From Nitrospirales bacterium (GTDB lineage Bacteria > Nitrospirota > Nitrospiria > Nitrospirales > UBA8639), in NCBI GenBank assembly GCA_965223295.1, contig CBDCWC010000003.1, forward strand, positions 960,001 through 1,024,000: DNA of 64,000 bases, in the 5' to 3' direction. The translations under genes and the position numbers were made by a program. Below the pieces are notes generated by a model, which worked only from the letters and a program-made list of their open reading frames with translations, had not been told where the DNA came from and ran no database searches. Below, piece after piece: positions 1-64,000 of this stretch (positions within the stretch are counted from its first letter, which is position 1; each line of letters begins with the position of its first letter).

Positions 1-170
1 CCGTGGTGAACAGCTTCCATACGAAAGGACAAGCGATGGACTTTTCCATTCCTGGGGTCCGACTTTCGATCATCCGACGAACAGCCAGGAAACTGCAACT
101 TGGTGGAGTCGGGTATTATCCTCAACAGGGCTTTATTCACATCGATACAGGCTCCCCTCGTTCCTGGTAG
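1..170 (+). CDS. 3' end of a DUF882/YcbK-like (peptidase M15) protein, partial
   Basis: Frame from nt 3 reads VVNSFHTKGQAMDFSIPGV...GGVGYYPQQGFIHIDTGSPRSW*, with SxH..AxD and FxHxD motifs. Not in ORF track. Confidence 0.85.
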   Translation, partial: VVNSFHTKGQAMDFSIPGVRLSIIRRTARKLQLGGVGYYPQQGFIHIDTGSPRSW

Positions 171-285
171 TCTGAATACTACCGTCTGATTTCCTTCGGA
201 TCTCCCTAAAGCTGATCCATTTCTCCTCTGCCTCTCTCTCTGTGTCCTTGACGTCTTCTTCTTTCCTGATAGACTTTCACTGAAG

Positions 286-489
286 GGGACTGTTGAATAA
301 TGATGATATCAACGGCCAAATTTCGTCTCTGCAACGTACCATGTCAGTGGCCTCGGGTCTGTTCAAAAAAGCCCGTCCAGCAAGGCCACAGCCATTTTTC
401 CGCGCGGAGCGTACTGGTCCTACGTGAGCACAGAAAGTGAGCACAGAAAAATGGCGAGAACGCCGCTAGCGGCTTTTTTCAACAGACCC
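286..489 (+). mobile_element. MITE family copy 1 (191 bp plus a 13-bp internal duplication)
   Basis: TIRs GGGACTGTTGAA / TTCAACAGACCC. Perfect TSD TGAAG (281-285, 490-494). GTGAGCACAGAAA is duplicated internally. Confidence 0.9.
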
Positions 490-712
490 TGAAGAGCTTT
501 TTCTCATTAAAAGACATCTTTTTTTACCCATTTAATCAATTCATGACAGCCCATTTTTTTTCCTTTCATTCTAAAGTCAACATCCACCACAACAGGCTCT
601 TCGTCGCACTTATTCCAGTTTTTGTTGATTAATCAAAGCCGGTCATTAGCATTTTTTCCTAAAACAAATTGGGGCAAACTGCCCTGGAGAACGGCTATAA
701 AGGAGCCTCGAT

Positions 713-1234
713 ATGGAAGAAGGTCTATCGACACCCGTCGGCACTCGCCGGTCATTTTTCGTCAAAGTCACCACAGCCATCTCCTCCTTCATTGGCATCT
801 CATTGGCACTTCCAATTGTCGGCTACCTCATTTCACCAGCTCTTCGTCGACAACCCAAGGAATGGGTTTCGGTGGGAAAGATCGATGATATTCCTGCGGA
901 TACACCAACAGCCTTGGATTACTCCATGACCGTGAAAGATGGGTGGCAAAACAGCCAATCAACCAAAGGCATCTGGGCCGTAAAACGGGAAGATGGCCAC
1001 GTCACCGTCTATTCACCGATTTGTCCACATTTAGGATGCGGCTATCGCTGGGGAAACCAAGAGCGGCTGTTTAAATGTCCGTGCCATGGCAGTGTCTATG
1101 ACATGGAGGGAACCGTGAAAGCGGGACCTGCGCCTCGACCGTTAGATACGCTCCCCTCGAAAGTAGAAAACGGAGAATTGCTGGTTCTGTATCAGGAATT
1201 TAAATCGGGCCTTCCAGACAAGGTGGAGTTATAA
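713..1234 (+). CDS. qcrA: Rieske [2Fe-2S] subunit of quinol:cytochrome c oxidoreductase
   Basis: Tat-like TRRSFF, CPHLGC and CPCHGS motifs, GPAPRPL. Confidence 0.95.
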   Translation: MEEGLSTPVGTRRSFFVKVTTAISSFIGISLALPIVGYLISPALRRQPKEWVSVGKIDDIPADTPTALDYSMTVKDGWQNSQSTKGIWAVKREDGHVTVYSPICPHLGCGYRWGNQERLFKCPCHGSVYDMEGTVKAGPAPRPLDTLPSKVENGELLVLYQEFKSGLPDKVEL

Positions 1235-1238
1235 CCCC

Positions 1239-2570
1239 ATGCGCGCGCGTCTCTATGATTGGATTGATAACCGACTGAAGTTACAACCCCTCGAGCAAAC
1301 CCTGCTCAACGAACCCATCCCCGGAGGGGCGAGTTGGAATTACGTATTTGGGTCGGCCACCTTGTTTCTCTTTGGGTTACAAGTCCTCACCGGCATGCTG
1401 CTCATGGTGTATTACGTCCCTTCCACAGATCATGCCTATGACACGGTGCGCTTCATTCAAGACGAAGTCTGGGGCGGCTGGTTTATTCGTGGCTTACACC
1501 ATTGGGGAGCCTCGGCGGTCATGATGGCCATCGGCCTGCATATGCTTCAGGTGTTTTTTGATGGCTCATACAAACGTCCACGCGAAATGATGTGGATTGT
1601 TGGAGTCGTATTGCTGATCTTCATGTTGGGATTTGGCTTTACGGGCTATTTGCTGCCTTGGGACCAGAATGCCTATTGGGCCACACAAGTAGGCATCAAT
1701 ATGGTGGGGTCAGTACCATTGATTGGAGATTTTCTTGTCAAAGTGCTTCGTGGCGGTGAAACGCTAGGGGCTCTCACCCTTTCAAGATTTTTTGCCATTC
1801 ATGTTGCGTTTCTACCTGCGGCGGTTATTCTTGGCATCATGCTGCATCTTTTTATTCTTCGGCGAGTTGGGCCTGCCGGGCCGCATGATGAAGCCAGAGC
1901 CAAGAAGGGCAGCGAGACCTTTTACCCACGGCAGGTCTATATGGACGCTATCGTGATGCTGGGTGTCTTTGTTGTCGTCTCAACGCTGGCTATTTTCATT
2001 GAGTTTCCACTGGCTGATCGAGCCGACCCATCTGACCATTCCTTTATCCCAGTGCCAGAATGGTACTTCCTCTTTCATTACCAGCTCTTGAAATATGCGC
2101 CAGGAGCTCTCGGTCCTCTTGCCACCTGGCTCCTCCCTTTGTTGTTTTTTACCGGACTATTTCTGCTCCCCTTTTGGGACCGAAACCCAGAGCGACATCC
2201 TTCCAGCCGGCCCATCACATTAACTGTCGGCATGGGATTTTTAATCATTATGTTTGTGTTGTTGGGAACATCACTTAAACAACTCTATGCCGTACCGAAA
2301 AAAGATCCATCCATCGAACGAGGAGTGGGTTTAGTGCAACAATTTGGATGTAAAACCTGCCATCGAATTCATGGTGAGGGCGGCAACCTAGCTCCAGACC
2401 TCTCGTTTGTGGCAGATCGGCGGCCTGATCGGGCCTGGCACATCCAACATTTCAAAAATCCGCAATCGGTCTCTCCTGGATCCTTCATGCCAATCTTCCC
2501 ACTGGATGACAAACAACTCAACGACCTCACAAGCTACATGCTCACCCTAAAAAGCGGCCATACTCCGTAG
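1239..2570 (+). CDS. qcrB: Cytochrome b (bc complex) with C-terminal fused c-type cytochrome
   Basis: GYLLPWDQ, PEWY, heme b histidines; C-terminal CKTCH plus distal Met. Confidence 0.95.
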   Translation: MRARLYDWIDNRLKLQPLEQTLLNEPIPGGASWNYVFGSATLFLFGLQVLTGMLLMVYYVPSTDHAYDTVRFIQDEVWGGWFIRGLHHWGASAVMMAIGLHMLQVFFDGSYKRPREMMWIVGVVLLIFMLGFGFTGYLLPWDQNAYWATQVGINMVGSVPLIGDFLVKVLRGGETLGALTLSRFFAIHVAFLPAAVILGIMLHLFILRRVGPAGPHDEARAKKGSETFYPRQVYMDAIVMLGVFVVVSTLAIFIEFPLADRADPSDHSFIPVPEWYFLFHYQLLKYAPGALGPLATWLLPLLFFTGLFLLPFWDRNPERHPSSRPITLTVGMGFLIIMFVLLGTSLKQLYAVPKKDPSIERGVGLVQQFGCKTCHRIHGEGGNLAPDLSFVADRRPDRAWHIQHFKNPQSVSPGSFMPIFPLDDKQLNDLTSYMLTLKSGHTP

Positions 2571-2612
2571 CTGGATCCTGAAGTAACAGCCATTCATCAA
2601 AGCTACAGGTAG

Positions 2613-2790
2613 GGGACTGTTGAATAATAATGATATCAACGACCAAATTTCGTCTCAGCAACGTACCATGTCAGCGGCCTCGGGTCTGCCCGCTCGCCTG
2701 CGGAAGCCGCTTTCAGCCTTCGTAGCCACTGTGGCGAAGGAGGCCCGGCGAAGGCAGGGAACGCCGTTGGAGGCTTTTTTCAACAGACCC
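2613..2790 (+). mobile_element. MITE family copy 2 with nested palindromic units
   Basis: Same TIRs and left arm as copy 1. Flanks GGTAG/GGTAT (4/5). Interior replaced by a CCTGCGGAAGCCGCTT...CGGCGAAGGCAGG unit. Confidence 0.85.
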
Positions 2791-2814
2791 GGTATTGGCG
2801 TAATACAAAACAAC

Positions 2815-3231
2815 TTAGCTCTCCTCATAATCCTGGATTACGGTACAGACAACTCGACGTTCCGTGCGCGGACCATCGAATTCACAGAAAAAGAGATTTT
2901 GCCATTGGGATAGGCCCAATTGGCCGTCAATAATCGGAATCGTCTCTGATGGCCCGACTAGACCAGCCTTCAAATGTGAATCGCCATTGCCATCTTGAGC
3001 ATCATGCAGCCACACCCCGGGCGGAATGAGTTGGCGCAATAAATTGACCACATCCATCGGGACACTCTCATCCCAATTTTCCTGGACCATGATGGCGGCC
3101 GTCGCTCCTTGTGCATATACATGGAGAATGCCATTCTGAATCCTACTTCGTTCAAGAACCGCTCGTGTGGCTTTGGTAATATCGATCAATTCCTCTCGCT
3201 GAGAGGTCTGTATCACGATAGTTTCGCGCAT
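2815..3231 (-). CDS. YjbQ/UPF0047 family protein
   Basis: GNGDSHLK and LSQWQNLFFCEFDGPR motifs. Confidence 0.9.
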   Translation of the reverse strand: MRETIVIQTSQREELIDITKATRAVLERSRIQNGILHVYAQGATAAIMVQENWDESVPMDVVNLLRQLIPPGVWLHDAQDGNGDSHLKAGLVGPSETIPIIDGQLGLSQWQNLFFCEFDGPRTERRVVCTVIQDYEES

Positions 3232-3269
3232 AAATCCCCCATTATTGAGGGTTCATCGCCCAGGCACAA

Positions 3270-3641
3270 TTACTTTACGACCACATTGATAGAGTCCGAA
3301 ACCGTCACCATATCATGGTCATGCGTAGCCACTTTGACCGTGATCGTATGAGGACCGCGAGGGACATCACTGAACTTTCCCTTGAATCCCTTCTGATATT
3401 CTCCATCTAGAAAGACATGGACATGATCGGCCATCATGCCTTTTCGAAAAGAGTAGGCGAGGTCAAACGCACTCTCAACAGTCGCTCCGTTCTGGGGAGA
3501 GGTAATTGTAATTGCAGACCCATCATGCACATCAAGCTGTTCTCCTGCCAACACATGTTGAGACACACCAAAACCAATACAAATTACGGCGAGAAAGACA
3601 CAGGTGAATCCACGCATAGGAGTCCTCCATTTGTGAAGCAT
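3270..3641 (-). CDS. Secreted small beta-sandwich protein, His-rich (DUF4399/DUF6130-like)
   Basis: Signal peptide; ITSPQNGATV, HVHVFLDG, GPHTITV motifs. Confidence 0.6.
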   Translation of the reverse strand: MLHKWRTPMRGFTCVFLAVICIGFGVSQHVLAGEQLDVHDGSAITITSPQNGATVESAFDLAYSFRKGMMADHVHVFLDGEYQKGFKGKFSDVPRGPHTITVKVATHDHDMVTVSDSINVVVK

Positions 3642-3709
3642 GAATATTCAAAAAACACGGGTATAACAGGTATTCTATCTCGAGTCGCTAACGCAGGTGA
3701 AGAAAATTT

Positions 3710-4099
3710 TTGATAGAGTCACCTATGCTTCGATTTTTCTTGCCGCTCGTACTCATCATGTCGTTCCCTGGACTAGGAGCAATGACGGCCTGTGCGTTTC
3801 AAGAAGAAGTTGATTGGATATGGAATGACACAAAGCCGACAGCTAGGCAAGGGCCCACATGCATGAAGTTTACTGTGAAAGCCTACCCCATCAAAATTCT
3901 TCGAGGAAATGTATCAGGCCGTACCTGTATAGAAAAATCCATCGAATCATATCAAAAAGGCGACCAAGAAGAAGCCTTAGGATGGATTCTTGCAGGACAA
4001 TGTCATGATCGACTGGCACGGGAAACCATCGTGAAACATGCCCCCAAAGTCTTGGAATATGTGTTACGCAAATACGAGAATGAAATTCCCGCGAAGTGA
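3710..4099 (+). CDS. Hypothetical secreted protein
   Basis: Hydrophobic N-terminus, Cys-containing body. Confidence 0.55.
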   Translation: MIESPMLRFFLPLVLIMSFPGLGAMTACAFQEEVDWIWNDTKPTARQGPTCMKFTVKAYPIKILRGNVSGRTCIEKSIESYQKGDQEEALGWILAGQCHDRLARETIVKHAPKVLEYVLRKYENEIPAK

Positions 4100-4251
4100 T
4101 TGAAGAGGTTTTCTCTTCAATAAGATACGATCCACTGAAAATAGAATTGCCTAAGTTTTACAAACAATATTTCGCCGCCTACTAACTCACAGTGCAATAA
4201 ATCATCTACAGCGTTTGACCGTGGTAGTTGGCCAAGTCCTGAACGATTTGG

Positions 4252-4589
4252 TTAGGGGTGAGCGTTTGCAAATCGAAGCGCTTCGCCAAAAGTTCGGTAT
4301 TCCCGAAGGTCAATGGGGCGAGGATTATACGGAAGCGGTCGTCGGGCAATCATTGATTAATGAGAGACGTGTAAGAGGTATACCACTGACACGCTTTTTC
4401 GTAAGCCTGTTGCACCGCTGGAGGCTCTTTCCATGGAGTAAGGTCAAGATGTTCATTCACAAGAATTTCTAACCACAAAAGACGAACAGCTCGTGGACTT
4501 TCAAGGATCTCCTCAAATGTGCTCAGACCTGTGTACGCAGGCAACAGCTTCATCGGGAAATCAGGCTGAACTGGCGGGAACACTTTCAT
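4252..4589 (-). pseudogene. Hypothetical protein, frameshifted near 4355
   Basis: ORF 4350-4589 stops at LINQ*. One added base continues it as SMIARRPLPYNPRPIDLREYRTFGEALRFANAHP* to 4252. Confidence 0.55.
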
Positions 4590-4639
4590 ACACTGAGTCT
4601 ATGCGAAGAGAGCGGTTTGAACAAGCCCACATACCATAT

Positions 4640-4830
4640 GGGGCTGTTGAATATAATGATATCAACGGCCACATTTCGTCTCCGCGACATCACATATCAG
4701 AGGCCTCAGGGCTGTTCAAAAAAGTCCGTCCAGCAAGGCCGCAGCCATTTTTTGCGCACGGAGCGTACTGGCAGTACGTGAGCACGGAAAAATGGCGAGA
4801 ACGCCGCTGGCGGATTTTTTCAACAGACCC
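4640..4830 (+). mobile_element. MITE family copy 3 (191 bp)
   Basis: TIRs GGGGCTGTTGAA / TTCAACAGACCC. Perfect TSD CATAT (4635-4639, 4831-4835). Confidence 0.9.
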
Positions 4831-4846
4831 CATATCTCAAAATGAG

Positions 4847-4881
4847 AGGAGCCGGGCCCTATGTGGAGCCCGGCTCCTTTT
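4847..4881. terminator. Hairpin downstream of icd
   Basis: AGGAGCCGGGC...GCCCGGCTCCT stem followed by T run. Confidence 0.6.
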
Positions 4882-4921
4882 CAAAGCCAAGATATTCAAT
4901 CGACCTAAATATTCTGCTCGC

Positions 4922-7159
4922 TTAATTCAAAGTCGCCAAAATCTTGTTAAGGGTGGCACTGGGTCGCATTCCCGTGGCCACCTTGGCCGGATCCGGGTGA
5001 TAGTAGCCGCCGATATCCACTGGTTTGCCCTTCACAGCCTTCATCTCTTCGAGAATTTTATCAATGTTCGCTTCGAGTTCTTTCGCAACTGGTGCGAACT
5101 TCGCCTTCAATTCCTGATCGTCATTTTGAGCGGCCAGTTCTTGGGCCCAGTACATAGCTTCATAAGCATGGCTTCCCGCATTATCCAATTCTCCAAGGAC
5201 TCGTCCTGGTGATTTGCGGTTATCCATAAGTTTTCCTGTTGCACGATCCAACGTATCCGCCAACACCTGCGCTTTTTTGTTGTTCTTGAACCCGCTGAGG
5301 TGCGCAAACGATTCCGACAAGGCTAAAAACTCGCCCAGCGAATCCCATCGTAAATGCCCTTCTTTCAAGAATTGTTGCACGTGCTTTGGCGCCGATCCGC
5401 CCGCACCAGTTTCAAATAACCCGCCGCCGTTAATCAACGGCACGATTGACAACATTTTGGCACTCGTCCCCAATTCCAAAATCGGGAACAGGTCGGTGAG
5501 ATAATCCCGGAGCACGTTCCCCGTGGCCGCAATGGTATCTTGCCCGTCTTTGGCTCGCTTCAAGGAATGTTTCATGGCATCGATGGGAGCCATGACTTGA
5601 ATGTCCAATCCGCTCGTATCATGATCTTTCAAATAGACATTCAATTTTTCGATAAGTTGTGCATCATGGGCCCGGTTTTTGTTCAACCAGAACACTACGG
5701 GCATACCAGAAGCCTTGGCTCGATTGACGGCCAATTTCACCCAATCCCGTATTGGAATATCCTTCACGATACAGGAGCGGAAAATGTCACCTGTTTCTAC
5801 CGCTTGCTCATGCAAGACATTCCCTGCACCGTCAATGAGCCGAATGGTTCCATTACCCGGAGCTTCGAAGGTTTTGTCATGTGATCCGTATTCTTGAGCT
5901 TTTTGGGCCATCAACCCTACATTGGGCACGGTTCCCATCGTGGCAGGATTGAATTCTCCGTTTTCCCGGCAAAAATCCACCACGGCTTGGTAGATGCCGG
6001 CATAGCTTCGATCGGGGATCATCGCCTTCATATCATGTTCTTTGCCATCCGGTCCCCACATCTTTCCACCAACCCGCAGAGCGGCCGCCATTGAGGCATC
6101 GATGATGATGTCGCTCGGCACATGCAAATTAGTAATCCCTTTGTCAGAGTCTACCATCGCCAATTTGGGGCCATTGTTTTGGGCGGCTTCAAGATCCGCT
6201 TTGATTTCTTTCTGTTGAGCGTCGGGCAACGATCCGATCTTAGCGTACACATCACCAATCCCGTTATTGGGATTCACCCCAAGCTCATTAAAGACCTTTT
6301 CGTGCTTCTTGAAGACATCCTCATAATACACGCTCACGCAATGGCCAAAAATGATGGGGTCCGACACTTTCATCATGGTGGCTTTCATGTGGAGAGAGAA
6401 CAAGACATCTGGTTGCTTCTTGGCATCGGCCACCTGATCCTTGAAGAATTGCCGTAAGGCCTTGACGCTCATCTTCGTGGCATCCACCACATCACCCTTT
6501 TCCAACGTGACGTCATCTTTCAACACCTTGGTGGACCCATCGGCCCCCACAAACTCGATCCGGCCTTTTCCAGCGGTTTGATCGGTAATCGTCGTGGACT
6601 TTTCATTCTCGAAAAAATCGCCGCCGGACATACTGGCAACATGAGTTTTTGAATCCTTTGCCCATTTCCCCATTTTGTGGGGATTTTTTTGGGCATATTG
6701 CTTGACAGACGATGAAGCGCGTCGATCAGAGTTGCCCTGCCGTAACACCGGATTCACCGCACTGCCTTTGACCTTGTCAAACTTGGCCTTGATAGCCTTC
6801 TCTTCCTCATTCTTCGGATCTTCCGGATAGTCTGGAATGTCATATCCTTGTTCTTGCAATTCTTTCACGCAGGCCTGAATCTGAGGAATCGAGGCGCTGA
6901 TATTGGGAAGCTTGATGACATTGGACTCCGGCGTCACCACGATCTCACCCAACAAGGCTAAATCATCCGGCTGTTTTTGCTCCGGCTTCAACCTTTCCGG
7001 AAACTGAGAAATAATACGCCCAGCTAGGGAAATATCTTTGGTGCCGACGTTGACACCCGCCGTCCCGGCAAAAGCTTGGATGATTGGCAAGAACGACCCA
7101 CTTGCCAGTTCTGGCGCTTCATCCACTTTTGTGTAAATGATATCAGGCTGTGCAGACAT
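4922..7159 (-). CDS. icd: Monomeric NADP-dependent isocitrate dehydrogenase
   Basis: [44 protein letters not shown]; 745 aa. Confidence 0.97.
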
Positions 7160-7431
7160 AAGATTGGCCTCCTAAAGGTTAGACAACTGAAAAACTGATC
7201 TTCCTGAAAAATGGGAAACGAAATAATCTCTGACCCTACAAAGCATGAAAGTGTAATACGAAAACGGCAGTTGGACAATCAACCGAAAGGCCCAGACGGG
7301 GGGGAGAGACTAAAGACCCAGATTAGGAGAAGTGATTTGAGAAATTGGTTTATTTAGGAAAGAAAAAATCTAAAATTCTGTTAAGTTTCCAATACTTTTG
7401 AGCCATCTCCTCAAAAACGTGAGAGCAAACC

Positions 7432-7875
7432 TTACCGAATATAGACATAGTATTTGAGCATATCTTTCCAGGTGAGAATACCCTCGATCACATCATGGTC
7501 GGATACCACTGGTAAACACGAAATACTATGTTCCAACAACAAGATGACAGCCGTATCGATGGCCGTGTCTTGCCTCACGGTAATGAGGTTCATCGACATG
7601 ATATCGTGGGCCACCGTTTTGAGCAGGGCCTGATCTTGCTCGCTGGCTTTGCCGGTACCCAGAAAAGGGCTCGAGGTCCTCAGGACATCTCGATCAGAAA
7701 TGACGCCTAGCAATTTCTGCTCTTCGCCAACAAGTAGATGATGATAGGACACGCGGCTGAAAATATCCCGTAATTCTCCCAAGGTCACGGTCGGCAACAC
7801 ACAATGAACATTTTCACTCATAATATTCGTCACAAGCATCATCCTATCCTCTTTTCTGTTCAACGAGTTCATCAC
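7432..7875 (-). CDS. CBS domain pair protein (start probably ~7842)
   Basis: Two CBS repeats: LLGVISDRD and ISCLPVV..GILTWKD. Confidence 0.85.
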   Translation of the reverse strand: MMNSLNRKEDRMMLVTNIMSENVHCVLPTVTLGELRDIFSRVSYHHLLVGEEQKLLGVISDRDVLRTSSPFLGTGKASEQDQALLKTVAHDIMSMNLITVRQDTAIDTAVILLLEHSISCLPVVSDHDVIEGILTWKDMLKYYVYIR

Positions 7876-9309
7876 CTAATTGTCGCCATGTACGGCCTGT
7901 CATCTTTTCTGAAGTGTTTGTACTGATATTATTGATCGTCATCACCACGTTAGGATAAATCGTTCTTGATACTTTTATTGAAGCTTTTTTCTGTTGTTCG
8001 ATTTCAGGTTCAAGCGCTAACAACTGCTGACGTAATCGTGTTATCTTTTCATTGATAGCCATAATCGTATTCTCAATCTTTGTCACCTTATTTACCGGAG
8101 TTTTTCCAAGAACTGTGCTTTTGTTTTTCTCAACTTTTTCAAGAATGTTTTGGAGTTGGACAATTTCGCTCAATCGTGTCTCTAATTCTTTTTTGAGTTT
8201 TTGATAGACCACATATAATTTACTCAGTTGTCCCACCACTAATCGTGTCGGCACATAGCTCTCGTTTCCTAATTGCTTGATCACGGCTTGTTTCCCCGCT
8301 TCACAGATGCCGCCAAACAAAACCCCTTTTCCATGGGATGCCCAAGCAGGACTTGATTTCCTGCTTTCACAACGCTGTGAATAATATATTCTTTCACCAC
8401 AATATTATTGTGCGCGTTCATCGTTGAGGCATTGACAAAACTGGCTTCGATATTCTCTCCGGCTTCAATACCGTATTCCACGATTTCCCCGTCTATAGTG
8501 GCAGCCCCATCTTCACCCAAAATACCCCCGCCAATGCGGATGGTTTTCCCCGCCTTGATATGTGCCCGTTCGACAGCTCCCCGCACACTCACATCGCCGG
8601 TGACATTAATGGTCATACCTGAAGCTACATCGCCTTTCACTTCTAACGAGCCATCAAATGTAATATTCCCCGTATGAGCATCAACATTCTCCACATGAAG
8701 AACAGGATCAACGTTGACTCCATGATTCACAAAGACGGGATGCCCTTTTGTCTCTGCAAGGAGTAGGTTGGGATCTTCTGGCGAAAGAACCACGCCCGTC
8801 AGTTTCTTAGCAAATTCCGCATCTTTCCCCGCCTTTGGCATGATGGTTTCACCCATGACATCCATGCCTGGATTGCCAGCAGTCGCTGGCACGCGTTTCA
8901 TGAGAGGTGTATTGATGTCGACAACCAAAAATTGATGGGTCCACCCCATGTCGGCCACACCATGTTCATCGACGACAGGCGGAGCAATGACTTCACTTTT
9001 CACAAGTGAAACAAATTCCGCATCTTTCCCGTCTTCAGACATGCGCGCTCGGGCAATGCACACATTGGTCGCCGATTGGTTCTGAACACAATCGGCAAGC
9101 ACGGTCCGATCAATGAGCGAATCGACAATCCCAGCTTGGGCAATGGCCTGAAGGGTTTCGTCCAAAGTAATGGGGTCCGCCCCCTCTACTGGTGTCAGCG
9201 CCAATAAAGCCTGAAGTCTGTCGCTGGAAATCGACACTGACACCCTGGGATCAGTCAGTTTTGTCGATAAATCCTGACATTCGTCTACGTGTTGCGCCTG
9301 GTCAATCAA
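7844..9309 (-). pseudogene. FapA/DUF342 family protein split by a frameshift near 8334
   Basis: VDAHTGNITFDGSLEVKGDV beta-helix repeats. Second ORF continues with GG..AGK..IKQLG, a coiled coil and IYPNV. Confidence 0.8.
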
Positions 9310-9756
9310 CGCTCATCATCCTTGATCACGAATAGTGACATATCAGTCCTTGGACAAAGATCACCCTTGGAATGACTATTTATCGCCTCTACCATAAAAT
9401 TCGGCATTCTTGCCAAAGTTCTTAATGTGTTTCACCTAAACATGGTCGTAGCTTTGTTATGGTGCATCCCGCATTTTCCTGGGTAACAATATGGAGCTGA
9501 GTCTCTGAGGCAACCCCCTTTGTAAGGAGGGGCCAGGGGAGGTAGAAACACCAGTCGCTACGAGGCTATTGGAGCTAGTGGAACAATGGCAGGACTACGT
9601 AGCTGTGTCCCTCTACTCCACCGAATTACTTGGTTCTTCATCGGAACCAAGCCCCATACAACTGGGAGAAACTCTTAGCTCTGTTCTTTGGCAGGCAGTT
9701 GGAAGTGACCTTTTACATCGGAAGTATCTTAGAGTCTACAAGAGAATGACTGGCCC

Positions 9757-10158
9757 TCAATTAACTTTCTCAAAAATAAGTGGCGTCATTCTGCCGACAT
9801 CGGGAATGGATTCCAATTTTTTCCCGGATCCAAAGTGGGAAATAAACCCTGTCCATAACCAGGAACGGTACACTTTGACATCTGGTACTAAATCCAACCA
9901 AATGGGCAATGAGGAAATAATGTCTGGATCTTGATGGCTCACAAACAACACTCGAATATTTTGAATGGGCACATATTTCGTCAGTTCTGCTAACACGGTT
10001 GGGAAAATTTCCACTCCACCCGGATCAAGCAACATGGCCTCACCGTTACTGACAATAACCAGTTCATTTGTATCAGTCACATCAGGATGCTTTTCCGGGT
10101 CCCGGCCTAACACTATCCATTGATGACCGTTCTGTTCAAAAATAACCTGACTTTTCAT
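9757..10158 (-). pseudogene. Truncated MBL-fold oxygen-binding di-iron (ODP-like) protein
   Basis: LLDPGG and SHQDPDI motifs. Only 133 aa; the C-terminal half of the MBL fold is missing. Confidence 0.7.
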
Positions 10159-10695
10159 ACATTCCTCCCGCAGGCCAAAACCTCTAGCGCATTGCTCCCT
10201 TGAGCAATGGCATCTTTCATGTTGTTAAAATTACTCTCCAGCCGCTCGATTGTTTCATTGAGCGTGTAGGCCAAATTACTAAAATTATCTTGTTTTTCAG
10301 AGAGGTACGCCGCTTCCACTTTAATATACAACGACAAATATTGAGCCGTCGTCCCAACCCCTTTGATATTTTTCGAGGCCAGCTTGGCTTTCCCCAGACA
10401 TTGTATCGACTTTCGCAATAACTGGATCGTCTCACTATGATTGACTTGGCACTGATGTGAAAGACGCTGAAGGTTGTCAAAAATAATTGGGGGTAATCGC
10501 TCAAAAAATGGATGTTTCATGAATTTGGCCACATCTGATGAACGCGAAAGATTCATGTCCGCCATTTCTTTTAAGAACGAGGTGTCGTTAGAAATAATCT
10601 ACTTGAGTACCATTGAGACCAAACACATAATCTGTTGGTAATATCGCCGCACTAAATCTGAGCATTTGGCGGTATTTTTGGCTATTTGCGTACAC
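10155..10695 (-). pseudogene. Chemoreceptor signalling-like helical protein fragment, cut by IS3
   Basis: YLSLYIKVEAAYL...FSNLA resembles the MCP hairpin tip. Frame runs up to the IS end with one in-frame TAG near 10600. Overlaps the ODP start. Confidence 0.5.
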
Positions 10696-10734
10696 TGACG
10701 TGCCCCCAGTGATTGTTCCAGTGTGCATGCAGCT

Positions 10735-11517
10735 TTAAGCGCATTTTGGAATTAATGCCTCAGGGGTTGGTGGTTTGTATCCTAAAGCGCTATGGGGACG
10801 CACCTGCTTATAGTGTTGCCGCCACCATTCGATGAGCACTTGCGCTTCCCGGAGCGTATAGAAGATTTCCCCGTTCAAGAGCTCATCCCGCAGTTTGCCA
10901 TTCAAACTCTCATTATAGCCATTCTCCCAGGGGCTGCCTGGTTCGATAAACAAGGTGCCGACCCCTAGCTGGGCGAGCCATTGTCGAACAGCCTTCGCGG
11001 TAAATTCTGGGCCGTTATCCGAACGAATATATCCCGGACAACCGTGCTGCAGAAACAGCTCAGCCAGCCGATGTAGCACATCATCGGCTCGAAGATGCCG
11101 AGCGACCTCAATAGCCAAACATTCTCGGGTATATTCATCGACAATGGTCAGCAAGCGTACCGGGCGACCATCATGGGTCCGCGTGGCCACAAAATCGTAG
11201 GCCCAGACATGATTTGGATGTTGAGGCTGGAGCCGCACACAGGAGTCCTTGTTGATCCAGAGTCGCCCCCGTTTGGGTTGCTTCTTCGGCACTTTTAAGC
11301 CTTCCCGCCGCCAAATCCGTTCCACGCGTTTATGATTCACGTGCCAGCCCTCGACTCGAACCAACGCGGTGATGCGTCGGTAGCCATAGCGCCCATACTT
11401 TCGAGCCAGCCGCACAATCGTTTTAGTTAACGCTTCTTCGTCCCCTCGGACCTGAGCCTGATACCGCTGTGTCGATCGAGGTTGCCCCAGCACCTGGCAC
11501 GTCCGCCGTTCCGCCAC
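10735..11517 (-). CDS. IS3 transposase OrfB (rve DDE domain)
   Basis: [25 protein letters not shown]. Joined to OrfA by a -1 frameshift at GGGAAAC near 11575. Confidence 0.95.
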
Positions 11518-11567
11518 CCTCAGTCGTTGCCCAATGGTGTGAACGGCTCGGCGGCGTCGGGTGGGGC

Positions 11568-11846
11568 TTAGAAGTTTCCCTCAGCTGCTTCCTTCAGAAT
11601 CAATTTATCCAGGGTGAGATCTGCCACGGCTCGCTTCAAGCGGGCATTCTCGCGCTCCAAGTCTTTGAGTCGTTTCGCCTGATCAAGTTTCAGTCCACCA
11701 TATTCCTGCCGCCACCGATAGTAGGTGGGATCGGTGATATTCCACTTCCGACAAATGTCTTTGACGGTCTGCCCTTGCCCCAACAGGACCTCCGCTTCCC
11801 GCAGTTTGTGAATGATTTGTTCAACCGAGTACTTCACACGTGCCAT
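11568..11846 (-). CDS. IS3 transposase OrfA (HTH)
   Basis: [19 protein letters not shown]...TYYRWR...[20 protein letters not shown] upstream. Confidence 0.93.
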
Positions 11847-11915
11847 GATACCCTCCTTTTTTATATGCCCTAGCCTGTAACATAGGCCTCGGAGCCGTTT
11901 AAAGGGGGCACGCCA

Positions 11916-11986
11916 CCGATCCCGTTGATCGCCCTTGGCTTCCAAACGAAATATGACTCTTGATATCGTTGTTATTCACCACTCCC
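11916..11986 (-). mobile_element. MITE fragment (outer arm only), truncated at the IS3 end
   Basis: Reverse complement GGGAGTGGTGAATAACAACGATATCAAGAGTCATATTTCG matches the arm of the copy at 34054. Confidence 0.8.
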
Positions 11987-12095
11987 ATCTACACCTCATC
12001 GTGCATATAGGAACGCCACTTTATGGAATCCTTTTCACCGATCAGAGTTCTGACAATCAGTTGAATTCTGTGAATCCGCTCTTGCAACAAAGAAC

Positions 12096-13587
12096 CTAGA
12101 GCAATTGGCGCCAGGTGAGGACTTGGACGGGAAGAGTACGAAGAGTAGCGGTAATGGGACAGGTGTCGAGCGTGATAGTGACATCGTCGTGAAGTATATG
12201 CACTTGATTAGCATAGATAGCACCGTTAAGAATTGAGGGTCCGATTCCTCCAGAAAATGTGGCTTGCCCAGATACGATTACAACCCCGTCCCAATGGAAG
12301 GGAGCATCGATTTGTATATTGCCTTTGACAAGTAGGATGCCATATCCAGTGACCTGAGAAACTACAAGAGGACCATTTATAGGTTCAGCATATAGCAACA
12401 TAGAGGAAGCGGCTGAACCCATATTTGCTCCAGTTAAATCAGCTAACACAGGCGTTGCCCCCCTCTTTAGCTCATCAATCTGTTCTTCCAACTCCAACGA
12501 TGCAGGACTCATTTGAGGAGACACAGGATTACCGTTCAGACTAGCCACACCTACCAAGGAAGCCAAAGGAGCTAGTGAGATTGGAGAAAGGCCTGAAGGG
12601 AACAGCCCACAAGTATCCATGCCCTCAATGGTAACCCTACTTCCTGACATCACCACTTCCTTCCCAACGTAAACCGGAGCCCAGACTGGCGGACCCGTCG
12701 GATGAATGACATCAGCCTGAAGAATCGCTTCTGCCCCTTCAACTTGGCCATGACTGAGAATAACTTCAACAGGCGGATACAACGTTGGCTCTATGGTGGT
12801 GAATTGTTGCGGTGTTACAGACAAGCCCGAGGGATAGCCATATCGAACCAGTTCACCCTTATTGCTAATGGAATGCAAGGCTGTCTCACCATCACCATCC
12901 ACATAATGCGGGGTGGTTTTCCGATGTCCAGCCTGTTCGGCATCGTACTCCCTCTTGTGGTACGCCTTGGTCCAATACACTAATTTACTTTGCACACTAT
13001 TAGCCTGGATAAGGGTATTCGCGGCATTTCCTGAGAGCGGGATATAATTGGTCAGAAGCGCATCGTAGGCCTGATCGTCTTCTGGCTGCCACCCATCGTG
13101 GGAAAAGACATAGGCCGACCAATTTGATTGATACGGTAACGCAAGATCTCCAAGAACGAGGGGATTCGACGCGGGCGTTCCACTTAATCGTCGTTGTGTT
13201 TCAGCCAACCCTGCTTCTGCTGCATAAAAAGTCTGGATAGCTCGTCGATAATTACCACTGATCTGTAAATCAGTCGATGTGGCAAATAAGATCGTAGCGC
13301 CCATGATGCCTGATATGGCCACCAGCACAAGCGCGGCAATGAGAGCACTTCCTTGTCTCCCTTTCAACAAGGGGCTGTTGAAAAAAGCCACCAGCGGCGT
13401 TCTCGTCATTTTCCCGTGCTCACATAATACCAGTACGCTACGCGCACAAAAATGACTGCGGCCTTGCTGGATGGACTTTTTTGAACCGCCCCGAAGCTCG
13501 TGGTGTCTGATGTCACGATGGGCACATATGCCCTTTGATATCTTCATTATTCAGCATTCCCAACAAGGCTTTCTGCCTTCCACTCAT
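12096..13587 (-). CDS. pilX: PilX-like minor pilin/assembly protein, N-terminus interrupted by a MITE
   Basis: QGSALIAALVLV...AFYAAEAG-type PilX_N motif (here TFYAAEAG). Removing the MITE and one TSD restores MSGRQKALLKGRQGSALI. Confidence 0.75.
13371..13561 (-). mobile_element. MITE family copy (191 bp) inside pilX
   Basis: TIRs GGGGCTGTTGAA / TTCAGCATTCCC. Perfect TSD AACAA (13366-13370, 13562-13566). Confidence 0.9.
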
Positions 13588-13604
13588 GCTTCCCTTTTTC
13601 ATGC

Positions 13605-14206
13605 TTAGAGATTCCTTGGCGTAATACGAGACTGCAGCGTGACTGTTCGATATCCACCATTCGACAGATATTTAGGATCAGGTGGTTCCGTACGAGCCGT
13701 GACTGTGATTTGCACTTGCTGAACACTCGCCGAGTCAACGGTTGGATTTCCCTCCTCATCGAAATATTCAACCAGGAATGATTCGATATTTTCTCCAAAG
13801 GGTTGATTCCCTCCACCCGTATTACGCCGTAGCGTATGCGTTCTGCCGTCATACAGAAAGGTAATGGACTCATTTGCATCTGCAATCAGGCCATTTCCGT
13901 TCAAATCCGCCTTGAGGATCAAACGGACAGGATCATAGGTAATCCCCAAAAATCATTATTGGCATTTGTGTCATGATTCACTCCACTCGGATCATATCCT
14001 GCCATCAAGAGTTCACGACTTATCACATCAATGACAACTCGAGCTTGCTGCTGCATCTCCAACCGATCTTCGCGCACATGTTGAGCTTTGAGTTCACTGA
14101 CGTACAACGCGTAAACCGCGCTCACCGTCACCAGACTCAAGGCTAGCGCCACAACCATTTCAATGAGTGTAAAGCCTTGAGGAAACTTTTGGCGCAAACA
14201 ACACAC
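13605..14206 (-). pseudogene. pilW: PilW-like minor pilin, frameshifted near 13950
   Basis: QGFTLIEMVVAL N-methylation motif. Frame switch in a T5G4 run (minus strand) to GITYDP...PRNL*. Confidence 0.75.
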
Positions 14207-14216
14207 GATTCACCTA

Positions 14217-14636
14217 CTAATCTGTTGTCAGATAGGAAGTCAGAGCGGTCGAATGCGTTCCATCATCCCATTGCACAGTAACGGTGATCGTATGCAACCC
14301 TGGCATCGGATCATTGGGAATGATAGTCAAAACTCGTTGGTGCTGAAGCGCCCCAGCAATGGATCCATAAGATTCGGTCGTCCTTAGCGGACTTATTAAG
14401 TGCAACGGTACGCCTTCTCGCTTCACATCTTCCATCTTTTCCTGGGCTAAGGTGACGCCCCGCGTCATTTTTTCACTGGCACTCATGCCAGTGTGTGCCA
14501 CCACGGAAAATCCTGCGAATCCTAATAATGCTAAAAAGACAACCGCCAACGCGATCACGATTTCTAGCAGCGACAACCCCCGTTGAGACTTGCCGTCCAA
14601 CCAAAACAACGTCAATTGTTTTGTCGAACTTGACAT
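14217..14636 (-). CDS. PilV-like minor pilin
   Basis: RGLSLLEIVIAL; LAQEKME. Confidence 0.8.
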   Translation of the reverse strand: MSSSTKQLTLFWLDGKSQRGLSLLEIVIALAVVFLALLGFAGFSVVAHTGMSASEKMTRGVTLAQEKMEDVKREGVPLHLISPLRTTESYGSIAGALQHQRVLTIIPNDPMPGLHTITVTVQWDDGTHSTALTSYLTTD

Positions 14637-15098
14637 TTACGATTTCACCTTGACCCGGCCAGTAATACTGACCGTTATTTTTTTTGAGCCTGCAGAATTG
14701 GTGAGCGTGATCGAGGCCAGATTGATGGCCGTGCCCCGAGGTAAAAACGAAGGGTTATTTGAAGCTGCTACTGTGACATCATGATAGTTGGCTTGGATAT
14801 CACGCAATTCCTGAGGTTCACCAGGATCGATAGACCCATTATTATTCTGATCATCCAGGATGAGGTAGTGCCGGTCATCTTGAAAAAAAATCCGATGACG
14901 ATTTCGTTCGACAACCGCCTTCATTTTTGCAGCCGCTAAATCCGACATGACCTGGCGAACGGCACCATTTAATCGCCATTGAGGCAATTGAGTTGTGAGC
15001 CACATGTTTGTGAACATAATGGTAATGCTGATGATGCCAAGCACGATCATCAATTCCACGAGAGTCAAACCTTTTATAGCGACCTGAGGCATGCTCAT
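14637..15098 (-). CDS. FimT/GspH-family pseudopilin
   Basis: KGLTLVELMIVL; C-terminal TGRV. Confidence 0.85.
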   Translation of the reverse strand: MSMPQVAIKGLTLVELMIVLGIISITIMFTNMWLTTQLPQWRLNGAVRQVMSDLAAAKMKAVVERNRHRIFFQDDRHYLILDDQNNNGSIDPGEPQELRDIQANYHDVTVAASNNPSFLPRGTAINLASITLTNSAGSKKITVSITGRVKVKS

Positions 15099-15147
15099 GT
15101 TCTCTACCGTCCTTACTTCGATCCACCAACTGTTCCATCTCTAGCAT

Positions 15148-15930
15148 TCAGACCAATCCGCGAAAATACCATTGCCAGAGGTCTATCCCCCAAAGCATGG
15201 CGATGAGGGCTCCCAGGGCCAAATATGGGCCAAAGGGAATATATTGGCCTTTTTCCATCACCTTAAGTGTTAAAAGCACAATGCCAATCACCGCCCCAAA
15301 CACGGATGCCACCATGAGCGTGATAAATGCCTGCTGCCAGCCTAAAAAAGCCCCAACCATGGCCAAAAATTTGATATCACCGCCTCCCATCCCTTCTTTG
15401 CCAAAGACATAGGGACTGATCCAAGCTAAGGTCAACAAAATCCCTCCACCGACGACAATACCCAGGAGTGAATTGACCCACCCCGTTGGGAGTAAGAGGG
15501 ACCCACAAAGAAACCCAATCACGATCCCCGGTAGAGTAATCACATCCGGAATAATTTTGTGATCCCAATCAATCCAGGTCACCACCCAGAACACCGAGAA
15601 CAAGCCCGCATACACCACTGTCGTCCAGGCCAGTCCAAATCGCCAGACGACCAAGAGGTATCCCAGACCGTTCACCAGCTCAATGACAGGATACCGTGGG
15701 GCAATGGAACTTTTGCAGTCACGGCATTGCCCCTTGAGAAAAAGAAAGCTTAACAACGGCACATTGTCGTACCAGCTGATTTGTTTGCCACAAACAAGAC
15801 AGGCTGACCGGGGAGTCACGATTGATCGCCCATTTGGGATGCGATAGACGCAAACGGTCAGGAAACTGCCAATGATTGTTCCCAGAATAAAGACGCTGGG
15901 CCAAACAATCCAGTGAGCCATAAATGCCAC
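15148..15930 (-). CDS. pilD: Prepilin peptidase/N-methyltransferase (A24)
   Basis: GSFLTV..RIP, two CxxC pairs, GMGGGDIK, IPFGPYL. Confidence 0.95.
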   Translation of the reverse strand: MAFMAHWIVWPSVFILGTIIGSFLTVCVYRIPNGRSIVTPRSACLVCGKQISWYDNVPLLSFLFLKGQCRDCKSSIAPRYPVIELVNGLGYLLVVWRFGLAWTTVVYAGLFSVFWVVTWIDWDHKIIPDVITLPGIVIGFLCGSLLLPTGWVNSLLGIVVGGGILLTLAWISPYVFGKEGMGGGDIKFLAMVGAFLGWQQAFITLMVASVFGAVIGIVLLTLKVMEKGQYIPFGPYLALGALIAMLWGIDLWQWYFRGLV

Positions 15931-16046
15931 ATATTCCGTAGTTAATTCGACTAGGGTGAGTTTACGTATATTTCCAGTTTACAATACCAAAATGACCTGA
16001 TATTCTCCCTTAGATAATTTGCCTAGCCAAGGATGCCGAGGACCCG

Positions 16047-16307
16047 ATGAATACACGACCAAAACCATTACCAAGCGATGAACCACCCATAAAACGCAAG
16101 CGCCCCGAAGCCCTGACCCAACGGGAGCAGGAAATCCTTCAACTCATCTGGTCCGGGCTGAAAAATAAAGAAATTGCACAGCAGCTAAAAATTAGCGTGA
16201 AAACGGTAGAAGCTCATCGTGCCAATATGATGAAAAAGGTTCGCGTGTCGAATGCCGCTCAGTTGCTTAATGCCGCCATTCAAGAAGGCCTTATTCAGAT
16301 CAAGTAA
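16047..16307 (+). CDS. Stand-alone LuxR-type HTH regulator
   Basis: LTQREQEIL...GLKNKEIA..L.IS.KTVEAHRANMMKK. Confidence 0.9.
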   Translation: MNTRPKPLPSDEPPIKRKRPEALTQREQEILQLIWSGLKNKEIAQQLKISVKTVEAHRANMMKKVRVSNAAQLLNAAIQEGLIQIK

Positions 16308-16320
16308 CCCTCTCTGCTTT

Positions 16321-17085
16321 CTAATCCCTTTGTGCTCGTTGACGAGCCGCCTCAAACAATGTCACCGCAACGGCTACTGAGACATTCAGCGAATTCATCT
16401 TTCCCAGCATAGGGACCTGCACACGGTCATCGCATTTCTTGAGTACAATTGGACGAATCCCTTCCCCTTCACTTCCAAAAACCAAGGCCAGCGATTGCGT
16501 TAGATCAACATCGACATAGGAAGTCTTCGCTTCCGCATCCAGGGCAATCGTAGTGATGCACCGTTTTTGACATTGTTCGACAAATTTACCCGTATTGGCC
16601 ACACGTGCAATCGGCACATGTTCTAGGGCCCCCGCAGACGCTTTAGCCACCCCTGCCGTTAAGCCTACGGCACGATGTTTTGGAATGACAATACCATGTC
16701 CTCCTGTTCCGTCTACTGTTCGGATAATAGCACCCAAGTTATGTGGATCTTGAATCTGGTCCAACACGACGAGTAGCGCGGGCGTGGAGCATTGCTCCAC
16801 TTCATCTAACAGTTCCTCCCCTTCCAAAAACTGCTTGGCGGCCACGCTGGCGACAACCCCCTGATGATGGCGATCCCCAGCTAAACGATCCAGTCGATCA
16901 CGGGATTCTACTGAGTAGGGAATATGTCGTTCTTTGGCGAGACGGGTAAGAGGAAAAAAGCGCCCATCAGATTTAGCTAACCAGAGTTTTTCGATAACAC
17001 GGCCAGGAGATTGTAGGGCTTCGGTGACAGCATGGAACCCATACATCACACTGGCGGGCTCATCGTTTCCAGCGTGTCGTGCCAT
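16321..17085 (-). CDS. rlmB: 23S rRNA G2251 2'-O-methyltransferase
   Basis: YGFHAV, HQGVVA, DPHNLGAIIR, GSEGEG, SLNVSVA. Start placed at MARHAG, not at the long ORF start. Confidence 0.92.
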   Translation of the reverse strand: MARHAGNDEPASVMYGFHAVTEALQSPGRVIEKLWLAKSDGRFFPLTRLAKERHIPYSVESRDRLDRLAGDRHHQGVVASVAAKQFLEGEELLDEVEQCSTPALLVVLDQIQDPHNLGAIIRTVDGTGGHGIVIPKHRAVGLTAGVAKASAGALEHVPIARVANTGKFVEQCQKRCITTIALDAEAKTSYVDVDLTQSLALVFGSEGEGIRPIVLKKCDDRVQVPMLGKMNSLNVSVAVAVTLFEAARQRAQRD

Positions 17086-18553
17086 CAGGTCGATCTTCAA
17101 GGATAATGCCTTGGTTAGCGAGATCGTTTCGAATACGATCAGCAGTCGCGAAATCTTTCTTTGCGCGTGCTTTATTGCGAGCTTGGATCTTTTCTTCAAT
17201 AACACCAACTTCATCATTTGAACTAGTTACCTTCAAGGATAATGTGCCTTCTACTGACTGTGAGGCTGCTAGAAATACGCTCTTACCAATCCATTCTTTT
17301 GAAGAAATCTGAAAAAGCCCCAAAGGTTGTCCATATTTTTTGAGATCCTCTAGGACATTTCCTTTAGTCTGCTTAGACAATCCTTCCACTAAAAGTTTAT
17401 TCACTTCTCCTCGAAGTTCATGAAAGGCCCCAAGTACCTTTGGCGTATTGAAATCATCATCCATACTTGCATTGAATTTATTCACAAATTTCTTCGAGAC
17501 TCGCTTCCATTCTGCGTCACCGTGTTTATTCTCTTTTGTATCAGGTTCCTCTAACCGCTGAATTAGGCTATAGATAGCATCCATGGCTGCTTTGGCTTCA
17601 GGAAGAGATTTTTCGGAAAAATTCAAATCACTTCGATAATGAGTCGACAACAAATAATAACGGAGACATTCACCAGTAATCGTCTCAGAATCGGAAACGG
17701 GAGATTTGTCTAAAATTTCTCGTATCGTAAAAAAGTTCCCAAGCGACTTGGACATTTTTTCTTTGTCTACCGTCACAAACCCATTGTGGACCCAATAACG
17801 CGCAAACTCTTTACCCGTATAAGCAGAAGATTGCGCGATTTCATTTTCATGATGTGGAAAGATTAAATCCTTTCCTCCTCCATGAATATCGAATGTCGAA
17901 CCCAACTCAGCTACTGACATGGCAGAACATTCGATGTGCCACCCGGGACGTCCCTGTCCCCATGGACTATCCCATCCTGGCTCACCAGGTTTCGCCGCTT
18001 TCCATAACGCAAAATCCATTGGATCTCGCTTCTTCTCATTAACTTCGACTCTTGCACCAGCTTGAAGTTCTTCTAGATTTTTCCCTGACAGCTCCCCATA
18101 GAGAGAAAACCTCTTGACAGAAAAGTACACATCACCTTCTAGCTGATAAGCCACCCCATTTTTTTCTAGGCCGACAATCATGTCCACGATATCCTGCATA
18201 TGTTCGGTCGCTCGGGGTTCTACGGTGGGTTTGGAAATACCGAGTGCTTCCATGTCCCGGTAAAAATGTTTGATGTAGCGGTCACTGATTTCATTCCATG
18301 CCACGCCTTCTTTGACGGCTCGCTGTAAAATCTTGTCGTCGATGTCAGTAAAGTTCCTGACATAGGTCACTTGATATCCAGAAAATTCCAAATATCGTCT
18401 GATCATGTCAAAAGTGAGGGCACTACGCGCATGACCCAAATGACAATCGTCATACACCGTCACACCGCAAACATACATCCTGACTTTCCTAGCAGTTAGT
18501 GGGACAAACACCTCTTTTTTCCTGGATTTTGTGTTATAGAGGGTAATTGACAT
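17060..18553 (-). CDS. cysS: Cysteinyl-tRNA synthetase
   Basis: YVCGVTVYD..HLGH, GRPGWHIECS, KMSKS. Confidence 0.98.
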   Translation of the reverse strand: MSITLYNTKSRKKEVFVPLTARKVRMYVCGVTVYDDCHLGHARSALTFDMIRRYLEFSGYQVTYVRNFTDIDDKILQRAVKEGVAWNEISDRYIKHFYRDMEALGISKPTVEPRATEHMQDIVDMIVGLEKNGVAYQLEGDVYFSVKRFSLYGELSGKNLEELQAGARVEVNEKKRDPMDFALWKAAKPGEPGWDSPWGQGRPGWHIECSAMSVAELGSTFDIHGGGKDLIFPHHENEIAQSSAYTGKEFARYWVHNGFVTVDKEKMSKSLGNFFTIREILDKSPVSDSETITGECLRYYLLSTHYRSDLNFSEKSLPEAKAAMDAIYSLIQRLEEPDTKENKHGDAEWKRVSKKFVNKFNASMDDDFNTPKVLGAFHELRGEVNKLLVEGLSKQTKGNVLEDLKKYGQPLGLFQISSKEWIGKSVFLAASQSVEGTLSLKVTSSNDEVGVIEEKIQARNKARAKKDFATADRIRNDLANQGIILEDRPDGTTRWKR

Positions 18554-18556
18554 CGT

Positions 18557-19168
18557 CTAGTGCTCTGGCGTAGATGTCTTTTGACTGATTTTTTGTCCCT
18601 GATGTTTCACGATCCAAAAACCCAGGACTAATAAACCCACAAAGACAATGGTAAAAACATTGAAATATTTTTCGATAACCTCTTTCATCCAAGGACCAAA
18701 AAACTGTATGGCTCCAGCCACGAGAAAGAAGCGCCCCCCTCGACTGAGAATTGAGGCTACCATAAAGATTTTGAAATCCACATAAAAGGCTCCGGCCCCA
18801 ATGGTAAAAATTTTATATGGGATGGGGGTGAATCCTGCAATAAGAATGGCCCAGCCCTCGTAGCGTTGGAAATACTGGTGTACGAGATCCATGCGGTCTT
18901 GTCCCATAATTTTTTTTACTATGGGCCGCCCACCATACCAACCAATACCATAGCCTAAGGCACCTCCCATGACTGACCCGACTGTCGCCACCGTGGCATA
19001 CCACCAGGCATCGGCAGGATTTCCAAGCGTAAGAGCGATTAACAGCACATCAGGAGGAAGAGGGAAAAACGAGGATTCGGCTAAGGCTAAACCGAAAAGG
19101 GCAGGCACCCCGTAGGGCGAATCGGCCCACGAAAGCATCCAGTCGTATAATTGTTTTGCCCAGTCCAT
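18557..19168 (-). CDS. YqaA/DedA (VTT) membrane protein
   Basis: ESSFFPLPPDVLL, GFTPIPYK, SRGGRF. Confidence 0.9.
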   Translation of the reverse strand: MDWAKQLYDWMLSWADSPYGVPALFGLALAESSFFPLPPDVLLIALTLGNPADAWWYATVATVGSVMGGALGYGIGWYGGRPIVKKIMGQDRMDLVHQYFQRYEGWAILIAGFTPIPYKIFTIGAGAFYVDFKIFMVASILSRGGRFFLVAGAIQFFGPWMKEVIEKYFNVFTIVFVGLLVLGFWIVKHQGQKISQKTSTPEH

Positions 19169-19223
19169 TTGTTTGGATACGGAGTCTGCTGAAGATTAAT
19201 GTTCAAAAAGCGCTAGACGCTTC

Positions 19224-20051
19224 TCACGATTTGTTGACTTTCACTCTTCTACGACCAGATGATGCAGAAGTTGATTGTTTTCTAGAAAGACTTTTCCCCC
19301 ATTTGTTTAACGATTTGAGCGCGGTGTAATCCGTTAAATCTAAATGCAGGGGTGTAACAGAAACCATGTTCTTTTCCACTGCTTCATGGTCAGAAGGCTT
19401 TTTTCGGGCCCAGGATTCCTTTTTCCCTGCGATCCAAAAATATGACCCTCCCCTCGGATCAATTTTTTCCACAACGGGTTGATGATACCGACGCTGGCTT
19501 AAACTGGTGAATTGAATACCCGCTATCCTATCTTTTTTCTGGTCTGGTACATTCACATTTAGAATGGTCCCTTGAGGAAGACCCCACTTTAGAATGTTTC
19601 CCGCTAATTTCTCAGCATAGTGCCCAGCTATTGTGTAGGAAGCCCGAGAGCTATCCTCTAGAGAGACTGCCATGGACGGTATGCCATGAAGCATGCCTTC
19701 TAGTGCCCCGGCAACCGTACCCGAATTCGTGACGTCATCTCCCAAATTCCAACCCTTGTTAATTCCAGAGACGACCAACGTCGGCAGGTCAACTTCTAAA
19801 AGCTTGCAAACCGCCAAGGTGACACAATCAGCAGGTGTGCCATTGACCGCAAACCACCGAGTCCGCATTTGTCTTAGCCGCAATGGCTTATGCAGGGTCA
19901 TAGCTCGCCCCACGGCATTTTGTGTTTTTTCAGGCGCCACAACCCACACCTCTCCTAATGTTTTCAGCGCCTTCGCCAGAACACGTATGCCAGGCGCATG
20001 AATACCATCATCATTGGTAACCAGAATTCGTCTCGATTGGACAGAAGGCAT
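19224..20051 (-). CDS. surE: 5'/3'-nucleotidase SurE
   Basis: ILVTNDDG, GTPADCV, SGIN.G.NLG, SGTVA. Confidence 0.96.
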   Translation of the reverse strand: MPSVQSRRILVTNDDGIHAPGIRVLAKALKTLGEVWVVAPEKTQNAVGRAMTLHKPLRLRQMRTRWFAVNGTPADCVTLAVCKLLEVDLPTLVVSGINKGWNLGDDVTNSGTVAGALEGMLHGIPSMAVSLEDSSRASYTIAGHYAEKLAGNILKWGLPQGTILNVNVPDQKKDRIAGIQFTSLSQRRYHQPVVEKIDPRGGSYFWIAGKKESWARKKPSDHEAVEKNMVSVTPLHLDLTDYTALKSLNKWGKSLSRKQSTSASSGRRRVKVNKS

Positions 20052-20077
20052 ACTGTATTGGTTTGTAGCTGATAAAC

Positions 20078-20112
20078 AAAAGCCCGTCCCAAAGAAGTTG
20101 GGACGGGCTTTT
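20078..20112. terminator. Intrinsic terminator after the oxidoreductase operon
   Basis: AAAAGCCCGTCCCAA-AGAAG-TTGGGACGGGCTTTT perfect stem. Confidence 0.85.
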
Positions 20113-20140
20113 CAATCTACTCAATTGACGAACAAATAGC

Positions 20141-21490
20141 TTAAATACTCTTCATAAACTCGGCCATGGCCGCTGGATCTGTTGCTCCCATAATAGCTGA
20201 GGGCGGAACGGTATTTGATTTTTTTCCAGTCAGACCACATTCTATTTCATCAGTAATCATTTCTACTGGCATGGACATACCCCCATAGACATGTGGACCA
20301 GCCACAATTTTTGCATTCGAGAACCCATAAATTGCAGTAGCCACATCCTTAGCCAACCAACCAATGTAATTGAATTCAGGAATGACAATCAGCTTGGCCT
20401 TGCCGCAAAGCTTCCTCAATTCGTTTGTTGGAAACGGTCGCAAGGAACGAATTTTGATCAGGCCTGCCTTGATACCTCTTTCCTTACATTGGCGGACTGC
20501 TTCCCGGGATTGGGCCGCTGCACTGCCCGAAGCAATAAGAAGCACTTCTGCGTCTTCCACATCCTGAGCTTCGCACAACCCATCCATATATTGATCAATA
20601 TATTTTCTAGATCGCTCAACGCCAGCCCAGACTTCTTGCTGCCAGACAGCGTGGATGTTATAGGCCATAAAATTAGATTTTTGAACTGGAGCATCACGAG
20701 ACAATCGAGCTGGAGGATTCTCGGCATCTAAAACCGGCACGGCCCCACGGTACGTATCACGAGCTGGGAGCTTGAATCCTCGATCTTGCATTGCACAATA
20801 GCCTCGAGCATGCGTCACAAAAAAACCATCACAGCAGACACCTACCGGAAGCGTAACGTCATTTTTCTCACTGATGATAAACCCCTTCATAATATAATCG
20901 AACAAGTCCTGCTGATTTTCTGCGTGAAAGACAAGCATCCCGCTGTTTAAAAGATAGGCAACTTCAATATTATCTGGTTGGATAGCCAGAGGAGCATTGA
21001 CTACTCGACACGTAAACATGCAAACGGCAGGAAGACGGTGCCCAGCCCACGAGGCAATGGGCTCAATACCTCGTAATGTTCCAGGACCAGCTGTAGCGGT
21101 AAAGGCTCGAACACCAGCGCGGGAGGCCCCAGCAATGGCCGACATCACTCCATATTCTTCTTCGCCTCGATAGAATTCCTTGACATACCCTTCACCATAC
21201 AAAACCCCAATTAATTGCAAGGTTTCACTTTGGGGAGTAATGGGATAGGCCACAGACAAATCAACATTTGATCGTCTTACGGCTTCCTTGGCAGCTTCGC
21301 TGCCTGTAATAAATTCCCGTTCACGGGGAGCTTCAAAAAACATATATTCAGGAGATACTTCCTTCTGACGTTTGGCTTCCCCATGAGGGTCTTTTCTTCC
21401 ACCATTGGTGGAAGGAGCGGCTGCAGGAGCACTCGTAATTGGATCACCCTGGGGATTGGTTTTGACTTCTGTTTCTAAACCTTCACTCAT
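20141..21490 (-). CDS. 2-oxoacid:ferredoxin oxidoreductase alpha subunit (five-subunit For/Por type)
   Basis: AYPITPQ, FTATAGPG. Confidence 0.92.
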   Translation of the reverse strand: MSEGLETEVKTNPQGDPITSAPAAAPSTNGGRKDPHGEAKRQKEVSPEYMFFEAPREREFITGSEAAKEAVRRSNVDLSVAYPITPQSETLQLIGVLYGEGYVKEFYRGEEEYGVMSAIAGASRAGVRAFTATAGPGTLRGIEPIASWAGHRLPAVCMFTCRVVNAPLAIQPDNIEVAYLLNSGMLVFHAENQQDLFDYIMKGFIISEKNDVTLPVGVCCDGFFVTHARGYCAMQDRGFKLPARDTYRGAVPVLDAENPPARLSRDAPVQKSNFMAYNIHAVWQQEVWAGVERSRKYIDQYMDGLCEAQDVEDAEVLLIASGSAAAQSREAVRQCKERGIKAGLIKIRSLRPFPTNELRKLCGKAKLIVIPEFNYIGWLAKDVATAIYGFSNAKIVAGPHVYGGMSMPVEMITDEIECGLTGKKSNTVPPSAIMGATDPAAMAEFMKSI

Positions 21491-21538
21491 GGCTTGATCC
21501 CCCTAATTTTATAATAGTGAACATTATTTCTCACAAAC

Positions 21539-22300
21539 CTAAGCTTCACTCTGCATGTGTTCAGCTTTATGACCAAAGGCTGCTGCATTTCCGTCCGCCG
21601 GGCTTGCAAGACCAAAATCCAGTGGATTGGTGTGTGTTTTCCCACCATGAACCCTGGACTGCAACCCGGTAAAGCGCACATTCTCTCCATTTTCTGGTAA
21701 TTTAATTCCCATTTCTTCGCGTACGCGTTTAAAGACGGCCACAACCCTTCTAATCTTTGCCGCATCAGAGTCTCTTACCGTGAACATGGCATCTTCATGG
21801 CCTTGCTCGGCACAGATGGCTGAAGTCCAGCAGTTGGTTCCGGCTCGAATCATCTTAAGAGTCAGATTGGCATAGTGACAATGCACACCGATAAAAATAC
21901 AAGCTTCAATCTTATTCCCCCAAATCGTCAGATTTGGATGATTCGGATTGATGACTTCTTCCGGTTCGACCTTAGGGTACTTGGGGCGATAATCCGGCAT
22001 CGGAATAACGAGCACATCTGGTAGCTGGGCTGCAAGTTCTAATACCGCCTTAGCCTTATCTGCCGCATGATCATTCCAATTCCACAAGACCAACGGACCC
22101 GGAAAAATAGTGGCATTCTTACGCGTCATCATTGTACGCGCCATCGCTTCCATTGCCAGCTCTTCCTCAACCAAATGGCCAAACTTCAAACCTTTCCCCT
22201 TCTCCGGCGTCAGGACACCAAGTTCTGCAGCTGATGGGGGATGGAACCCTTGTGGCCCAGGAGCCACGATTGCGTCTTCTAGTTCTTGCGTTAATTCCAC
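21539..22300 (-). CDS. 2-oxoacid:ferredoxin oxidoreductase delta subunit (ForD/PorD type)
   Basis: FPGPLVLW, MPDYRPKYPK, INPNHPN, GVHCH; operon context. Confidence 0.85.
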   Translation of the reverse strand: MELTQELEDAIVAPGPQGFHPPSAAELGVLTPEKGKGLKFGHLVEEELAMEAMARTMMTRKNATIFPGPLVLWNWNDHAADKAKAVLELAAQLPDVLVIPMPDYRPKYPKVEPEEVINPNHPNLTIWGNKIEACIFIGVHCHYANLTLKMIRAGTNCWTSAICAEQGHEDAMFTVRDSDAAKIRRVVAVFKRVREEMGIKLPENGENVRFTGLQSRVHGGKTHTNPLDFGLASPADGNAAAFGHKAEHMQSEA

Positions 22301-22351
22301 GTTGGACTCCGATTTACAGTAATTACGAAATCAGTAAGAAAGTGATCGAGG

Positions 22352-22675
22352 TTAACCCTGCCACGGATTTGCTAAAACCGCTTTGGTATTCTTTTCTTTG
22401 TAAGTAATATTTGGGGTGAGAGCTGCATCACCAATCTGATCAATCATTTCCATTTTAATGGCTTTATGCTTCGCCATGTTGTCGCACACCCACACACATT
22501 GGGCACAGCCTTTACAACGATCCACCGCCACATAGGCAGACCCATACTTCAAACCCTTATCTTTTCCCGCCTCCGTATCATATTGAATAGTATTGGCTTC
22601 CGGACAATATTGCGTACACAACTTACAACTCGTGGCAGCACATATTTCCTGATCAATATTTGCGACAAGATACAT
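22352..22675 (-). CDS. Ferredoxin-like epsilon subunit
   Basis: CxxxxCxxCxxxCP and CxxCxxCxxxC. Confidence 0.9.
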   Translation of the reverse strand: MYLVANIDQEICAATSCKLCTQYCPEANTIQYDTEAGKDKGLKYGSAYVAVDRCKGCAQCVWVCDNMAKHKAIKMEMIDQIGDAALTPNITYKEKNTKAVLANPWQG

Positions 22676-22699
22676 CGAGTTCCCCTTTCAATTTCCTCT

Positions 22700-23422
22700 T
22701 TAGGCTTGAGCCTTTGCTGCAGCAGCTGTTTGATCGGCCATTGAGGAACCTCCAGCCGACCACCCTTGATCAACAGCATAGTCCCAAGCTGCCTTGACGA
22801 CCGCAAGATTTTTTTCAATAAGCTCCGCTTTCTTTTTAAACTTTCTTTCCACCACACTATCCAACGCAGCAGTTCCTCCAGAAACGACAAAACCTTTCCC
22901 TAAGAATCGGTCTTTCACAGCCGTGCCGGAAGCCTCTAAATTTGAAAGGCCCGTGATTGCACCGATCGCGCCAACCATAGCCATATTCGTGGCCAAATCT
23001 ATTCCCGCTACGTCTAGCGACATTTGGGTGGCCGGGAGGTAATAGATTTTTGCATTTAAGTCTTTTAATTCCGCAGCTTGATCCGGCTCAAGATTCATAG
23101 GTGTATTGCTATTGATCAGCACGACTCCATCCTGTTTTAACCCATAGTAAAAAGGATTCGTGTAACTCTTTCCATGGGTGATGCACTGCGGATGAAAAAC
23201 CATGAGGATATGAGGGAAGGTAATTTCTCCAATTTCATATATTGGTTCATTCGAGACGCGCACATAGCTTTCTACGGGAGCCATCCGCTTTTCAGACCCA
23301 TAGAACGGAACAATGGTACTTTCCCCTCCAGCATTGATGACCGCCGTGCTAAAAATGTGGGATGCGGTCACCACACCCTGGCCACCAACGCCTGCCATAC
23401 GAATGTTGTAACGAATCGCCAT
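22700..23422 (-). CDS. 2-oxoacid:ferredoxin oxidoreductase gamma subunit
   Basis: IRMAGVGGQGVVTA, FYGSEKR. Confidence 0.93.
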   Translation of the reverse strand: MAIRYNIRMAGVGGQGVVTASHIFSTAVINAGGESTIVPFYGSEKRMAPVESYVRVSNEPIYEIGEITFPHILMVFHPQCITHGKSYTNPFYYGLKQDGVVLINSNTPMNLEPDQAAELKDLNAKIYYLPATQMSLDVAGIDLATNMAMVGAIGAITGLSNLEASGTAVKDRFLGKGFVVSGGTAALDSVVERKFKKKAELIEKNLAVVKAAWDYAVDQGWSAGGSSMADQTAAAAKAQA

Positions 23423-23481
23423 CTCTACACCTCCCTCATCATAATGTAAACAGCTAAACCCTTACTACGCAACGCAAAAAT

Positions 23482-24372
23482 TTACCCCTTCGTCACCGCA
23501 GCAGCAGGCTTCGGGAGATATTCTTTATATCCATAAAGGGTAGCCAAATGTTCTTTGGCTTCGTCCGTTATATATTCTTGAAATTTATAGCGATCATTTT
23601 CAACATCCTTCGCATCTTGCATGACTTGATCTGTTGGGATCGCATATTCGATGTTACAGGATGTGTAGGCTTGGATGTAGGTTGGACCCACTTCCCGTGC
23701 AATTAAGATAGCTTTCTTAATCACGCTTTCTACCCGCCTTGGATTGTTGGGAACCACCGTCGCCACATAAGCACATCCAGCCACTTTTGCCATCCCAACC
23801 ATATCCATCTTTTCAAATTTTTTCCCCAAAGGCGCCATCTTCAAAACCTGCCCTTTGTTGGTCATTCCGCTTTCTTGTCCACCGGTATTTCCATAGACTT
23901 CGTTATCTAACATGATGGTTGTGAATTTTTCTTTTCGAAACCACGAATGTAGAGTTTGTGCAAATCCGATGTCCGCCATTCCCCCATCTCCCGCCATCAC
24001 AACCACATCTTTGGGACGATCTCCAAACCTCAAACGAAGTCCGCGCGATAACCCACTCGCCACCCCATTTTGGTCACCATAATTTCCATAGACGAAAGGC
24101 ACAGCGGCTTGAGAAATCGCCAATCGGCCGCAGCCCGCCGTTCCCACCGTAATGGTATCTTCAGGATTTGGAAAGGCAATAAACGCTAAACGAATAAAAA
24201 GCGTCATGGCACATCCGGCACACATAGGATGTTCTTCCAAGATTTCTTTAAATGTTCCAACTTGAGAAACTGCCGTCTTTTTGCCAAAGGGGCCACTCTC
24301 GACCATATCGCGATATTCTTTAGGCATAAACTTTCCAAAACCTGGGGTGAATTTCACATAATCGAGACTCAT
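23482..24372 (-). CDS. 2-oxoacid:ferredoxin oxidoreductase beta (TPP-binding) subunit
   Basis: CAGC, GDGG...DNEVYGNTGGQ. Confidence 0.93.
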   Translation of the reverse strand: MSLDYVKFTPGFGKFMPKEYRDMVESGPFGKKTAVSQVGTFKEILEEHPMCAGCAMTLFIRLAFIAFPNPEDTITVGTAGCGRLAISQAAVPFVYGNYGDQNGVASGLSRGLRLRFGDRPKDVVVMAGDGGMADIGFAQTLHSWFRKEKFTTIMLDNEVYGNTGGQESGMTNKGQVLKMAPLGKKFEKMDMVGMAKVAGCAYVATVVPNNPRRVESVIKKAILIAREVGPTYIQAYTSCNIEYAIPTDQVMQDAKDVENDRYKFQEYITDEAKEHLATLYGYKEYLPKPAAAVTKG

Positions 24373-24710
24373 AACCTTGTCTCCTCCTTGTTAAAAAACG
24401 ATCCGAAGGACAGCCGTTCAATTTTTTGAGAGAATTGTTTTTTGTATCTTCCTCTAAACAAGTGAAAATACAAAATTTTTCGTCAAGCTAACAGAGAGTC
24501 TTAACTGTATCAATTTTTGAAGTAGATAATCTAGGTGAATTTCACTGACAATTCAACTCAAAAGAAGGCCCACGACATAAAAAAGAAGACCCATGAGGCA
24601 TTCCCGGGTCTTAGGTCTTTTGTCCCAAACGGGCTAAAAACAGAGATTGATAGTGGAAGGGAAGTGAGGAGTCGTAAAACTACCTTCCCTCACTCATCGG
24701 GAGAAGTGAA

Positions 24711-25697
24711 TTAATCGAGGATATAATGGAGGGGATCAACGACTTTATCATTGACCGCTACTTGATAATGAAGATGAGGTCCTGTTGAGAATTTTCCTGT
24801 GCTCCCAACCCGCCCAATGAGATCGCCTCGTTGCACACGATCTCCATATTTCACATGAATTTTTGACAAATGGCCATACGTGGTCTCAATACCATAGCCA
24901 TGATCAATTCGAATAAATTTTCCCATTCGACCATCATAAGCCGCCACAACGACCTTACCAGAAGCCGGAGAGCGAACCTCCGTACCCGTACGAGCCCCAA
25001 TATCAACCCCCGCATGTAACGCCTTTTTCCCAGTAAACGGTGAAACTCGTGGACCAAACCGCGACGTAATTGATCCATGGACAGGCCAAATTGATGGAGT
25101 CGAAGCCCATTGCACCGCTTTTTTCTCAGCCACTGCGGAAAGTTCATCAAGAATTTGGCTTTCCGATTTACTTTGCTGTTTCAACCAATCCAGGCCAATC
25201 TTGATTTCAGTAATTTTCCTTTCCATGGAGAAAAAATCCTGAGATACCCCATGTGGCATACTTGTTTTTTTAGCCAGGCTTTCTGATCCGTGAGAAGCCT
25301 CTTCTGTCATCGAGTCATAGGGAAATTCTTCGCCCCCTTGCCCAGGCACTCCCGATGGCAAACCTTGTATGTCATCAGGCTCAAGTCCAAACATGGTTTG
25401 CAGCTTACGATTAAGCGTTTCCAAAGCTAGCATACGCTTTTTCATGCCATTCACTTCAGTTGAAAACGTCCCTGTTTTCATGCGTGAGGACATGAGCTCC
25501 TGCTTAATCGTTTCCATTTCAGTCAATTGGTTCCACTGGTACACATAATGCGTGACAATGCCCGCCTGAACAAAAAGCAAGGTCACCCCAAAAATTAATC
25601 CATACTTCACAAACGCTTTAGGGATTTTTAAACGCCAGGGATTGGCTCGCGCACTACGAAAAATAATGACTGTCAGGCTATCTTCTGATTCTTTCAT
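24711..25697 (-). CDS. M23 family peptidoglycan endopeptidase
   Basis: TM segment, coiled coil, HAGVD, YGHL, STGPHLHY. Confidence 0.93.
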   Translation of the reverse strand: MKESEDSLTVIIFRSARANPWRLKIPKAFVKYGLIFGVTLLFVQAGIVTHYVYQWNQLTEMETIKQELMSSRMKTGTFSTEVNGMKKRMLALETLNRKLQTMFGLEPDDIQGLPSGVPGQGGEEFPYDSMTEEASHGSESLAKKTSMPHGVSQDFFSMERKITEIKIGLDWLKQQSKSESQILDELSAVAEKKAVQWASTPSIWPVHGSITSRFGPRVSPFTGKKALHAGVDIGARTGTEVRSPASGKVVVAAYDGRMGKFIRIDHGYGIETTYGHLSKIHVKYGDRVQRGDLIGRVGSTGKFSTGPHLHYQVAVNDKVVDPLHYILD

Positions 25698-25769
25698 TCG
25701 GTCACCAATGTGGTTGGAAGAAAAATATTGAGAATAATCACGTCAGACTTTTCTAGCATGAACCCATAT

Positions 25770-26102
25770 TCATACCGACTGTTTAGCTTGATTCGTCACA
25801 TTTCGAACCCAACTCAAATATTCCGGAAGTCCATGTTGAATCGGAAGCGCGATGACTTCCGGGACATCATAGCTATGTAATGACTTTACGACACTCACAA
25901 CACGCTCAAATAGCTGATTGACTGTCTTAGCTATGAGCAGAACCTCCCGTTCTCTGCTCACCTTGCCTTCCCACCGAAAGACCGACAGAATCCCGGGAAG
26001 GACATTCACACAGGCTACTAACTCTTGTTCAACTAACTTGTTAGCGATACGTTCAGCTTCGGGTTCGGATCCCACGGTTACTAACACAACTATTTCGTCC
26101 AT
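25770..26102 (-). CDS. cutA: Divalent-cation tolerance protein CutA
   Basis: LVACVN, W.G, HSYDVPE. Confidence 0.95.
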   Translation of the reverse strand: MDEIVVLVTVGSEPEAERIANKLVEQELVACVNVLPGILSVFRWEGKVSREREVLLIAKTVNQLFERVVSVVKSLHSYDVPEVIALPIQHGLPEYLSWVRNVTNQAKQSV

Positions 26103-26313
26103 AACCCACTGGTCTACATTCCAAGATCCCCCAGCGCCCAGCTAAGAGCACCAATTCCCAATGATCAAGCTTGAAATGTATGTATTCAATACCTGCCTTT
26201 CTTGATCATTATCGGTCGTTTTGTCGTTATCTGAAGGTTAAAAATAATCTTCTGGAAGCCAAAGATCAACCCATCATCATACCTTTTTTTGAGTTTTCAA
26301 TATTTCCAACAAC

Positions 26314-27096
26314 TTAGCGCGGGCTCAGTCTCCCGGGGTCTTGATTGGCCAATCCCACTAAATCAGCAATAGCCGGTTTTAGGGCCTCTTGAAGGGCAAG
26401 GGGATAACTTTCTACGGCATTTTCCAGCCCATAATATGGGCCATCAATTTGCTTACCCTCGAAGTCCATCGTCATATTCCACAGGACTTTGGTTGGGTCA
26501 TCAACCGGAGTCAATCGTAGATCCATTTCGAGACCCGTGGTTGTTTCACTCATGGGCAGTCCCAACATCCAGAATACGACCCCAACAGGACCCAATAAAT
26601 ACGTATATAACCGTCGTTTCCATTCGGTAGAGCGTAAACGTCCTCGGAAGGCCACGTCGGCAGGTTCCTGCTGAGCATCTTTGGCATATTTCACGGATGA
26701 ATAAATACCTGCTTCATTCAGTTCAGCAGCAATCGCTTTGGCAAAATCATGAGGGGGGTCAAATTGGACCACATCAACTTCTTCCGGCTTTTCAGCTTTT
26801 TCCGGGCGTTCATACAGAGTGTCTCCATAAGGCACAAGCGGAATTGCCGCTTTCCAATATTCTTCTTTCACTTCTGTTCCCCGTAAGTCCTCTAAAGGAA
26901 GAACAATGGCATTGGCAGAAATTGGCGCAGTAGGTTTAGTTGAAAGATAGGATCCCGTTGAAGAGGGCGGGTATTGCCAATCTCGGTTACCAAGACAAGC
27001 CGTTAAGGTCAGACAAGCCAGAATGACGACCATACCGGTAACCGATCGGGAGAAAGAGACACGCATCATTTCAACGACTCCTTTCGTTTTTAACAT
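26314..27096 (-). CDS. Putative lipoprotein
   Basis: Lipobox LTAC; long ORF. Confidence 0.7.
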   Translation of the reverse strand: MLKTKGVVEMMRVSFSRSVTGMVVILACLTLTACLGNRDWQYPPSSTGSYLSTKPTAPISANAIVLPLEDLRGTEVKEEYWKAAIPLVPYGDTLYERPEKAEKPEEVDVVQFDPPHDFAKAIAAELNEAGIYSSVKYAKDAQQEPADVAFRGRLRSTEWKRRLYTYLLGPVGVVFWMLGLPMSETTTGLEMDLRLTPVDDPTKVLWNMTMDFEGKQIDGPYYGLENAVESYPLALQEALKPAIADLVGLANQDPGRLSPR

Positions 27097-27249
27097 ATTA
27101 AAGCCATTCTATCCCTAGCACCCCCTCTTCACTTAGGAATGTTGGGAATCATTTTCAAAGACAATTAACCTGGCTAAGACTCTCTAGGCCTTGGAAGGAG
27201 GAACAAAACACCATTCACAATATCCCATCAACGATTTCATTACGATTTA

Positions 27250-27870
27250 TCAAGAAAACCCACCAGCCTGCCCTAAATGTTTCTGCAATTCAGGGTAAGA
27301 CTTTGCTACAGAAAATTGCGGATACTCCTGTGTGATGGAATCGGGGGGACAGAAAAAAAATCCAGCATCTGCTTCTTGTAACATGGAAACGTCATTATAG
27401 GAATCCCCACCGGCTAGGACTCTAAACCCAAGAGATTTCAAGGCCGAAACAGCTTTTCGTTTTTGGTCCTGTTGTCGAAGAAAGTAGTTTGCAATGAAAC
27501 CATCGGAGTCAATGTCCAACGTATGGCAAAAAATTGTCGGGAATTGAAGTTGCTCCATGAGAAACGGATGCACAAACTCATAAAAGGTATCCGATAAAAT
27601 GACAACTTGCGAACGAGCCCGCAACCATGACATAAATTCAGGAACGCCGGGAAGCGGAGCAATCGTCCGAACCACTTCGTGGATATCATGAATCGTGATA
27701 TGGTGAGTCCGAAGTACTTCTAAACGCTTCTTCATCAACACATCATAATCAGAAATGTCACGAGTCGTCAGTCGCAATTCCGACAAGCCAACCTTGTCAG
27801 CCAGCCCTAGCCAAATTTCAGGAAATAAGACTCCCTCCATATCCAAACATGTCACGACCGGTTGAGACAT
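27250..27870 (-). CDS. thrH: Phosphoserine phosphatase/homoserine phosphotransferase
   Basis: CLDMEGVL.PEIW, TTRD, ILSDTF, GDSYND. Confidence 0.93.
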   Translation of the reverse strand: MSQPVVTCLDMEGVLFPEIWLGLADKVGLSELRLTTRDISDYDVLMKKRLEVLRTHHITIHDIHEVVRTIAPLPGVPEFMSWLRARSQVVILSDTFYEFVHPFLMEQLQFPTIFCHTLDIDSDGFIANYFLRQQDQKRKAVSALKSLGFRVLAGGDSYNDVSMLQEADAGFFFCPPDSITQEYPQFSVAKSYPELQKHLGQAGGFS

Positions 27871-28044
27871 TCATTCCTCGAATTCATGATCTACAAACAC
27901 CTGTAATCTTGGCCTAACAGCTTCGGCTGATCATAAAAGAAAGCTGGACTCTGTCACAACAAAAAAATCAGAAGGGATCGACTGAGTCACACACAGTATC
28001 ACGTGGTGAAAAAACAGACTCTTCTGTCATGACAAGAAGGGGTT

Positions 28045-28692
28045 TTAGAATAACTCAAGAATGTCATGGGGTGTTTCGCAATAGAAATCAGGCTTTAAAG
28101 CCGTCACCTTATCACGATTACCATATCCATAGCCCACGGCACATGCCCGAATGCCTGCCGCTTGAGCCGCCCGAACGTCATTGGTGCTGTCGCCGATCAT
28201 CACAGTATGTTCGGGGGCCGCTCCTAATACTTCTAGGGCTCGCTCTAACATCACAGGTTCCGGTTTCAATTCGGTGGAGTCTCGTGGGGCTTCTATATGC
28301 GTGAAGAGGTCACGCGCCTGCAACCCCTCAACAATGCACACTGTATATTCTAAAGATTTGTTCGTCACAATCACATTCTTCCGATCCTTGTAATGGTGGA
28401 GCACCTCCCAAATTCCTGGATACCACTGAGTCGTATCCACACAGTGTTCTAAATAATGTTTTCGAAATACTTCAAGGGCCCTATCGTAGGTCGCTTGATT
28501 GTTTTCGCCAACAGAAAGACGAAGCAGGCGCTTCACGCCATCACCCACAAAAGTAAAAATCTCTTCCACAGAACGAAGAGGTAACCCCAAGTCTCCCAAC
28601 GTTAAATTTACCGCTGTGGCAATATCCACTTTTGAATCGATCAGGGTTCCATCAAAATCAAAAAGCAGCACCTCCGCACGCCATTGTGTCAT
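28045..28692 (-). CDS. HAD hydrolase, phosphoglycolate phosphatase-like
   Basis: FDFDGTL, VTNK, KPEP, IGDS..D. Confidence 0.88.
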   Translation of the reverse strand: MTQWRAEVLLFDFDGTLIDSKVDIATAVNLTLGDLGLPLRSVEEIFTFVGDGVKRLLRLSVGENNQATYDRALEVFRKHYLEHCVDTTQWYPGIWEVLHHYKDRKNVIVTNKSLEYTVCIVEGLQARDLFTHIEAPRDSTELKPEPVMLERALEVLGAAPEHTVMIGDSTNDVRAAQAAGIRACAVGYGYGNRDKVTALKPDFYCETPHDILELF

Positions 28693-29249
28693 CACTGAAA
28701 ATCTTTCTGTTCTCTTACCTTCAGTTGTCGACGTAATGAGGCAAACATCGCCTTCTTCTCTGCTTCCGACTCGCTTAACTCTGTCCACCGTACAAAATCA
28801 ATTAACCGTTGCCGCCCCACATGCGGGGGAAGCTGGGGGTGAACCACTTGCCATCGATCATAGACCGCTTTGATATGAAAAAGATACGATTCCTGATGGG
28901 GATCAGGAACAAATGTCACGCTTTCCCAATGCATCGTTCCTAAAACATCAAATACAACAGGGATTTTAGCTTCCAGTCCACTCACAATCTCCCATTTGGT
29001 CACATCATCTTCAATCTGAAACTTTGAGATAACCACCACGTGTCCCCAAGGAAGAGATTCTTTCCAGTTCACATAGGGAACAATCACCTGCCAAGAAGAG
29101 GCCTCTAACCGTACGCCTTTTTTATCTAATGACAAAAACTTGCGTAATGTTTTTGTGGGATCTTCGGTGATATGTCGATTAAAGGCATGAGAAGGCGATA
29201 CACTAACAAGCACAGCCCAGACTATCATCAAAAGGAGAAATTTAATCAT
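28692..29249 (-). CDS. Hypothetical secreted protein
   Basis: Signal peptide (SHA-F); coupled to the next gene. Confidence 0.7.
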   Translation of the reverse strand: MIKFLLLMIVWAVLVSVSPSHAFNRHITEDPTKTLRKFLSLDKKGVRLEASSWQVIVPYVNWKESLPWGHVVVISKFQIEDDVTKWEIVSGLEAKIPVVFDVLGTMHWESVTFVPDPHQESYLFHIKAVYDRWQVVHPQLPPHVGRQRLIDFVRWTELSESEAEKKAMFASLRRQLKVREQKDFQ

Positions 29250-29334
29250 CCCTTATACACTATTGTACGACTATTCCCAACCTACCTTACTGAATAACAA
29301 TCATGAGAGAATAACGGAGGAGGAGAACCAGGCC

Positions 29335-29838
29335 TTAGCCCTTAAAGAGGATAACCAGAATGATGCCAAGAAGCAGCCAGAGAGGAATGGACAGCATAAG
29401 CCCCCAGGCCAGTCCCTGTGCAGTTTTCAGCCGGCCTTTCAGAGTTTGCTTTTCTAATGCTTTCGAGATACGCAATTTCACATCTTCTAAATGAAATGGT
29501 TTCGTAATATAGTCATCTGCCCCACGGTTAATAGCCTCCACCGCCGTTCCAATTGAAGGATGGCCTGTAATCATCAGAAAAATGACCTCATTGTTTTTTA
29601 TTTCACGAATTCTTCTTAGCAACTCCATGCCATCCATATTCGGCATAATCAAATCAGCCATCACCACATCAAATTCACATCTCTCAAATTCAGACAGCCC
29701 TTCTTCCCCATTACCTACGGCCACGACCGTATACCCCAAGGACAACAAGAACTCTGAGAGAGCGTCCCGCACACCTTGGTCATCATCAACGACTAAGATA
29801 CGTTCAGCCATTGGCATATAACCTTTCTGGCAATTCAC
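29335..29838 (-). CDS. Response regulator receiver with C-terminal transmembrane helix
   Basis: ILVVDDD, DLIMP, ITG, TKPF; hydrophobic tail. Confidence 0.9.
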   Translation of the reverse strand: MNCQKGYMPMAERILVVDDDQGVRDALSEFLLSLGYTVVAVGNGEEGLSEFERCEFDVVMADLIMPNMDGMELLRRIREIKNNEVIFLMITGHPSIGTAVEAINRGADDYITKPFHLEDVKLRISKALEKQTLKGRLKTAQGLAWGLMLSIPLWLLLGIILVILFKG

Positions 29839-29869
29839 GGATCCTTCGCATCAACGCCACCTTGCTTTC

Positions 29870-30556
29870 TTAAAACGTCGGGAAATCAACCACAACGACA
29901 TCAGGTGGAATAGTAAACCTGAGTAAGTCAGCCGCAAGTTCTTGATTCACCTGAAGATCCTCAAAACGTACTCGAGAAATATTTCCGCTTGTCTCATACA
30001 GGGTAATGGTTTGAATGAGATAAGAGTCAGGGAGTAACTGCAGTTCAATGTTTTTGATGGTCGGAGCAGTATCCCCATCTGGCTTGGGGATCAGAGTCAG
30101 ACGAGGCAATCCGGCGGAATTTGTAGAATCGCTCGCCGCTTCTGAAATCGTAAACTGCTGCGCCAGTTTTCCGACCCCCAACAGCAACGCAAGAGGCCCT
30201 TTAGAGGCCGCCATTTGCGTTAACGCGCCTTTCACCACTTGCTGATGCTCGGGGACATACATCATCACCTCATCACCATCGACATAAATATGCTCCTTGG
30301 ACGGCTCGAGATAGTCCCAACGCAAGAGACCGGGCTTTTTCAAATAAAACTTCCCCGCGGATTGAAAGCCTGTTTCGAATCCTTCAATAATTGTTTCTTG
30401 AGTAAAGGTGCCCTGTAAATCTTCAGTCTTGGCATATCGATCATCTACCTGGCGAACCACATCATCCACATCGGATGCCAAAGCCGCAGAACTCAAACTC
30501 AGACACACCATCACACTCACCGACCAAATGAAGCTCAACACGGTCAATCGTTTCAT
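29870..30556 (-). CDS. lolA: Lipoprotein carrier LolA
   Basis: F.Q, KKPGLLRWDY..P, F.IPP; follows ftsK. Confidence 0.9.
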   Translation of the reverse strand: MKRLTVLSFIWSVSVMVCLSLSSAALASDVDDVVRQVDDRYAKTEDLQGTFTQETIIEGFETGFQSAGKFYLKKPGLLRWDYLEPSKEHIYVDGDEVMMYVPEHQQVVKGALTQMAASKGPLALLLGVGKLAQQFTISEAASDSTNSAGLPRLTLIPKPDGDTAPTIKNIELQLLPDSYLIQTITLYETSGNISRVRFEDLQVNQELAADLLRFTIPPDVVVVDFPTF

Positions 30557-32934
30557 CCAATCTCCGCTGTCGCTGTTCCACGGGCTAACACTTCCCGCCG
30601 CCCATCACGACCCGGGGCGCTCACCAAACCTTCTTCTTCCATTTGTTCAATCATTCGAGCCGCCCGAGGGTAACCGACGCGAAGGCGTCGCTGAATAAAA
30701 GACGCCGAAGCTTGCCCTGTTGTCATAATTAATTCTCGAGCTCGTTCATAGGTCTCATCTGCCGCTTGATCCTCTGATGCAGATTCCTGTACTGCGGCTA
30801 CGGCGGCCTGATCATAGACCGGAGATGCCTGCGCCTTCACCCACTCCACGACATTTCGGACTTCTTCATCCGAAACATATGGCCCATGCAGTCGTACAAT
30901 CCGTCCCGTTCCAGAGGCTAAGAAGAGCATATCACCTTTTCCTAATAAACTCTCGGCTCCATTGGCATCTAAAATGGTTCGCGAATCTATTTTGGAGGAT
31001 ACTTGGTAGGCAACTCGCGCCGGAAAGTTGGCCTTGATGATCCCCGTCACCACGTCCACCGAAGGCCGTTGCGTGGCTAGAATCAAGTGAATGCCCGAAG
31101 CTCTCGCCATCTGCGCCAGTCGAGCGATACGATCTTCAATATCTTTGGGGGCCACCATCATCAAATCTGCAAATTCATCAATCACGACCACGATATAGGG
31201 TAGCCTGGTGCGTTCTTCAATCGGAATTTCTAATTCAGGCGGATCATCCACATCCATCGACTGGCCTTTGCTCAACTTCTTTTTGCTTCGTCCTGCCGAT
31301 GGGGCCTCTTGCAACTCAGCGACTTTCCGATTATAGGCATCAATATTCCGTACTCCCACTTCAGCCAACACCCGGTAACGCCGCTCCATTTCCTGAACCA
31401 CCCAACTCAATCCTCTGGCGGCCTCCTTTGGATTCGTAATCACCGGACGAATCAGGTGAGGAATACCATCGTACACTTGCAACTCTAAGACTTTGGGATC
31501 GACCAACAGAAGTTTTACTTCATCGGGATGCGCGGTAAACAAAATATTTAACAGCAGACAATTTAACCCCACACTCTTTCCTGAGCCTGTGGCTCCCGCC
31601 AAGAGCAGGTGAGGCATCGTGCGCAAGTCGGTCACCACCGGCCGTCCATAAATATCTTTCCCCAAAGCTAGCGCCAATTTTGACCGGGCTTTCCCAAACG
31701 CCTCTGAGGTCAACATATCTTTCAAGCCGACAGTCTCCCGCTGAGGATTGGGCACTTCAATACCCACTGTCGATTTATTAGGCAAAGGTGCGACAACACG
31801 AACCTTCAGCGCCTTCAGAGCCATCGCTAAATCATCTGACAAGGTAACAATGCGTGCCACCTTAATCCCGGGTCCTGGCGCAAATTCATACATCGTAATC
31901 ACTGGACCAGGATGCACATCGGTGACGCTGCCTTCAATTCCAAAACTACTCAGCGTCTGCACCAAAATTTCTGATTGTGATTTCAGCACTGAATCGGTCT
32001 GGTGGGCCGCCCGAGACGCATGGGTATCCAGAAGATCCACAGGTGACGGCATTTCATAGGATTCCGACACCGATTGGCTCGATAAATATTGTTCATCCGT
32101 TTGGTCGGTTAACGCCAAACGTGGTTCGGCTTCGAGCAGATTCGAGTTTGTCTCTTGAGATGTTTTTCCTTCCTTGGTCAATTCCAAGATGGAATCCAAT
32201 CCCAAACTTCCAATCCCTCCACGAGCCGTAATCTCTCGGTTAATTCGTATAGATTTATTCTTTTTTGGTTCCCTATCGTGTACCCACCATTCCCGCTCCC
32301 TCATGGCTAGAAAGCAGGCCGTTGCATGACCCCACAGTCCGCCACCTAACGCAACACACCCCCGAGCAATTTGCCCGAGAGAGACCGGGACTAATAACAA
32401 AAAAGCTACTAACAACATCGCGCATAAAATAATCATGGCCCCTGTCGCCGCAAAATAAGTCCCTAAGATTTCCGAAAGGCCCTGTCCAATAACTCCGCCG
32501 GGAGAAGCACCCACTCCATCAGTCGCCACCAAAGACAGCGACTGCAAATGCAGCAGAGCACTCACGGACAAGATGGCTAAGAGAGAACCCACCACGCCAA
32601 CCAGACTCACCTGAAACTGTTCCGACCAGAGCACCGTGAGCCCAAAACCGACCAAGACCACGGGCAGGACAAATGAACCTCCACCTACAATCGAGAGCAA
32701 AGAAAAGGCCACGGTCGAACCTACCAGTCCAACGGCATTATCAGGCACCCCTTGCGATGAAGAATGGGGAAAGAGCAGAACGGGATCGGCAGGGGAAAAC
32801 GTCAAAAGGCTGAGCAACCACAGGAGTCCAACTGTCGACAGGAAAACTCCTGTAATTTGAACGGTTAACGAAGATGTTCCCTTCGAAGGTTTCTTCTTTT
32901 TCCCTTCTTTCTTACTGGGGAAAATACTCATCAA
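30553..32934 (-). CDS. ftsK: DNA translocase FtsK
   Basis: N-terminal TMs, GATGSGKS, IDEFAD, ATQRPS, gamma domain. Confidence 0.97.
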   Translation of the reverse strand: MMSIFPSKKEGKKKKPSKGTSSLTVQITGVFLSTVGLLWLLSLLTFSPADPVLLFPHSSSQGVPDNAVGLVGSTVAFSLLSIVGGGSFVLPVVLVGFGLTVLWSEQFQVSLVGVVGSLLAILSVSALLHLQSLSLVATDGVGASPGGVIGQGLSEILGTYFAATGAMIILCAMLLVAFLLLVPVSLGQIARGCVALGGGLWGHATACFLAMREREWWVHDREPKKNKSIRINREITARGGIGSLGLDSILELTKEGKTSQETNSNLLEAEPRLALTDQTDEQYLSSQSVSESYEMPSPVDLLDTHASRAAHQTDSVLKSQSEILVQTLSSFGIEGSVTDVHPGPVITMYEFAPGPGIKVARIVTLSDDLAMALKALKVRVVAPLPNKSTVGIEVPNPQRETVGLKDMLTSEAFGKARSKLALALGKDIYGRPVVTDLRTMPHLLLAGATGSGKSVGLNCLLLNILFTAHPDEVKLLLVDPKVLELQVYDGIPHLIRPVITNPKEAARGLSWVVQEMERRYRVLAEVGVRNIDAYNRKVAELQEAPSAGRSKKKLSKGQSMDVDDPPELEIPIEERTRLPYIVVVIDEFADLMMVAPKDIEDRIARLAQMARASGIHLILATQRPSVDVVTGIIKANFPARVAYQVSSKIDSRTILDANGAESLLGKGDMLFLASGTGRIVRLHGPYVSDEEVRNVVEWVKAQASPVYDQAAVAAVQESASEDQAADETYERARELIMTTGQASASFIQRRLRVGYPRAARMIEQMEEEGLVSAPGRDGRREVLARGTATAEIG

Positions 32935-33027
32935 AAAATCGTACCATAAGGGTTTCTATTGAGCAAACAACCCTTACACTAGTTTACAGAGGAGATTGAA
33001 CAAAAGGAACAACAAAACAAAGGCGAG

Positions 33028-33429
33028 TTAACTAACTTGGTAGGAAACAAGGGAAAGATCGGTTTGGGAAAAGTCGTTCCCTTTAAAAAGAAGCGGCTCT
33101 CCTGTGGAACGTGATAGCGCGTAGGTTGCGCAATCGCCTAAATTTAATCCAGCCGAATGCGTACCTTTCCCAAATTGACGATACGCTTCCCTAGCCAATT
33201 CCACCAATTCAGGACTCAAAGAAACAATATCAATATGACATCGGTGCAAAAGCAAATCTAACTCCCGCCCGCCCGCTGGCCCAAAACGAGACTCAATCAC
33301 GATCCCCGTTTCCAACACTGAAACGGCACCGACCAGGCGTTTAGAATCTGCAGCCATCGCTTTGGCCATCGCAAGAGCCTCAGGCTCCTTGGTCAATATG
33401 GCCACTAACGCTGATGAATCAATCACCAT
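33028..33429 (-). CDS. vapC: VapC PIN-domain toxin
   Basis: MVIDSSALVAI, LNLGDC, LLFKGNDFSQTD. Confidence 0.93.
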   Translation of the reverse strand: MVIDSSALVAILTKEPEALAMAKAMAADSKRLVGAVSVLETGIVIESRFGPAGGRELDLLLHRCHIDIVSLSPELVELAREAYRQFGKGTHSAGLNLGDCATYALSRSTGEPLLFKGNDFSQTDLSLVSYQVS

Positions 33430-33446
33430 ACGACGGGTCAGACAAG

Positions 33447-33701
33447 AGATCTAGTAAATAATTCTAGACAATCGCTTGTAGAGGCGAGAGAAAATTTTTG
33501 ACAATCAGAAACTGACGGAATGGTCAATAAAGTCATCCAGCAAGGCCGCAGCCATTTTTGCGCGCGGAGCGTACTACTGGGCGTCAGTACGGCAAGAGAG
33601 CGACCTGCCTGCGCGAAGCCGCTTTCAGCCTTCGTAGCCACTGAGGCAAAGAGGCCCGGCGAAGGCAGGGAACGCCACTAGCGGTTTTTTTCAACATTTC
33701 C
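33447..33701 (+). mobile_element. Diverged MITE copy with a 66-bp nested unit, between vapB and vapC
   Basis: CCAGCAAGGCCGCAGCCATTTTTGCGCGCGGAGCGTAC core; right end TTCAACATTTCC; nested CCTGCC...GGCAGG at 33604-33669. Left end degenerate; no TSD. Confidence 0.75.
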
Positions 33702-33703
33702 CC

Positions 33704-33958
33704 TTAACGAAAAACCCCGATTTCGGAATACCCTAAAATTTCTTCAGGTGACCGACCATCCAACACAGGTAACTGACTACATCGAACTGCTATACCCATA
33801 ATTTCTTCTACGAGATCCGGACTGGTCCGACACCCTTCCAAACGCTCTAACCGATCTTCCAGAGCATGGATCACTGCATCCGTAATCGTTTCACCTGTTT
33901 TTTTGGCAAGCTGATTGGCTAACTGTTCTGCTCGTGGATTTTTTATATTGACCGCCAT
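33704..33958 (-). CDS. vapB: VapB antitoxin (Rv0623-like)
   Basis: MAVNIKN..AEQLA..LA..TGETIT.AV..AL..RL; EEILGY. Confidence 0.9.
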   Translation of the reverse strand: MAVNIKNPRAEQLANQLAKKTGETITDAVIHALEDRLERLEGCRTSPDLVEEIMGIAVRCSQLPVLDGRSPEEILGYSEIGVFR

Positions 33959-34053
33959 GGTTGAATCCTCCATTTTTTCTTTAATCTACCATGTATATTA
34001 AAATCTGTCCAGGCAAAGAGCTCGGCTAACTTCCAAACCAACATCTAGATAAT

Positions 34054-34242
34054 GGGAGTGTTGAATAATGACGATATCAAGAATCATATTTCGCCAAGAA
34101 GCCGAGGGCAATCAAAAGGTTCGGGAAGTCAAAAAAGGCTGTCCAGCAAGGCCGCAGCCATGTTTGCGCGCGGAGCGTACGGGCATGACGTGAGCACGGA
34201 AAAATGGCGAGAACGCTGCTGGCAGCTTTTTTCAAAAGCCTC
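34054..34242 (+). mobile_element. MITE family copy (189 bp)
   Basis: GGGAGTGTTGAA ... TTCAAAAGCCTC; conserved core; TSD imperfect. Confidence 0.85.
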
Positions 34243-34423
34243 ATTAATGCAGCCACACTTCGAGGATATGGCAAATAATTGATTCAAGCAGATTAACAAC
34301 CAGAGTTCGTCGAAGCCCAACACAGCGAGAGAAGGAAATGGGTAGAGACCTCATCGGAAGGGAAAGCCTATTTGGTGCCAAAAGACGAAGCGGGAGCTGA
34401 CTGGAAATAGCGTTTTCTGGTTT

Positions 34424-35227
34424 TCAGCGGAAGAAGCCAGGGGAAAATTTCTCCAGGAGCCGAAACTCTTGGACAGAGAGGGTTTCAGCCCGACGAGCGA
34501 GGGATAGGCCGGTGTCCTGTTGAATCTGTCGCAAGTATTCATCAGACATTCCTACTGATCGGAAGGCATTCAGAAGTGTTTTACGGCGTTGCCCGAATGC
34601 CGCACGGACAATCCTCTGAAAATGGGCCAGATCGTCCGATTTGGCCTGTTGATCCTGACGTATATCTAGCCGCACGACGCCGGAATCTACATCAGGAACT
34701 GGGCGGAAGCATTGACGAGAAACTTTGAACCCAAACTTCACATCGGCTAAGTGTTGTATCATTACGGACAGTACGCCGTAGTTTTTGGTGCTTGGCTTGG
34801 CCACCATTCGCTGGGCCACCTCCAGCTGAATCGTCAACACCATGCGGGAAATTTTCTGTTCCGATTCCAATAGTCGAAACATGATGGGCGTCGAAATGTT
34901 ATAGGGCAAATTCGCCACAATAATCGTGCCCGCTGGAAGATCGGTGAAAGCATAGTGGAGCGCATCCTGTTCTTGGACCTCGAGGTTGGAAAAACCTGCC
35001 ATTTCGGTCTTCAAGAATTCCACCATTCGCGGATCGACTTCCAAGGCTAAAACCTGCTTCGCGGCCTGACACAAAAACCCCGTCAACGCGCCTCCACCGG
35101 GCCCAATTTCGCAGACGGTATCAGCAGATTGGATGTCCGCCAAACTGACAATTTTTCGTAGTAGATTGGGATCGACCAGAAAATGTTGCCCCAACCGTTT
35201 GCGTGGATGAGGAGGGAGATTGGTCAT
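34424..35227 (-). CDS. rsmA: 16S rRNA dimethyladenosine transferase
   Basis: LGQHFL, EIGPG, ANLPYNIS. Confidence 0.96.
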   Translation of the reverse strand: MTNLPPHPRKRLGQHFLVDPNLLRKIVSLADIQSADTVCEIGPGGGALTGFLCQAAKQVLALEVDPRMVEFLKTEMAGFSNLEVQEQDALHYAFTDLPAGTIIVANLPYNISTPIMFRLLESEQKISRMVLTIQLEVAQRMVAKPSTKNYGVLSVMIQHLADVKFGFKVSRQCFRPVPDVDSGVVRLDIRQDQQAKSDDLAHFQRIVRAAFGQRRKTLLNAFRSVGMSDEYLRQIQQDTGLSLARRAETLSVQEFRLLEKFSPGFFR

Positions 35228-35284
35228 GAAGAGATGAGAAAGAAATTTAGATAAGACGACAATTGGACCGGGAGATCGGGAATG

Positions 35285-35617
35285 TTAAGGAATGCCTGTA
35301 GTCTGAATATTTTTGGCCAGTTTTTTGAGATGACGGCGGCACATATCCACTTCATCAGCTAATTCATCAAACACATCTCCGACAAAATATGTCGTTTCTA
35401 GCCATTCTTTCCTGATGTGTCGAAGATATTCCGAACTCACATGTGGAGCAAGGCCTTCAACAACTTTTCTTTTCCATTTGGTCACATGGTCTTTCCCCTG
35501 CACAGCATTGATAGCCTTCTCGGCTTCCGCATGAATCGTGGTGATTTCATCTATTTGCGTATGAATATAGGCCAACAATTCTGACGGCTCTGAGGTTTCA
35601 TCACTCATTCCACTCAT
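35285..35617 (-). CDS. Hypothetical helical protein
   Basis: SD GAGG; lies between fmt and rsmA. Confidence 0.65.
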   Translation of the reverse strand: MSGMSDETSEPSELLAYIHTQIDEITTIHAEAEKAINAVQGKDHVTKWKRKVVEGLAPHVSSEYLRHIRKEWLETTYFVGDVFDELADEVDMCRRHLKKLAKNIQTTGIP

Positions 35618-35668
35618 TCGCTTCCTCTCTTCCTTTGCCTGTACATATTGAGCACGAACAACATGTTC

Positions 35669-36637
35669 TTACTTGCGTGTACTCCCACATTGCACGCCAA
35701 CTTCTAGGTGATGGCCAGCCAGATACTGTGCCGCCGTCATGCGTTTCTTATTCGCAGGTTGAACGTCGATAAGCCGTAAAACACCGCGGCCTGTCTGAAC
35801 CCGAATGCCCTGTTTAGAAACGCCGATAATCTTGCCAGGAGTGGTAGAGTCATCGACAGATGGCAGCATAGAAGCATCATCAGGTTCCTCAACCTGTACC
35901 TTCCAAATTCCCCATCGCTCCCCCTTCACAAATGTATATGCCCCTGGCCAAGGGGATAATCCCCGTATACGGTTGGCTAAAGCCACAGCAGACTGACTCC
36001 AATCTAGCAAACCATCTTCTTTCTTGAGAATAGGAGCTAGCGTAGCCTGAGATTCATTCTGGGCTTGGGGCTCAATTGTCCCAGCTAGCCATTTCTTCAA
36101 CGTCGGCACTAAGAGACGACCACCCATTTCTGCCATCCGACTTGCAACGTCTCCTGCGGTATCTTCTGGGGAAATGGGTAATACAGCTTGCTCCAGAATA
36201 GCGCCAGTATCCATACCGGCATCCATGACCATAATCGTGACGCCCGTTTCGGATTCTCCATTGATGACGGCCCATTGAATGGGAGCCGCTCCGCGATATT
36301 TTGGCAACAACGAACCATGGACATTCAGACACCCTTTTGGAGGAAGATCAAGAATCAACTGCGGCAAAATACGTCCGAAGGCTGCAACTACGATCACGTC
36401 AGGATTCCAAGATTGTAGGGTTTCTAGAAATGCCGGAGCTTTCATTTTTTCTGGTTGAATGACCGAAATGTTCTGTTCCAACGCAAGCGTTTTCACCGGA
36501 CCAATTTTCATTTTTTTTCCTCGCCCACTTGGCCGATCCGGTTGGCTTACCACTCCAACAACAGAACAGTCAGAGTCGATAAGATGTTGAAGCGTCGGAA
36601 CCGCAAAGGCCGGGGTTCCCATGAAGACGACACGCAT
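35669..36637 (-). CDS. fmt: Methionyl-tRNA formyltransferase
   Basis: VFMGTP, NVHGSLLPKYRGAAPI, MDTG. Confidence 0.97.
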   Translation of the reverse strand: MRVVFMGTPAFAVPTLQHLIDSDCSVVGVVSQPDRPSGRGKKMKIGPVKTLALEQNISVIQPEKMKAPAFLETLQSWNPDVIVVAAFGRILPQLILDLPPKGCLNVHGSLLPKYRGAAPIQWAVINGESETGVTIMVMDAGMDTGAILEQAVLPISPEDTAGDVASRMAEMGGRLLVPTLKKWLAGTIEPQAQNESQATLAPILKKEDGLLDWSQSAVALANRIRGLSPWPGAYTFVKGERWGIWKVQVEEPDDASMLPSVDDSTTPGKIIGVSKQGIRVQTGRGVLRLIDVQPANKKRMTAAQYLAGHHLEVGVQCGSTRK

Positions 36638-36862
36638 AGCTTAATTTCTCAAATTCAAATGGTTTCAACCTTCCCCCGAGAAGGGAACAACAGATACCAT
36701 ATACCCTCTACCTGAGAAGAACAACAAGTCTCGTGCTGATCTTCCGGACCTTTTGCTCTTCACGTTTGACCGCATTGACTCCTTTTGAAATACTGTGATA
36801 GAAGCCCACTCGAAGATAGCCTTGCTATTCTCATTCCCTCCACTTGTGAAAAGGATCAAGAC

Positions 36863-37618
36863 ATGGGCGGACATAGCCATTGGTCAACCATTAAGCGCCA
36901 CAAAGGCGCACAAGATGCCAAGCGTGGAAAAATATTCACACGTGTGATCCGGGAAATTTCCATTGCTGCGCGAAATGGTGGTGACCCTGATGGCAATCCA
37001 GCTCTACGCCAAGCCATTGCCAAATCCAAAGAAGTGAATATGCCAGCCGACACCGTCAAACGCGCTATTCAGCGCGGAACTGGTGAATTACCTGGCGTAC
37101 AATTCGAAGAATTTATGCTTGAAGGGTATGGCCCTGGAGGCACAGCGCTTCTCTTAGAAATTTCTACCGACAAACGCAATCGGGCTGTGGCCGACGTTCG
37201 AAGTATTCTCACCAAGAACAATGGCACAATGGCCGAACCTGGCGCTGTGGCCTGGCAGTTTCAAAAGAAAGGGCTCGTCGTGATCGAGGGCCAACCGGTC
37301 ACCGAAGAACAACTATTCGATGTGGCCTTGGATGCCGGAGCCGAAGACGTCAAACAAACTCCGAGCGGATTTGAAGTCATCTCGGAACCAGCAGACTTCG
37401 AAGCCGTCAAAGAAGCGATTGAAAAAGCTCAGATCGAAACCAGCTTGTCTGATCTGACCTTTCTGGCGCAGAACCACATTCAACTCGAAGGCAAGGATGC
37501 GGAGCAGGCTCTCAAACTCATGGATCTCTTAGACGAGAACGAAGACGTCGCGAAGGTCCATGCCAACTTTGAGATATCTGAGGAATTGATGGAAAAAATG
37601 GCCGCCGAAAGTGCCTAA
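36863..37618 (+). CDS. yebC: YebC/PmpR family protein
   Basis: MGGHSHWSTIK, EGYGPGG. Confidence 0.95.
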   Translation: MGGHSHWSTIKRHKGAQDAKRGKIFTRVIREISIAARNGGDPDGNPALRQAIAKSKEVNMPADTVKRAIQRGTGELPGVQFEEFMLEGYGPGGTALLLEISTDKRNRAVADVRSILTKNNGTMAEPGAVAWQFQKKGLVVIEGQPVTEEQLFDVALDAGAEDVKQTPSGFEVISEPADFEAVKEAIEKAQIETSLSDLTFLAQNHIQLEGKDAEQALKLMDLLDENEDVAKVHANFEISEELMEKMAAESA

Positions 37619-37725
37619 GTCGTTTGAATAGTTTTTCGCTCTCCAATTCTGTTTCTTGGTCAATTCTTAATCTATTCCACACACTGGGTCGCCTCTGTCT
37701 CTGAGCCCCCCACTCCGCTTCACAA

Positions 37726-38337
37726 ATGATTGCTTCTCTCTCAGGAACGCTCTGTTCAAAAACTCCACAGGAAGCAATCATTTCGGTCCAGGGCGTCGGG
37801 TACCATGTGTTCATCGCCCTGTCGACTTTTTTCACCCTTCCAGATATCAATTCCTCCGTACAGATCTTTATTTCAACCCATATCCGAAATGACACGATTC
37901 AACTCTTCGGCTTTGGTACTCAGGAGGAGAAAGAGGCTTTTGTCCTGCTCACGACCATCAGCGGCGTCGGGCCCAAGCTAGCCCTGAGCGCCTTATCAAC
38001 GCTCTCGGTCCCTGACTTATGCACCGCCATTGAATCAGGTGATATTGAAACCCTGGGCTCGATTCCAGGCGTGGGGAAAAAATCGGCCAGCCGAATTGTG
38101 CTGGAACTGAAAGACAAAACTCACCGCATCATGACTACTGATTCACCACCGTCTTCAGCCTCCCCAACAGCACCAGCCAACTTTGTACAAGAAGAAGCCA
38201 CCTCCGCCCTCATCAATTTGGGATACCGTGCCCCCGAAGTGAAAAAAGCCATGAACTTGGCCACCTCCAAAATGAAGGAAACCTACGAACTGGAAGACCT
38301 CATCCGCACCACCCTCAAAGAACTCGCCAAAGGGTAA
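37726..38337 (+). CDS. ruvA: Holliday junction branch migration protein RuvA
   Basis: GVGY, SGVGPKLAL, PGVGKK.A.RI..ELKDK, ALINLGY. Confidence 0.96.
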   Translation: MIASLSGTLCSKTPQEAIISVQGVGYHVFIALSTFFTLPDINSSVQIFISTHIRNDTIQLFGFGTQEEKEAFVLLTTISGVGPKLALSALSTLSVPDLCTAIESGDIETLGSIPGVGKKSASRIVLELKDKTHRIMTTDSPPSSASPTAPANFVQEEATSALINLGYRAPEVKKAMNLATSKMKETYELEDLIRTTLKELAKG

Positions 38338-38573
38338 GTTCTTATTTTCTCTAAGGAATGTAGTAATCCAATATTGGTAGGGAAAAGAAGAACTGCCTGG
38401 TCTAAAACTTGTAAGCTTCTCTCAAATACGGACAGACCAATAGTAGCGCTTTCTGGAAAATGGTGTAGTTTGTGCGAACGGCTAAAAAGACGGGTGGGCG
38501 TCTCACAAAGATTATCGTCAATGACGGAACAAGAAGAAAGCAGAGAGGAGGGAGAGAAATTTTTATTTTGTCC

Positions 38574-38609
38574 TTGACTTTTGCGTGGCATATCCTATTA
38601 TTAGGATAT
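38574..38609 (+). promoter_or_regulatory. Sigma70-like promoter with overlapping palindromic operator for the TA pair
   Basis: TTGACT-16-TATTAT; ATATCCTA-TTAT-TAGGATAT (38590-38609). Confidence 0.65.
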
Positions 38610-38629
38610 AGGGATAACGCAGAATATCT

Positions 38630-39009
38630 ATGAGCCAGTTGATTTTCTCGGTAATACCAAAACAGCGCTCAAGGGCTTTCCGGAAGAAGTAAAAGATCGA
38701 GTCGGGTATGCCCTTTATGAGGCGCAGCGAGGAGAAAAAGCCGCCAATACGAAACCGTTAAAAGGCTTTTATGGCGCAAGTGTATTAGAGGTTGTAGAAG
38801 ATCATGACGGATCAACGTATCGAGCTGTCTATACGATTCGGTTCTCAAATGCGGTCTATGTTCTGCATACTTTTCAGAAGAAATCGAAAAAAGGGATTGC
38901 CACACCAAAACAGGATATAGCCCTGATTAAATCACGCCTCAAATTGGCAGAAGAGGACTATAAAAGGAGACCAAATTATGACAGAGAAAGTTACCAAAGG
39001 ATCAGGTAA
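38630..39009 (+). pseudogene. RelE/HigB (Gp49/DUF891-like) toxin lacking an in-frame ATG
   Basis: Frame from 38632 reads EPVDFLGNTK...GYAL..AQRG..KPLKGF.GASVLEVVED..TYRAVY..VYVLHTFQKKSKKGIATPK. Not in ORF track. Confidence 0.85.
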
Positions 39010-39313
39010 TATTTTTGCGGATCTTGGCTTTGAGAACCCTGAAGAAATGGAAACCAAAGCCCAATTGGTGAGTCAGATAAATGCCATCATTAAGCAGCGA
39101 AAACTGACTCAGAAAAAGGCAGGGGAGATTTTAGGCATTACACAATCCCGTGTCTCTGATCTCGCCCATGGAGGGTTGAGTGGATTCTCCGTTGATCGCT
39201 TATTGCGTTTACTCAATAAACTCGATCAGGAAATTGAAATTGTAGTGAAACGCAAACACGGTCGGCGACCAGCCACAACAACGGTGACGTTTGTTGATCA
39301 AATTTCCGTATAG
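38978..39313 (+). CDS. XRE HTH antitoxin (HigA-like)
   Basis: GSGNIFADLG, LTQKKAGEILGITQSRVS, FSVDRL. Confidence 0.9.
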   Translation: MTEKVTKGSGNIFADLGFENPEEMETKAQLVSQINAIIKQRKLTQKKAGEILGITQSRVSDLAHGGLSGFSVDRLLRLLNKLDQEIEIVVKRKHGRRPATTTVTFVDQISV

Positions 39314-39516
39314 GACCCGCCGCCAAAAAAATTTACAGTTGGCAGTTTAATCCCGAACTTACTCTAAAAGCCTTATCCTACTATGGGGATGGCAATCTTC
39401 ATACTGTGCCAGTCCAACACAAAGAACGGTTGCTGAACGCCATACGAACTGTTGACTTGGATCGACTCCCAATGATTATCCAGCACAATGCAAAGGACTA
39501 TGGCCGCAGCCAATGA
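39313..39516 (+). pseudogene. C-terminal remnant of an AbiEii-type nucleotidyltransferase
   Basis: AAKKIYSWQFNPELTLKALSYYGDGNL...VDLDRLP; no start; TGA overlaps next ATG. Confidence 0.6.
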
Positions 39517-39809
39517 AACCTCTCTTACCCACTACTGAGCTCGTTAAGGTCGCCAAACGGGTAATCTGGTTTGAGCAACCAGAAGAGTCCCTTGCTGATC
39601 CAGTTCGCTTTGCGACATATGCCATGACGTATGGCACACACGAGGACATAAAAGTCGTCCGACAATATATGTCCGATGATGACTTACGCGAAGCCCTAGA
39701 AAAAGCTCCCCCCGGAATCACTGACTCACGGTCATGGACCTACTGGCACTTAAAGCTCGGGCAATATCCCCCCACCGTTGCCAGTACGGGCTTTAGGCTA
39801 ATCAGATAG
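39513..39809 (+). CDS. Small protein typically paired with AbiEii-like toxins
   Basis: VIWF..P, MTYGT..D, APPG...RSW.YW. C-terminus probably shifted in a C run near 39770. Confidence 0.6.
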   Translation: MKPLLPTTELVKVAKRVIWFEQPEESLADPVRFATYAMTYGTHEDIKVVRQYMSDDDLREALEKAPPGITDSRSWTYWHLKLGQYPPTVASTGFRLIR

Positions 39810-40000
39810 GGGTCTGTTGAAAAAAGCCGCCAGCGGCGTTCTCGCCCATTTTCCGTGCTCACGTAGGACCAGTACGCTCCGCGCGCAAACATGGCTGCGG
39901 CCTTGCTGGACGGACTTTTTTGAACAGACCCGAGGTCTCTGACATGTTACCTCTCAGACACGAAATGTGGCCGTTGATATCATCATTATTCGACAGCCCC
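39810..40000 (-). mobile_element. MITE family copy (191 bp)
   Basis: GGGTCTGTTGAA ... TTCGACAGCCCC; flanks GATAG/AATAG (4/5); internal end at 39915-39931. Confidence 0.9.
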
Positions 40001-40017
40001 AATAGAGAAGCAATTCC

Positions 40018-40130
40018 GGGAGTGTTGAATAACACAAAACACCAAAGGAAAATTTTCTCACGACAACATCGAATACCAACAGCTTCCTGGGGAAATATGG
40101 CCCTTGATATCTTCATAATTCAACAGTTTC
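40018..40130. mobile_element. MITE derivative made of two inverted outer arms
   Basis: GGGAGTGTTGAATAA ... GAAATATGGCCCTTGATATCTTCATAATTCAACAG. Confidence 0.65.
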
Positions 40131-40323
40131 TGATCAGTTATTTTCACCTTTACAACCAAGGAACCAAAAGTCAAAATTGAAAGACTGTTAGAATGAAGTG
40201 TCGAGAATCATTTTGAGAAAAAATCCTAGCTTTTCACAATAGTTCCTACTCCATCGCTTAAGTAGCTTCGTTAGTGCGTTAAATAATAGGTGTCAGGAAC
40301 CTTTTATGAAGATAGTAAACTCC

Positions 40324-40752
40324 TTATGATACAGTACAATGAGGATCTGACGATTGATTGTCCTGACCATGAACTCCGCTTTCTACAGGACAATCGTAGC
40401 GAAGAATAATACGTTCTTTTCGATGTTGAGCGTCTAACTCTCGCAGTTCTCGTTCAAGTACAAGACGTTTTTGCTGGTAGTCAGCTGTACAGATCGCTGT
40501 GGCTGTCTTTTCCCAGGTAAATCCATGAATACTTTCGACGATATTATTGAGATATTCCCACACACTTTTTTCTTCATGATAGCGCCGGGCCCGAGTGATT
40601 TCCTGGACAAACGACTTCTTGCGCACCTGTTGCCGAATCCGTTCCAGGTCTTTAGAAAAATCAGCTTCTAATTGCTTGAGGGCGTCATGGATCTCTGCAC
40701 GTTCATCATGTTGCTGAGTATGGAGTTGTCGCTTTTCGGGAGCCAGTTCCAC
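40324..40752 (-). CDS. Hypothetical coiled-coil protein
   Basis: 142-aa charged helical ORF. Confidence 0.45.
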   Translation of the reverse strand: MELAPEKRQLHTQQHDERAEIHDALKQLEADFSKDLERIRQQVRKKSFVQEITRARRYHEEKSVWEYLNNIVESIHGFTWEKTATAICTADYQQKRLVLERELRELDAQHRKERIILRYDCPVESGVHGQDNQSSDPHCTVS

Positions 40753-40911
40753 ACGACACCATTATGAGAGAGAAGGCGTTCAGTGTAGCAAAAATCTTTG
40801 ATGATGCCATGTACAGGGTACAGTGTCGTGAGACCTAAAACCCTACAAGATATAGAAAGGTTCGTGAAGAGATCGTTAGATGAAGATTTGGAAAGTCAGA
40901 GACAGGACAGG

Positions 40912-41094
40912 TTAGAGGGTTTCGCGAATTTTTTGACCCTGATAGCCACTTTCGAGGACATGCTTAAAAAATCGCAAGACATCGGCCAAGTCGAACCAAA
41001 AGCCGCAATTTATGCACTTGGCATTAAACCGCCGCGACACTTTGGTGTACTGCCGCTCCACCAGCATGGCACCTTGGCATCGTATACATTTCAT
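40912..41094 (-). CDS. Small zinc-ribbon protein
   Basis: MKCIRCQGAM...CINCG. Confidence 0.7.
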   Translation of the reverse strand: MKCIRCQGAMLVERQYTKVSRRFNAKCINCGFWFDLADVLRFFKHVLESGYQGQKIRETL

Positions 41095-41166
41095 AAGAGC
41101 ATCACACCGACTTCACGACACAATAATTGGCCAAACACTTCCTAGAGACAATGAATAGTTAAGACC

Positions 41167-41367
41167 TTATCGAAGACGATTGAGAATCACCGCCACACAG
41201 CCGGCGAGCACGCCACCCCCAAAAATGGTCAGCCCCATAGAGAGAACCCCTTCCCAGGTTCCGGATGAAGACGATCCGTATATGATATCTCGCATCCCTC
41301 CCTGGACCAATAGGATAGCCAAGGTCAGCAGAGAGCCCATCCCAAACCACCATGCGAATGTTCTCAC
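41167..41367 (-). CDS. Small two-TM membrane protein
   Basis: SD GAGGAG before GTG; two hydrophobic segments. Confidence 0.7.
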   Translation of the reverse strand: MRTFAWWFGMGSLLTLAILLVQGGMRDIIYGSSSSGTWEGVLSMGLTIFGGGVLAGCVAVILNRLR

Positions 41368-41486
41368 CGTCTCCTCAAATAACTTCAGGTAACTTGGACA
41401 CCCACGCGCATGCTAGCTTCTTTCATTGGGCGCACCAACTGTACTGAGAGGTAAAACAGGATGTCAAACTAGCTGAGAATGATTCT

Positions 41487-42665
41487 TTACGAATGTGAAG
41501 CAAGGTCTTCATCCGTGCGCGTCTTGAGGCCATGATGCAAAAAAATCGACACATTACTGGATGCATTGTTGACGACAGCCAACCCAGGCTGCTCACCTCT
41601 CCCCGTGGCAATGGTCAAGGTGGTTAAGGCAAAGGGAGCATGAGGGGTAGCATAATGCCGTGGAGGATAGAGAAAGGTTCCATCGCCTTTTCCATACAAG
41701 AGTGAGATACTCCCGGATTGAATGTTGACAACGGCCACATCAGGAATCTTGTCGCCATCAAAATCTTGTGCGACGCCATGATTCGGACCAGCATCGCCCC
41801 CGGAGTCCTTCCCCTCTTGAAACGTGCCATCGCCATTGCCTAAAAACACCGTAATGGTATTCATCTCGCCATTGATCACCAGCAGGTCCAAAGCGTGGTC
41901 ACTATTAAAGTCTGCAAAAGACACACTAAGCGGCCGTTTGCCTGTCCGATAGTCTGTAGGAGACAAAAAGGTCCCATCGCCGATACCCAGCCAAATAGAC
42001 ACCGCGTGGCTCATCGGTCCGCCGTTGCTCACCGCGATATCTAAATGATTATCTGCATTGAAGTCGGCCGATGCGACCGAGGTTGGAGTATCCCCATATT
42101 CATACAGAGGTCCGACCCGAAATTTCCCATCCCCCATGCCAATGAAGACTTGGATCTTGTCGTTACGGAGTGCCACGACCATATCTGGCAAAAAGTCTTC
42201 ATTGAAATCCCCGGTCGTAATACTCACCGGGGTTCGGCGAACCATATATTGAGAACCTCTTAAAAACGTTCCGTTCCCCTGTCCTAGAAAGACCAGCGCA
42301 TGATTGTCTCCGGAACAGGCCACCACCAAATCTGAAAATTTATCTAAATTGAAATCATCAACCGCGACATTTCGCGGCTCCTGGCAAGCGGTAATAACTC
42401 GATGATCCTGAAACCCTCCATCTCCAGTACCGATGAGGAGCGAGAGGGAATTGTCTTGAATATTTGTCGTCACTAAATCCGCAAATCCGTCACCATTGAA
42501 ATCCGCACTACGAATTGACGTTGGATTTTTACCTACATGAAAATCCTTATAATGGTAGATAAGATCTGGCGGGGTATAGTCCTCCCTTTCTTGGCATCCC
42601 GCTAGCCCTAAGAGAAAGAGGCAGACAATCAGGGAGAGGAACCTGTAAAAACTATGAAACAACAT
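41487..42665 (-). CDS. FG-GAP/VCBS repeat lipoprotein
   Basis: Lipobox LAGC; about six DFNxD..D repeats with G.GDG.F. Confidence 0.9.
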   Translation of the reverse strand: MLFHSFYRFLSLIVCLFLLGLAGCQEREDYTPPDLIYHYKDFHVGKNPTSIRSADFNGDGFADLVTTNIQDNSLSLLIGTGDGGFQDHRVITACQEPRNVAVDDFNLDKFSDLVVACSGDNHALVFLGQGNGTFLRGSQYMVRRTPVSITTGDFNEDFLPDMVVALRNDKIQVFIGMGDGKFRVGPLYEYGDTPTSVASADFNADNHLDIAVSNGGPMSHAVSIWLGIGDGTFLSPTDYRTGKRPLSVSFADFNSDHALDLLVINGEMNTITVFLGNGDGTFQEGKDSGGDAGPNHGVAQDFDGDKIPDVAVVNIQSGSISLLYGKGDGTFLYPPRHYATPHAPFALTTLTIATGRGEQPGLAVVNNASSNVSIFLHHGLKTRTDEDLASHS

Positions 42666-42931
42666 TCCCAAAAACTTACCGCCTTCCCCACAGGAAAGAG
42701 AAACCATCACTGACATGAAAAAAATCCCAAAATTCGGCCCGAGTATACGGATTTCCCTAAATCTTGTAAAACAGCTCACAGAAAGAAGGCGCTGAGGGAT
42801 TTATCCTCTTGATCTATTCTCGGTTGACTGAAAAGAACCGAAGCCGAGCGCAAAAATCTACTAGCAGAGCATGACGGCTTTGTGGTATAGAATTTTTTTG
42901 GACTATTTTCGTGTTTTTGTAAGGAGGAATT

Positions 42932-43255
42932 ATGGCTGCGGGAAAAGAAAAGATCGATTTAAGCATGTATGGCGTGGCAGAAATCGTGAAGTGGTGCGTG
43001 ACTCGTAATAATGGTCGCGTTCCTGGGGTTGATACACCAGTCTTTCAAGATCTTCAAAATGCGGTGAAGGAAAAACCGGCGACAAACGACTACTATGCAT
43101 TGGACCAATTTTGGAAAACTCGGAAGGTTTTTGAATTTTCACCCGAAGAAGTCGCCACCATTGACCGCTGTCTCTATGACATACCCAACTTTGACGGGGC
43201 TCAACTTCCACAAATACGTTATAAATTCTGGCCAAAAACTGTCGTCCACCAGTAA
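42932..43255 (+). CDS. Hypothetical protein
   Basis: Strong SD AAGGAGG; terminator follows. Confidence 0.8.
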   Translation: MAAGKEKIDLSMYGVAEIVKWCVTRNNGRVPGVDTPVFQDLQNAVKEKPATNDYYALDQFWKTRKVFEFSPEEVATIDRCLYDIPNFDGAQLPQIRYKFWPKTVVHQ

Positions 43256-43276
43256 ACTTTCAAACACCCGCTCTCA

Positions 43277-43299
43277 CCCCATCAGATTATCTGATGGGG
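43277..43299. terminator. Hairpin between convergent genes
   Basis: CCCCATCAGATTATCTGATGGGG palindrome. Confidence 0.65.
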
Positions 43300-43339
43300 A
43301 TTCTTTGCATTGCCTAGTAAGCCTGTTCAATCCTTCCCC

Positions 43340-43984
43340 TTACCACCACTGCCACTCTTGCGTCATCAGGACGTGGATTCCCAAGATAAAATTTGTCGTG
43401 GCATGTGCGACCACACAGGGCCATAAACGTCTCGTTTGGTAATACAGACCATTATACGCCACTCCAGCCATCATTCCAGCTAACCATAAATTATGCTCTA
43501 ATCCAAATAACACCACCGTGGCTGCAAATGATCCAATCGTGAATGTCCCGAACGCGACTTTTTCAAAATCAGGGTTGACGACCCATCGAATCAAAAATGA
43601 GCGCCAAAAGAGTTCTTCCATCAGAGGAACAACAATGGAGGCTCCAAATATCCGGATCGCTGCTAAGCCCCATCCAACTCCTGAGCCTTCCTGAAACGGA
43701 TTATAGCCGGATACCTCGCCTTGAATGGCCCATGACCAATCCATCCTAACCCATAGGAAATAGACCAATACCCCTATACCAACCGCCCAGGCTGCTTCCT
43801 TAGCATCTAGAAACACAGGTCGCTGTAATTCTTGATATGACGACCAGAAAAATATCAATAGCCCGAGGACAATCGCCGTTTTAATCGGGTAGAGCCAAAG
43901 ATCAGCGCCTGAACCTGCCGGCAAGACACTGCTAACCGCAATGAATCCCATATAGGTTGCAAATGGAAGAACCCGTGGCCACAT
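43340..43984 (-). CDS. CPBP/Abi (CAAX protease-related) intramembrane protease
   Basis: EELFWR, FGLEH, HATTN. Confidence 0.9.
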   Translation of the reverse strand: MWPRVLPFATYMGFIAVSSVLPAGSGADLWLYPIKTAIVLGLLIFFWSSYQELQRPVFLDAKEAAWAVGIGVLVYFLWVRMDWSWAIQGEVSGYNPFQEGSGVGWGLAAIRIFGASIVVPLMEELFWRSFLIRWVVNPDFEKVAFGTFTIGSFAATVVLFGLEHNLWLAGMMAGVAYNGLYYQTRRLWPCVVAHATTNFILGIHVLMTQEWQWW

Positions 43985-44119
43985 TGTTTGAACCCTTTCA
44001 GTCTAGATCACCTATTTTTATACTTATCATTTCGCCATAGAATTAATTAGCGATGCATCTTAAACTGGTCGGAAAAACCCGAAATGGGCTCAATGGTCTG
44101 TTTGTCTAGGCCGACTGCT

Positions 44120-45673
44120 TTAGGCTTCACCCTGCAGCAAATCTAGAGGAGAGAAATCGTCTGTAAGAATCTGTCCGGGTTTCAAAGGCACGGGAGTATG
44201 GGACAAGAAATACTCTAACCCTTCGGCTGGAAATTGATTCTGATTCATCGAACGCATTAAGAGATTAACAAATTGAGATGCCTGCATTTTTTTCACTGGT
44301 TTGCCCGCAAAAAATATCAAGTTAACAGAGCCCTTTTTGGTTTTCAACCAATCAGGGCCAGCTACGCCATAGGTGGTAATATTCTCGAAAGCTAAGCCCA
44401 TTGTTGTAAATACGGCTTCTGCCCGTCGAACATTCGCGGGAGCATCGGAAGAGGCAAGGTTGACCGCAATCGCACCGTCAGGATGAACATGGTCACGCAG
44501 TTCTTCAAAAAACTCTTGAGTCGTGACATGAAAGGGAATCAAATGCCTGGCAAACACATCCACCCAAACGACATCATAACGAGTCGGATTATGACGGAGA
44601 AAGGTCCGGGCATCTTGCACCACGACATGATGATTGTCAGGTGGGGCATAGTCAAAATACTCTGCCGCCGCATCCACCACCGAAGGATCCATTTCCACGA
44701 CATCTAACTCCAGGTTGGGCCAATGCTTGGCCAACCATTTGGCAAGTGAACCGCCTCCATGACCGAGAATCAGTCCTCGGGCAGGTTTCTCCAGAATTGG
44801 TAAGATTCCCATCATCACCTGGCTATAGGGTAACGCCAAGAATGTCGGTTCCGCCTTCCACATAACTGCATGAAACGTGTTATTTAAGATGAGATAACGA
44901 AACAAATCATTCTCGCTCACCCGGACTTGTTGATAGGGACTATCTTCCTGATGAATCGCCGGAGGTAAGATGATCACCGGGTGAAAGCCCATCCAGGTTA
45001 TTCCTCCCGCGACGGCGAACATTGCCACTTGAAGTCCAAGAGAAAGTAATCGGCTTTGCAGAGTCCAAATCACTCCTAATATCATTAAGACAACGCCTAA
45101 AACCGCCACGAGAGTTGTGCTTCCCATCCAGGTCAATAAATAGAATGAGGTACCCCATGTCCCAACCAAACTTCCCATCGTAGAAACGGCGATCATCCCG
45201 CCCGTATGACGGCCGAGATGCCCCATATCAGCAATCGCAAGGCGTAAGAGCGCAGGCAACACACCACTTAACCCAAATGCAGGAATGGCTAATAGCGCAC
45301 TCGCCCCAAAGCAGGGACCCCAGCGGGGATCTTGAATCCATTGAAAGACTTGAAATACGACGGGCTGCCCGGCCCATGCCAAGAGCAGCGTCCAACTGCC
45401 AGATGCCAACAATAGCCCCGCCAACACGCGCTGGGGAGGGAACCGATCGGCGAACCATCCTCCTGCAGCATACCCGGAGCTCATAGCGGCCAGCACAACG
45501 CCAATAAGCGCTCCCCAGACGAAAAGCGAACTGCCAAACACCGGCGCCAGCAAACGGCTGCCGACGATTTCCAGCCCCATCACCACCGCACCGGTCGCAA
45601 ATGCCGTCGCAAAACACCACCATCGTGGTAGGCTAATAGGGGAAGAGGATTTGAGGGGAGGAGATGCTGTCAT
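44120..45673 (-). CDS. Fused membrane domain/spermidine synthase-like methyltransferase
   Basis: EIVGSRLLAP.FG, SPYQ, ILGHGGG, VVEMDP, LTDDFSP. Confidence 0.88.
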   Translation of the reverse strand: MTASPPLKSSSPISLPRWWCFATAFATGAVVMGLEIVGSRLLAPVFGSSLFVWGALIGVVLAAMSSGYAAGGWFADRFPPQRVLAGLLLASGSWTLLLAWAGQPVVFQVFQWIQDPRWGPCFGASALLAIPAFGLSGVLPALLRLAIADMGHLGRHTGGMIAVSTMGSLVGTWGTSFYLLTWMGSTTLVAVLGVVLMILGVIWTLQSRLLSLGLQVAMFAVAGGITWMGFHPVIILPPAIHQEDSPYQQVRVSENDLFRYLILNNTFHAVMWKAEPTFLALPYSQVMMGILPILEKPARGLILGHGGGSLAKWLAKHWPNLELDVVEMDPSVVDAAAEYFDYAPPDNHHVVVQDARTFLRHNPTRYDVVWVDVFARHLIPFHVTTQEFFEELRDHVHPDGAIAVNLASSDAPANVRRAEAVFTTMGLAFENITTYGVAGPDWLKTKKGSVNLIFFAGKPVKKMQASQFVNLLMRSMNQNQFPAEGLEYFLSHTPVPLKPGQILTDDFSPLDLLQGEA

Positions 45674-45857
45674 TCTATATACGGCTTTAGAGGCAAAAGG
45701 GAAATGATGCTAAAGCATGACCTTTAGGGTGTCAATTCGCCATATGCCGATTTTTGAATGGAATGAAATTTTTCTCTCCAACTCTCTGATTCCGCAAGAA
45801 TTCCAACGCTGTGTAAGATGGAACTCCTATCAATAATTCGGTAACATTCTTTCTCGG

Positions 45858-47483
45858 ATGACCCAATCCCCTTCATCTCCATCAAATTCAGCCTCTCCTC
45901 AAAACCAGCAAGGAGAAACACAGCAGATTAGTCGAGCCGCAGGTTTGATCGGGGCCGCCACGTTCTGTAGCCGCATTTTGGGCTTTATTCGCGACATGAT
46001 CTTAGCCAGCTTGTTTGGGGCTCATGCCGCCGCCGATGCCTTTTACATCGCCTATCGTATTCCAAATCTATTACGGGAACTGTTCGCAGAAGGCTCTATG
46101 TCTTCGGCTTTTATCCCCGTGTTTACGGAATATCATTCCACACGATCGAAACAAGAAGCTTGGGAGCTGGCCAGTGCGGCCTTTACCACGCTCCTAACAC
46201 TTGTCACCCTTGTCACGCTCCTGGGCGTTCTGGCCGCTCCAAGCCTCGTTTGGCTGTTGGCTCCGGGTCTTCATGATAACGCCGCACAACTGGCCACCAC
46301 CACGCTCCTGACACAAATCATGTTTCCGTACTTACTGTTTGTGAGCCTAGCGGCGCTCGCCATGGGCATTCTCAATGCGCTGCGTTCATTTGCCATTCCT
46401 GCCTTGGCTCCAGTGTTCTTTAATGTCTGCGTGATCGTCTTTGCGTTGGCAGTTTCTCCATTCTTTGAACAACCGATTCTGGCTGTGGCCCTGGGAATTG
46501 TCGTGGGAGGATTGGCGCAATTTCTTATGCAATTACCGGGGTTACACAAAAAAGGGTTCTTACTCTCCTGGAATTTTCATCCGACACATCCAGGCGTCAA
46601 ACGAATGGGCGTCCTGCTCATTCCTACACTTCTAGGGTTAGCCGTCACACAAATTAACTTAACGATTAGCACTATCTTAGCCTCGTATTTTGAGGGCGGG
46701 CCAACCTACTTGTTTTATGGCATGCGGCTCATCCAATTTCCGTTGGGAATATTCGGTGTGGCCATGGCCACGGCGATCTTGCCAAGCTTGTCCACACATG
46801 CCGCAAAGGGGGCACATGATGAACTGCGAGCAACGGTCAATTTTGGTTTGCGAATGGTGTTCTTTATCATTCTGCCTTCCATGGTTGGACTCATGCTTCT
46901 GAGAACGCCAATTATTCATCTGTTCTTTGAGCATGGAGCTTTTTCAGCGCTGGATACCATTGGCACGGCTTCAGCTTTGTTAGGATTCTCCGTGGGATTG
47001 TGGGCCTTCGCCAGCTATCGAATTTTAGCAATGGCTTTTTATTCGTTGCAGGACACCCGAACCCCAGCAGCCGTAGCTATTGCCTCAGTTGGACTCAACA
47101 TTGGACTATCTTTATGGCTCATGACGCCACTTGGCCATACTGGATTAGCATTGGCCGCCGGAATAGCGGCTATTGGGAATGCACTCATATTGGCGGCGAT
47201 TTTAGGTCAACGGCTACAGGGTCTATTGTGGTCCAAATTAGGTGCCTCGCTTGCTCGAACAGGACTTGCCTTGCTTCCTGTAGTTGGTCTTTGCCATTGG
47301 ATCGCTTCTCTTCCCTTATGGCAAGAAGCCGAGCACATTCCACTAAAAATAGCCTGGCTGTGCCTCACCATCGGAGGCAGTGCTCTTGGATACTTTGGCA
47401 TTCACTATCTCATGCATTCTGATGAATTGACACATCTAAAACTGATGCTTCGCCGAAGATTGCCGAAGCAATCTTCTCAATAA
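45858..47483 (+). CDS. murJ: Lipid II flippase
   Basis: SRILGFIRD, RIPNLLRELFAEG, RLIQFPLG. Confidence 0.96.
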   Translation: MTQSPSSPSNSASPQNQQGETQQISRAAGLIGAATFCSRILGFIRDMILASLFGAHAAADAFYIAYRIPNLLRELFAEGSMSSAFIPVFTEYHSTRSKQEAWELASAAFTTLLTLVTLVTLLGVLAAPSLVWLLAPGLHDNAAQLATTTLLTQIMFPYLLFVSLAALAMGILNALRSFAIPALAPVFFNVCVIVFALAVSPFFEQPILAVALGIVVGGLAQFLMQLPGLHKKGFLLSWNFHPTHPGVKRMGVLLIPTLLGLAVTQINLTISTILASYFEGGPTYLFYGMRLIQFPLGIFGVAMATAILPSLSTHAAKGAHDELRATVNFGLRMVFFIILPSMVGLMLLRTPIIHLFFEHGAFSALDTIGTASALLGFSVGLWAFASYRILAMAFYSLQDTRTPAAVAIASVGLNIGLSLWLMTPLGHTGLALAAGIAAIGNALILAAILGQRLQGLLWSKLGASLARTGLALLPVVGLCHWIASLPLWQEAEHIPLKIAWLCLTIGGSALGYFGIHYLMHSDELTHLKLMLRRRLPKQSSQ

Positions 47484-47500
47484 CCATATTCTTCATCTTC

Positions 47501-47965
47501 ATGATTGCCGTCATTCAACGAGTCACTCGCGCCTCTGCAATGGTAGACAATTTCTGCCTTGCATCCATTCGGCAAGGGCTGTTGGTGTTGCTCGGGATCT
47601 CAAAAGGGGATGGCGAACCCGATGTTCAGTTCATGGTTGACAAAATCCCTCGATTGCGGATTTTTTCTGATCCGCAGGGCCGCATGAATCATTCTCTTCA
47701 AGATATCAAGGGAGAACTGCTCCTGGTCTCTCAATTTACCCTATTGGCCAATACAACCAAAGGGCGGCGCCCCAGCTTTGAATATGCCGCTCCTCCGGAA
47801 TTGGCACAACCGCTGTACCAGAGCCTGCTGGAGCAGCTCCAATCGTTAGGCATCGTGATTCAGAGCGGACGCTTCGGTGCTTCAATGAACGTCAGCCTGG
47901 AAAATGATGGTCCTGTCACCTTGATTCTTGACAGCCGAGCCAAAGAAAGGAGAGAAAAGGGTTAA
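47501..47965 (+). CDS. dtd: D-aminoacyl-tRNA deacylase
   Basis: IQRV, SQFTL, GRRPSF, NDGPVT. Confidence 0.96.
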   Translation: MIAVIQRVTRASAMVDNFCLASIRQGLLVLLGISKGDGEPDVQFMVDKIPRLRIFSDPQGRMNHSLQDIKGELLLVSQFTLLANTTKGRRPSFEYAAPPELAQPLYQSLLEQLQSLGIVIQSGRFGASMNVSLENDGPVTLILDSRAKERREKG

Positions 47966-48044
47966 GGACCATTGCCTGTAGGCCGATAGAACTATAACAG
48001 CGCTATCTTTAGAACCTTGGAATGAGAGAAGAGGAGGGAAGAGC

Positions 48045-48611
48045 ATGACCACGCCTATCCCTGAGCAACATCCGCTGAAGCAATTATTTGGTCGATTGAC
48101 CGAACGAAATTTTTCTGAAGCCTTGGGCTGGCCGGATTTTCAAGTGACCAACTATGTCTCGAATCTTCTTCTAGAATTTATTCATACCGACCAACTCACC
48201 CGCATCAAAAACCACGAAGGCGAGCCGGTTGAAACTGTGGTGGAACTATTGTACGAAGCGGAAAGCCATAGCCAGCATTCCTCCGTCGAAAAAGAATGTG
48301 ATATTCACCGGCACATTGGCGATTTAACCTTATTTCTCGCTGGAGTGTTCCCCGAGTATTGCAGCCATATTAAATGTTCAGGACTTATTCATCATAAAGA
48401 CTTCTTGGTCGATTACGTCAAAGCTGGAAAACGCTCTTACGGGATAGTCGCGACACATCAAGACCCTCACGATAAGAACCCTCCCTCCTTGTTCCAAACC
48501 TTGTCGAGCAATTTTGAACTCTGTGTCGCTGGCCTGGGATTTGTCCGCCTAGATCTTGACCGATTCCAAGATTCATCGACTCAACAAGCTAAAACCATTC
48601 TCTACCATTGA
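48045..48611 (+). CDS. Conserved hypothetical protein
   Basis: SD GAGGAGG; HIGD.TLF..G.FPE, GKRSY. Confidence 0.75.
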   Translation: MTTPIPEQHPLKQLFGRLTERNFSEALGWPDFQVTNYVSNLLLEFIHTDQLTRIKNHEGEPVETVVELLYEAESHSQHSSVEKECDIHRHIGDLTLFLAGVFPEYCSHIKCSGLIHHKDFLVDYVKAGKRSYGIVATHQDPHDKNPPSLFQTLSSNFELCVAGLGFVRLDLDRFQDSSTQQAKTILYH

Positions 48612-48968
48612 AAATTTGAGGCTGAACTGATTTCAATCTTCAATTGCACACAACCTTCAAGAAAACAACCCAATGAATCCCTTCTGCTAGCATTGTCCGA
48701 CCTCTAATCCTACTTGTTTGCTCAACATGGTACATGCGTTTTCAAGCTCAAGGTCTTTCGCATCCATGATCAGACTGTGACAACAAGGGAAAAAATGATG
48801 TTTTTTGATAGATTCAGCTACAGAACGAACAGAATATGCCGAAATGACATAAGAAGAAAAATACGTCACATCCTTGTTTGCCTGTCCCACTGAACAAGGA
48901 GGGTAAAAATCGTCGGGACATGAGGCCTTCAGGATACCTCAAACCAGGCTTCTTCCTGAAACAATCGT

Positions 48969-50489
48969 ATGACTCCGGAACTCAAAGAAAAGCTCCAGTC
49001 TTGCCCTAATCTCCCTAGCCCTCCGACCATCGCCCTACAAGTTATTGAACTGGCGAACGATCCGGAGATTGATTTCAAGAAAATTATTCAGCTTCTAAAT
49101 TGTGATCCAGCCTTAGCCAGCAAGATTTTACGGATTGCGAATTCCCCGTTATACCCTTATGTCAAAAAAGTTGAAAATCTTCACCAAGCGATCATGGTGC
49201 TTGGCGTCAACGCCACCATTTCTCTCGCTCTGTCTTTTTCCTTAACTCAGTCGTTACAAACCACAAAAGGAGCAGGGCTGGATTATTCTCTGTACTGGAA
49301 ACGAGCAATGCTGGCTGGAATGGCCTGTCAGGTTATGGGAAGTGTCTGCCAGGTTCCCGAAATCGAAGAATTGTATTTGGCGGGGCTACTACAAGACTTA
49401 GGCATGCTGGCTCTGGATCAAGTGTTCCCTGAGCTTTATGCGACTTATACGGGACAACAAAGTCACCATGATAGCCTGGTCTCGCATGAACAGCAAACTC
49501 TCGGGATCACCCATGGGGCCGTAGGAAGCTGGCTTCTTGCTCAATGGAATCTACCGGATCGTCTGCGGTTAGCCGTGGCCGGAAGCGATGATGCTTCGCG
49601 TGTTCCCGCTCTAGATGAGCGAGCGATATTCACGTACTGCGTCTCCCTGTCGGGAATGCTGGCAGAAATCTTTTTACGGGAAACTGATGACAGTTACCTG
49701 GAAAAAGTTAAAGAACAAGCGAGGTCTCTGTTGCAACTCACGCCCGAAACGCTCATGGAGATCTTAGAAACCATCAAAGATCGTCTACCTCACACTGAGC
49801 GTATTTTCGAAACCGATTTACAAACCTGGAATAATCCTCAGGTTATTTTGGAAAGCGCCAGAGAGTCACTGTTAACCCGAAACCTCCAGGCGTTACAACA
49901 AGTCGAGGAACTCAGAATTAACAACGCCAACATGGAAGCTCAATTCCTGAACCTAGAAGAGACCCACCGGCATGACGCCCTGACTGGAACATTAACTCGA
50001 GCCCATTTGGATAAATGTTTGGACGCATCTTTCGATGAAGCTCTTGCCAATGGTGAATGCCTCACATTGATCTTTGGAGACTTGGACAAATTTAAATCTG
50101 TGAATGACACCTATGGTCATCAGGCAGGAGATATGGTTCTACAATCTGCAGCTCGCCTGCTGCTATCCAATCTTCGTACGACAGACGTCGTAGGACGTTT
50201 TGGGGGCGAAGAATTTGTCCTTGTTCTGCCAAAATCGACCACATCAGGAGCCGAAACCGTGGCTGAAAGAATTCTGTCAGCCTTTCGCACCACGACGCAT
50301 GAGATAGCCAACAAGCAAAGCCTAACTGTGACGATTTCTCTTGGAATGGCCACACATACGCCAGAGGCCCCCTATTCCAATGTCACGGATCTCCTACACC
50401 ATGCAGATGAAGCTGTCTATTACTCCAAAACACACGGCGGCAATCAGTATACGATTTACCACACGATGAAGACCGAACAGCCAGCGTAA
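48969..50489 (+). CDS. HDOD-GGDEF diguanylate cyclase
   Basis: HDOD (DPALASKILRIANS); DLDKFKSVND.YGH..GD; GGEEF; RxxD I-site. Confidence 0.93.
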   Translation: MTPELKEKLQSCPNLPSPPTIALQVIELANDPEIDFKKIIQLLNCDPALASKILRIANSPLYPYVKKVENLHQAIMVLGVNATISLALSFSLTQSLQTTKGAGLDYSLYWKRAMLAGMACQVMGSVCQVPEIEELYLAGLLQDLGMLALDQVFPELYATYTGQQSHHDSLVSHEQQTLGITHGAVGSWLLAQWNLPDRLRLAVAGSDDASRVPALDERAIFTYCVSLSGMLAEIFLRETDDSYLEKVKEQARSLLQLTPETLMEILETIKDRLPHTERIFETDLQTWNNPQVILESARESLLTRNLQALQQVEELRINNANMEAQFLNLEETHRHDALTGTLTRAHLDKCLDASFDEALANGECLTLIFGDLDKFKSVNDTYGHQAGDMVLQSAARLLLSNLRTTDVVGRFGGEEFVLVLPKSTTSGAETVAERILSAFRTTTHEIANKQSLTVTISLGMATHTPEAPYSNVTDLLHHADEAVYYSKTHGGNQYTIYHTMKTEQPA

Positions 50490-50608
50490 CATCTGCCAGC
50501 GCCCCAATCACTTTTCTATATCTTCTCTTCTCGTTTACTATATCGTACAGCCATATCGACAACGGGCCCAAGCAACGAAACATGCGATAAGGCGCCAGGA
50601 CTTCCACA

Positions 50609-51061
50609 ATGAATGCTTCTATATTTCATCTGTCCATTCCTATTCGCGACATCGAATCGACGAAAGAATTTTATGTCTCGGGCTTAGGCTGTAGCATCGG
50701 CCGACAATCTGCTGTGGCGATCACCCTAGATTTTCATGGGCATCAGATAGTGGCCCATGTGACCAACGTTTTAGAGAAACCCCAACCTAGCATCTACCCA
50801 CGACACTTTGGCCTGGTCTGTCAATCGGAAGAAGAATGGAATACATGGCAGAATCGCGCCAAAAACAATCAGCTAGAATTTTTTCGTGAGCCACGTCGCC
50901 GATTCCCTGGAACCCCACTTGAACATCTAACATTTTTCCTCAAAGATCCTTCTCATAACCTCCTTGAGTTCAAATACTATTTCAACCCGAATGCCATCTT
51001 CGGAGAACGAGGCTTTTCGGAAATTGGGGATATTGACGAACACAATTCCTCTCAAGCATAA
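50609..51061 (+). CDS. VOC/glyoxalase family protein
   Basis: FHLSI, GHQIVAH, PRHFG, DPS.NLLEFK. Confidence 0.88.
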   Translation: MNASIFHLSIPIRDIESTKEFYVSGLGCSIGRQSAVAITLDFHGHQIVAHVTNVLEKPQPSIYPRHFGLVCQSEEEWNTWQNRAKNNQLEFFREPRRRFPGTPLEHLTFFLKDPSHNLLEFKYYFNPNAIFGERGFSEIGDIDEHNSSQA

Positions 51062-51093
51062 GGCATGGCAGAAGCTCAATCACTCCTGCGAAT

Positions 51094-51723
51094 CTATGTT
51101 AGAGCTTCAAGCACTTCAGAATAATGCCCTTCCACTTTCACCTTGGGGAAGACATGACTAATCGTCCCATCTTTAGCAATTAATACCGTGGTGCGTTCAA
51201 TCCCCATATATTTACGGCCATACATAGATTTTTCCTTCCAAACTCCATAAGCCTGAATCGTCGCCTTCGATTCATCGCTCAATAAAGGAAAATTCAACGA
51301 AAATTTTTTGGAAAACTTTTGGTGAGAATCAACTGAATCTGCACTCACCCCGAATACCACAGCGCCTTTTTTTCGAATGGCCTGTAGACCATCCCTAAAC
51401 GAACAAGCTTCCTTCGTACAACCCGGAGTATCATCTTTGGGATAAAAGAACAGCACGACTTTCTTCCCCTTCAGATCAGACAGCTTCACAATTTGCCCCT
51501 TATCATTAGGCAAAGAAAATGCCGGAGCACGACTTCCCACCTTTAATCCTCCAGTCGAAACGATAGCCTTTCCTTTTGCCGTGGAAGCACGAGGTTTTTT
51601 GGTCGCAGAAGTTGCTGATTTCTTTGCTGTGGTCTTCTTCGTCGGACCCTTTGTCTTTGTCCCTGTCTTTGAGACACCAGAGCTTGGCTTCTTTCCTTTA
51701 CCTGATGATGTACCTGACGGCAT
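51094..51723 (-). CDS. bcp: Thioredoxin-dependent peroxiredoxin BCP with Lys-rich N-terminal extension
   Basis: FYPKDDTPGCTKEAC; SD AGGAGG at the long start. Confidence 0.93.
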   Translation of the reverse strand: MPSGTSSGKGKKPSSGVSKTGTKTKGPTKKTTAKKSATSATKKPRASTAKGKAIVSTGGLKVGSRAPAFSLPNDKGQIVKLSDLKGKKVVLFFYPKDDTPGCTKEACSFRDGLQAIRKKGAVVFGVSADSVDSHQKFSKKFSLNFPLLSDESKATIQAYGVWKEKSMYGRKYMGIERTTVLIAKDGTISHVFPKVKVEGHYSEVLEALT

Positions 51724-51985
51724 GAATTCCTCCTGAAGATTGAATTTTAGGTAATAGAATCGGTTTAGGGCATAGAAAATGTCTGCTACGCTTATCTATT
51801 TTTACGCGTGATAGGCGTCTTCTCTGAAACAGGACAGGTGAATTGAACATTTTTGAACCCTATCTTATACCTTATGAATGGCACAACAGGCCGAAATGTT
51901 TATTTGCTGACATCAGGAGAAGGAGACTCGTGCAGATGGGAAGAGGTTCAAAAACAACCACAAGAATTTGGGAGACTTCGTTTAA

Positions 51986-52183
51986 GGATCTATTCAAAAA
52001 AACCGCCACCTACCCCGCTGGAGTAACTCAATGGGCTACGAAGGCCGAGAGCGGCGTTCCCTGCCTTCGCCGAAGCGGCTTCGCACAGGTGAGCGGACTT
52101 TTTTGAACCGACCCAACGCTGTTGATCGCCAAGGACTTCCTAACGAAATATGGCCGTTGATATCTTCATGATTCAACACTCCC
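51986..52183 (-). mobile_element. MITE family copy carrying two nested palindromic units
   Basis: Outer end TTCAACACTCCC; internal TTTTTTGAACCGACCC; units CCTACCCCGCTGGAG...GCTACGAAGGCC and CCTGCCTTCGCCGAAGCGGCTTCGCACAGG. Confidence 0.8.
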
Positions 52184-52231
52184 AATAGACAAATCCGAGG
52201 AATGGCTTATTCAAGATCATTTTGAATCTTC

Positions 52232-52289
52232 TTGACAATTTGCGACAATATTGTTTAAATATATTATTCCTATCGATTTAGTATGATTT
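52232..52289 (+). promoter_or_regulatory. Sigma70-like promoter and candidate Rrf2 operator
   Basis: TTGACA-17-TTAAAT; then ATTCCTATCGATTTAGTATGAT, an imperfect AT-rich dyad. Confidence 0.5.
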
Positions 52290-52293
52290 AAAA

Positions 52294-52749
52294 ATGAACC
52301 GATTTCCTGCCAAAGTGACGTACGGCATTATGGCCACTATTGAATTGGCCTGCCACGACCGGACAATCCCCCTCCAAGCCAAAACCATTGCCAAGCGACA
52401 AGGGATTCCTTCCAGATTTATTGAACAAATCCTTCAGCAGCTGAAACAGGCAGGGATTATTCGAAGCTTGAGAGGTGCCCAAGGCGGGTATACCCTCGTT
52501 CAGGACCCTCAGGACATTTCATTGGCTGAATTAGTCAATTCAATACAAGGCATTGATCCTACTTCCGCCAATGGCAATGGATCAGCGGTGCACTCTGACA
52601 ATCCACAGGTCTCCACTGCCCTCCTGTCACAGATTTGGAAGCAAGTTCAGGAAGCCGAACAGACCGTTCTCCGAATGATTTCCCTGCAAACCCTGGTCGA
52701 GCAATATCAAACGCTCGAATCCCGGCGCAGCTTGATGTATCATATTTAG
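52294..52749 (+). CDS. Rrf2 family regulator (CymR-like, no IscR Cys triad)
   Basis: IAKRQGIP..FIEQIL..LK.AG...S.RGAQGGY.L; MYHI terminus. Confidence 0.9.
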   Translation: MNRFPAKVTYGIMATIELACHDRTIPLQAKTIAKRQGIPSRFIEQILQQLKQAGIIRSLRGAQGGYTLVQDPQDISLAELVNSIQGIDPTSANGNGSAVHSDNPQVSTALLSQIWKQVQEAEQTVLRMISLQTLVEQYQTLESRRSLMYHI

Positions 52750-52852
52750 TTCCGCTATTAATGAGAGGTTTCACAATGTCCCGGAAATTAATAAATACGA
52801 TACAGACCATCAGCAAGACGCCTGACTCTTATCTGCCAATTGGAGAACAACC

Positions 52853-55351
52853 ATGAGCACCTCACCAACTGAAACCCGCCCCCCCATACAGACCATTCCG
52901 ATTCCTCAAGAAATTATTGAGGAAATCGAAACATTCGAAGATGAGGTTGCAAGGCTTCAATCCGGCGATACGCCAATAGACGTGTTTAAGCCCTTCCGGT
53001 TGCAATATGGGATCTATGGACAACGGCAACCCGATGTCCAAATGGTGCGCATCAAAATTCCATTTGGGGGAATCACTGCCAATCAATTACGGCAAGTTGC
53101 TGAACTCACTGACACCTACGCTACCGGCGTCGGGCATGTCACCACACGGCAAGATATACAATTGCATTTCGTCCCGCTCTCGCATGTGGGCACCGTCATG
53201 CGGAAACTAGCCGAGGTGGATTTAACCACCCGGGAAGCCTGTGCCAATACCGTCAGAAATGTTACGGCCTGTGCACTGGCTGGCGTCTGCCCAGGAGAAG
53301 TCTTTGATGTCACCCCGTATGCGAAAACGGTGGCCTATCATTTGTTACGGAATCCATTGAACCAAAGTCTGCCACGAAAATTTAAAATTGCTTTTTCCGG
53401 GTGTAAACAGGACTGCGCCCTTACACCCATCCACGATGTTGGACTCTTAGCCACCCGTAACGCAGAAGGCACGGTCGGGTTTAACATGGTCGTCGGCGGT
53501 GGATTAGGATCCACTCCGCGTTTGGCGAAAACACTGAGAGAGTTTGTCCCAATGGAAGAACTGATTCCATCCATTGAGGCTATACTGAAAGTCTTTGACA
53601 ATTTGGGCAATCGTAAAAACCGTAGTAAGGCCCGCATGAAGTTTGTTCTCGACAAATTAGGTTTTGAGGAATTTTCTAAACGGTGGAAAGAAACCTACGA
53701 CACCATGATCCAATCAGGCGCAACCAAACTGGGCTTCATCCCTGGTGTGTATCCTGATGATCCTCCACTGATTATGCCTACTAAAAACGGCAATGGCGCA
53801 TCAGTACATGGGAATGGCTCAACACAGAACGGGAATGTATCTTCCTCCCCTGATGCGTTTGATGCTTGGCGCGCGAGCAACGTCATCGCCCAGCAGCAGC
53901 CAGGATTCAACGCCGCGGCCATACGGCTCCGCTCCGGTGACCTGACCACCGAACAAATGTTTGTCCTGGCTGATCTGGCCGAACGTTATGCCAACGGAAA
54001 TCTTCGAACCACCATTAACCAAAATATGATGGTTCGGTGGATTCCAGATAGTCAGCTACCTCTGTTTTATGACGAGCTCGTCACACACGGGTTAGGCGAT
54101 CCAGGTGCCGAAGGGGTAGAAGACATTGTGGCCTGTCCCGGAACCGACACCTGTGGACTCGGCATCACCTCATCAAAAGGTTTGGCCCGGGCGCTAGCCG
54201 AAGTGTTTCCCGCTGGCAAAACACCTGATGACCTGAAAGGCGTCGACGTTAAAATTAGTGGGTGCCACAATTCTTGCGCGCAGCATCATATTGCCACCAT
54301 TGGGCTCCATGGAGTCGGCAAACGTGTTGGTGACCACGTCGCCCCAGTGTATGAGCTACACCTAGGAGGGCAGGTGAATGGCACCGCAAAGATTGCTCAA
54401 TTGATCGTCAAAGTGCCAGCGAAAAATGTGCCCGCTGCGGTCCAGCATTTATTGGATCTGTATCGCCGGTCACGAAACGAGGGAGAGTCGCTTCCGGCTT
54501 TTATTGCCCGTACAGGCAAAGCCGCGCTCAAAGATGAACTCATCCCGTATACGATTCTTCCTTCGTATCAAGATGATCAGAAGTTTTATTTTGATTGGGA
54601 GGGCGACGAAGAATTCTCTGTCGAGGACCTAGGGCCTGGTGAATGTGCCGGTGGCGCATTAGAGATGATCGACAACCGAATTCTTGAAGCCGAACAGGAG
54701 CTCTATCAGACTCGCATTCTGGTGGAAAAGCACCAATATGCCATGGCGATCAATAAAGCGTATCGAGCCGTGGTCGCGGGCGCCAAAGCTATTCTGGTAA
54801 CTGAAGGAATTGACCCCAACACCGATGCTGATACCTTATTGGAATTTGACACAATGATTCAGGACAAAGGGTTGTTGCCTGTTGAATATCACCACGTAGC
54901 TGAAAAATTTGGTGAGATGGGGACAAAAGACGCGTCTGCAGACTTCACTCAAGGCAAAATCGCCTTTGCCAAAGGATTTGTGGATGCCTGCCGGACCGTC
55001 ACAGAGCAAATCGGGCAAGATCTCAAGCTCACACCCACTGAAGTGGGAAGTGATGACACTGCGCCAACACCCAGTACTCCGCCTCAAGTAGAGGCACCAT
55101 CCTCCTCAGCTGGAGAAGCGGAAGTTTATGACTTACGCGGTGTGGCCTGTCCTATGAACTATGTCAAGACAAAGTTAAAGCTCGAAATGATGGACGAAGG
55201 GGAACAATTGGAAGTCTGGCTTGATGCTGGCGACCCTATTCGCAACGTTCCAGTTAGTCTGAAAAATGATGGGCATAAAGTGCTCCAGCAAATCCCGATG
55301 GATGCGGACGAGCAACATTTTAAAGTCCTTGTCGAGAAAGTCGAAGACTAA
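52853..55351 (+). CDS. Ferredoxin-type sulfite reductase fused to HEPN-like and TusA/SirA domains
   Basis: HVTTRQD, LPRKFK, CPGTDTC..G, SGCHNSC; C-terminal DLRGVACPMN. Confidence 0.9.
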   Translation: MSTSPTETRPPIQTIPIPQEIIEEIETFEDEVARLQSGDTPIDVFKPFRLQYGIYGQRQPDVQMVRIKIPFGGITANQLRQVAELTDTYATGVGHVTTRQDIQLHFVPLSHVGTVMRKLAEVDLTTREACANTVRNVTACALAGVCPGEVFDVTPYAKTVAYHLLRNPLNQSLPRKFKIAFSGCKQDCALTPIHDVGLLATRNAEGTVGFNMVVGGGLGSTPRLAKTLREFVPMEELIPSIEAILKVFDNLGNRKNRSKARMKFVLDKLGFEEFSKRWKETYDTMIQSGATKLGFIPGVYPDDPPLIMPTKNGNGASVHGNGSTQNGNVSSSPDAFDAWRASNVIAQQQPGFNAAAIRLRSGDLTTEQMFVLADLAERYANGNLRTTINQNMMVRWIPDSQLPLFYDELVTHGLGDPGAEGVEDIVACPGTDTCGLGITSSKGLARALAEVFPAGKTPDDLKGVDVKISGCHNSCAQHHIATIGLHGVGKRVGDHVAPVYELHLGGQVNGTAKIAQLIVKVPAKNVPAAVQHLLDLYRRSRNEGESLPAFIARTGKAALKDELIPYTILPSYQDDQKFYFDWEGDEEFSVEDLGPGECAGGALEMIDNRILEAEQELYQTRILVEKHQYAMAINKAYRAVVAGAKAILVTEGIDPNTDADTLLEFDTMIQDKGLLPVEYHHVAEKFGEMGTKDASADFTQGKIAFAKGFVDACRTVTEQIGQDLKLTPTEVGSDDTAPTPSTPPQVEAPSSSAGEAEVYDLRGVACPMNYVKTKLKLEMMDEGEQLEVWLDAGDPIRNVPVSLKNDGHKVLQQIPMDADEQHFKVLVEKVED

Positions 55352-55360
55352 AAAGGATTC

Positions 55361-56080
55361 ATGATGTCGACCTCGCTCAATACTCCACCCTCCTCGGATG
55401 AACTGGCAAAGCTCAATGAATCCTTTGATGGACAGACTCCGCAGAACATCCTAAGAACAGCCCTAAAACAATATGGGTCAAGCATTATTTTGGCTTGTAG
55501 TTTCGGAGCCGAAGATGTCGCACTGGCAGATATGATGTTTCGGATCAATCCTCACAGTGTGCTCTTTTACCTGGATACCGACTTTTTATTTCCAGAAACA
55601 CTGGCCGTGCGTGACAACATCATCAAGCAGTATCAGTTACATGATGAACAAATCATCCACATGAAATCGTCGCTCACTCCGGCGGAACAAGCTGCACAGC
55701 ATGGCGAAGGTCTGTGGTTGAGAGACCCTGACCGATGCTGCCAACTCCGCAAGATCGATCCGTTAACCCAAGTCCTACGGCAATATGATGCTTGGATCAC
55801 AGGAATTCGGCGAGATCAATCACCCACTCGCGCTAACACGGCTTTTGTCGAGTGGGACGCCAAATTTAGTTTGGTGAAATTCAATCCGCTTGCTGCCTGG
55901 TCATGGGACCAAGTGTGGGAGTACATTCATTCCAAAAATGTGCCCTACAACGAACTCCACGATCAGCACTTTCCCAGCATTGGCTGTACGCACTGTACAG
56001 CTCCTGTCGTGCCCGGCGACGATCCCCGATCTGGCCGATGGAAAAGTTCGGCAAAGACGGAATGCGGGCTCCATCGTTAA
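55361..56080 (+). CDS. cysH: APS/PAPS reductase ([4Fe-4S] APS-type)
   Basis: SFGAED, CCQLRK, SIGCTHC, RSGRW, ECGLH. Confidence 0.95.
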   Translation: MMSTSLNTPPSSDELAKLNESFDGQTPQNILRTALKQYGSSIILACSFGAEDVALADMMFRINPHSVLFYLDTDFLFPETLAVRDNIIKQYQLHDEQIIHMKSSLTPAEQAAQHGEGLWLRDPDRCCQLRKIDPLTQVLRQYDAWITGIRRDQSPTRANTAFVEWDAKFSLVKFNPLAAWSWDQVWEYIHSKNVPYNELHDQHFPSIGCTHCTAPVVPGDDPRSGRWKSSAKTECGLHR

Positions 56081-56141
56081 GAAAGTTGGGCACCTATTAC
56101 CATGCTGATTGCAGAGGTGGGAGAGAAATAAGAGGAACATT

Positions 56142-56555
56142 GTGAAAAAAATAGCGGTGATTGTGACTCGAGGAGGATTCAACAACATTTTGCAAGCCTG
56201 TGAATGGATGGTCCTGGCAGCCTCCGAGGGCATGGAGGTCAGTGGATATTTCCGGGATGAAGCAGCAAGCCGTATGACCAATGGGAAAATTAGAGAACTG
56301 ACAATGTCTCAAGAATATAAAGGACGCGAGGCTGCTCTTCGAGATCTCCTGCGAAAAGAAGGAAAAGCTGATTTGGCAGCATTACTCCAAAAGGCCAAAG
56401 AAGATGGAAATCTCAAGCTCTCAATCTGTAAAGATTCGTTGCGCTATTTTGCCCTTAGGCCTGAAGAGCTCATTGCAGAACTAGACGAGGTCCAAACAGC
56501 CGAAGCCTTTTGGAAAGAAGCTGTCGTTCCCGCAGACCAGGTGTTGACATTTTGA
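56142..56555 (+). CDS. DsrE/DsrF-like protein
   Basis: KKIAVIV..G, ICKDS, ADQVLTF terminus; SD GAGGA before GTG. Confidence 0.75.
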   Translation: MKKIAVIVTRGGFNNILQACEWMVLAASEGMEVSGYFRDEAASRMTNGKIRELTMSQEYKGREAALRDLLRKEGKADLAALLQKAKEDGNLKLSICKDSLRYFALRPEELIAELDEVQTAEAFWKEAVVPADQVLTF

Positions 56556-56569
56556 CACCAAGCCACTCC

Positions 56570-57664
56570 ATGAACCATGTGATTGCCAAAATTGGCAAGG
56601 GGCTGAAAGGCGCCAAGGACCTCTCATGGGAAGAAGCCAAATTTGCCCTGAATGCGATCATTGATGGGGAAACAACCCCAGGCCAAATTGGGGCTTTTTT
56701 GATGGCCATGCGGATAAAAACTGAATCTATCGGGGAATTGGCCGCGTTTACTGCAACGGCCAGGCAGTATGTTTCACCCATTCACATTCCTAATTCTACT
56801 CATATAGTTGATCTCCCGCTTTATGGAGAAAAACATCATACGATTCATATCGTAATTGCGGCTTCTCTTGTCGCCGGTGCTGCTGGCGCCGGAATATTTA
56901 TGCATGGGATTGAAAATCCGAGTTTGGGCTATCACCTTCAACACGTTCTTCAAGAGCTGAGGCTCCCCATTGCCCTGTCCGCAGATGAAGCGACGCGCCA
57001 AGCAGCTCAACATGCTTGGGTGTATATGGATCTAGCAGGATACCACTCCCCACTAACGAAACTCTTAGATCTACGCCGGGAGTTTGGCTTACAAAATCTC
57101 TCGCATCAAATTGCCAGACTGCTCAACCCTGCCCAATTGCCTTCGCAGGTCATTGGCATTGCGCATCCACCCTATCTCAATAAAATGGCCGAAGCGCTGG
57201 ACATGCTGCGAACATCACGGGCGCTCATCATTCAAGGCGTTGAAGGTTTTCCTGAGCTTTCAATATCTGCACCATCATCTGCCCGTGAACTACGCAATGG
57301 CCATATTTCGCCTTTGACATTCCGTCCTGAAGATGTGGGATTACGCCTTGGTCGTTTCCAAGCCATGAGCGCCAAAGTCAGCCAACAAGCCGAAATGACA
57401 GCGACAGCCACCCCACAGAATGAAGCTCAGGTGATTCTCCAATTGTTGGAAAATCGTCAACGGGGCGACCGACGAGCTTGGGTTATTTTTAATGCGGCTT
57501 TATATATCTACGCAGCCGGTCTGACGTCATCTGTAGCCCAAGCTACTCCTGTAGCCATTGAGGCACTAGACTCTGGCAAAGCCACAAACTTTTACCATAG
57601 TTTTGTCAACAACCAGACGCCAACGGCTCCTGGCTCTCTTACCTCTCCCTTGGTGAACGCATGA
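56570..57664 (+). CDS. Anthranilate phosphoribosyltransferase-like (YbiB/TrpD2) protein
   Basis: [29 protein letters not shown]; lacks the GTGGD PRPP motif. Confidence 0.8.
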
Positions 57665-58461
57665 ACCATATTCGGCAACTAGAAGACCAAAGTATCTTTA
57701 TCCTCCGGGAAGCCTATAAAAACTTTGATAATCTCGGCATGCTCTGGTCCATGGGGAAAGATTCTACAGTCTTGTTGTGGCTAGCACGCAAAGCGTTTTT
57801 TGGTCATGTTCCATTTCCTCTATTGCATGTGGATACCAGTTACAAAATTCCCGAGATGATCGAATACCGTGATCGTCTCGCTCGGGAATGGCGCCTCAAT
57901 CTGGTCGTTGGGCAAAACAAGAAAGCGTTGGCTGAAGGCATGAACCATGAAAAGGGCCGCATTACCTGCTGCACGGCCTTAAAAACCGAAGGGCTGAAGC
58001 TCTTGCTTGAAGAAAAAGGCTACACCGGCATTATTTTGGGTGTGCGATCTGATGAAGACGCGACTCGTGCTAAAGAACGCTACTTTTCTCCTCGTGACAA
58101 GAACAACGATTGGGATTTCCGTGACCAGCCGCCTGAATTGTGGGACCAATACAAGATCTCTTTTCCGCCAGGCACCCATATTCGCATTCATCCATTGCTA
58201 GATTGGACAGAAATTAATATTTGGGAATACATCCAACTGGAAAATATTCCATTTTTAGATAACTTATATTTGGATCAGGGGACCGGCACCCGGTACCGCA
58301 GTCTCGGTTGTGCTCCCTGCACAACGCCCATTCAATCCACTGCCAAAACTGTGGGCGATGTCATCATTGAACTGCGAAACAGTAAAGTGGCTGAACGAGC
58401 CGGTAGGGCACAGGATGAAGGACGGGGGATGGAACAGCTACGAAAAGACGGATACATGTAG
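57661..58461 (+). CDS. cysD: Sulfate adenylyltransferase subunit 2
   Basis: SMGKDS, RAKER.FS, RIHPL.DWTE, RSLGC.PC. Confidence 0.96.
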
Positions 58462-58463
58462 CC

Positions 58464-60296
58464 ATGACAAACAACGATACCATTCAAGAACGTATGAATA
58501 TTGTGATTGTCGGGCATGTGGATCATGGCAAATCCACGTTGCTAGGCCGTCTGTATGCCGACACCGGAACCCTTCCCGAAGGCAAGATTGAAAAGATTCA
58601 AGCTATTTGCCGGCAGCAGGGCAAGGAGTTTGAATATGCATTCCTATTCGATGCTTTTTTAGAAGAACAACAACAGGGCATCACCATTGATACCGCACGA
58701 ACATTTTTTACCTGGGGCGGCCGCCAATACATCATCATCGACGCGCCAGGGCATAAAGAATTCTTAAAAAATATGGTGTCAGGTGCGGCGCGTGCCGAGG
58801 CGGCACTGCTCATCATTGATGCACTGGAAGGGGTGCGCGATCAATCCAAGCGCCATGGCTTATTACTCTCTATGTTAGGAGTAAAACAAGTGACCGTGGT
58901 AGTAAACAAAATGGACCTCGTGAAGTATCGAGAAGATACCTTTCAAGCCATTGAGAAAGAGTATCGTGAATTTCTGACCCAATTGAATGTGGTTCCTCAA
59001 TACATCATCCCAGCCAGCGCCAAACAAGGCATCAATATTACTGAGGTCAGTCCCGAAACACCCTGGTACACCGGCCCTTCGGTTTTGGATTCGTTGTCCC
59101 ATTTTCACCTGGAAACCGCCCAGAGCGAACAAGCCCTTCGGCTTCCCCTGCAAGACGTGTATAAGTTTGATGCCCGCCGCATTTTAGTTGGGCGTATTAC
59201 AGCTGGAAAACTGAAAATCGGCGACCGATTAGTCTTTTCACCCACGAATAAGACCGCAACCGTCCAAACCATTGAAGCCTTTAATGTTGACCCTCCGCCA
59301 ACTCATGCCGTGGCCGGGCAATCAGTTGGCATGACCTTAGATGAGCAAATCTTTGTCGAGCGAGGCCATGTCGCCACGCATGAGGAAAACCGTCCTTTAG
59401 TCTCAACGCAAATTCGCGCAAATCTATTTTGGCTTGGCAATCGTCCACTAGAAACAAAGCGAACCTATACATTACGGCTCGCCACCCGTGAAGTACCCTG
59501 TGAAATTGTGGAGATCCATCGCATTGTCGATGCCAATAACCTAGACGACCGCCACACACAGGCGACCGTACAACGAAATGAAGTCGCAGATATCACCCTG
59601 CGGGCAAAATCGCCTTTGGCGTTTGATCTCTATGCCAACTTTGAAACGACCGGACGCTTTGTGTTGGTAGATAACTATGACGTGGCTGGCGGCGGGATCA
59701 TCACAGAATTGGTCAAGGACCAGCAAGAAGGTTTTCGAACGGAAGCCCGTGAACGCGATTCGGCCTGGGTGAAAGGCGACGTGAACGCCGAAAATCGAAG
59801 CCAACGCTATGGGCACCGTGCAGCAGTGGTACTCCTGACAGGCCCAGATACCACTGCCAAAAGTTTCTTAGCTCGAAAATTAGAGTCCGTGCTGGTCGCC
59901 GAAGGGCATCACGCCTATCTGCTGGCTGCGGAAAACTTGCAACGTGGATTGGATGCTGACCTTCATGATATCAAACCCGACGAAGTGGTCCGTCGCTTTG
60001 GGGAGGTTGTCCGGTTATTGACAGACACTGGCTCTCTTGTGATCACCACGACAAACGCTTTTCCACCGACAGCCAAAGGCATTGTCCAAACCGTCCAAAC
60101 CTTGACAAACCCAATTCCTGTCCTCACCGTACATATGGCGAAAGACCAGACCGGACCTCAACCAGATAGAGATCTGATCTTCGCTGGCCCTGAAGATTTC
60201 GATGCCTGCTCACAACAAATCCTCGAGACTTTAAGACTCAAAGGGATTCTTGGGGAACCCAAAGCATCTTCAACCGATTTCCAGTTTTCCATTTAA
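58464..60296 (+). CDS. cysN: Sulfate adenylyltransferase subunit 1 with degenerate APS-kinase domain
   Basis: [25 protein letters not shown]-terminal CysC-like domain with altered P-loop. Confidence 0.93.
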
Positions 60297-60340
60297 CCTT
60301 GAGGTGGGTGGAATTTTCTCTTCGTAACAAGGGAAACTCA

Positions 60341-60910
60341 ATGGACAAAGTCACCGACTACATTTATATCACAAATGTCATTCCCCCACACGTCTGTGAA
60401 GCTGTACTGAGCGAAATTCGAGATAAAGAATGGACAAAACATTCCTGGTACAGCTATGGAGCCAATGATTATGAATCCAAGCCGGAGAAAGAACTCGACG
60501 TATTAAATACGACACAAGAGTTACAAGATGGGCTTGGCCAATTTGTTTTCCAGGCTCTCCAAGAATATATGATCAAGCATAATCCTCAAGAAGACGATCG
60601 AATTAAGAGTTTTGTTAAAACGTTTACCCCAATACGTTTTAACCGTTACAACACAGGGACTATGATGCGCGAGCACTATGATCATATCCACTCCCTTTTT
60701 GACGGCCAGCGAAAAGGTATTCCCATCCTCACTATCTTAGGAGTTTTAAATGAAGGCTACGAAGGTGGAGAATTTCTGTTCTTTGGTCATTATGAAGTGC
60801 CATTGAAAGCGGGGGACATCATGGTGTTTCCATCCAACTTCATGTATCCCCATGCCGTGAAAGAATTGACCAAAGGGGAGCGCTATACTTTTGTGGCATG
60901 GGCATTTTAA
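60341..60910 (+). CDS. 2OG-Fe(II) oxygenase (prolyl-hydroxylase-like)
   Basis: HYDH, YEGGEF, FPSNFMYPH.V, RYTFV.W. Confidence 0.9.
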   Translation: MDKVTDYIYITNVIPPHVCEAVLSEIRDKEWTKHSWYSYGANDYESKPEKELDVLNTTQELQDGLGQFVFQALQEYMIKHNPQEDDRIKSFVKTFTPIRFNRYNTGTMMREHYDHIHSLFDGQRKGIPILTILGVLNEGYEGGEFLFFGHYEVPLKAGDIMVFPSNFMYPHAVKELTKGERYTFVAWAF

Positions 60911-61199
60911 GTAAGACCGCCGTGGAGCGCATGCCTCCTTGTTAGAAAGGTGAGCCAGAAACCCAAAATCCATCCATCCACGATAAGTACTCTAAATTTT
61001 CCAAAGATCAGATACCCTCAGAGTCGCTCCCTTCTTGTCTTTTTCCATATAGCCCTAACACATTCCCCTTGAAATCACGTCAAGAGTGATTATCTCGTAA
61101 AGAAGATATCACTACCACACAGTGTGGCATTCAAAGACATCTCAGAGTAGAATAGAAGTAGCTCTTTGTAAAAATGGATTGTAAACACTTCAACAAAAT

Positions 61200-61550
61200 G
61201 GGGGTGACTGGCTTCGACGGGAAGCAGGAGGTCAACAGAGCGTGTCGAGCTCTCGGAGTCTCGTTAAACCTTCGGGAAACCATTAATTGCCAACGATAAT
61301 TTGGCTCTCGCAGCTTAATTGACTGCGACGTCTCTCTCTTCTTTGTCTGCGGGAGGGGAAGAGGCGACACTTTGCAGGCTGGTCCAAAACTGGTGCTCAG
61401 CGGCGGCGGACGAGAACGTTCTGGGCTAGTGGGCGCTCTAAGCCGGTCGGTGGGCGTGGGCAACCGCGAATTTTAAATCATCGGCTACACACGTAGGGCT
61501 GTTGCGCTGAATGTTCTCGGACAGGGGTTCGATTCCCCTCACCTCCACCA
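61200..61550 (+). ncRNA. ssrA: tmRNA, tag peptide (A)ANDNLALAA
   Basis: 5' GGGGGTG pairs with CACCTCC-ACCA (G3.U70); T-loop GGTTCGATTCC; tag ORF 61289-61318. Confidence 0.97.
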
Positions 61551-61571
61551 ATAAAAACATTCTAACAGCAT

Positions 61572-61600
61572 AAGAAAGCCGGCGTAACTGCCGGCTTTTT
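61572..61600 (+). terminator. Intrinsic terminator of ssrA
   Basis: AAAGCCGGC-GTAACT-GCCGGCTTTTT. Confidence 0.85.
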
Positions 61601-61840
61601 CGTTTGCTCTATGTCCAGCAAAGGGATTGGCAAATAGGAATGCTGGCCCAAAGGGCGAATTATTGGAGCGCGACCATAAGGAAAGGAATTGTTTTTTCCA
61701 GACGTGACCGCATTCCAGTCTTGCCAGGAAGACACCAAAAAAGCTTGAATTCAAGTAGTATTCAGGTTATGGGACTCGTTGACCCCCAAAGCAATATTGA
61801 GTAAGACTTAATAAAAACGTCTTCTTTTATGGTGAGGTAA

Positions 61841-62154
61841 AAAGTTCAAATCGGCAGGAGCTGGTCCAAAGGACGAATTATTATTCTAATAGACATCCGT
61901 GACCAAGTTTGTCTAAAACCAGGCCGTTTGGTTGAAGTGAAAACTGCTACTGAACACCTAGAGGGAGCGCTGGATAATGAGGATAAGAGGGCCATATTTC
62001 GCCACTTAGCGATCAATAGACCCTTAGAGTTCATCCACTACATGGTAATCCCATCAAAATTCTTCGTGGTTCTCTGAAAAGTCGAAAATCATTAGCAGAT
62101 CAGCTCATCAAAGAACATCGCAGGGAAGTCCGACAAAATGCCAAAGCACGCTAA
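61841..62154 (+). pseudogene. AbrB/MazE-type antitoxin pseudogene interrupted by a mini-MITE
   Basis: SKGRIII..DIR..V.LKPG..V.V then HPLHGNPIKILRGSLK..SLADQLIKEHRRE in another frame. Confidence 0.65.
61963..62023 (+). mobile_element. 61-bp internally deleted MITE
   Basis: GGGAGCGCTGGATAATGAGGATAAGAGGGCCATATTTCG ... TCAATAGACCC; flanks CTAGA/TTAGA (4/5). Confidence 0.7.
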
Positions 62155-62542
62155 ACTTATACTTTGATGCCTGTGCGCTTCTTCGTTGGCTTCAAGACAA
62201 GCCCGGAGTCGATCGCGTCGACGCGTTCATGAATGAGGCCGCCACAGGGCACTATCAGGCACTGCTACATGTTTTGAATTTTGGTGAAATAGTATTGCCA
62301 AGGATTTCTTGGTAGGAATTGGCTCAGCGGAAAAGGAAGAATTTGGGCTACCTCCGATCAGTATATTGCCTTTTTCAGAATCCAATTTCTGGTGAGCTAT
62401 TGAATAATGGAAAGCGCACTATGCCATGTCCTATGTGGATTGTTTTGCGGCTGCGGGCACCATTCATGAACAAGCCACCCTCTTGACCAGTGATCCAGAG
62501 TTTGATGCGCTTCGTGATATTCTGCCTGTTGAGAAAATTTGA
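62138..62542 (+). pseudogene. VapC/PIN toxin pseudogene
   Basis: FDACALL.WLQD.PG, LNFGEI, MSYVDCFAAA, LLTSDPEF; several stops and shifts. Confidence 0.75.
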
Positions 62543-62660
62543 GAGTCTATTTTTCCGTTCAGCAGCAATCTACACCCGGCCAATGAACGTAAAAAATCTC
62601 GTACTCGAACGCACAAATTTCGTTATGCTTAAAGTATCTATTTAGGAGCATTCTCTCGGT

Positions 62661-64000
62661 ATGTCTGACGTCCACCAAACTTTTCGTACGCAACTCCTTC
62701 GGAATGGCCTCTTTGAAGAGGGGAAAGAAGATACTTGGCGTATTGGGTGTCAGCCTTTTGCACTCTCTACACAACAGATTCAATTTCTAAAAGAGCTCGG
62801 CCAGCATCTTTTGGCCTTTAATCAAGCAACCAATCGCTTGTATCTAGACAGCGTGAAGGGTTCGCAACCAGCCTGGATACATGAGTATTTCGACATAGGC
62901 AAACCACAAGATCTACTGGACTTCGCCCGCATGAATCGTTTCAAGAGCCATCTGCCGGGAGTTATTCGTCCAGATTTGATCCCCACGAATTCCGGGATGG
63001 TGCTGACCGAATTAGATTCCGTTCCAGGTGGGATAGGGTTAACCGGCTGCTTGAGCCAATTGTATGCGCAACAAGGATCCGAGGTATGGCCGAGCTCAGA
63101 TGGTTTCGTCACACAATTTTCCAGCATGTTGAAAGGGGCTCTCAAGAGCCAGCCGTGTAGCATAGCGATTGTGGTCTCTGATGAAGCCGATGCCTATCGT
63201 GCAGAAATGCGGTGGGTTGCTACACAACTGACTAAAAACGGATGGGAAGCCTATTGCGCGCATCCCAAAGACATTCGATTTACGGAAGAAGGGCTCTTTA
63301 TTCATCAGGACGGCAAAGATCATCAAGTTTCTCTCATATACCGATTTTTTGAACTATTTGATCTGAAAAACATTCCCAAAATTGAATTGATGACGTACAG
63401 TGCCAAAAAAGGGCGAGTCGTGATGACGCCTCCCTATAAACCCTGGATGGAAGAAAAATTGGCCTTAGCGCTATTCCACCATCCCGTGTTAGCCGCATTT
63501 TGGGAACAGGCACTTTCATCGGAGGCGAGAGAATGTCTCCAGTCGATTATTCCCTCAACATGGGTCCTGGATCCCCGCCCACTTCCCCCTATGGCCATCA
63601 TTCCAGGGGTTCGCCACCGAAATCATGCCGTGTCAAATTGGGATTGGTTAGGCGAGGCTACACAAAAAGAACGACAGTATGTGTTGAAAGTGTCAGGTTT
63701 TTCCGAATTAGCCTGGGGCAGTCGTGGGGTGTCCATTGGCCATGATCTGTCGCAGCAAGAATGGCGGAAAACCCTTTCTCATGCACTTGAATCCTTTGAT
63801 GAGGCACCGTCAATTCTTCAGTCATTTCACAAAGGACGTGTGGTTATGGTTGAATATTATGATCAGAAGTCTGGTAAAAAAACTCGCATGGAAGGACGGA
63901 TGCGGTTATCACCCTATTATTTCGTGGTGGAGGGCCAGGCCCAATTGGGCGGGGTATTGGCGACAATCTGCCCTAAAGACAAAAAGATTATTCATGGAAT
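62661..64000 (+). CDS. ATP-grasp-like (glutathionylspermidine synthase-like) protein, runs off window
   Basis: SD AGGAG, ATG 62661. VIRPDL, ELDSVPGGIG, YRFFELFD, VLKVSGFSE.AWGSRGV.IG. Not in ORF track. Confidence 0.75.
   Translation, partial: MSDVHQTFRTQLLRNGLFEEGKEDTWRIGCQPFALSTQQIQFLKELGQHLLAFNQATNRLYLDSVKGSQPAWIHEYFDIGKPQDLLDFARMNRFKSHLPGVIRPDLIPTNSGMVLTELDSVPGGIGLTGCLSQLYAQQGSEVWPSSDGFVTQFSSMLKGALKSQPCSIAIVVSDEADAYRAEMRWVATQLTKNGWEAYCAHPKDIRFTEEGLFIHQDGKDHQVSLIYRFFELFDLKNIPKIELMTYSAKKGRVVMTPPYKPWMEEKLALALFHHPVLAAFWEQALSSEARECLQSIIPSTWVLDPRPLPPMAIIPGVRHRNHAVSNWDWLGEATQKERQYVLKVSGFSELAWGSRGVSIGHDLSQQEWRKTLSHALESFDEAPSILQSFHKGRVVMVEYYDQKSGKKTRMEGRMRLSPYYFVVEGQAQLGGVLATICPKDKKIIHG

Follow-up and report, generated by a model that had tools for sequence, protein, structure and literature searches.

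Nested 23–42-nt hairpin units in a MITE of a Nitrospirales bacterium and a GIY-YIG cassette as their possible source

Units in the window and the element that hosts them

The window analysed here is a stretch of 64,000 nucleotides from a Nitrospirales bacterium (assembly GCA_965223295.1, contig CBDCWC010000003.1, positions 960,001 to 1,024,000). It carries several copies of a MITE, some of which are interrupted by much smaller palindromic units. An earlier note, made from the letters of the window, had described a unit bounded by CCTGCC and GGCAGG at 33604-33669, lying between GCGA and GAACGCC of the MITE core. On re-reading the unit is there as described, and the GGCAGG|GAACGCC junction was found again at 2753-2758|2759 and, reversed, at 52060. 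The relevant features of the window are the following.

33516..33701, + strand: MITE core copy with gamma-type ends that hosts unit A at site 2; its left arm is degraded and not delimited
33604..33669, + strand: unit A (34 nt, leader CCTG plus hairpin) at MITE site 2, GGCGA|GAACG, with no target duplication (TSD), carrying unit B
33624..33655, + strand: unit B (33 nt; here 32, one base lost) in the loop of A after GCCGCT
2613..2789, + strand: MITE copy with alpha left arm, its interior deleted between site-1 A and site-2 A
2693..2758, + strand: hybrid A with the site-1 leader CTCG and the site-2 right end, carrying B
2712..2744, + strand: unit B, 33 nt
51986..52183, - strand: MITE copy with beta left arm and deleted interior, with a hybrid A and unit C
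52060..52093, - strand: hybrid A without B, 34 nt
52008..52049, - strand: unit C (42 nt, B family) at MITE site 3, GCCGCT|GGCGG
34054..34242, + strand: empty MITE copy, the empty-site control within the window
Near 286-489, 4637-4830, 13371-13563 and 39810-40000: further empty MITE copies

The units A, B, C and E are non-coding and span 23 to 42 nt (A 34, B 33, C 42 and E 23). Each consists of a pyrimidine-rich leader of four nucleotides at the 5' end followed by an imperfect hairpin that is flush with the 3' end, and a core, CGWAGC-loop-GCGRAG, is common to A, B and C. Several ends had to be moved from where the earlier note placed them. The simple unit at 52060 exists and is 34 nt long (52060-52093), not 30, and the unit that interrupts a hairpin near 52009-52050, our C, is real and runs from 52008 to 52049 (42 nt), one base off. 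The third unit, B, is indeed present within A; its ends read TTCAG...AGGC and the cut GCCGCT|CCGGCG, one base to the left of the earlier position, the true ends of B being fixed by its copies in other hosts. Empty MITE copies in the window (for example 34054-34242 and 4709-4830) read GGCGA|GAACG with nothing duplicated. The fold of the nested 66-mer scores z -3.0 against shuffled sequences and that of the 122-nt MITE core z -5.3; the 30-mer, the copy at 2694 and the region of C fold no better than shuffles (z +0.1, -0.6 and -0.2, respectively).

Across the genome of 3.78 Mb, BLAST defines 313 MITE loci (309 once merged) that make up 1.4% of the DNA. The host element is an ordinary IS5/IS1182-type MITE and only its cargo is unusual, since it is about 190 nt long, has terminal inverted repeats, is flanked by a 5-bp TSD in 95 of 164 full-length copies (in a further 8 it is scored as 6 bp) and shares its end with a DUF772 insertion sequence found at one of 31 loci examined (L446), in a congener. 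The inverted repeats, the TSD and a matching autonomous element that mark such MITEs are all found, the DUF772 partner in the congener and not here, where the search for an autonomous element with these ends came up empty. One conserved hairpin core of 122 nt is joined to at least five unrelated left arms, each about 70 nt long, as can be seen in the window at 286-489, 13371-13563 and 34054-34242. Elsewhere in the genome there is a tandem array of at least 14 copies with a period of about 288 bp (G000:C2:87414-91446), probably a repetitive surface-protein gene.

A BLAST search of the genome gives 95 loci with units, of which 93 lie in a MITE context by eye and two are weak matches at E 0.5; with so many loci the nested units are not due to chance. 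Units are borne by about a third of the MITE loci (96/309 by a second rule set), and 201/309 were scored empty by one rule set that mislabels a few. A occupies two MITE sites, B and D lie inside A, C lies in the right arm, and E occupies two sites in the left part of the MITE. Another B-family variant sits at a further MITE site (C3:189969). The three tiers of nesting that had been proposed hold, and relatives add a fourth, with B in D in A in the MITE. The genome-wide count of stand-alone against nested units suggested earlier gave no stand-alone A or D in this genome: 50 of 50 matches to the A core and 6 of 6 to D fall within MITE loci. For E the figure is 13 of 16. The 12-mer of B has 29 matches outside the MITE, and among the 28 listed none shows the second arm by eye.

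Among the unit copies are many hybrids, in which the left end comes from an A at site 1 and the right end from an A at site 2, or in which B is fused to C; the DNA that lay between is missing. Two of the three examples in the earlier note (the copies at 52060 and 2693-2758) are of this kind. In such copies the interior of the MITE was deleted between direct-repeat units. In contigs from sequencing runs, joints that skip B look the same as paralogous MITE copies and so are no sign of excision.

Occurrences elsewhere and the age of the insertions

No stand-alone A, C or D is found in this genome, and junctions are shared across the genus. Both observations would suit a reading in which the inserts arose locally by accident within a single MITE lineage, through palindrome expansion or slippage, and were never independently mobile. 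Against it, letter-identical A lies outside this MITE site in 120 of 125 listed metagenome loci, and within the genus B-family units occupy at least six different sites with different loops. The occurrences of A and the B family at other sites and in another phylum refute this reading, which we find hardly credible.

The exact 34-mer of A was found at no fewer than 125 metagenome loci; five of those listed are at this MITE site, and 120 distinct junctions are seen. By eye, the hosts among the listed loci are mostly C-rich hairpins, arrays of 7-mers and other palindromes. In one other phylum, A has seven copies at seven different host sites in 3 of 301 genomes. The base before A at the 120 listed junctions is G in 84, A in 29, C in 7 and never T, and the base after it is G in 92. 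The junction falls within a perfect hairpin in 33 of 110 listed cases as compared with 51 of 594 control positions; of these 33, 23 are located in the 3' arm and the other 10 in the loop, while the 5' arm has none.

A motif-phase test showed that the 7-nt period is kept across the A junction in 16 of 17 array hosts, and A therefore makes no target duplication there. A cruder phase test, made earlier on six hosts, had a mixed outcome. An apparent duplication of one nucleotide is seen at 53% of A junctions and 31% of controls, which fits a G|G target bias, since the arrays keep their period. A stem-length test of C-rich hairpins favours no TSD in 12 of 14 cases, a result biased by runs of G. The arrays also show A in one fixed phase, right after a TTNG word, in 17 hosts that were chosen by that pattern (L215-L339).

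The B family is represented at a minimum of 118 genome loci and in addition at 26 viral loci. The record titles include Desulfobacterales, Patescibacteria, Flavobacteriales, Planctomycetota, Verrucomicrobiota, Rhodospirillales and others. Among the matches listed, 102 of 144 are of the long form, and 95 distinct junctions of this form have the leader YYCR, preceded by T in 50 and by CT in 34. Within the genus, B variants with different loops sit in A (in both orientations), in D, in a second A-like unit and at two MITE sites. The genome G046 has 42 B-family copies, and the 22 examined are all in one context, which is amplification by a MITE. E is found at 126 viral junctions, 17 of which have a CCTG-like leader (CCTG, CTTG or CCCG).

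To judge from these sequence comparisons, the units are real, mobile mini-elements that leave no TSD. The proposal of a second class of mobile units without TSD, nested in tiers, is thus borne out by empty sites without duplication and by wide occurrence elsewhere. The first half of the refutation offered with it, that the units never occur outside this MITE, falls away because they occur widely beyond it.

The history of the units within this genome appears different from a series of fresh insertions. At site 1 the leader of A is CTCG in 14 of 18 copies, the loop base T in 16 of 18 and the arm base C in 16 of 18, whereas at site 2 the leader is CCTG in 10 of 12, the loop base C or A in 11 of 12 and the arm base G in 11 of 12. 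At the main site of E, an adjoining T is seen in 7 of 8 filled MITE copies as compared with 4 of 191 empty ones. The A core is present in 17 of 24 congeners and in none of 16 other genomes of the order. Of 29 A loci listed from relatives, 28 are at site 2 and the remaining one is the same site-1 variant. The B-in-A junction pattern is found in 26 of 49 congeners. Because variants are private to a site and junctions are shared across the genus, each MITE site most likely traces to one or a few old insertions that were multiplied by the MITE. Copy number would then mirror transposition of the MITE and not repeated fresh insertion. The statement that a second system parasitises the MITE is accordingly right as to a second mobile class, and in this genome the units would be passengers from a few old events per site.

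Inserts are found with every left-arm class and are unlinked to polymorphisms of the MITE core among 230 copies, a pattern that repeated insertion would also give. From these two observations we infer exchange of filled alleles between MITE copies, with repeated insertion or loss as alternatives. The MITE tree that had been suggested as a way to separate single from repeated insertion shows only that inserts cross subfamilies: in a left-arm tree of 192 copies, made from a short alignment with no shuffle control printed and with rule-based labels that contain a few errors, the changes per number of copies are 36/46 for A, 17/18 for B, 17/17 for C and 7/8 for E. For this genome alone the meaning is modest, as the nesting would be mostly inherited cargo of an ordinary MITE.

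Candidate movers: Y1 transposases and a GIY-YIG cassette

The earlier note had favoured a RAYT or IS200 Y1 enzyme as the mover. Under such an explanation a RAYT or IS200/IS605 Y1 transposase of the HUH type would excise and insert the hairpins as single-stranded DNA. The lack of a TSD and the tetranucleotide 5' of the hairpin are HUH-like (in excerpts of PMC8266576), and the CT that precedes B at 34 of the 95 listed junctions is a RAYT cleavage site. Y1 genes are also available, with five in this genome and representatives in 47 of 50 genus genomes. However, the search for RAYT or Y1 genes bounded by units found none at the five Y1 loci of this genome (0/5). The core turned up once among 55 Y1 loci that cover 156 kb, close to its frequency in the genome as a whole; the sample takes the top-scoring locus of each genome and under-represents RAYT-type loci. 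Moreover, the leaders are not GTAG, and T never precedes A in 120 listed junctions. We consider a Y1 mover improbable. The congener G012 has 69 matches to Y1 transposases, more than 30 of them with an identical score, which is a recent IS200-type burst.

GIY-YIG genes can lie beside repeats of this kind, which prompted us to look there. The genome has one small stand-alone GIY-YIG gene, encoding an SLX1-like protein of 80 amino acids (PF01541; G000:C2:1078816-1079058). It is located just behind tRNA-Ser(GCT), with an inverted pair of hairpins upstream of the gene; the CGWAGC-loop-GCGRAG core of A, B and C recurs in such hairpins. The structure model of the protein has a pLDDT of 92, and its best-matching folds are HIGLE (E 2e-4) and Slx1 (E 6e-4); a search of the nuclease locus with NCBIfam and a PDB sequence search gave no match. 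Homologs are present in 20 of the 50 genomes of the genus and usually keep this layout; outside the genus the cassette layout lies behind tRNA-like ends or tmRNA (L418, L419, L666). The 300 nt upstream of the gene contain the core in 21 of 33 loci with close homologs, in contrast to 3 of 13 and 3 of 42 for GIY-YIG classes that are less closely related, counts that exclude 8 loci without a profile match; 18 of 29 remain after three duplicates and the motif-selected L158 are dropped. Most homolog loci that carry the core are kin of one genus. The first hairpin of the cassette, read on its own strand, has the anatomy of A, and its leader is CCTG in 10, CTTG in 7 and CATG in 4 of 26 matches.

The cassettes have a particular relation to RNA genes. 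In 21 of 26 cases the first hairpin lies between the discriminator base of tRNA-Ser and a second CCA (L006:1271-1740, which is G000:C2:1078592-1079061; L040-L064), and its own end furnishes a new CCA. A decayed copy of the tRNA 3' end lies downstream of the GIY-YIG gene in several congeners, and some have tandem cassettes. The ends of tmRNA genes host the cassette in L158, L419 and L421. The window has a tmRNA gene at 61200-61550 (Rfam RF00023), which alone was matched in an Rfam scan of the window; none of the matches was to the units. Cassette hairpins have in turn received D-type and other units, and may thus serve for landing and not for recognition.

Our preferred reading, to which we give a probability of roughly 0.55, is that the units derive from hairpins of the GIY-YIG cassette, with the nuclease defining the leader end and host repair making the joint, and that a few old landings in the MITE were then amplified with it. 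This is argued from sequence and by analogy. Like SsnA, a distant relative, the nuclease would bind single-stranded DNA in its folded form, and a cut just 5' of the hairpin would set the four-nucleotide leader. GIY-YIG enzymes are hydrolytic. Once released or copied, the oligonucleotide would enter a nick in a second single-stranded hairpin or repeat, where host repair would make the joint; A would favour cuts between a purine and a G, and B often cuts that follow CT or T. The nesting would follow from each unit being itself a hairpin with a GCT-type loop and so a target for another. Direct repeats (two copies of A, or B and C) would lead to deletion of the MITE interior, and exchange between MITE copies would bring each insert into all left-arm subfamilies. 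Only tentatively do we propose, as one possibility, that the 80-aa SLX1-like protein mobilises a whole superfamily of 23–42-nt leader-plus-hairpin elements, by a leader nick on folded single-stranded DNA, seamless insertion into hairpins including those of its own kin, and homing-like conversion between MITE copies.

The distribution of the gene leaves room for a different mover. Of the loci listed, none of the 125 for A and none of the 126 for E has a GIY-YIG gene within 400-500 nt; for B such a gene is that close at 2 of the 118 genome loci and at none of the 26 viral ones. No close homolog was found in the incomplete assemblies of the unit-rich G046 (with its 42 B-family copies), G017 and G011, nor in that of G193, which has three independent copies of A. 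A host or other trans-acting process might move the units, by nick repair at hairpins, template switching, an RNA copy or another leader-reading enzyme; the GIY-YIG hairpins would then be landing places or ancestral donors and the nuclease would be uninvolved. Several unit-rich genomes without a close homolog suit this explanation, as does a CCTG-type leader common to units with different hairpins (A, E and the L419 insert). The first cassette hairpin is likewise insertion-like, as the CCA follows it in 21/26 and its removal restores the tRNA end. However, it is with one GIY-YIG subfamily that the core is associated, its position and orientation before the gene being constant behind two different RNA genes, and in SsnA there is already a single-domain GIY-YIG protein that cuts 5' of its own hairpin (in excerpts of PMC11893778). 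We therefore regard a process without the nuclease as somewhat unlikely.

A different class of small GIY-YIG genes is flanked on both sides by GTCA-led hairpins (L526, L528, L535, L537, L529 and L525, from G046, G054 and G017). The hairpin of E resembles those at L526, L528 and L535, beside genes of that class, so one enzyme may not explain all of the units. A search of viral sequences with the single nuclease gave two weak loci.

Comparison with known systems

Elhai et al. reportedly described small dispersed repeats (SDRs) of Nostoc in 2008. Excerpts of PMC3116915 cite their Nostoc SDR study, and according to excerpts of PMC4390886 the SDR5 element of cyanobacteria inserts precisely into HIP1. 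The units share with the Nostoc SDRs that both are very small mobile repeats placed precisely in other short motifs, and the SDRs are not known to have a mover. In contrast to the SDRs, the units described here occur in other phyla and have a candidate enzyme and a leader-plus-hairpin anatomy; the two are likened by description only.

The second comparison is with the Ssn nucleases and the NTS-SRM system. The 80-aa protein scores 50-91 to a GIY-YIG class ending in W-x-D-L, which we take to be Ssn-like, as opposed to at least 150 within its own group. The SRM motif is present in none of the 309 MITE loci and is not found at the nuclease locus L006. SsnA cuts single-stranded DNA a few nucleotides 5' of its hairpin, and a mobile origin is suggested by its authors (Chenal et al. 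2025, PMC11893778, in excerpts). What is shared, as far as those excerpts extend, is a single-domain GIY-YIG protein of less than 150 aa (here 80 aa) beside oriented hairpins. The hairpins here are on one side of the gene only, however, and no case of an NTS inserted within another element is mentioned in those excerpts.

REP/REPIN-RAYT and IS200/IS605 systems likewise have short hairpins with a 5' tetranucleotide and lack a target duplication, and REPs sometimes lie inside longer palindromes (excerpts of PMC8266576, PMC3733652 and PMC3116915). Unlike REPs, the units have no GTAG/GTGG or CGTC tag, their leaders being CCTG or CTCG in A and YYCR at the listed junctions of B. In addition, they are single units instead of doublets and have no link to a Y1 gene. 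The units fall under none of SDR, Ssn/NTS and REP; we do not file them under Ssn or REP because neither SRM, GTAG nor Y1 flanks were found. Within the literature covered, to which subscription journals and supplements did not belong, there is no description of these units, alone or with this nuclease subfamily, which the Ssn supplements may list.

With precise ends, a target rule and a single small enzyme as candidate, the way in which very small repeats without TSD move becomes accessible to experiment. An enzyme that acts as we infer would have a new single-strand nuclease specificity beside that of Ssn, and perhaps a new insertion chemistry. If the 80-aa protein is the mobiliser, the units would be among the smallest mobile DNAs and would have a route to TSD-less mobility that is neither HUH nor DDE, which could also explain repeats of the SDR and RPE types.
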